Shown: positions 1 to 41,927 of the stretch, in pieces
Layout of the letters: every line of letters starts with the position of its first letter
Position numbering within the stretch: position 1 is the first letter of the stretch
Assembly: GCA_964255285.1 (NCBI GenBank)
Contig: CAXUUL010000059.1
Coordinates: 1-41,927 of the forward strand
Direction: 5' to 3'
From: Ionaspis alba
Lineage: Eukaryota
DNA: 41,927 nucleotides
Translations under genes and position numbers: made by a program
Notes under the pieces: generated by a model
Told to the model about the DNA's origin: nothing
Database searches by the model: none
What the model saw: the letters and a program-made list of their open reading frames with translations, nothing else

Positions 1-720
1 TCTCGAACCCTGTTACTTCGAAGTAGATTACAGGCTGCTTCAAGTCTGCAAGCAGATCAACAGCGAGGCCAACACCGTTATGTTCGCCACAAGTACTTTC
101 TCCATGGTCAATTATGTGGGCCTCGAGCGCTTCCTCGGAGGGCTCAGCGTTGGACGCGGATGTCGACTTCCTTCAAATCTTCACGTCGTAATGTGAGTAT
201 TGTTTCCAAGATCCGAGGACTTTAAGCTTATCCTCGATATAGTAACTATGATTCTGACGAAAAAGAAATCCGCTTTTGGCGTCGTGCTCTCCTGCCAGCT
301 TTGCTGAACCAATTGATGTATCTCCAGAACCTCCAGGTGTGCATCGACAATCATTGGAGAGTCCATACGCGTTTGCTTATGACTCCAAGCCCAAGGTACG
401 TGGAGTCCGGGGTTTTCGATGGTCGGAGCCTACCCTTCGCAGCGCTCGAGGTCATCATTGATGAAAATCGATTCTCTTATTGGTCGAGCCACGAAGCCTT
501 GAGCCACGAAGCCTTCACCCTCCATAATCCATTCCGTCGGGAGGGAGAAGGCATCATCAGGTGGGACTGGGAATCTTCTCGACTAAAAAGAACCCATTTT
601 GTTGAGGAGCTCGAATCTGGGCTTCTGGAGAAGAGGAAATCGGAATATGCCACAACGACAAGGAAGCAAAGCCGCGGAGACTTCTACAAACACTACGGAC
701 AAAGGTCAAGATGGCACTGA
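1..720 (+). CDS. 5'-truncated fungal hypothetical protein (LLxVCKQIxxEA...F motif family)
   Basis: Frame 2 from the window edge reads LEPCYFEVDYRLLQVCKQINSEANTVMFATSTF, resembling the common Pezizomycotina LLRVCRQIYxEA motif. Intron 193-242 (GTGAGT...ATAG) joins it in frame to the 301..720 ORF, ending TGA at 718-720. Confidence 0.65.
486..515 (+). repeat. Perfect 15-bp tandem duplication (GAGCCACGAAGCCTT x2) inside the CDS
   Basis: 486-500 is identical to 501-515 and encodes SHEAL-SHEAF. Confidence 0.95.
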
Positions 721-1454
721 GCATACGTCCTTACGGCGCAGATACTGGCCCTTGAAGTACCAGGTCGGATTGGCCCGAGAACCTGCGATGGATTCCTCTC
801 GCCTAACAATTATCAAAGATTTCTATGTCCAGCAAGGTGATTTCCTCCAGTGGAAGTGCAGCCAAATATGGCTTAGTCACTTCTCAAGGGCTATAATGGT
901 CAATTCGGGCGGCTAGTTTCAGGCACACGTTTAGTGAGATGCCTTTTACACTCCTTATTTCTCACATCGAGGACGGCTTCGAGTTGAGGTTACTAGAACC
1001 GCGCGTTGACCAGAATGCCTCTAGCAGCGTTACAGGCTGGCTCACTAAAGATGCTTTACGTCTTACAAAGAAGCGATGAGAACTGGTTCACCTGCACTGC
1101 CTCGAAAGCCTTGGACGTTCGATGAGCAAACATAATTTACCAACATGGAAACCCAGTTTTGACAGAGCCATTGTGATCTATGCAGATGACTCTATGTCTT
1201 GACTCCTACATGCATGCACTTGAACGCCTCAATCATGGTACCCTACATATCATATCCCCACAGCCCTTCCTCCTTACCGATCAACAAACGCCTATCAAGT
1301 AAGCGATGAAGCCCAATGCCTCAATACATGCCACGACGTTGAAGGATGAATGAGTAGTATGCCGCTTGTCCTCTTGCACAATGTCCTCCCCACGCCACAA
1401 GTGTTTTCACACTGCCAATCCTGAACGCCACGTCCATGCCTGTACACGAACTAT

Positions 1455-4400
1455 CTACACTCTCTCTTCGGCAAACTCCACGATTGCAAAATCATCATCC
1501 GCATCTCGATCCTCTTCTCTTCTTCTCCTCGTGCTAACGACGACCTGTCCTTCTCCCTCGAATGTAATCAGATTCTCTACTCCCACGTTCCCAGCCTCGG
1601 TCACGTCCTCGCTAATAGCAGCCCCGGAACAGATCTTCGTGGTTGGTATCTCCTCGCCAAACACCCAGGGTGTGGTGTGGTCAGTGAGGTGGTGGATTTT
1701 ACGGTTAGGAGGCGAAGTGTAGATGTGCAAGTTTATGCGATGGTCGGTGTGGAAAGGCTGATATGGAGCATTGGTTGAGAGCTCTGCATGCGAGGTGGGA
1801 TTTCTGTGGTCTTTGTCCTTCTTGTGGGGATGTAAGTTGGAAGAAGAAGGCCAGTAGCCTCCGAGTACAGGAGATAGGTCGGGGGAAATCATCGAGGTAG
1901 AGCCGGGCGGGACCAAAAGTTCCGTCAGTTTCTCACCAATCACTGAAGGACGCCGTTTCGCTGCCTTCACATTGTTGCTCTGGCGAACGTGGTGGATCCG
2001 CAGGATTCCAGCACCGACAACAGCAAGGTGACTTCTCTCTTTACTGTTGCTTTCGACTTCATCCCCACTGCTGCCTCTGCTACTCAACTCGCCACTCAGC
2101 CAACGAATACAGCCACGACTGAGAGTGTTTGGCGCGCTAGGATTGCTTGGAATCTGAAGACGATTTTCGCCAAGGTGACGAAATGAATTGACGGTGCCTG
2201 TGGCAGCTCCAACAGACTTACCGATGCCAATTGCGACAGCCTTTCCGCCTTTCGCCCCAGCCCCTGCAGCCATGTTGAGGCCTTTCAGACCGGAAATGGT
2301 GCTTCCAATACTCTGTGGGCGGCCGCGGACAGCGGAGAAGAAAATCGGTGCTTTAGAGCTCACCATGTTCATAGCGGAGCCGAATGTGATGCCTTTAGAT
2401 GTGTGGAGCTCTGCGGCCCTTTGAGTCATACCACCGACCGCCTGCTCACTTGTTGTGGTAGCTGGACGGGTGACACGTCGAGGTGGAGGCCACTGAAAGG
2501 CACTTGGGGGCAGATCGAAGATATGTACAGTCCCTCGATCTGTGACCATAGCTAGTTTTTCTCCCCGCGGGGCCGTCCACACAACATCCACAATATTTGC
2601 AGTTGTCACCCTAGTAAAGCGTGCGATTTGTCTTACGGTCGGTCCATTATCTGTAGCTGCACTTTCGCCTCGTGAGAAGAATTTGCTCTTCCCATATATC
2701 ATACGCATCAGATCCCACACGTGTTGAGTATCTCCCTTCGCACTTGCAGTCAAAAGACTCAATCCGCTGGGATTGAAGGACAGAAAGCTACACCCGGCTG
2801 ATAATGCAAAGGTGGCAACTGGCTGTATAGCAACGCTTGGCTTGACATCTTGAGAGGACAAGCGTTCGAGGTCGAGTATAGATACCGGGACAGGTTGGTT
2901 GCTGGCCCGAATCTGTTCATCGTTTGCGTGGGTTGGGGGGAAAACTTGCTGAATCTGTTGCTGCATTGGAGGGTACGAACCGAATTGAGGTGGCGGTGGT
3001 GCTTCGGGCTTGCTCCAGTAATTCTTCCAGTAATGTGCTCCTTGTTCACCCAACCATTTCGCCCCCTTGATAACTTCCTGTGCAGCATCCCTCGCCATCC
3101 TATTGATAACACTTTCACCAAGAGGTATGTCGAGCTCGCAGTTGACTTGTGGCTGAGAGGGTGCCGTATGTGAGGTCAAGCCGGGTGGTCTTATGCTGAT
3201 ACTTGATGGGTTCACCTGACAATGCAAGGTCGATCGACTTGAGGGAACGGGAGGAACAATGGCAAGCCATCGATGACTCAAAGATAAGGTCGGTACGTCT
3301 AAGTCAGCTGCCCGAGTGGGAGACCCATCATGTGTACTCTCTGTTTCCGATGATGCCGATGAGGTCGACCAACTATTATTGGGTCTATTGAGCATGCTGG
3401 TCCAAGTCTTTCCCAAACATCGGAATGATTCCAAAGAGCTTCCAGAAGCACGTGGAGAAGCCTCAAAGACGTATATTTCACCACTGGTTCCTGATGCAAT
3501 AATCAAAAATTTGCCACATGCTCGGAGACTGAGGTTCCCTGTTGCAAAGGGAGACTCTAAAGGATGACCTGGAAGCTGAGCGTCCAATGCAACCGGAGGG
3601 CATTTGAGCAGAGTGGTAACATGTGAGATGTTTTTCAAAGAATAGACCTCCACCGTTGTCTGATATTGGGCTGGGAGTCGTGAGCCAGCGGTGTCAGTGC
3701 AATGCAGTGCATCTAGCATGCTCTCGGACGGCTCAAATTCTTGCTCTCCTAAGTTTCCAGTATCGGGTCGAGATTGCCAGTTCTCCTGGTTGGGCAAAAC
3801 CGGACCATGTATGACAACGGATATCAAAGGTCGTTGGCTGCGAAGAGGATCATCCCTTGAGCAAAGTGGCAGAATTTTCGCCCCTATAACGTTGCCGCGC
3901 AGGCCCTCAAGATGTCCGAATACATCCAATCTATTCTTTTGAATCCTGTAGACCACGAGATCTCGGTTGCCAGCAACAAGGAGTACATTTTCAGGTAGAA
4001 TGTCCGTGGCTGGATCACCGGCTACTTCCAACGTGTCAAATCCATAGAAGCTCCCGGACGACGTCCGGCTTGTGCTTTTATGCCGAATCATGGCGACGTC
4101 GGCCTCTGAAACACCGTAGAAGTGAGGCTGTGGGTGGTGAGGTAACAGTGGTACCTGCGGGTACTGTACCGGCATCACATTTGGTCTGGTACTACCAGGA
4201 GAAGAACCTAGATAATCCCCGAAACTTTGATAACCATTTTTGCGTCGGACCGGTGAACGATATGCAGCTTGTGGGGAGTTCGGAGGAGATGCATGACTGA
4301 AACCCCCACGAAAGTCGTCGCCGCGTGGAGGAGATGTGCTCGGCGGTGATCCAGCTAGACGCATGACATCGTCTTCATTGTGGGGCGGGCTGCTACTAAA

Positions 4401-4825
4401 AGGTATGTTACTAGCCCACGCGGAGGCATCGAAAGTCGTGTTGGAAGCTGCCCCGATTGCCGCAAGAACAGGTGAGGTTATGCCGTTGATCGGAAGTAGC
4501 TGGGGAGATATAGGATTTTGCGAGGGTGAGCTGGAGGGTTGTGCCCTTCTATGTGAAGTACACAGACAGTTTAGCTTGGACAATCGTGTACAGCAAAGTC
4601 TTGCTTTTGGACAGCTTCCGGCAAACTATACACATATACTTACACGTCTTTCGATTGTCCTTTGGCCGCCTTTTCTTTGTTTGTCTGCTCCCCTGTGATT
4701 TCATGTTTCTTACGCGACTTGCCCGGTATTTTCTGTGCTTTGCTTTTGAACGAGTCTTCTGGAAGATATTGACTTATGCCAGGAGTTTGCTGATCCACCG
4801 TAGGATAGTCTGACAAAGGGGGCAT
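1455..4825 (-). CDS. BCAS3-like WD40/beta-propeller protein (PROPPIN-related), ~1091 aa
   Basis: Exons 4825-4644 and 4548-1455; intron 4643-4549 GTAAGT...ATAG; total 3276 nt in frame. Motifs SFLSFNPSGLSLLTASAKGDTQHVWDL, RQIARFTRVT and TDRGTVHIFDL are typical of BCAS3-family propellers. Confidence 0.75.
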
Positions 4826-5819
4826 TCAACTGCACTCAGCAAAAGCCCAAGCAACCCAGGTTGGGGACACGAAATTATCGTCGAAGCTGGAGTGACCGAG
4901 ACAGAAGCTGTTCGGTAGTATGGAAAGGTTGGTGAAGCTGCACCTAGTCAAAGGCGAAACAGAGAATGTACAAGATTATGGCGCCTACGATAGGCAGACG
5001 GTAAAAGCCCGTGATCCCTAGACCACAAGACTGGGAGAAGAGACAGCTGCTAGCAAACTGTCTCCGAAGTCGAATCAAATCAAGAGGTATGTCGAAGCAA
5101 GAGCTGACCCAGTAGGTCAGGTGGAGCCAGTCGCGTTGCGAACACGGGTCAAGCTCCGGCAAGCGCAAGCTTCGAAAAAGAGCTGCAAGAACAATACTCC
5201 GAAGGGAAATGATGGGCAAAGAATGTATATAAGAGGAGGGATAGCAATACGTGCGATCTGACAGTTCAAAGTGGCAGCGTATGTGGTTTACAGGAGCTTC
5301 AGGAGCCAGGAGAGTAGAGGAGGAAGCAGAGGTGAGTGGTGCTTTGTTCGAGGCCTTTTCCCCCGCCGAGGGGTTGTCTTATGTTTTATGAACGCATTGT
5401 GCAGTCAATAAGCTTCGTCTCGCCGAGTCGCTTCCAACCAGTCACACAAAGGACAGGAGATCTTCTCTGCGATCAAAGGGCAGCGAGATAGATAGGATGC
5501 GAAGTTCTTATTGCATGATCTTTCTTAGTCTACTAGTCTGTCAGGTTGCGGCTTTTGTCTTCACTTTGTCCCATATTCACTCAGTGTCGAGAGGTAATTA
5601 TTTGAGGTGTTGGTTATCCATGATTTGACTGAGTCGAATAGGATAAAGAAATGGATGTGAAGCTATATTGACCCGCTTTGCAACAGCCTTAGAGCAAGGG
5701 AATTTCCGATATAGCTTAAAGAACCTGACAAACGCCCCCGGCCAGCCATACGTCCCATACCATAACGCCATCACCTATATACATGGACTAAGCCAGAATT
5801 ACATACGCTCGCTCTACCA

Positions 5820-6830
5820 TTACTTTCGACCTGGACCCTTATAGGTCTCGTTCCCCATCGCAATGTGATGTCGTAGAGGAAGATCTTTGTTTGGTTTCCG
5901 AGCGCCGATGGTCCCATCGAGAGTGTTGAAGGCTAGGGTCCGTGGTGTCATTGGCGGCTTTTGCATGCCAGGCGATCCGGGCGTTTGCGGGTATTGACTC
6001 ATTTCCGTCTCCCATTTCTTGTCATCGAAGGTGGACGACGGAGATTCAACGTCGGAGAACTTGGAACTTTGAGATCCGCGTTGTGCTTTGGTGCGGAAGC
6101 AGCAGATGAAGGAGAAGAGGAAGTATGTGAAGAAGAGAGCACTAGACGGACTTAGTTAGTTGACGATTCGCAGCATGGCAACCGCTGTTATATGAGTGGT
6201 CAACCAAGGACATTCGACGAACCAGAGGACGATTGTCACAGCAAAAGTGCTCTTTGCTTGCAGACAGTAACCTTTCAAATTCGAAGCCACAGGGCTGTCG
6301 CAGCTTCGAGTCAGATACCACGGAACCTTGGATGGATGTTTCAGATCGCTATAGTCCGACCCTGCTTGTTGACTGATACTGAATCCGTAGAGCGCTACGA
6401 GGATAGCGTGCACGACGGCGGACAGGAGAGGGGGGAAGCAGTGGGTGATATATAGGAAGCTCTTGACGAGCATGATGAACATGGAAAGCACGGCGATGAC
6501 AAGGTTGAAAGTCGTGACACTATTCCAAGCATCAGAGGTCAGCGGGAGCGCTTGAGCAATTCGAAGTCATGCGACTCACAACTGGTTCCATGGTGTTGGA
6601 GCTGGGATGGGTTTGTAGTTTGCATATGCGTAGAGCAATTGAATGGGGTCGCTATTCCATCCATGATTTGCTCCTTCCTGCCAGAGCTTCGTTCGATACA
6701 GATTCGGATCCGCAATACCGACGAGAGCAAGCATAGCAATCGTCAATGGGATCTCGATGAAGCACAAAGCCACAGGCAGCTTTGGCATCCGCCATTCCAG
6801 ATTCACCCACGAACAAGCTGGCATCCGCAT
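5820..6830 (-). CDS. Conserved fungal ~4-TM membrane protein (MARVEL-like topology), ~289 aa
   Basis: Exons 6830-6580, 6519-6223, 6141-5820; introns GTGAGT...TAG and GTTCGT...CTAAC...TAG; 870 nt in frame. Four hydrophobic segments, motifs LYRTKLWQEG and PWYLTRSC, C-terminal PMTPRTLAFNTL. Start codon uncertain. Confidence 0.8.
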
Positions 6831-8554
6831 CGTGAGAAGGAGACGACCGACAAGTCTGAAAATAGTCGAATCTCAAACTTGCGACTGCTATATTAATTAT
6901 GAGCAGGTTTCGAATCAGGAGCGAAACTGCTGCAAGATGGCAAGAAGCAGACCTTATGAGAAGGTCGAGTCTGTCTCCTCCTTAGGCACGCCCCATACCA
7001 GCATCTGCTTTGCATCCAACTGCATTCTACCGCCAATGATTAACCGCCCGGATTGGACCAGTGGTGAAGGAGGGAAGGGAAAGTGTGGGGTGGGTTCGAT
7101 GATTGGGCGGCAACAGGGGATATGTGACGGGTTCGAAGCTTGCATAATTTAGCGGCCGAATTCCATCCATTCAAAAGTTCTCCGTCCCTCCTTTCCGCTC
7201 AATTGGAGTCCTGAGCCCGTGTGCTGACATTTACCCTTAAACTGTCGCTCCCTGGCAGTAGATTTGATACTATTATCGATCAAGCTTGGCTGCTCGTTGC
7301 ATCTTCACCAACGAGACCTACTCGTGTACGCCTACTTTGATTATCATTATTGGGGAGATCTTCCGATATCTTCAATGCATTGATGGTGGTTCGAGAAGCT
7401 CTAGCCTATATCACAGGTGTATGACGGTGTTCTTGGACTGGTCATTTACAGTACTTCAAGCTCATGTAAGGATTCTTATTTATTGTTGATCTTAGTGGAG
7501 TATCGTATCGTATCATATCGAGCTTGAAATATGCCATGCATGCCCCAAGTTGGACATCATCAGACCTTGTCATCGTCGTGACATGACTTCAAGTTGGTCT
7601 TGCATTATACGGGATCACAGAAAATGTGTTTTCACCCCAGCGATCTGAATCCTCAGCGTGTTCATGTTCAGTGCTTCGACCGGTTGCCGTATGGCACCTG
7701 TCCCTAAGAAGCGATCATGACGACCCATCTTACATTTTTATCAGATGATATAGTCGTACTTAAAGATATTTACAGTGACAATCGCGCTCTGAAGAATTGT
7801 CCATGTAAAGTTCGACCCAGCTGTCTATCCGTAAACAAGGACGATTTGGTACTAGATATACATTTTCTCTTCCCGAGTCAGACGACTTTCAGATATAGAG
7901 ATATGAAAATCCGAAGGGAATTAACAACGCATGCGGCAGCAAAGCTCACTTGTCTCGATCTTAATTGTTCAAGGTAATAATAATCGAAGGTATGTGATGA
8001 AGCTGTTGCTGATAATCCACGATAAGCACTAAAGCCATGGCTCACGCACGTTGCTCCTCGCTACGCAACCCCCGCCACTTATTGATTTCCGACCAGTTAG
8101 GGAGCATCCCGCTTTCCGAGCTTGCAAACCCAGATCCACATCCAAGGAATTGTTCCAGCATCTTTCCACCATCGTATACAGTTCTATCTCCGTAATCAAG
8201 TCTTCGAAATCTTTAATTTCAAGAACAACATCACTTTATCCACTCAATACAGCTTATCGTCTGAACGGTCAAGTGTGGCTCGCCACCACGTGCTCCACGA
8301 GCCCTAGGCTATCCCGTCCACGGCTCAAGCGTACGCAATCGAGCTGTTCAGCACTCCGCGATCGAGCTTCAAATTTTCAACAGCTGGCCTCAGGAGAACT
8401 ATTCTGGGTCGGTGGACCCAAATGAGCTGTCGCATGGTGTATCTATCGAGACCGGAGATCTAGTGATCTCCAAACCCACATCCATACGTCGTCCCTCCCG
8501 TTACTTGCGTCTGTCAGCGTTCCGTCAATCATCAAAAGCTTCGACACTCGCGCC

Positions 8555-11070
8555 ATGTCAGTCTCTCCGCAGCTGACTCCCGCTGGGAGCAGCACCTATA
8601 ACTCGCCTACCATGTATGTCGGAGATGGAACGTGGGACACGAGCCGGAACACTTTCCTGCTGCCAAATCTCGTGGGTTTGAATTTTGACACAATGCGTTA
8701 CAACGGTACGTCAAGCCCTCAGATGCAGTGACTGTACATATCACTGAGGACCCGTAGGCATGGGCAACCGATTTGCCGAGCTCCCAGGATACTTCAATCT
8801 TATTCAAGCTCATGGCATCATCGCCGCTATCACATTCATACTCCTCGTCCCCTCTTCCATCATGGTACTTCAATTTTACAAACGGAGCCGTACGAGAGCG
8901 ATACGATGGCATATATGGTTACAGATACTGACCGTCCTGTTGGTGACTGTTGTCTTCGTACTCGGGTTTTTTGCTGTTGGGCCACAGAGGAGTTTGTCAA
9001 ATCCACATCATGGCATCGGAGTTGCAATCTATGTTTTGATCCTGACACAATTTGTTTGGGGATGGTTTGTGCATAGTAGGAATAAGAGGAAACTCTTGCC
9101 ATATCTTCCTCTGAAAGCTATGGTCTGTCATTTCTACCTCGTATGTCTCGACCAATTGTTGACGTTCTTACCAGTTTCATAAATGGTTCGGCAATGCTAT
9201 TGCTCTTCTAGGGCTAGCACAGATACCACTAGGTTTGACACTTTACGGATCTCCGCAATGGCTCTTCATTCTATACACATTAGCTGTCTTCGCACTTCTG
9301 GTAATTTACTTTGTCTTATCATATCGGCACGACAAGAATCGTGGGAGAGATTGGGGAAGCGATTACAGTTATGCATCCAATTCTGGTGGTAGCATTCATG
9401 ACGGAAGAGAACACAGTCGTTTGGGGCGATTGGCGAAAGCCGGTGCGGTTGGAGTTGGTTTAGCTGCATTGATGTCTCGATTCCGAAGCCGATCGCGACG
9501 TCGCGGCGACCCAGAGGTTGTTGGATCTCGAAGGCATTCTGGTTCATACGAGGAAGAGGAGAAATACACACAATACGGCAAAGATCCGGGAAGGGAGGGA
9601 GGATTCAGACAGAAGCTTCTTGGCATTGGTGCCCTGGCTGGTGCTGCTTATTGGATCACGAGGATGCTTGGCAGGAAAGACCACGACGATGACAGTGGAG
9701 CCACCGAGAGCAGTGAAGATAGTCTCTCCAGAATTGAGGCTGGTAGACCGTTGCCCGCGGGACAGGTTCTGCCAAGCAGTCAGCACCCTTTGAACCAGAC
9801 ACAAGCCCAACCACTCAATCCAGCCTTGAATCACCGAAGAAGTACCAGCTCAATATCCTACGACAGTTACATGAGTGGAAGTCCTTCTCGACAACGACGG
9901 GGTCATGGACTCCGAAATGCCGTTGCAGGGATCGGTGCCTTCGGAGTGGCTCGAAATCTCTTCAAGAAACGCCGTGAGAGAAAAGAGCAGCGTAGAATAG
10001 ATACTCTCCGGGAGCAAGAGATCGAGGATGAGCGTATAGCCCGTGCCAATAGCCAGCGCTACACTGGTGATGGTGCTCCTCGTCGCCAGGCCCGACGCGG
10101 TTCTCTAAGCACGAGTACCGACTATTCTGAAGATCGAAATCGTCACAATCCCCTCACAGCACCTCCTTTACCAGGTGGTGGCGCTCTCCCCGCCGGTGCA
10201 GTCGTCACAGACCAGATCCGGCACAACATCCCGCCCACAGCCAGCAATCCCGTGATCAGCGGCGCTCTACCCGTGCCACCACCACCTCACGATCCTCAAG
10301 GCGTTCTCCACAATGAATCTTCTGGCTCTGAAATATACACTACCGCCTCCGGCCGTCCACATCACAGACACCACGCCGGGCGCGACGCTGCCACGGCTGG
10401 CCTTGCCGGTACCGCAGCTGGCCTGGCAGCAGGTGAAGCCATCTCGAAACACCGCTCTCGCTCTCGTTCTCGCCGCCATAGCGATAGCCCCGCGGAAGGA
10501 TCCTTGGCTTCGCCTCCTGTCAGCGTAAAGGTGAAAATGCATTCCGATGGCCGCCATGTCACCCTGCGTCGGCTCCCAGAGCAAGAAGCTGCCGCCGAGC
10601 GTGCTGCTCGACGCGCTTCTCGTGACCGCAACGGACGTCGCCGCCGAGCTGGTAGCGTCAGTTCTTTGTCTGGTACGGATGCTGGAGTCGGAGGCGAGCG
10701 ATGGCGCCGCACCGAAGCTCTTGAGCGTCAGCAACAGGAAGAGCTTGAGCGCCAACGCATTCAAGCTGCACAAGCCCAGATTGCCCAGGACAAGCTCGGA
10801 GTGCCTAATCCGCTCCCGCCACCCCCTCCAATACCCCCTGGAGGATTTGCCAGTAGCGGCGTTAGTGGGATGAGTGGTGGACCGGCTGGCGGGAGTGGGA
10901 TCTTGAGACCGGGGACTGGAGGGAGTGTTGGTAGCCCTGGAACTTATGATGGGACAGGGACGGAGGCTAGTGCTGATTATGCTAATAATCGGAGGAGAAG
11001 AAGAGCGGAAAGGGCACAAGCCAAATTGGCCAGAGAGGGTAGAGCTGGGGGTGGGGTAGAGTTCACATAA
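8555..11070 (+). CDS. Cytochrome b561-domain membrane protein with long disordered C-terminal tail, ~803 aa
   Basis: Exons 8555-8705, 8758-9122, 9175-11070; introns GTACGT...TAG and GTCTGT...CAG; 2412 nt in frame. Putative heme-ligand histidines in AHG, RWH, PHH and FHKWFG within TM helices. Confidence 0.85.
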
Positions 11071-11728
11071 GGGGTATGGCTTTCGAAGATAGGTGCATGG
11101 CCATGGGCAGATATACCGCATTGTGTGTTTGTGAGGATGTGACTGGAGTGTTGGCCACTTTGAGTGCCTGGTGCTGCGGTTTGCCTTTTAGCGCGGCGTG
11201 CATATTTCAATTGGTGTTTGGCGAATCAGGTCCGTGTAGCTTGTTTGCGCTTGGAGTATGACGGAACGACGTTTAGCTAAAATATCTCTTCAACATTGAA
11301 ACTGTTACCAATACTCTTTTCTGGGTGGAAAACAGCTCCGATTTTTAAAACAGGTTGCATCAGATATTTTACAGATATAGTACCAAGGCAGCACTGTCAT
11401 GTGATTCTGAATGTTGCTTGGCTAGGGCTTTACTGGCGACGCTGAATGTTCCGCAGCAGCTTCGCCGCCATTTGGGAAGTGATTGCCAGGAAAGACTGTG
11501 ATTTTCGTCCACACCGAGTGAAGGTTGAAAACCATACCTTACAACGTGTTACATGAACATACAACCCGCGATATGTCTTTTGTCTCAAGAGCAGGCTTGG
11601 GGCCATTCCACCAAAATTCGCGGTAGAACCGAGATTCATTGCTATGGTCGAACAAATTTAAAACCATATCAAATATCCTGGCTTTGCCCCGCCCGCAATT
11701 GTCGTCCTATCTATCGACTCTTGCCTCT

Positions 11729-12202
11729 TCAATCATGGTTTCTCCTGAAATGGCCCATGAAATTTTCGTTGTCTCCCAAATCGCTACCTTCCCGATGGCA
11801 CTTCGGCACCGGGCACTTCCGATGGGTGCGTTTCCTCACATGCTCTCTCCATGATGTGACACAGATCTTGTGTGCCGGACAGAATTTGGGGAATCGCCGA
11901 GCATGATCGCGGCATTCCTTTTCCGTGATGAAGGTGTCTTTGCAAAGCTTGCAGGCATACACAGTAGGAGCTGGCTCGACCTTTTGTTTGATGGGTGCTG
12001 GTTGTTGAGTGACTGGAGATAAAGTATAGTTGATGGTGCCAGCGGAAGTGTTGTAGATGAGAAAAGATTTGCTAGTCTGAGGTGGGTTTGTGATTGTGCC
12101 GCGATTGTAGATGACGTATCTCGGACTACCAGTGTTGTCGTTGAGGGAGCGCGCCAGGGCTATAGCGTCTGCTCTTTCAGATATTCCGCTCTTTGGAGTC
12201 AT
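11729..12202 (-). CDS. Small Cys/His-rich zinc-finger protein, 157 aa
   Basis: Intronless ORF with ATG in good context (ACCACCATG). The C-terminal half has CKLC-x12-H, C-x2-H-x2-C-x6-H-x5-H and C-x4-C-x15-H-x4-H arrays. Confidence 0.65.
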   Translation of the reverse strand: MTPKSGISERADAIALARSLNDNTGSPRYVIYNRGTITNPPQTSKSFLIYNTSAGTINYTLSPVTQQPAPIKQKVEPAPTVYACKLCKDTFITEKECRDHARRFPKFCPAHKICVTSWREHVRKRTHRKCPVPKCHREGSDLGDNENFMGHFRRNHD

Positions 12203-12808
12203 GGTGGTAGAGGGACAGATGGAAGTTAGGGCTTGATGCTGGAGAAGATGCTTGAGCTCTATGGTGAGACACCTGCACTACACATGGAAGAAGATTGAAG
12301 TATAACACCGCGCCTATATAATCCGGAGGAATCGACTTCATGGGCATAGTCTGAGATAGTACAAAGAACCTTTGAAGCAATTCTAGAGTAGGAGATGGAC
12401 TGGATGTCTCGGGTACTGCAACGGGAAAGCTGATGAAATGGTAAGAGCAAACCAAGGGAAAGAAACATGGTAACAATGAATACGGCGATAAGAAAAATGT
12501 CCGCTCATCTTGCAAGAGCGGTAGAACCAGAATTAGCCACCGACTCCAGGAAAAGGAAGTGTTCAACTTGTGGTTGAGAGCAAAGTGGATTAATATCTGG
12601 AGCAGGAGCAGGTATGATCACAAGTCCCACGTGTTCTCAAACAAGTATTTCATTGATCCGTCTGCGATACGAAGTACAGCTAGGACGAAAGGAACGACAG
12701 ACGGGACAGAGGCTGTCTTTACCCGAAACCCTGGCGCTAACCCTTTTTAGCTCAACAATATCTCCAGGTATCTTCCCTCTAACATGCCATTACTTCACTC
12801 CAGCCTCA

Positions 12809-14030
12809 ATGCTTCCTCAGTACGCTCACCACCGACATGCTTTTCAAGTGTTTTCAAGACTGACAATTACTGCTCCTCGTCGTCGCGCTGCCCTCAGACC
12901 AATCTCCACTCGACCCGAAGAACAACCACTTCCCAATTCCTCGCGCTGGCTTCCCGACATCAAGGCTAGGCTGGGGAAATGTATTACGTTTGGTTTGAAA
13001 GATGACCAGATTGGGGAGGCCGGAAGAATAGCAAGGATACTGGGAGAGGAGTGGAAAGGTCTGGTAGTAGGCCACGAGGGTTTTGTCCTCAGGGACGGTT
13101 TGGAAGCCGCTGTGAGGTGGGGAGAGATGGTGAGCCGGCACAGGCCAATGAACGGCACAATTGAAGGCGGTCTGAAATAATTATTGAAGTTGGATTGAGT
13201 CTCAAAGACGAGTAAAGAATGAAGTATGGCTGCTAACTTACTGGCCGTGAATAATAGGATATCATGGTTGGTCCCGATCTGCTACGGATCTGTTACGGAA
13301 CCGCCATATGATATTGACAGATCTAACGTATATCAGGGTACTTTCTCCTTTCCGCTTCTCAAGTGATTCGGTGTCACTGTCCACGTTGACCAACCTTTGT
13401 CTCGGTAGGCCATGTTAACAACGTCTCGTACCTCCGCTACGCCGAGTCCTCGCGAATTCACTATCTTCGGGCTTTGTCACGGCATGTCCCTCGAGAACAC
13501 AGGAAGGACTGGGAAGATATAAGAACACCTCAAGGCCTGGGACTTATTCTCAAAACCGCGAATCTAGATTTCAAATTCGTACGTTAATGATCTATGTCCT
13601 GCAACCAAGCCGGCTACCCTGCAGCCTACTCTGGAAGCATTGATCAACTCAATCCAAGTGTTATGTTTACCAAGAGTAGCCACTCAAATATCCCGATACA
13701 ACGACAACCTATCACCGCCTCGATCTGTCATCCGACTCATCCTCTACACCAGAGCTACTCCCCCTCCTCTCAGTCACACTCTCTCATACCTATAACCGTC
13801 CCGCCTTTCGCATCTCAGAACAGATCCTCCTCTATGACTACCGCCTCAACCGCAAAGCAGCTCTGACTCCTGTAATTCTTGACGTGCTGCGCAAAGCGGT
13901 TGCAGAGGAGGACGCAACCCGGACTTTCTGGACTTCTATGAGGAGGGGGGTTGAGGATATGCTTGAAGGACTGGAGATCAGCAGCTGGAAGAGGGAAGGG
14001 GCGGTGGAAGATATGGGTAATAAGAGGTAA
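12809..14030 (+). CDS. Mitochondrial hot-dog-fold (4HBT-like) acyl-CoA thioesterase family protein, ~283 aa
   Basis: Exons 12809-13129, 13258-13266, 13337, 13409-13578, 13680-14030 (852 nt in frame). Arg-rich presequence-like N-terminus, KARLGKCITFG, WGEMDIMGHVNNVSYLRYAESSR, FKFPLKYPD and C-terminal WKREGAVEDMG. Confidence 0.85.
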
Positions 14031-14272
14031 TGTCGAATATAGTGCGTGGGCTGAAATGAGACTTTTGACCGGCTACAAATTCTAGGAGTGAGAAATCATA
14101 CCACTCCAGCTTGGCATATGTGAACACGAATGTCTCGAGTAGCTGAGGAGCTCATTCAAAGACTTGCAAAGACTGTGTATACTTTCTGCTTTTGGAATAG
14201 AAGGATTCCATGCAAACTTCCAGTCACTCATGCCCAGTTCCACACCACCACCTCTCCATGTCATGCACGCCA

Positions 14273-17178
14273 TCAACCAACCAACGGACTCCCGCCGCCT
14301 CCTTTCCTCAGCCCAGGACTTCCGCCGCCGCTACTGCTACTTCCTTCCCTTACATTTCCAACCATGCTCCGCACCGGCATACCTGACACGTTTGTCGTAC
14401 CGTCCTGGTCCCGACATTCGGCGTAAATGCTATGCCCGCTGAGTATACTCGCCGACCGCGCCCTGCCGCTATCGTGTCTCAAACTAGCCACATGACCATT
14501 CGTTGCACCTTGAACTAGGCTCTCTGGGCTCCCATACGGCGGGAATCGAAAGGTAGCCGTGTTAGTCGACGTCGGTATGGTACCAGGGAGGTCTCCTTCG
14601 GGTGTAATCGGTCGCGAGTTTGTGATTGGTGAGTGACTTGCCATGAGGCTTTGCTGTTCGAAGCTCGCTTCGAGCGCTTGGTTCTGGCTCCAGGCATTAG
14701 AAGATCGAGCGCGAAACTCGGAGAAGCTCCGGCCTAGGCTGGCGATTTGCTCTTCGTAGTGGGCAGCGATCTGAGTCCTTTCGGCAATTTTGGCAGTGTG
14801 CAGTGAGTTCTGACGTTCTTTCTCCGTCGTGTCATGATCGGTCGAGGATTGGAGGCGGCTGTACTGATCAGAAAGCTTGGTAATCCTGTGCTGCAATCTT
14901 TCTCGTTTCTGCGACATTGTCAGAGCTTCGGTCTGTAAGTTGGTATCGTCGCGGTGGTTCGCCTCTTTGGTTCGGAAGAGGGCCTGGCGAGAGGAGGACT
15001 GGTCGTTACGATCATAATCAAAGTCAGATTTTGCTTGACGCCACTCCACAGAATCATCCTCCGGGAGTTTATCGTATGCTTCGAGTTCGGAGGAGATATT
15101 CGTCATAGCATCGTCCGCTTGGCGTATGTGTTGCGTCTGTTGTGTTTGTCTGGATTGGAGGCCGCGATCGTTCGAACCCAATTTAGCCATCCGATCATTT
15201 ATGAGATCAAGATCCTTCCTAATGGTCGCCAGAGAGGCCTTCGCATCCTTACGGATCCGTCGCTGCAGGGCGGAACCATCATTTATGCTAGCTTCAAGAG
15301 CAGAGATGGAAGTCTTCAATGTCGTGCTTGGTGATGTTGGTGACGAGGGACGAATTGTTTGTGGTGGGGTAGCGAGGGCTTGAGAGGCTAGTATGATTCG
15401 TCAATAGAATTATATGGGGAGAACTAGTTGTCTGACATACCTTGATCATTGCTTGGTGAGGATGAGGTGACTATATTCTCTGAATATATCACCACGTCGT
15501 CCTCACAGCGCACGAAAGCAACCTGGTAAGTGGATGCAGGGGAGAGACCATAGACTTCGCCACTCCAGCGCTGACCGACCTGGTCATCCTCATTCTCCTC
15601 TCGAACAGCTTGGATCTTGACAGAAGCCCACTCGGCTCCGTTGACGCGGACATAAATGGGACTTGAACGATCGATGCCAGTATCATCAATCCAATCCGAC
15701 CCATTAGTATCTACATGCTCAGACGTAGTTCTAGTCAAGAAGTAGCTGGTATCGAAGAAAAAGTCATATTGCCGTACGAGTGTGACCCAAGCTCGACCTT
15801 CTTCTAGAACAAATGGGGCACTTCCAAGATTCTCAGCGTCGGTCGCGTTTGAACCTAGAGCATCGGTGGTAGCTTGTGATTGTTCATATTCCCGCATGAC
15901 TGTGGCCTTGGTGGCTGCGAATGCTGCCCATAAAGGCTGCTGACTTCTCACAAGATTACCCTGTTTTCTTTTCCTTTTGCCACTGGAAATCTTGTCTCGC
16001 CCGTCCCGGAGGCTCTGCAGAGAAGATTTACTTCTCAACTCGATGGGTGTGTTGAGGGGAAGAACGGGTTCTGCTAATCCCGACAACTCACCACCTGTCT
16101 GAGAGGCAACAACGGCCTCGGGGTCCAATACTTTACCAGATGGAACAGGCTTCCCGCTCTCATTATAGCTTTTGACCCAGCGCCTAATCAATCGTGCCAC
16201 TCCTTGAGCGACAATGTGAAGAGCTATGACTGATCCAACGTTCCTAATCATAGGCTGTCCCGGTGTGATCGAGTCGGCGGGAAAAACTGGAACATCAGCT
16301 GGAGACATCATTAATGGCACCCACTGCGCAATCCAAGTGCGATGGAAGAGACGAAAAATGAAACGACGATGGTGGCGTAGATGCGCTACAGAGACGATGC
16401 CCATAAAGACCAGAGTGTTATCCGAGCCTCCGGGTTGATTGGAATAACCACCGCCAAGCGTGGACGCAACCATAGCTTGGGCCCAATCAAGTATCATCCC
16501 TTGTGTCCATGTTGGTAGTAGCCAGGTAAACATACCCAGAAGGTCAATAATACACATTGTGGTGAACGAGACAGCGAGAGTATTGTTTTGGAAGATGTCG
16601 GTGAGGGTAGGGATGCTTAGGAACGTTCCGGAGGGAGGAATGAAGGTCAGGAGGGCGAAGATGGCATTCGTGAGAGTGAGGAAAGTCGGAGGTAGGGATA
16701 GGAGGAAGATGAGGATGGCGAGGGTGTCGCTGCGAGGACATGACTTGAGTACGGTGAAGGCTAAGTGCATGCCACTGTGCTCATACGCAGATGCTGGTTT
16801 GACGGAGCTGACATCGATCTTCCTATGGTGCTGATCATTCAACTTGTCGGTCGTACTGGAAGCATTCTCCAGTTCCTCCCAATGATTGCTTATGACCTCG
16901 GTCAAATCCTTGTCTCCGTCCGCAAACCGTAGTCCACCATTGGCATGAACCTTGACACTCGAAGAGGTTCCATTGCTCGCGACTTCTGAACCAGGAGCTG
17001 TGGCCTGCAAATTTGAAGGAGCTGGTAGTGGTGGAGTGTTGGCCCTCGACCTCCCGTCGGAAGCCCCATTCAGATGACCATTCGACTTTTGCTTGGTGAT
17101 ACGCTTGCCGGGGGCGACGATACCATTCTCGTGGCGACTATTGTGCTGGTTTGCGTTCCTCTTCGCCGCTCGTGGCAT
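14273..17178 (-). CDS. acrB: Ubiquitination network signaling protein AcrB homolog, ~950 aa
   Basis: Exons 17178-15441 and 15387-14273; intron GTATGT...TAG; 2853 nt in frame. N-terminus RHENGIVAPGKRITKQKSNGHLNG, TM region DTLAILIFLLSLPP, QQPLWAAFAATKATV and a C-terminal coiled coil match A. nidulans AcrB-family features. Confidence 0.85.
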
Positions 17179-18382
17179 GAAGCCGTAGGTACTCTTCCCC
17201 GGTTGACCGCCAGCCTGAAACTGATGCCAATACTTGGATGATGAAGTCAGGCAAAGATACTCGACATGTAGTTGAGTGCTGATGATTTGAGGCCACGCGA
17301 GCCGAAGTCTTACGCGTGGGAGACACAATACATTGGGAGAAAGTGAGAGCGTGATAATGAGGAAACGGGGATTTATGGCTTATGCAGACGGACGTTTGGT
17401 GGAGCATGTTTCACTGCGGCTAAAGGCTTGGCATCCGGCTCCTCTGCCGTAACCGTTTGCTTGTCTCCCTCCTTTGCGCTTATTGGCAAACCTCAAAGAG
17501 AATCACTTTTCCCACTACCAAAACTGCCGCCATATATACTCGAGGAATATATTAGAGTGATACCGAGTGCCTTGAATCTACGGGCCTCTAACTCTGCCAT
17601 CTCTGACTCATCGGTGCAGCTCAATCACGTGCAAAATTGCTACCTCTCTGGTTGACAATCATAAGCTTGCATTTAGGTCCGACTTCCTGATCATCTGGCT
17701 GGAGCATGCCAATTCGAAGGAAATCATTTCCGAAGCAGGCGGAAGCTGCTTCGTCGTTACTTCCCCTTGCCAAAAGTTCTAGTGTCTGCAGGATTCTGCA
17801 CACCCCGCAGCGAATTGACCTGTCAGCTTCGCCAGTCACCTCACTCGAGAAAGTTTAGAATATTCACCAAGGCATTGAAAAAGACTCTGCTGAGGGTCAC
17901 TCGTATTTGGCTCGTCCAGGATAGCTCTTCCAAGTGATTTGATGGACGCGATCGGCACCTTTTCAGTTGATCAATCAAATACATTCTCCAAATACGGAAT
18001 GATACCACATATGATATATCTCCGAGTCTTTGCGTGCCACTACCATTTCCACTCCCTCAAAGAATGTGTAATGTTTTTACGAGATTTTAAAGGAGGTGCT
18101 GGCATCCGCTGGTAGCGATCTCAGGGCCTTTGAGAAGAGCTTATTGCGGCAAGGAGCGATGTACACTTTTCCCATTAACAAAACCTTGCTTCTAAACCGT
18201 TGTCCATAATTTTATCTGTATAGCTAATGCCGCAGAGCATCATACGGTCGTACGACCCACGGCTCCTCGAGCAACAAATTGAAGTGGACCATATATTACT
18301 CTCCACGAGCTTTGCCCTCTGCCTCTAGCAAATAAGATGTTCATCAGCCTATCCCACCATCTATCGCCGTCATAACACCTTT

Positions 18383-19533
18383 TTATCTCTTTCGAAAGAC
18401 CATCACCGCATAACGAAACGTCCCATTGGCATACCCTCTCCTCATAGCCCTAAAGCTCTGCAAGAACGCGATGAAGTCCCGGCCCTGAGTAAGGGCCATG
18501 GCCCAAAGGGAAGGCGACTGAACAAGCGACCACGAGAGATCCCTAATTTATAGATCACACGCATTAGCAAAACCCAACTTCTAAAAATAAAGGCCAGCAA
18601 ACCAACCAAGTCTTCGCCACCTGTTTACTAATATCCAACGTCTCCGCAAAAACCTCCAACCCCGCCCGTTCCGCAAACCCCACATACTCGGAGAACGTGC
18701 ACAGCGGCGGGAGCAACATGCCATCTTCGATGGGTTTGATATCCGCCTCCACCTGCGCCTGCCCCAACCCCTCGGCTCGAAACCAATCCGTAACCGCCAA
18801 CTTGCCCCCCTTATTCAGCACCTTGGCTGCATTCTCGAAAAAAAGCTTCTTATCCGGTAAATGGCTCATAGCCTCCGATATCCACACGCCATCGAACATC
18901 TCCTCATTCGGCGGCATCGTAAAAAACTCCCCCATCTTCTCGGCATCGAGTTCTATGTATCGCGCCTTTCCGTTGCCGACATCGTAAAAAGGTTCCGCAC
19001 CTGTTTTTTCGGTGCTGCTGTCGCTGGCCTTGAAATGAGGCTCCGGTGACGCCGACGCTATCTTCGCGGTTAGGTCCTTGGCCATCTCGACTTGTCGCCC
19101 GCTGATCGTGATGCCGGTTACCGTGCAGCTGTGTTTCTGTGCTAGATACCGCGTTGTGCCGCCGATGCCGCAGCCGACGTCGAGAACGGTGCTGGAGGGG
19201 GAGAGCTGGGAGCGGGTTAAGAGGAGGTCCATCAGTTGGATTTGGGCGAGCTCTTTGGTATCGGTGGGGGTAAGGAAGTAGCCGTGGTGGATATGCTCGC
19301 CCCTTCGCGTTTGGAAATTAGCTGTTTCTGGGACGGAGGGGGTGAGTTGGGAGGAGGTACCATAGAGAGTAATAGTATTCGGAACAGAGCTCATAGTGTT
19401 GTTTTATTCGCTCTTTGAGCGAGGCGAAAGAGATAAAGTTTTGCGGGGCGGGCGTTTCGTATTTGCTGCTGATTTCGTCGGTGCTGGGGAGGGACTCTTG
19501 GGCAAGTGGAGGATGGGCTTCGACGGCTGCCAT
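18383..19533 (-). CDS. Class I SAM-dependent methyltransferase (gamma-tocopherol/sterol MT-like), ~342 aa
   Basis: Exons 19533-19361, 19302-18607, 18542-18383 (1029 nt in frame; intron 1 uses an AAG acceptor). Motifs IKQHYE...YYSLWGEHIHHGY, VLDVGCGIGG and WISEAMSHLPDK. Confidence 0.9.
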
Positions 19534-20710
19534 GGTGAAGGTTGGTGGATATCGAGAAGTGTAGAGGGTTTGTGGGCAGTTGGGATGATGGCAGAGTGGA
19601 GGTTAAATGACGGAAAGAGCTTTCACGACGACACGAGTATGTTGGTTATGAAATCCATGCAGCACAGCGGGCATTATTGAGCATGAGAAGTCGAGGGCAA
19701 AGGCAAGATAGCTTGGTGTTCTTGTTGAACCCTTATGCAACCGTGCCCTGCCATTTGTTCCCCTCCAACTCAACGACATATCTGTGCAAGCTGTGATTGG
19801 GGCATTTTCCACAGCTGGCTGCATGAGCTCTGCCTCAGCGGGCCGTGATTAGTTTAGGGTCCTGCACGTAATTCGCTTAGCCGCTCCCTCCAGCAGCACA
19901 TTCATTTACGTCGAAGACTTCACTACCCACCGACATCTTCTCCGTGAGTTACGCTGAGCGCAGGAAGCTGGATACAAATGTTAAGTTGATCGATTACCTT
20001 AGGTAGCTAAGGCATTATTGGATTGCGCCTTCTGAGCTTGTTCCTCTGATGCTCATAAAATCGGCTCTTTGAACCCGATAGCTCTTGGGCAGAAGGACCA
20101 ATCGATTTACAGATGATGCGCATACTTCTGCAATGCAACCATCTTAGTTTACTATCAATAGGCTGATTAACTCTGAGATACCTTCTTGCAGGAGATGTGG
20201 GCGGCTAATAGCACGATGGTTCTGCGAGGACTCGCGGGGCCATTCCCCGTTTATCGTTGTTGAAATTGATACCTTTGCTCTGCTCTGTAGGAATATTCTT
20301 CTGTTGTCTGCTGCTTTTGCAGTATGGGACGATTTCTCCAACGCTTCAATGGCTAGGTACTCTTCTGCTATCTCTCGCACCAAACTTTACCAAGGCAGAT
20401 CAGAAACTCTCTTCTGCATATCATACCAGATCTTTCAGCCCTCAAGCCCACAGTGGTGACTCTGTACTGCAACCATCTCGCATTTTTTCCCTGTTGAAAC
20501 TGCCTTAAGCACCTGCTATGCAAAACCCCCCTTTTCGCAGGCACATATTCTTCCCAACGAGGCAAGAGCTTCGAGATAGCTATGCATACCTCAAGCTTTC
20601 ACATATGGCACATGAGCGTTTGCAGTGGGTATCGTTCCATCGCCACACCCTTCCATATTTATCAAATATGGCAGTGTATCTTGAGCTCTGCAATTCTGGC
20701 GTTTCGGGCA

Positions 20711-20925
20711 AGGTTGTCGTCCAGTTGATTTCCAGCGCATCTGGACATGGCAGGTCGAGCTCGTATCAAGTGCTTGACTGTGCCACGTGGTTGTGGGTGA
20801 CATAGACCGGTTCATGGAGAGGTTATTGTGCAGTTGATTTCCGGCGCAGCCGGACATGGCAGACCAGCTCATAGCAGTGTTTGACTGTGCCATATGGTTG
20901 TGGGTGAGGCAGACTGGTTTGTGGA
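20711..20925. repeat. Degenerate tandem direct repeat, 2 copies, period 107-109 bp
   Basis: Copy A starts AGGTTGTCGTCCAGTTGATTTCCAGCGC at 20711; copy B starts AGGTTATTGTGCAGTTGATTTCCGGCGC at 20820. Shared blocks GGACATGGCAG, TTGACTGTGCCA and TGGTTGTGGGTGA. Confidence 0.9.
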
Positions 20926-21064
20926 TATAGTAACGGTCTTGTCGTTGGTTTTGTGACGTCGATTCTTGTTGTGTCATATTGGTCTTTCGAACTATGTTTT
21001 GAGACTCCAGTTACTGAGACAATTACTGGATTGATTCTATTGACAACAGTATCTCGAGTGCAAG

Positions 21065-22241
21065 ATGTCTATGGATGTCAACTACGTTCGGCGGATAGAC
21101 CACACGACATATCTGGTATGTTAATACAAGCTTCACTTCGCGCTCCTCCTGACATATCACTCTCCAGGCCATAGTTTCGACCTTTTACGGCACCGCTATT
21201 ATTGCAGCCATCAGCCGCACAGTCATCCGAGTCCACAGGTTCCGACGCCTTTTTGTCGATGACTATTTTCTTTTCTTAGCCGTTGGAGCTTTGACTGGAG
21301 CTGTGGGACTCTTCTTCCCAGCGGTTCCTGACCTGTATCTCCTTCAGGATATTTTGACAGGAAAAGCTCTCGTCCCACTTAATTTTGCCCAAATTGCCGT
21401 GGATGCATCCACGTGGGCATTTACTGGACTAATCATGGGATGGACCGCCATATTTGCTGTCAAGTTCTCGTTTCTCTTCTATTTCCGCACGTTGGTGAAA
21501 CGGATGCCCAAATTGCAGATTTGGTGGTGGTGTGTGTTTTGTTTTTGTGTGCCGGTTGCATTTACGAATATCTTTGGGAACTTTATGGTCTGTCCTCATG
21601 TGGGACCGGCTCTCGGTATGCTGTTTCCCTCAATACATAACGGACAGACTTGAGCTGATAGTCCCAAGCAATATGCACGACACAATTAAGCTTTGTGGAG
21701 CATGAGCGTGGCATCTTATACTACTCTGTTGCTTCCGACATAGTGACGGATCTTCTTAGTGAGTTTCTGTATACAATATTTATGAAGGTGGTAGTGCTTG
21801 GCTCATATCCTACTAGTAATCTCTATCCCTGTCCGCATCCTCTGGAAAGCCCAATTCTCCCTCCGCCAAAAAATCTCCATTGGAGTCGTTCTATGTCTCT
21901 CTGTTGTCATGATCGTCATCGAAACCGTGCGCGCTATATCCGCTCACATTTACGGATCCGACGACCAAGTCTGGGATTCATTATGGTTTGAGATGGAAGC
22001 TTGTATCAGCGTCATTACAGTCTGCATGACGGCTTTCCGGACATTATTTGTGATGCCTAAACGGTCGCAAAAGATGAAAAGTCCCTCAATGCGAACTCCG
22101 CTGTGGAGGGGGAAAAAAAATAGTGAGAAGAAATCCTTGGGGTCGTTGCCAGATGTAGAGGTTGGGGCGACGATGACTGGGATGAGGACGATGATTAGGG
22201 AGAATAATGTCACAGTTACTGGGAATTTCGGGAAATATTGA
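21065..22241 (+). CDS. PTH11-like integral membrane protein (fungal rhodopsin-like domain, no CFEM), ~337 aa
   Basis: Exons 21065-21115, 21168-21615, 21669-21758, 21817-22241 (1014 nt in frame). Motifs RxxxR...RRLFVDDYFL, AIFAVKFSFLFYFR, DIVTDLLIISIPVRILW and EACISVITVC. Confidence 0.88.
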
Positions 22242-22464
22242 ATGTAATAATCTGCAGCGACTTCGATAGTTGATGAATAGGCTTGTGTGTGCTGATTATG
22301 GTGATTTCCACGAGAAATCCCTCGTTGAATTGTGGTGGAAACAGCAAAGACTTCAATGTCTTGTCTAAGCATATTGAACTAAATATATGGACTTTAGCAC
22401 GATTGCCCTTCAACCACGTCCGGGACACATCAGTCTGGTTTGCAACAGTAGTGTCATCCATGAT

Positions 22465-22590
22465 CTATCTGTCTGCGTAGCTAGAGTACCATTTGAAGAG
22501 TTTGTTCCACCGCCATACAAGGTAGATGCCAGCTCCCATAAGAAGAGCGGCTCCGATGCTGATTATGAGGATAACGATGGTTGGATCCAT
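22465..22590 (-). CDS. Candidate 41-aa single-pass membrane microprotein
   Basis: ATG22590 to TAG reads MDPTIVILIISIGAALLMGAGIYLVWRWNKLFKWYSSYADR: about 21 hydrophobic residues followed by aromatic/basic WRWNKLFKW. Confidence 0.35.
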   Translation of the reverse strand: MDPTIVILIISIGAALLMGAGIYLVWRWNKLFKWYSSYADR

Positions 22591-24170
22591 ATTCTGTCTT
22601 TGATATCGACCAACGAAACAGCTCCGATGAATGTTATGACACCCGTGACGTAAGACCTCTAGATATCCGACGCGATACTGTGTATGAAGGAAGAGTACGA
22701 AAGGACTAGACTCGGTGTGTCGTCACCCACAGGTCTGGTTTGCCGAAATTGCGTAGGATCTAGTAAAGAGCTCAGAGAGAATGGTCGAATTCGTAGCATG
22801 GAGCAGGAGATGCGCTTGAAGAGGAACGAGTGGTTTCCAACGGGTGCTTCTGTCGGCGTGCTGATTTGCTAGGCAAGAAGACTATGCTGTTGAGACAGTC
22901 TTGCCAAAACGGGTACGATGAGGCAGGGGAAGACTTGGTGGAGTCTGGGCATTGATGTTTCCACTTTGGCTCTATATTGTAAAATTGGACTTTTTGGGTA
23001 GGAGACTGGCAACGAGTAGACAAGAGCGAGCCTTTATGAAGCCCGAGAATTCGTGCAAGAAAGTATTGAACATTGTGAATTGTGAGGGATGCCGATGAGC
23101 AATGTCGCCACTAGACCTGACACATTCCTTTCCGAGTATTGTGACAGTAGGGATTTGCCTTTCATATACCAACCTAGGACGGAGTCAACGGCAAGATTCA
23201 TCGCATTTTCATTTGCCTATAGCGCAGGAGAATTTGCTAGGTGTCATCAAATTCGATTCCCGGCTTCCTCGTTGCATTGCTGAAGCACCTATCGTTGGGA
23301 TACCGTGTATTGTTGCTAACACGCGTACTGAAACATTTGATATCTTTTCTTCATTGTCGGTCGAGATCGTCAAATGCACGGTCGGAGGTTCCACAGCCCC
23401 AAGATATAGTTGGTACCGTGCTTTATGATTGGAGTGTCCACCAAGATCTATCGAGAAACTGGAGAACACGAATCATTCGGTAGCCTTCCCAATGAAATTA
23501 TCGCAGTTAGAGCATTCAAGGCAGAGAACACAGCAAAGCGAAGGACGTGTGCATGTAGTTTTGAAAATGAAGACCTCGTCACGAATGATACTGTCGGGAA
23601 GACTAGGAAGTTTTCTTCATGGGTGAATAGCTATGAAGCATACACTTGTAACCACTTTCAAAGGATATCGGCGGTACCACAAGACTCTGAATTCCTGAAG
23701 GCTCCTGAGTATGTGCATGGGAATGAAGCTGTTGAACTTTAACTGATGAAGACGGCGTGAAGAGATTCTGCCGTCATTTCACACGTAACACCGAAAGCTA
23801 TTCACCAGGTCAACACGATCCAGGAGGTCTACACTTGCAGTAAATCTCTCGTATGATTTTCTCAACAGTATGGTGGTCAAGCAGATGGCACAATAACTCG
23901 AGGATTTTTGGACAGTCGTATTGATCGTGACTACTAAGGCAAGGTGGTTGGTCGTAGTGAAGTATGTAGTGACACGGCCGATGTTCGGTAGCTGAGAGCA
24001 GGTCGGCAAGGAGAACGACGGTCAAGGAAGTGAAGTAGACGGATGGGGTCTCTCGACCATCTAGAGCCCTCGCGATGCTATTTTGAGCTTAATTGGTGTT
24101 CTTGCCAGGACTTCTGATAGCACGTCCTCGTTGATCAAAGCAGATATGTTCGAGGAGCTGACACGACCTG

Positions 24171-24668
24171 TCATCGTTCGCCACCTTTCCCTTTCCCGCT
24201 CCTAGTCTTTTCCTCCCTCACCCCTTTCGTCGCTCCAACCGTCTCAGCCTCGCGACCATAACCACTTATCAAGTCTAAGAGACTATCATCGCCCTGCTCG
24301 AGGTCATCCTGCCCATCAAACTCTTCGGAGTCTTTATCCTGCTCTGTCGCCGAACGTGCGTCCCATCCTCGTCCAAATCGTTGCCTGAAAGCTCTTAATC
24401 TTCCAGCTTCATCTGCCTCCACGTTCAAAAGTTTCTGACTCGAAGGATTCCATAGTGGCGTATTACGTGTGTCTTTTGTAGCTTTGTAGACCGGCGCTGG
24501 AGATGTAGTACGTTGAGTATAAGTGCTGCCATCCGAGAGAGTGACCAATTGAGTGAAAGTGTAAGGGCGTTTCGGACGACGAAGGAGGGATGCTTGCCGG
24601 CATTGCTGACAGACGTAAGTAAGCCTGGGAAGTATAGACGCAGGTCGAGCAATGTTTAGAAATGCCAT
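24171..24668 (-). CDS. MRPL36: Mitochondrial large-subunit ribosomal protein bL31m (yeast MrpL36-like), 165 aa
   Basis: Presequence-like N-terminus followed by RRPKRPYTFTQLVTLSDGSTYTQRTTSP...KDTRNTPLWNPS and EAGRLRAFRQRFG. Confidence 0.85.
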   Translation of the reverse strand: MAFLNIARPASILPRLTYVCQQCRQASLLRRPKRPYTFTQLVTLSDGSTYTQRTTSPAPVYKATKDTRNTPLWNPSSQKLLNVEADEAGRLRAFRQRFGRGWDARSATEQDKDSEEFDGQDDLEQGDDSLLDLISGYGREAETVGATKGVREEKTRSGKGKGGER

Positions 24669-25078
24669 GGCGTCTTTGATGATCTTATTTGAGCTTGGTC
24701 GAAGGGGTAAATAATAGTTCGGAAGAGCGATGAGTTTGTCTCCTGGTATTGTGGAGGAGATAAACGGGCAAGAACGCGCTGTGAGGTGGATCGGATACAG
24801 TTTAGTCCGCAGGAGATGAGACCTTCCTCGTAGTTAATCAATGAACCTTCTTACACCTCACCGCTGTGCAACCCGTTTCTGAGTATCTTGTACCCCTGTA
24901 ATTCTGCTTCAGCCTTGTGAGAACTCTCAAACATCTAAGCGGGGATAACCCAGGCGAGTACAATTCGACCTGTATCAATCTTTGGCAAGTTTGTACTTGC
25001 ACAACCGCGACTTTGTTTTGCAATGGATATAATCTCTTCACCTGGTTGAAAAGGGAACACTACCTAGAAGTTCCATCA

Positions 25079-25944
25079 ATGATTTTTGTCCGTCAACTGT
25101 GCTCACAACAAGCGTTCGCCTCGCGCTTCTTGGCTGTATACCCGCGACGTTGGTATGTTTCAAGGGGATATGTGCTTTCCAGAGCCTTTTCGGGTCATGT
25201 TGATATCGACCAAAGTGGAGAGGGTAATCCTTTGTCCAAGTGACTGCTCCTGTGCTCAAATACTTACGTCAATCGCCAGCGAATGATGCCGTCGAGGATT
25301 TTAACCTCCGGCCACGGCAGAAGCATGCTATACCCATCAGTGAACAAGTGCGAGGGGCTATGCGGAGGGTCCCGCACTCTCTGATGGTGGTTTCTGCTGT
25401 CGACGCCGACAAGAGTTTCCATGGTCTGTTGGTTTCTTCATTTAATACCGTCACATTGCACCCTCAACCATTGGTATCCTTCAACATCAAGCTTCCGTCA
25501 TCCACGTACAACGCAATCAGCGCCACGAATCGATTTGTTGTGTCTGCTCTCTGGTCGTCTCCTACAGCTATCGCATTCAGCAAAATGGCCCCGCCACGTG
25601 ATTCCACATCACAATGTAGTACCATTGAACCCGAACCGAGCCTGGAGACGATTGCCAAGGGTCGTTTGTTCAAGCTCGAATGTGAGTGGCTACAAGACAA
25701 CAGCATGGCAGTCGGAGATCATTTGATTATGGTCGGTCGAGTATTGAACTATGAAAGATGTGTTACCAGGAGTGCTCGTGTGTCCCAATTATTGTACTCG
25801 GATGGCAAATATCGTTCAGCAGGTGAATTATTTGGCAGGAATAGATCTGTGCTCGACGCAGAGCATGAGGATCGCCTATCCCACGATGACCTCGCCCAAA
25901 GGACGGCAGCCTGCTCAGGAGTGGTCAATGTTCTCGCTCGGTGA
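25079..25944 (+). CDS. Flavin reductase-like domain protein, probably mitochondrial, ~269 aa
   Basis: Exons 25079-25223 and 25280-25944 (intron GTAATC...CAG; 810 nt in frame). Motifs VRGAMRRVPHSLMVVS, GLLVSSFNTVTLHPQPLVSFNI, VGDHLIMVGRV and LLYSDGKY. First-exon model is less certain. Confidence 0.85.
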
Positions 25945-26149
25945 CTAGAGGGCTGCAGGTGTGTTACTCGCGACCTGCGGCCTGTGTGACTCTTGAATTG
26001 GCCTTACAGCTCGCAAATATATTGGAACGCTCGTCTTCCTAATAATCGATCATGCTGAGGAAGAAGTCGACGAAGAGAACAGAAGGTTTCAGACAACTAT
26101 CATGAAATCCGAAGCTATTACGTGGGTCAGGCGTATGCTTGTGAAAGCC

Positions 26150-27208
26150 TCATGCCTTCGACTTGTTATTCTCTCCCTCCCCTGCACAACTCAACCCTCC
26201 AACGAAGTCTACATATCGGAAAATTTCACTCCTCCCTAAGCCTCCGTTACTCTTTCCCGTGATCCCAGCCTTTCCGAATGCTCGCCGCCCAACGAAACCA
26301 CTCATGACTGCATCTACATCTCTTTCATCCAAAGCGCTCTCACCCGGTTCTGGGCTCGTATGCAGCAGCGCATCTCGCAACTCGTTCACATCTATCTGGC
26401 CAGAATCATCGTCGTCAAATGCTGCAAATGCAGCAAGAAGCTCAGCTGGAGAAGAAAGCTCTGCGAGCACGGAAGAGAGATTTGAGAGATATGTTGGTAG
26501 GGACATGGTTTGAGGGGCTGCAGGGGGGAAATATGGGGAAATCGAGGAAGGTGTTGCATCAAGACCTACAAGCAAAGAAGCGTGTTAGCATATAATCCCC
26601 ATACCGTGGCTGACGTGAACCATCGCCTACCGAGATTTGTAAGTACATCTGCGACGTCTTCCCGGTTCACTTGTCCGTCGCTGTCTCTATCGAGAACTTG
26701 AAACGCTTCACGCATTTCCCGAACCTGAGCTTGAGGAAGCTTGGCTAATGCGTCGCCATTCTGGATTTTGGAAGGTATCGTCGGTTTGTTGGCAGGTGTC
26801 TTAGCTGTCGATGCTACTGAAGTCGTAATTTGAGGCGTCACCAGGTTTGCGCTCAAAAAGTCCGCTCCTTCCGGACTTTTTGATTTTGATGGGGAGGGTG
26901 GGGCTTCTCGTGGAGCAATAGAGAGTAGATTTTGGCTGCTAGGAGTCCAGGCTCCTTCAAGCGGTACTCTGGGAGGTGGCGTTGATGCATTTTGGAGTTT
27001 TGATGGCGTCTGAGGCTTGGTTGATACATGAGTCGGAGTCCCTGGGCGGATCGTAGTTGAAGGAGAAGCTGGAGAAGAGGGCCGTCTAAAAGGGGACGAG
27101 CGTGGCGAGTTGAAGGAGAGAGGAGAGGGTTTATAGGTTGATGGAAGTGACTGAGAGTGTCAGTACCAGTGTTCGACCTGTGGAGGATCAAGCAAGACTC
27201 AGTACCAT
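26150..27208 (-). CDS. EF-hand myosin regulatory light chain-like protein with Ser/Pro-rich N-terminal extension, ~312 aa
   Basis: Exons 27208-27206 (ATG only), 27150-26631, 26565-26150 (939 nt in frame). EF-hands QVREMREAFQVLDRDSDGQVNREDV and LLAAFAAFDDDDSGQIDVNELRDAL. Confidence 0.85.
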
Positions 27209-27386
27209 ATCGCGAAGCTATGAAGATGGATAGCTCGAAACCAACGTAGGCGAATACTGGAGGATATTGCAGTTGCAGCGATTGATGATCAGATCATACC
27301 CATACATTCTATTCTAGTCCGTGGTATAGTGGTAGTGATCCATGGAAGGGAAGAGCTTGGATCGACGCTGGGAAGACGAGAAAGAA

Positions 27387-27398
27387 AGTAAACAAACG
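27387..27398 (-). promoter_or_regulatory. Putative forkhead-binding element CGTTTGTTTACT upstream of the myosin light chain gene
   Basis: Plus strand reads AGTAAACAAACG, containing the forkhead core GTAAACAA, about 180 nt upstream of ATG27208. Confidence 0.45.
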
Positions 27399-27747
27399 GA
27401 GAACTAATCCTTGCGTTAGTTGACGGCAGGGGTGCAGCCCTACTGTTATCGATTGCTCCCCTGGTACATGGATCTCGAGCAAAGCTTTTTGATTCTACCC
27501 TGATTCCTCGAATATATCACTTCGAGACTTCACAGATGATAATCTTAGCCGCGCCATCATGACTTGCGATTACCACTTACGCCAATTCTGCTTCTACAGG
27601 TAAAGTGCCGTTTCAATCGATCGCAAAACGGCACAGCCCCCACGGCCTTTTTGACAGCGTTCCTGTCCTCGCTGATCCTTCAAGCCTATGCAGCTTGAAG
27701 GCTCCTCAAGGCTTGTCTTGTATCCATGATAGGTCGCTGGGAACTCC

Positions 27748-30284
27748 ATGGCAACCATACTACCGCACCGACCAACAACAAACGGCATTGTCCGTGATCC
27801 GACCAATGCATTGAATCGCCAAACCTCCCTTTCTTCCTTTCCCTCTTCCCGAACGCCTTCCAACAACTCAGTACAGAATGGACTTCCTCGGTCAATCCAG
27901 AATAGAGCTCAGCGTAATGGGTCGAATAGCAGTTCTCGCAGCGCTGCAAGTCCCTTTTCGGCCACTATCGCTGCCAATGGCGCAAGTTCAACAAAGAATA
28001 TTCGGAGATTGAAACCGCAGTATCCCGCCGACTCTCCCGAAAGACATGTGGAATATATACTGGTTGCGTCGTTCGACATCGATCGCGGCCCGATCATGGA
28101 GCATCAGTATCCTGGAGCCATTAGTGGGAATGAGAACATGCTCGCGGAGCTCATGTTACCTGACCAAGCCCATGTCCGCAATCAAGACTGGACTATCTTT
28201 TTCCTCCACAAAGACAACGGAGATCAAGAAGAGAGCCTAGCCGAGCAAGTGCCTGGGAAGAGGGTCCGTCGGGGAGGAAGAGCAGATGCAGATTCCGATA
28301 CCGATGAGGAGGACGGTGGAGAGGAAGAACATCCGGTCTCTGAAGAAGGGTCCGAGGAAATTACAAACAACAAAGATGAACAAGATGAGGAGGAAGAGGG
28401 CGGCGAAGGGCCTCCTCTGATCTATGTTCTGAATCTTGTAAATACGAAGCAAGACAATACGGTCAAAAGGTAATTGCCTGGCTTCTACTGGTCACTCATG
28501 ATTACTACGCTAATGTAGACATATATAGAGGCGCCGTTGTCAAAGCAATGGCGATTTGTACGCGACATTCATTTCTGCACATATACAAGGTAAAACTATG
28601 AGATATCTTCTAAAGAACAATGCTAATGTCCTTTCAGCCTTTACTTTTGTTGGCTTTGGAAGAATACTTTCGGTCTCCCTTCCCCGAAACTTTAGCTCAA
28701 TTGTATGATGCGGTCAACTCGATGGATCTTTCACTCATGCCACGGCTGTCTACATTGGAGCGGCATGTTCTACATTCCAGCAATATGAAGGATCTATTCA
28801 TAGAGAAATTTGAGCAGATGATACAGCAACGCATGGCCGATGATTCCCTCTCTCATGTCGCAACAACGCCAGAATCACCATCAAAATCTAGCACCGATCT
28901 TCCTCGTGCGGGCCAAAGATATGCCATACCACGAGATACCCATGAGTACGAGACTCGTGTTGTCTATAACTCAATCCCTATACCGATCAAAGTCCCCACC
29001 GCAGTCTCGCCAGAGACTGTAGGAGACTTCTCCATTATCAAACTTATCCAGACATTCGCAGCCCCTCATGCAACATCCCCGCAGCCTTTCTCACTTCACC
29101 CCCATCTTACTACAAGTGGTACTTATACGCATCCGATCATCGTCCTCGTCAATGCCATGCTCACACAGAAGCGCATTATCTTTCTTGGTCATAATCGTCC
29201 TTCCGGAGAGGTTGCCGAGGCAGTTTTAGCGGCCTGCGCTTTGGTCTCGGGTGGCGTTCTCCGTGGATTCACTCGTCATGCTTTCCCGTATACTGATCTT
29301 AGCAAAATCGACGACCTCTTGAAAGTCCCAGGCTTTTTAGCCGGCGTTACAAATCCCACCTTTGCGAACCACCCGGAATGGTGGGACTTGCTCTGCGACA
29401 TCCCAACAGGCCGAATGAAGATTAGCGATTCCATTGACCAAGCTCCTATAACCGAAGGTCTTGTTTATTTCCAACAAAATTACCCCTCATTCGCTCCCAA
29501 TGCTAGTGGGATAGGAGGAGGGTTTTCTTTAGCCAATGCAGCTGGAGACCATACCGGTGACCAGGCTTTTATGGTGGAAGTCTTACGCAGCATCAGCTCT
29601 CGACATGGCGAATCTGCTATTCGGTCCAAGTGGAGAGACTACATCACCAAGTTCACACGCATTGCTGCCGCATTCGAGGAGTCGGTCTATGGTGCGTCAG
29701 CACTATTCATTGGCGCATCTGAAGCAGACGTAGGGACACATGGGATTTCCGGCCATGGGTATGTGTGGCCAGATGAGACCAGCCGCGGAAAGGAGCTCGG
29801 AGGGAATGTCTGGCGCATCGAGGGCTGGCGCAATACGCGCAGCTATTATAGCTTTATTCAAGATCTGGCAGCCTTTTGGGGTAGGAAACCAATTCGTAAG
29901 ATCGACCTTGGACATCAACTTGATCGCTTGAGACAACTGAAGCTCAGTCATGAAGACAGTGGCAAGATCTTCTTGGCCTTGTCAGAGAGTGTCCAAAGCT
30001 ATGACGAAATTTGCCAACTGCTGACTGTCACACCGGAGAATCACGCGGGATTGTTTTATATTAGCCTTGGGCTGCTTCATCCAGACAAAGCTGTTAGAAG
30101 GAGGACCGTGGAGTTGTTGGATAGAATTGCCGAACATGAGGCCGGGAGACACTTCTGGAATGGTCTGGGGAGATTCGCGAAGTCGGCATACTCGAGGATT
30201 AAAAAGGAATTGGAATTAGCGGCAGGCTTTTCAGACGAAATTGAAGTGGAAACGAGGCCAGGCACAGCAGGCAGGAGGAGTTGA
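27748..30284 (+). CDS. mesA: MesA/Afi1 polarity-axis stabilisation protein (Afi1 N-terminal + SPA domain), ~809 aa
   Basis: Exons 27748-28469, 28529-28589, 28638-30284 (2430 nt in frame). Motifs [48 protein letters not shown] and [28 protein letters not shown]. Confidence 0.9.
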
Positions 30285-30842
30285 GATTCCTCTATGGCGC
30301 GGCATGATACCCTTTTGACATGATCTAGTGGCTCCCAATGAAAATACACTCATTGAACTGCTTCTACCATCATGGTTGAGCTACTAATCCTTTCAAGATC
30401 CCACGATCCGCAGCTCGCTATGCATCATATCCATAGGAAGGGATTCTGTTTGGCATCGCTCTAACTCGACTGTGAGCCTCACCGTGATGATGCCTCCCTC
30501 CGTGTAACCCGATAGGTCATAATTGTCATCAATGCCCGGTAATCTGGTTTGACTCTGACTGACTCCCTCTGAAACTGGCCACGTAGGCAGTAAATACTAC
30601 TTGATGGATTGCGTGAAGAACGATTCGGGTTGGAGTTATCAGAGGTACTCAGACGTATTTGAGCAGCCCTCGTAACTCTAATATCTCCTAATCCTTCGAG
30701 GCTGACAATTCATGCTCTGCATTTTCACAGTATCTCTCGCCGTAAAACGTGAGGGGTGCCTGACGTGGCAGGCACGAGCATGTTCCTTGGGGCGCTGTGT
30801 AAGTGTGGACCAAGTGATGTCGACTATGCAACCCGAGGTACA

Positions 30843-31607
30843 TCAATAGAATGCTAATGGTTGGCTCTTGAGCTTTTCCTGGTTCGGCCTTCCCAGGTCC
30901 ACGACTGCAAATTTTTGTGCAGATGTATCGGTATTCGGTGGCGCTGCACCCACGTCTTCAGAAGATGGATTTCCAGATGTAGGCTCACAGTCTTTCACAG
31001 CTCTACGTCTTGCCTTGAATTTTGCCTTTTTTTCAATGTTTTTTTGCCACAACTGGTCTTCTTCTTCGATTTCTCGGAGTACTATGTGAGGAGGAGTCAG
31101 TCAGTGAATGTGGACACTTGGAACATGATGCCTCTGTTGGCTCTACTTACCATCCTCCCACTCTTGCTCCTGTTCCGGATCTCCGGTGCCCAGTAAGTCT
31201 CTCACGTCAACATCCTCACCGCTCTGGATTCTGTCCAGGACTTCTTTGAGAAGCCCGATTTTGGCATCAGCCTTGCGGCTGAAATTGGCAAAGTCGTTTC
31301 TAAGGGAGATCATTTGGATGGCATTAGACCCAATGAGCATAAATATTACAATGTAGAATGTTGCGGGATTCCAATCTTTTGATCGCGCAGGTATAAGGTC
31401 CTTCCTGGTTTTTCTACGTTCTCTCAAGAACTTGGGTACAACGGAATGCCACAATAATGGTTGAGCGACACGCGGTAATGATCTTGTTTCCGAGGCATAA
31501 GTACGAACAAAGAGTCGTTCGGAACGGTAGTTGTTGATTGTTTTCGTAAGGATTGATGATGGTATTCTGGTTCTTAATTGTGAGGACATCGAGACGTGCC
31601 GCAACAT
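30843..31607 (-). CDS. Conserved fungal single-TM, probably mitochondrial protein (DUF5321-like), ~231 aa
   Basis: Exons 31607-31151 and 31081-30843 (intron GTAAGT...CTGAC...TAG; 696 nt in frame). Motifs WNPATFYIVIFMLIGSNAIQMI and KIGLLKEVLDRIQSGEDVDV..LGTGDP..EQEWE. Confidence 0.8.
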
Positions 31608-31766
31608 GTCGCATTGACATTGAATGTAAATATTCGTGAGATATTTGAACCCGATGAAATACAATATCGGATTGAAGAGCTACGAGCACAAAGTTGTGCT
31701 CAGGGGACCAAATTCTAAGGAAAGATCCACTGCAGGGATGAGCTTAATTCTGCCACCGCCATGGAT

Positions 31767-31778
31767 CGTTTGTTTACT
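31767..31778 (+). promoter_or_regulatory. Putative forkhead-binding element CGTTTGTTTACT upstream of separase
   Basis: Contains TTGTTTAC, about 125 nt upstream of ATG31901, and is identical to the 12-mer at 27387-27398 read on the minus strand. Confidence 0.45.
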
Positions 31779-31900
31779 GTCCGAGGTTTCTGATCAGATC
31801 GGGATCTGAAGTGCAAGTATTCATACAATCATCGATACCTCATTTTCTTGGGTAGTCTTTGCTTTGCGATCATGACACGTTCCATATCTATCGGGCTACG

Positions 31901-34900
31901 ATGACACTTCAGGAACTGCCGCCGTACGCAACATCGGTCAAACGGGCGGCGACCTCCTCATCAACGTGTACAGCAGCGACAGTGGAAGCACTTGCAGCTT
32001 TGTTTCATGATGGGAAGGGCTCCGATACTGCAAAAAAGGACGATAAACACACAGTCCAATGCTCGAAGCCGTACAGACCTGTTGCACAACCATTGAAATC
32101 TCGATCGACTAAATCCAATGGGAGACCTGGTGTAGCAGTATTTGAGGTGGCAGCAGAGGAAACATTGAGCTTAGAGCCGGAAGCGAAGATACGCCTTGCC
32201 ACTGAGGTAGTCAATGCTTCATTGAAAGAGTTGACTACAGCTCTCAAAGTGAATGCATCACGAATATGTTCACGGAGTGAAAATGATATTAGCAGGACGT
32301 CCTCTGGCACACCATGTCAAAGCAACCTAGGAAAAGATACGGTTTTTCCGCTGCAGCCGCGATGCGCGAACCGGTCGTTCAAGGTGCCAGATGGAATCTC
32401 TCGTTCGCGTCGCTCGTCCTCCGTTGCTACAATGTCCACCCGGACTTCTGGAACTCTGGCCGTTGCCGAATGCGCGAGAACAGCTTTCTCTGCACTGCGA
32501 AAATTCGATTCGCAGAGACCTACGGCTACGAATATGCCACATTTGCAGATAGAAAGAGGGATGTTGGCCTTGATCGGGAAGCTTATCGCTCTGGGAATGG
32601 AAGATTTAGCAGTAAAAGAGCTATGGATATTGTGGAGGCGTCTTTCTAGAGATGTACCGATGGATCGTGTTAAGGGAAAGTCGAAACAGTCTGTTCGTCG
32701 AAGTGGAAAAGATTGTGCGTCGTCTTACAAACAGAGATTGGTAGACCTTTTGTGCTTCAACGTCCTGCCTTCGAGCGTCGATACCATCATCTTGATCGTC
32801 ACAATTCAGCTCCATGTCCTCAAGCTGCTGGCGCTCCGAATGGATCCGTACTATATCGAAGCTGCCTTGGACCATCTTCAACTATCAGCATCATATTCAC
32901 CTGCCAACCTTCTTGAAGTTGTGGCTGCAGATCAGTCGGTGGGATCGAACGAGAAAGTGTCTGGGCAATTCAACCTACTGGCGTCTTCAATTTTTGCACT
33001 CTGTCCAAGTCCTTCGTCAATGGAAGATGATACCGCCCTTGATGTGGCGCGTTGGGCATCCCCTGGTTGCATTTTTCGATACCAGTTGCTCGCGCTGCGC
33101 ATTCGATTGAGAGGCTGGAACTCTTGCGGTCACGAAGGCGATCTGCAAAAGGATCTAGTAGATCCTTTTGGCAAGTTCCTTCGAGCTTATATTCGACGTT
33201 CTACCTCAGCTGCGACTCCAAACATTGAGCTTTTGAAAGAAGCAATCTCAACCTTATCCACACTTTACGGCGCCAGTGCAGGAACCACACCATTGCAACA
33301 AAGCTCGTACAACTCGAAACGTATTGAATTGATCGAGTATCTCGCCGTCGCGGCGATGACAAACCACCAGTACTCTGATGGTTTGTTTTGGTTCGAGGAG
33401 TTGTTGTCAATTTCCCAGCCTGGGGAGCTATCTAAAGCACGTATCTGCTCTACCGTTTGCAACATCGCCAATCTTCAAATACGCACGTCAGCAGGCACAG
33501 TGAGCGAAGAAACGATCTTGTTAGCAGTCCGCCGTGCTGTGCAGGCATTGAAAGGAGATTTACAAGGCGATTCAAAAGAATTAGATGAAATATTAATATC
33601 AAGTGCGAGTTTACGGAAAGTAGTACTGTCTACGTTGTTGAAAGCTATGAAGCGGGCCAATCCTCAGTCAGCGTACGCTCCTAACGTTTTCCACGCACAG
33701 TATCTCGAACTAATCATTCAATGTGTTCTATTCCTCACTCGTTATATTGGGAAAAGGCCACAATCTGCTGTCGCAACCAAACAGGTCACCCGATACGAAG
33801 AACGACTTCTTCTGGCGAGCCATGTCTGGAGACCAACTCTAGAGTCTGTGGTGTCACTGGCAAAGCTACCCCTTGCAAAAGACCCAGCTCTGTGGAAGGA
33901 GATAGCTATTGGATTAAACGAATGTGTTAAATTGGCACACAATGTTGAAGATTTTGGACGACCAAGTGACAACGAGACTGCTGGGACGGAGTTCAAGTGT
34001 CTGCCCTTCGTCTTGCTTTCAAATACTTATTGGTTCCATTTCCTGGGCGAAGATGTCGCCGAAAACTGTGCTATAGATACTCTCTCAAGTCTGCGAGTAT
34101 CAATAGACCTCATCAGTCAACGAACCCTAGAGGAGAAAAGAGCGGGCTACCTGCCCGTCAAGCTAGAAAAGCTTTCCAATGCGTACGAGTCATCTGGACA
34201 GTTTGAGAAGGCGATGGACGTTCTTTCTACTGCTCTATCAACTTTAGCAAGCATGGGAACATTGAAAGAAATCGCTTCTGCCGCTTCTCGCCAGCCATTG
34301 AATCAGGCATTCTCTGAAGTCCAAGGAGCACATATACTGGAGCGCATCCTAGCTTCGCATGTGAGGATTTCGCAAAAGGCTGGCAACAGAGCGGAAGACG
34401 CATTGCGGTATTATGACGATGCTCTTTTGCAGAGCAATGAAAGAGGAGTGTTGCTTGAGAAGCAGTTGGATTTTTTGCAAAAAGCATCATACAAGGAGGA
34501 GCCCCCAGAGACCACCGTTATGGCTTTTGAGCGCATCGGGAAGCACCTCCTTGAAGTATACGCTCCATCACAGTATCCCGTTCGTCACTTACGAGCCTCA
34601 AATTCACTACTATGTGCCCATTTTGCCCGCCCTAAACTCGTATCGCCAGAATTGGTCAAACACGTCGAACAGGGCCCAGCTTACGTGTCGATCGAGCTGC
34701 GTGGTGCTGACGAACAGCTAGCGAGATTCGTCCCTTACTTGATGGCACGTCGTGATGTTTATAAGACTTTTCTTGCCCCTGTACCTAAGCCAACAAGCCT
34801 GAAATCTGCCCTTGATACATTCTCCAAGCTCGTCACGCAACACTGTGAATGGCCACTGATTCTGGAACAGATCGATGATGTAACGGAGTGGTTTGTTCAA

Positions 34901-37900
34901 CTTGACTCCATGGTAGACTACTATCATATGCAAGGCCAAGAAGAACATCGTGTCTCGGTCTTACAGATAATTACGGCTTTACACGGAATAAGACCCACTA
35001 CCCAATACAGCTCATTCACATCAAAGCTTTCCGCTCTCGGCCTTCAATATATCAGGCTTGGCTACTCTGGCAAGGCTGGGGTTGCATTGAGAAGGGCTAG
35101 CCAGCATATCGAAGAGCACGACATCAACCGTTCAGTCGTGTTGCAATGGCATCTTGCGTATGCGGAGTACCTGCTTGAGGTTGGGCAATGGTCCGACTGG
35201 TGAGTGAAGACTAAAGTTGTGGAAAGACATGTGGCTAATGCTTATCAGTTTCGAACATACTGACCACGGAATCGCTCTATTTCAAGAGGTCTCTGACCAG
35301 AGCAACCAAGGTCTTAGTATGACTAACCTTTGCGCGCAACTCAACATGCTCTTGTCTCGAGTCTTGTTCGTGCAAAATAAGTTTTCTGAAGCACTTTTTT
35401 TTGGTCGAAAAAGTGCGCAGCTCTCCTCCAAGGCATGGGGATCGCTCGAAAGACGACTGAAGTGTCAGATTATTGACAATGCCGGAGCTGATCATGACGA
35501 AAATGTTTCCGATGTGCTGACGGAAGGTATAAGAGCAATGTCACTCTCGTCGTCGAAAATCCTGAAAGATCCGCCGAAAGTTTCAAAAGACGAGAGCCTT
35601 GGGAATGTTGGTTTCTGGCCCTTAGTGCCAAGCTTGTTCCAAAAACTGGCTAATTTGTCATTTTTGTTTACCAACAAAGGCTCTTATCTGGAGGCTTCCT
35701 ATTATGCCGAAAGAGCTGCAGAAATCGCCGATGGGGTTCAGTCTCCTTCTTGGCAAGCTCGGGCTCGTATCCTGATCGGTGATTGTCAAGTTCGGGCTGG
35801 CCATATAGCCGATGGGCTAGCTCATCTGAAAGGGGCCGAGATACTTCTAAGTCAATGCGGTGATATTCGTATAGAAGTCGACCTACATTCAGCTCTTGCT
35901 AGGGCTTATGGACTTAATGGACAGCGAAATCTTGAAACATCGGCTTTGGAACTCGCACAAAAGCTTGTCGCCGCCTCTTTCTCCTCCACAGTCCTGGCTG
36001 GCGATCCTCTGCCTTCTGAGACAAGTACCGGCCTCGAATCTCAGCTTTCAGCTCTGAAAATATCTGGTAAAAGTGTGAAGAAGGAACAGAAAACGCGACG
36101 GCAAATGCAGTCTAGCAGATCGAATCCCACGCCGGTAGCCGCATCACTTGATAGCAAGGAGAGCAAGGATCTTTGGGCTGACTATATCCCGATTCTAAGA
36201 GTTAAGCTTGACCTTGCGAGGCAGCAGGTCTACAGCCTTCTTCAGGAGAAGAAGCTGGTGGCTGTCGGCCAAATACTATCAGAATCAGGCCAGAGCGTGT
36301 TTGCTCCTTCGGACATAACTCACCAGGAACTGCTGAAGGCTCAATTGAGTCTTCAGTCAGGGCTTGATGGACTATCGACAGATCCTGTGTACAGCGTCGT
36401 TCCGGAGTCTACGGTCTCTTGTCCATCGATCTTGTATGGGGGACGTAGGCGAAGTAGAGATGTGGTCAATGCAAACGTCAAAGAAGCAACGTTGAAGTCT
36501 GGTGCTAGAAAAACGAAATTCAAGACAGCGTCCAAGGACCTGGTAGTGCGGCATATCACTCCCTCACCGACTTTCAATGACCTTCTACTTGCAGCTCTTG
36601 GCGAACTACATGCACTGAATGTGGGTGCGCAGGGGTCAATACCTACGGCTACAATCCACATCATCTCCGAATGCTTGAGTAAGACTCTCATTCTCCTGTC
36701 CTCTACTTGCCCTTCAACGCCGAAAGTTACCATAACATCGACGTTCATCTCCTATGCCATGGAGCTTGGCAGATCAATAGCCACAATGAAAGAAGTGTCA
36801 TCAATAGAGGTCGGAAGGTCGTTGAAAATTCCGTCAAGACTAGGGTCTTTAGAAAATATCCCTATTTCAATTGGTCGTACCAAGATACGCAAAGCAGACA
36901 TGAATTTTTCGGATTACCAGGCGAACTATATCGACATCATCCCAGCTTCTTGGACGGTGTTTTCGATCTCTCTAAGCGAGAACAGGGAAGAACTTCGCCT
37001 TTCAAAGATTCGATCCGGTCAAGTTCCGTTCGTGGTCAACATCCCAATCAAGAGACAAGGCTCTCATTGCAACGAGGATGAGGATTTCGGTTTCAAGCAT
37101 GCCAAGGAGGAGCTTCTCGACATTATTGATCTTGCCAATCATTCAACTCATGATGGAGCAAATGGAGGTCGGAAGATGACCAAGTCTCAGTGGTGGCAAG
37201 CTAGAGAGACCCTTGACGCACGACTTAAGGATTTACTGGTCAATATCGAGAATGTCTGGCTTGGTGGTTTCAAGGCCGTGTTGACTCGGATCGTTCCTCG
37301 CCAGGACTTGTTGTCCCGTTTTCAACAGTCGTTCTACAACATCCTAAAGAAACACCTCCCTTCGCGTCAGAAAAACGGGAGGAATACGACTGCCAATCAG
37401 CCTTTGCTGGACACGAGGGTACTCGAGCTGTTCCTTGGGCTAGGAGATCCCACACAGAATCAGGATCTTGATGAGCCACTTATGGATATACTATATTTCG
37501 TGGTTGACATTCTGCAATTCCATGGAGAACGCAACGCTTATGACGAGATTGACTTTGATTCGATCGCCGTTGAAACACTGGACGCTTTGTCGCACTATCA
37601 CGAAACTGCTCGTAGTATGACGCAGGAGCAGGCTAGTGATCACACAATACTTGTCCTCGACAAAGCGTTGCATTGTTTCCCTTGGGAGTCAATACCGTGC
37701 CTACGTGATCATGCTATATCAAGAATGCCATCACTGAGCTGCTTGAGAGAGAAAATTCTGCAACAGGGACTGCAGTCTGGAAAGTTTTGCTCTTCAGCAC
37801 CTGGGTGCATGATTGATGCGGAAGACGGTGCTTATGTTCTCAATCCTGCCGGTGATCTTGTCTCGACCCAAAAGACCTTTCAAGGTCCTCTCGCCAAACT

Positions 37901-38456
37901 TTCTACCTGGTCTGCCACCACCAATCGTGTTCCCTCCGAGGCTGATATCATAAGTTGCCTTTCCACACGTTCTCTATATTTGTATTTTGGTCATGGCTCT
38001 GGAGGGCAATACGTGCGGTCGCGTGCCATCAAGGAACTTGATAGGTGCGCGGTGGCCTTGCTCCTTGGTTGTAGTAGTGCTGCGATGACTGAAGCGGGGG
38101 AGTTTGAAAGTTACGGTGTACCGATGACCTATCTCTGTGCAGGTGCCCCGGCAGTGGTGGGCACTCTATGGGACGTTACGGATAAAGATATCGATCGATT
38201 TTCTTTGAGAGCACTTGAGCGCTGGGGGCTCTTCGAAGCTGCAAGTGAAGCGCAAGGAAGTCCTGTCGAAAGGGCCGCCAGAGGTAGACGGAGAGTTGGT
38301 GAGAAGTTGCGAGGCCTAGAAGAAAGTGGAGACTCTTCAGGGAGAGGAAAGACAGGGCTTGATCAAGCAGTTGCGGAGGGAAGAGAGGCATGTGTTCTCA
38401 AATACTTGAATGGGGCGGCACCAGTTGTGTATGGAATTCCAGTCTTTTTGTCTTGA
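31901..38456 (+). CDS. bimB: Separase (peptidase C50; Esp1/Cut1/BimB), ~2168 aa
   Basis: Exons 31901-35199 and 35249-38456; intron GTGAGT...GCTAAT...CAG; 6507 nt in frame. C50 motifs FPWES, YVLNPAGDL, YFGHGSG (catalytic His), LLGCSS (catalytic Cys) and LWDVTDKDID. Confidence 0.95.
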
Positions 38457-38778
38457 TGGATAGGTTTCATCGTGGGAGCATGGCGTTGGCATTGCGTAGG
38501 AGTTAGATACCCCACACATTGATCGTTGTATATCACTATGAATAGTCTACATAGCTTGATCCAAATTTTGGGTTGTTCATCGCTGAATTGAAAGCCATCT
38601 TGAGGGAACACTCAAATCTCACCAGACCCTACCCGTGCTGAAAAAGGCGAAACCGGACGGTGAGGTTCAAGATGGTTGATTTATTATCAGCTACAAGGTA
38701 CCTGGTATCTATTCGGCCTAAACTCTTCCGTACCGATCCAGCCCTTTGCACTTTCCCCTCGACAGTGCGCTGGTATAA

Positions 38779-40536
38779 ATGCTTAGCGACGACGACACGG
38801 CACAAAAATCCCCTCCCATCTTAACTGTTTACTTTGATATTGCTTCAATATATTCAGGACATCAACGGATGAAGATCGCAAGGAACTTGTTGCAAAGCCG
38901 TCTCACCTACACCGAGCAGCTATTGAAGAATCCCTACAGCGCACAGGTCTATCTGGAAAGGGCGGTCTGCCATGATGAGCTGGGATTTCCAGATCTTGCT
39001 GCCGGAGATGCCTACAAGGCATTACTCTTGCTTGATGAAGCCCAAGATGAGTCCGGAGAATATCATACACAGGCTTTGCAAGCCTTGAACATGAACCCCA
39101 AGAGCGAATCTTGCCACTTAATCATTGACCATGGCAAAGCCACGGAAGATCTATTGGAAGCGGTCGAAACACTTATTCAAAGACTTTGCATAAGGAGCTA
39201 CGAAATGCTAGCTGCCAACCTCGTAAAATGTGGTTGTTTAAGAAGTGCATATGACTTTTGCATGCGTGCATTGTGCATAGACCCGAGCAATGCGAATCTA
39301 ATGGCATCAAGAGCTGCCATCCTCGAGACCCTCAAACGGACGAAGCCGCAAACTAGAGCCGGTTTGGGCGATGCAGACTTTGACCCTAAGCCAGATCTTC
39401 CAGATCTTGGTTCAGTCCGGAGAGAAATCTATCCTTGGAATACGTACGAGCCAGATCGTTTTTCCGCCTCCAGCCTCCACTTCCTTAATGAAGAGATGAG
39501 TAAAGTAGCACCGAGATGCTCTGTCCGTGCAGTTTCACTTCCAGTACTAACTGAGAAGGGGCCGCGTGAAGGTTGCCAGGCCACCGTTAAACAGCTCGGC
39601 ATGTTTGCATCTGAAGACATTCAACCTGGAGAGACTGTCCTTCATGAAAAGAGCATCCTGACTGCAAACAATCGGCTTCACGACCCACTTTGTGATGCAT
39701 GTTCATCAGAGCTCCCGTCAATCTCGTCGAGTCAAGCCCCATTTCGCTGTGATGATTGCGAAGATACCGTTTTTTGTAGCCAGAATTGTCTGGACGATGC
39801 CCGAGCTTATCATCCCGCTGTTTGTGGCAGAGATGTTGACTCGATTGGTAAAGATACAGAACCAAAGGAGGCTGCCGATGCTCTGTATCTTTTACTCTTG
39901 GGTCGAGTAATGGCACTTGCTGAAACCCAACAGTTGCATCCATTGCGGCTGAAGGAGACAAAGTACATCTGGGGAGATTTCATTCACCCAGACATTTCGT
40001 ATCTGCATTCCTCCTCCGCCTCGGCCTTCACCACTGCGCGTCATCTCCCTTTCTCTTTCACCTACAACATCCTTAACCCGCTCCACCTACTTGAAAATAT
40101 GGAGATCGACGTCTTTGCCCAGATGGAACGATACGACCTATGGATTCTAAATACACTATATGCAAAGTTCAGAGGTACTGCCAGCGCAAGACTCAGCACA
40201 AGAGATGGAAGACCAGAAGTTAGTGCTGTTCATCCAATGTGGTGTTTAGCAAATCATACCTGTGCGCCGAACGTGAGGTGGGAATGGGGAGGTGAGATCA
40301 AGTTTCACGCAAGAACAAATGAGGAAGTTGTTCGATGGGGCAAGGAGGAGCGTTCTGCAGGGATCAGGAAAGGAGGCGAGATCTTCAACCATTATTGTGA
40401 TGTCGAGCTCGGCGTGCAAGCTCGACGTGAATGGGCTGTAGGAGCTTTGGGTGGAATGTGCGTTTGTGCACGATGTGTGTGGGAAGCAAAGGACAATGCT
40501 GGAACATCGACCTTAAATATTGATCAGGTTAGGTAG
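38779..40536 (+). CDS. TPR + SET/MYND-like (SMYD-type) lysine methyltransferase
   Basis: N-terminal LGFPDLAAGDAYKALLL helical region, QLGMFASEDIQPGETVL, Cys cluster CDAC...CDDC...FCSQNC...H...C, ANHTCAPNV and post-SET CVCARC. True start may be ATG38869. Confidence 0.85.
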   Translation: MLSDDDTAQKSPPILTVYFDIASIYSGHQRMKIARNLLQSRLTYTEQLLKNPYSAQVYLERAVCHDELGFPDLAAGDAYKALLLLDEAQDESGEYHTQALQALNMNPKSESCHLIIDHGKATEDLLEAVETLIQRLCIRSYEMLAANLVKCGCLRSAYDFCMRALCIDPSNANLMASRAAILETLKRTKPQTRAGLGDADFDPKPDLPDLGSVRREIYPWNTYEPDRFSASSLHFLNEEMSKVAPRCSVRAVSLPVLTEKGPREGCQATVKQLGMFASEDIQPGETVLHEKSILTANNRLHDPLCDACSSELPSISSSQAPFRCDDCEDTVFCSQNCLDDARAYHPAVCGRDVDSIGKDTEPKEAADALYLLLLGRVMALAETQQLHPLRLKETKYIWGDFIHPDISYLHSSSASAFTTARHLPFSFTYNILNPLHLLENMEIDVFAQMERYDLWILNTLYAKFRGTASARLSTRDGRPEVSAVHPMWCLANHTCAPNVRWEWGGEIKFHARTNEEVVRWGKEERSAGIRKGGEIFNHYCDVELGVQARREWAVGALGGMCVCARCVWEAKDNAGTSTLNIDQVR

Positions 40537-40591
40537 AGAATCCACCAGTCGCCCTTCTTGCAATACCCTCTATGTACTGCGTCTCGTGATC

Positions 40592-41535
40592 TTACCACCA
40601 CTTTTCACACAAAATTTGTGATTTGTCCATGCCTTCCTCTTTTCCTAGAATGTCTACAAAGTCATCAGTCATACCAGGAGGTCCACAGATATATACAACG
40701 ACGTGTTTCCTGTCAGCTAGAGGTCCAAGAGTTGATACAATATCTTGGACGGTAAGCTTCGCAGAGTGGAATCCTATTCGCGCAGGCGCCCGTGGTATTG
40801 CAGGTGAATCAGACCCGGCTGGACATTGGGTAAGGAAGACATCACACCGCCGGGTTGGCGAAGCTTCGCTTTCAAAGATAGCGGCCAGACGTGGAAGGAA
40901 TAGAATGCTGTCCGTTGAAGACTGGTGCCGCGTGGTATAGAAGAAATTGAGAGCTGGTGGGAGAGTCCGAGGGCTCTCATACATATGAGATAGAATAGAT
41001 ATCAAGGGGCTATGTAGTCAGTCGTGAGATAGGATTGGATATGATATACATACTTGATTCCCACACCACCTGCTACAAACACAACGTGCTGGATGTTCGC
41101 AGGAGCCAGCCTTGGAGGCGGCCAGACGAAGTCTCCCCCTACTCGTACGTGAAGAATCTCGTTGAGTAATTCTTCCTCAGCTCGCCACAGCCACGCGGCT
41201 GATGGATTTTGAGGTGCATTTTGAATTGCCAGCTCTAAGTACCCGGGTTCCTGCCCCACACGGGCTTTTCTGGGTGTTGATGTGATAGTGAAGCCCCCTG
41301 GCTTTGGCAATCCACGGATATAAACATCCAACCATTGTCCTGGAAGGAACTGGAATCGTTATAGCAGCTCTGAAATTTTGCATTGGATTAGTTTTACCTG
41401 GATTGTTCTCGGTGTGGTCAACCGAATAAGGCGAATGTTGGCATTGACGGTTTCGATCTTTGCAATCTTGACCCTGTGAATCTCGTCTCCTCGCCATTGT
41501 TGGGCTGTGCGGTCTATGTGACTCGATACTTTCAT
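40592..41535 (-). CDS. FNR-family FAD/NAD(P)-binding oxidoreductase (OXNAD1 / cytochrome b5 reductase-like), ~283 aa
   Basis: Exons 41535-41398, 41349-41054, 41009-40592 (852 nt in frame). Motifs FLPGQWLDV, GGFTITSTP, FVAGGVGINPLISI, YICGPP and C-terminal EKWW. Confidence 0.9.
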
Positions 41536-41838
41536 GCTAAAGCTTCTGTAGGTTACAGTTCTCATCCTACAAAGCACAGACACTTGTGAGATAGCCATAC
41601 AACCATACCTCGACTTGCGTATTTCCATATTTGAAGATTTAGGCCGTCTGAACAGGGGAGAAGAGCCGAGCTTTGATGGAAGGTCTGTAGATTATTTTCT
41701 TAGAATTCCAATTTTTGGTTGGAAAATAAGGCTGCAACGAGCGGGTCAGATTGACTGTATGTGTAAAATTGTTCATTCATCATCCTCCCAAAAGGAGGTT
41801 ATATATTTGTAGGGGCTGTCTAGGTGATAAACAGGTTT

Positions 41839-41927
41839 TACAGTAAGATTTGGTTATTATATAATAATAATCAAATAATAAAATATTCGCAATAATATAA
41901 ATTATTATTAATTATTAAAAAAATTCG
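41839..41927. mobile_element. Start of an AT-rich tract, possibly the terminus of a RIP-degraded Tc1/mariner-type element
   Basis: Abrupt shift to almost pure A/T with many TA dinucleotides just after TA|CAGT (41839-41844). Only about 90 nt are visible. Confidence 0.35.

Follow-up and report, generated by a model that had tools for sequence, protein, structure and literature searches.

The DNA analysed here, called the window throughout, is a stretch of 41,927 nucleotides from Ionaspis alba (positions 1 to 41,927 of contig CAXUUL010000059.1, assembly GCA_964255285.1). At about 12809-14030 on its plus strand lies a predicted thioesterase gene of five exons, with a coding sequence of 852 nt (283 amino acids plus a stop codon). 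Exon 1 (12809..13129) ends ...TGGGGAGAGATG at position 13129 (V-R-W-G-E-M; TGG GGA GAG ATG) and is followed by intron a (13130-13257, 128 nt; GTGAGC...GCTAAC...ATAG), which lies in phase 0 after WGEM. A 9-nt micro-exon, GATATCATG (13258-13266; D-I-M), supplies the conserved Asp of WGEMDxMGHVNN and is followed by intron b (13267-13336, 70 nt, phase 0; GTTGGT...CTAAC...CAG, branch A13326), a candidate exon of one nucleotide (G13337), which is the first base of the Gly codon GGC in D-I-M-G-H-V-N-N, and intron c (13338-13408, 71 nt, phase 1; GTACTT...TTGAC...TAG, with A13389). The reading frame resumes with GC CAT GTT AAC AAC in an exon (13409..13578) that reads (G)HVNNVSYLRYAESSRIHY...LDFKF and contains the 4HBT_2 domain core. 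Intron 4 (13579..13679, 101 nt; GTACGT...TAG) lies where the homologue P0005 is continuous (DYK/LPIVYPD), and the last exon (13680..14030) is an open reading frame of 116 codons plus stop, all features being on the plus strand.

The predicted spliced product of the gene reads WGEMDIMGHVNN. At 13334-13343 the sequence CAG/G/GTACTT (slashes marking splice sites) places a single base directly between a complete acceptor and a complete donor. The 24-nt stretch encoding WGEMDIMG is interrupted by introns at its positions 12, 21 and 22, and three introns are thus found within ten coding bases (D-I-M and the first base of G). This layout had been put forward in a first-pass annotation of the same DNA, and the coordinates and splice signals that it gave were all confirmed; its proposal that a 9-nt and a 1-nt exon between complete introns would assemble D-I-M-G-H-V-N-N receives strong comparative support from the related sequences considered below. 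The frame shift that it expected from omission of G13337 was also reproduced, and leads to a stop after 37 further codons. The five-exon coding sequence aligns without gaps at the motif to the proteins P0157, P0005, P0023 and P0077. A stretch covering 54% of exon 1 matches the Trapelia coarctata protein P0003 with 65% identity, which places the window in a lichen-type ascomycete, and two proteins, P0004 and P0006, reach 81-82% identity. We assumed the start codon at 12809, the first in-frame ATG; the ATG at 12784 (the window's first) is out of frame with exon 1. The predicted N-terminus, MLPQYAHHRHAFQVFSRLTITAPRRRAALRP..., contains many Arg, Ala and Ser residues and may resemble a mitochondrial presequence.

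The exon that follows G13337 matches the Pfam family PF13279 (4HBT_2, thioesterase-like) on its own with 25.9 bits, and the open reading frame 13390-13587 does so with 29.0 bits, the cut-off being 25.5 bits. As judged from its sequence, the gene product is a predicted 4HBT_2 hot-dog thioesterase, and one JGI homologue carries the source name acyl-CoA thioesterase FadM. The Asp of the D-x-x-G-H-V-N-N motif is regarded as catalytic in enzymes of the 4HBT class.

Open reading frames on the minus strand gave no Pfam match, an Rfam search of 12500-14300 returned zero matches, and a tRNA search of the window found none. The adjoining minus-strand ORF at 14273-15400 encodes 375 amino acids, rich in Ser and Gln, and its sole hit, to NACHT N-terminal helical domain 7, falls below the threshold (18.3 bits, cut-off 27). 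The kilobase 10001-11000 has a G+C fraction of 0.61, compared to 0.45-0.53 elsewhere in the window. Two runs of DNA contigs from the same organism were compared with the window: run X1 covers the whole stretch with zero differing letters at a word depth of 138, and run X2 contains four short identical pieces; no joints were found in either. Run X1 is probably the window's own source and hence gives no independent support.

In order to list the possible ways of reading the motif, all GT..AG combinations of up to three introns, each of at least 40 nt, were enumerated over the interval bounded by the W codon at 13118 and the H codon at 13411. There are two solutions of 24 nt in the window, one of which has a stop codon while the other encodes WGEMDIMG; the sole 24-nt solution with Asp at position 5 is that combining the introns 13130-13257, 13267-13336 and 13338-13408. 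Donor scores come from a matrix derived from 110 donors in related loci, the lowest-scoring of which reaches 2.0 bits. On this scale the donor of intron b (GTTGGT) reaches 3.6 bits, in the 12th percentile of the 110, and that of intron c (GTACTT) 4.4 bits, in the 26th percentile; both are on the weak side.

The spacing of the motif in the protein family was examined with a search of the homologue library, in which the ORF 13390-13587 found 197 proteins with E values up to 0.001; the best 150 of these, plus P0005, were surveyed (151 proteins). Both WG[EDQ][MQ] and H-x-N-N are present in 27 of the 151, and in 22 of these 27 the distance from W to H is 8 residues, typically WGEMDSMGHVNN. In the remaining five it is off by -2 or by +6 to +12 residues, and these look like the products of retained or mis-set introns, to judge by their sequences. 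A further 99 of the 151 surveyed homologues are fragments that start in non-homologous sequence right before G-HVNN, which suggests that an intron is located there in many fungi. The solved bacterial thioesterases 3qy3 (WGDMDSYGHVNN) and 2fuj (WRDMDSMGHVNN) retain W(G/R)DMDS(Y/M)GHVNN.

These observations bear on a simpler reading of the window, in which one long intron runs from the weak donor GTCCCG (13271) to the acceptor at 13408, G13337 is unused and the protein reads D-I-M-V-G-H-V-N-N. Such a gene would be in frame with one intron fewer, and this is the only 27-nt solution of the enumeration that retains WGEMDIM. However, GTCCCG scores -2.0 bits, under all 110 donors of the related loci (minimum 2.0), and the extra residue between D and H, which would bring the distance from W to H to 9 residues, occurs in 0 of the 27 two-motif homologues (survey of the best 150 of 197 plus P0005). 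We consider the use of GTCCCG very improbable.

Comparison with related loci was made by scanning metagenome contigs with an alignment (A1) in which 50 homologues of the exon downstream of the one-nucleotide exon are combined. The scan gave 195 confirmed stretches, of which the best 80 were retained; their identity to the window exon 13411-13581 is 53% at most. Nine of the 80, with contigs ending before the WG motif, were set aside, and the enumeration solved all of the 71 evaluable loci. Among these 71 (from the best 80 of 195), 28 have the layout of the window, i.e. intron a, the 9-nt exon, intron b, G and intron c, and 10 have introns b and c around the G, so that the AG/G/GT layout is found in 38. 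Three loci (L025, L044 and L046) carry GG as an exon of two bases, their last acceptor being shifted one base downstream, 21 have intron b only, two have intron a only, one has introns a and b, and six have no intron at the motif, three of the latter being short bacterial-like ORFs. The position of intron a is occupied in 32 of the 71 loci (33 with the window included: 29 + 2 + 1 + 1).

Near-copies were collapsed at 95% nucleotide identity, which left 62 clusters including the window, and the one-base exon is present in 30 of these, namely 29 non-redundant loci and the window itself (from the best 80 of 195). The 30 are between 30% and 98% identical in their flanking exons, with a median of 62%; as the loci are metagenome contigs, the taxonomic breadth of the one-base exon is suggested by this divergence only. 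Intron b is 49-416 nt long in the 30 loci (median 70) and intron c 48-83 nt (median 54). A 9-nt exon of the form GAYNNNATG lies between introns a and b in 22 of the one-base-exon clusters, the window among them, and likewise in L025 and L061. A branch motif CTRAY, searched 8-45 nt from the 3' end of the intron, was found in 19 of the 30 b introns and 24 of the 30 c introns, compared to 15% of shuffled introns.

The pentamer AGGGT is present in all 30 of the non-redundant loci with mismatched splice phases, and in 28 of them its GT is followed by A. Mononucleotide shuffles of the equivalent intervening stretch in the same 30 loci contained a usable AGGGT, i.e. one with both halves of at least 40 nt, in 4.2% of the shuffles per locus on average (range 0.4-26%), so the observed 30 of 30 exceeds chance. 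As a second control, 21 non-redundant loci with a phase-0 intron and without intron c (20 with intron b alone and one with a and b) were inspected, and AGGGT occurs inside the intron in two of them. In 27 of the 30 loci a stop-free reading without a one-base exon can also be constructed, with WGxxD retained in 20 of them; these alternatives vary between loci and rely on weak donors, and none restores the spacing of the family. In particular, no equivalent of the GTCCCG reading is conserved in the other 29 loci, all of which have AG/G/GT. Loci that are intronless at the motif (L020, L030 and L068) and homologous proteins read WG(E/D)MDxMGHVNN. Just before the one-base exon, intron b ends in AAG at 19 of the 30 loci and in CAG in the window (13334-13336). 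AAG is an uncommon acceptor in fungi. From this comparison we regard the one-base exon as very probably genuine and ancient.

A decaying pseudogene or an assembly error, in which the solution for the motif would be fortuitous, was also considered, given that the gene is unreadable without an unusual model. The coding sequence is nevertheless open over 283 codons and aligns to homologues over its full length, the source contig has a word depth of 138 with no variant, and an identical layout is seen in 29 other non-redundant loci. It is hardly conceivable that decay or misassembly accounts for the motif.

Three of the six motif-intronless loci, L078, L079 and L080, are ORFs of about 150-220 amino acids that read WG(D/E)MDA(L/Y)(Q/G/R)HVNN and are separated from the fungal loci by long branches; by their sequences they are probably bacterial homologues. 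The motif-intronless loci L020 and L030, as well as L026, were considered as possible spliced transcripts and rejected, since the downstream intron is still present and the sequences are genomic. L068 is intron-free, and was not accepted as a spliced transcript either, being only 59% identical to the nearest locus with a one-nucleotide exon.

Public gene models show how the junction is handled by annotation software. A search with the Trapelia protein found 13 proteins, including seven named models from NCBI, all of lichen fungi (Trapelia coarctata, five Xylographa species and a Flavoplaca MAG). An intact WGEMDxMGH(V/L)NN is found in none of the seven (P0003, P0156, P0063, P0158, P0159, P0056 and P0161): the models insert 13-17 unrelated residues, skip EMDxMG, skip a whole exon or start beyond the junction. 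Four of the 13 are unnamed ORFs that end by read-through into an intron, and the other two are Logan-derived ORFs that are correct at the motif. That gene finders would mis-model this junction had been anticipated, and the 0 of 7 named lichen-fungus models at NCBI bear it out; as a result of the mis-set introns, automated annotation gives proteins without the motif that holds the Asp. One of the two Logan-derived ORFs, P0157, is free of introns: on a contig of 907 nt it runs through all four intron sites without a break and reads WGEMDIMGHLNN. The Xylographa carneopallida model shares 75% identity with P0157, the sole large difference being 15 extra residues of the model at the junction, and by its sequence P0157 looks like the spliced transcript of a related lichen fungus.

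Taken together, we estimate the probability that G13337 serves as a genuine one-nucleotide exon in constitutive use at roughly 0.87, as far as can be judged from sequence comparison. The following model of splicing is proposed. The gene would be a nuclear gene of a lichen-type ascomycete encoding a 4HBT_2 hot-dog thioesterase, and its three introns at the motif would be ordinary U2-type introns, each having a GT donor, a branch site and an AG acceptor of its own, recognized by intron definition, which suffices because every intron is complete. If intron b were removed first, ATG would be joined to G13337 and an ordinary 5' splice site, ATGG/GTACTT, would be left; if intron c were removed first, G13337 would be joined to GCCAT, and ...CAG/G-GCC would be a normal 3' splice site. 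Either order would yield GAT ATC ATG GGC CAT, with the expected junction GAGATG-GATATCATG-G-GCCATGTT. The AG of intron b occupies positions -3/-2 of the donor of intron c, which makes simultaneous engagement of the two sites unlikely, and removal is most likely stepwise. Transcripts that skip the G would be frameshifted (stop after 37 codons) and are probably degraded. We infer that splicing proceeds as described, sequentially and constitutively.

The donors of intron c merit separate description. GTAC.. and GTAT.. predominate among them, and a G at position +5 is found in 12 of 32, compared to 71 of 78 donors of introns a and b; the 32 donors of intron c are those that follow a 1-nt or 2-nt exon, and were counted over non-redundant loci with kinship ignored. 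This bears on the suggestion of the first-pass annotation that the arrangement might act as an on/off switch, with donor 13267 pairing with acceptor 13408 so that the G is skipped, the message degraded and the enzyme turned off. Skipping would put a premature stop upstream of the last intron, and the efficiency of splicing could be tunable since the c donors are short of G at +5 (12/32 vs. 71/78). On the other hand, many relatives lack introns b and c, so the gene needs no such switch, fungal introns are recognized by intron definition (PMC5587772), which makes skipping uncommon, and for Arabidopsis APC11 the published account of the one-base exon calls it constitutive (PMC4674806). A regulated switch is improbable, and the suggestion is left without support, the arrangement being old and kept like a constitutive feature; constitutive use of G13337 remains the preferred reading.

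The various layouts allow some statements on intron loss. Locus L061, with introns a and b only, is 85% identical in amino acids (flanking exon parts) to L060, which has a, b, G and c, and the two read ...AAAG/GGT CAC and ...GAAG/G/(intron c)/GT CAT, respectively. Locus L052, with intron a only, is 86% identical to L034, which has a, b, G and c, and reads GAT GTA ATG GGT CAC. The sequences of L061 and L052 indicate that precise intron loss leaves exactly one G between ATG and GN. Such precise losses are what copying from a spliced message would be expected to give. At L025:449-450, L044:1937-1938 and L046:539-540 the one-base exon is replaced by AG/GG/GT...AG/N CAT; in these GG-exon loci the last intron lies one base downstream (phase 2), and the protein still reads WG(E/D)MDSMG-H.

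Intron c was found without intron b in 0 of 71 loci, compared to 21 of 71 for intron b alone (from the best 80 of 195). An origin of introns b and c by tandem duplication was looked for and rejected, as their likeness has z = -1.7 in the window and a median of 0.0 over 30 loci, among which only L073 reaches z 4.5; with no sequence likeness between b and c, such an origin is not visible. In a tree of the flanking exons (130 columns, weakly resolved) the architectures are scattered, and the state of the one- or two-nucleotide exon requires at least 11 changes; with its weak support, this tree points neither to a single origin nor to a direction. We offer as a tentative and rather doubtful idea that this codon is an old hot spot for intron positions, that the layouts may be snapshots of an intron sliding by one base via stages with 1-nt and 2-nt exons, and that the systematically weak c donors may enforce a fixed order of removal, similar to recursive splicing, in which intron b goes first.

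For a long time the spliceosome was considered incapable of including an exon of one base and, to our knowledge, only a handful of such exons have been documented. The gene in the window adds to this rare kind a one-base exon that appears to be broadly conserved and that would lie inside a motif with a conserved Asp regarded as catalytic. Its variants, with a 1-nt exon, a 2-nt exon or losses that leave ATG-G-GN, are material for the study of intron gain, intron loss and one-base intron shift. In the literature on one-nucleotide exons, intron shift, stwintrons and micro-exons we found no title on this 4HBT_2 thioesterase among the matches listed, and none of the best-ranked matches treats both stwintrons and a thioesterase, which suggests that the two are not combined in any paper of the collection searched.

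Several known systems resemble the arrangement in part. In recursive splicing, ratchet points of the form AG/GT in long introns of Drosophila and vertebrates leave nothing in the mRNA. As in the window, a 3' splice site abuts a 5' splice site there, and the first step restores a 5' splice site. Ratchet points serve very long introns, whereas the window has introns b and c of about 70 nt and the sequence AG/G/GT, in which one base is retained.

Stwintrons, for which the first-pass annotation had noted a likeness to nested or twin introns, are known from Pezizomycotina, where they are removed by two consecutive U2 reactions and have been linked to a model of 1-nt intron shift (Fekete et al. 2017, PMC5587772). 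In a strict stwintron the internal intron splits a splice signal of the external intron. The window has in common with stwintrons, as they are defined in that publication, intron definition and discordant intron positions one base apart in one conserved peptide, and its two adjacent introns, probably removed in two consecutive reactions, seem to belong to a filamentous ascomycete, a group where stwintrons are known. The internal intron of a stwintron interrupts a splice signal and no base is retained, whereas each intron in the window has an intact donor, branch site and acceptor with one base retained between the two, and the CAG acceptor is followed by G-GT and not by the T that the [D1,2] form requires. 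Under the definition given there (PMC5587772) the arrangement is not a stwintron, as no splice signal is interrupted, and we see next to no likelihood of its being one in the strict sense; the comparison holds as a loose likeness, the interruption that defines stwintrons being absent. The sliding via 1-nt and 2-nt exons suggested above also differs from the stwintron-mediated shift already described.

One-nucleotide exons have been reported from plants and from fungi. In Arabidopsis thaliana, APC11 has a constitutive single-nucleotide exon with two flanking introns that was originally mis-annotated (Guo & Liu 2015, PMC4674806). This is a plant gene that was tested by GFP fusions in Arabidopsis and rice and, in the account given there, comes without a neighbouring micro-exon. 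The long-read annotation of Coprinopsis cinerea reports exons of 1-3 nt, including 13 one-nucleotide exons in 13 genes (PMC12230235); it has in common with the present case, as far as that report describes it, that fungal spliceosomes handle such exons and that their omission breaks gene models, and it differs in concerning a basidiomycete and in being a genome-wide list.

A close counterpart is found in the CYP621A P450 genes of Fusarium, where a one-nucleotide exon, confirmed by SRA reads, is described in 20-24 genes of one genus (Nelson & Syed 2026, PMC12940212). According to that description, the exon is likewise a single G in AGGGT that contributes one base to the codon for a Gly within a conserved motif, and it was likewise inferred from a phase mismatch relative to intronless relatives, is conserved in orthologues and was missed by annotation. 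The CYP621A exon is the middle base of its codon, whereas that of the window would be the first base and comes directly after a 9-nt exon. The former is confirmed by SRA reads within a single genus, whereas the latter, known from comparison of genomic sequences, extends across loci down to 30% identity. Unlike the CYP621A exon as presented in that paper, the type found in the window comes with variants that have a 2-nt exon or have lost introns.
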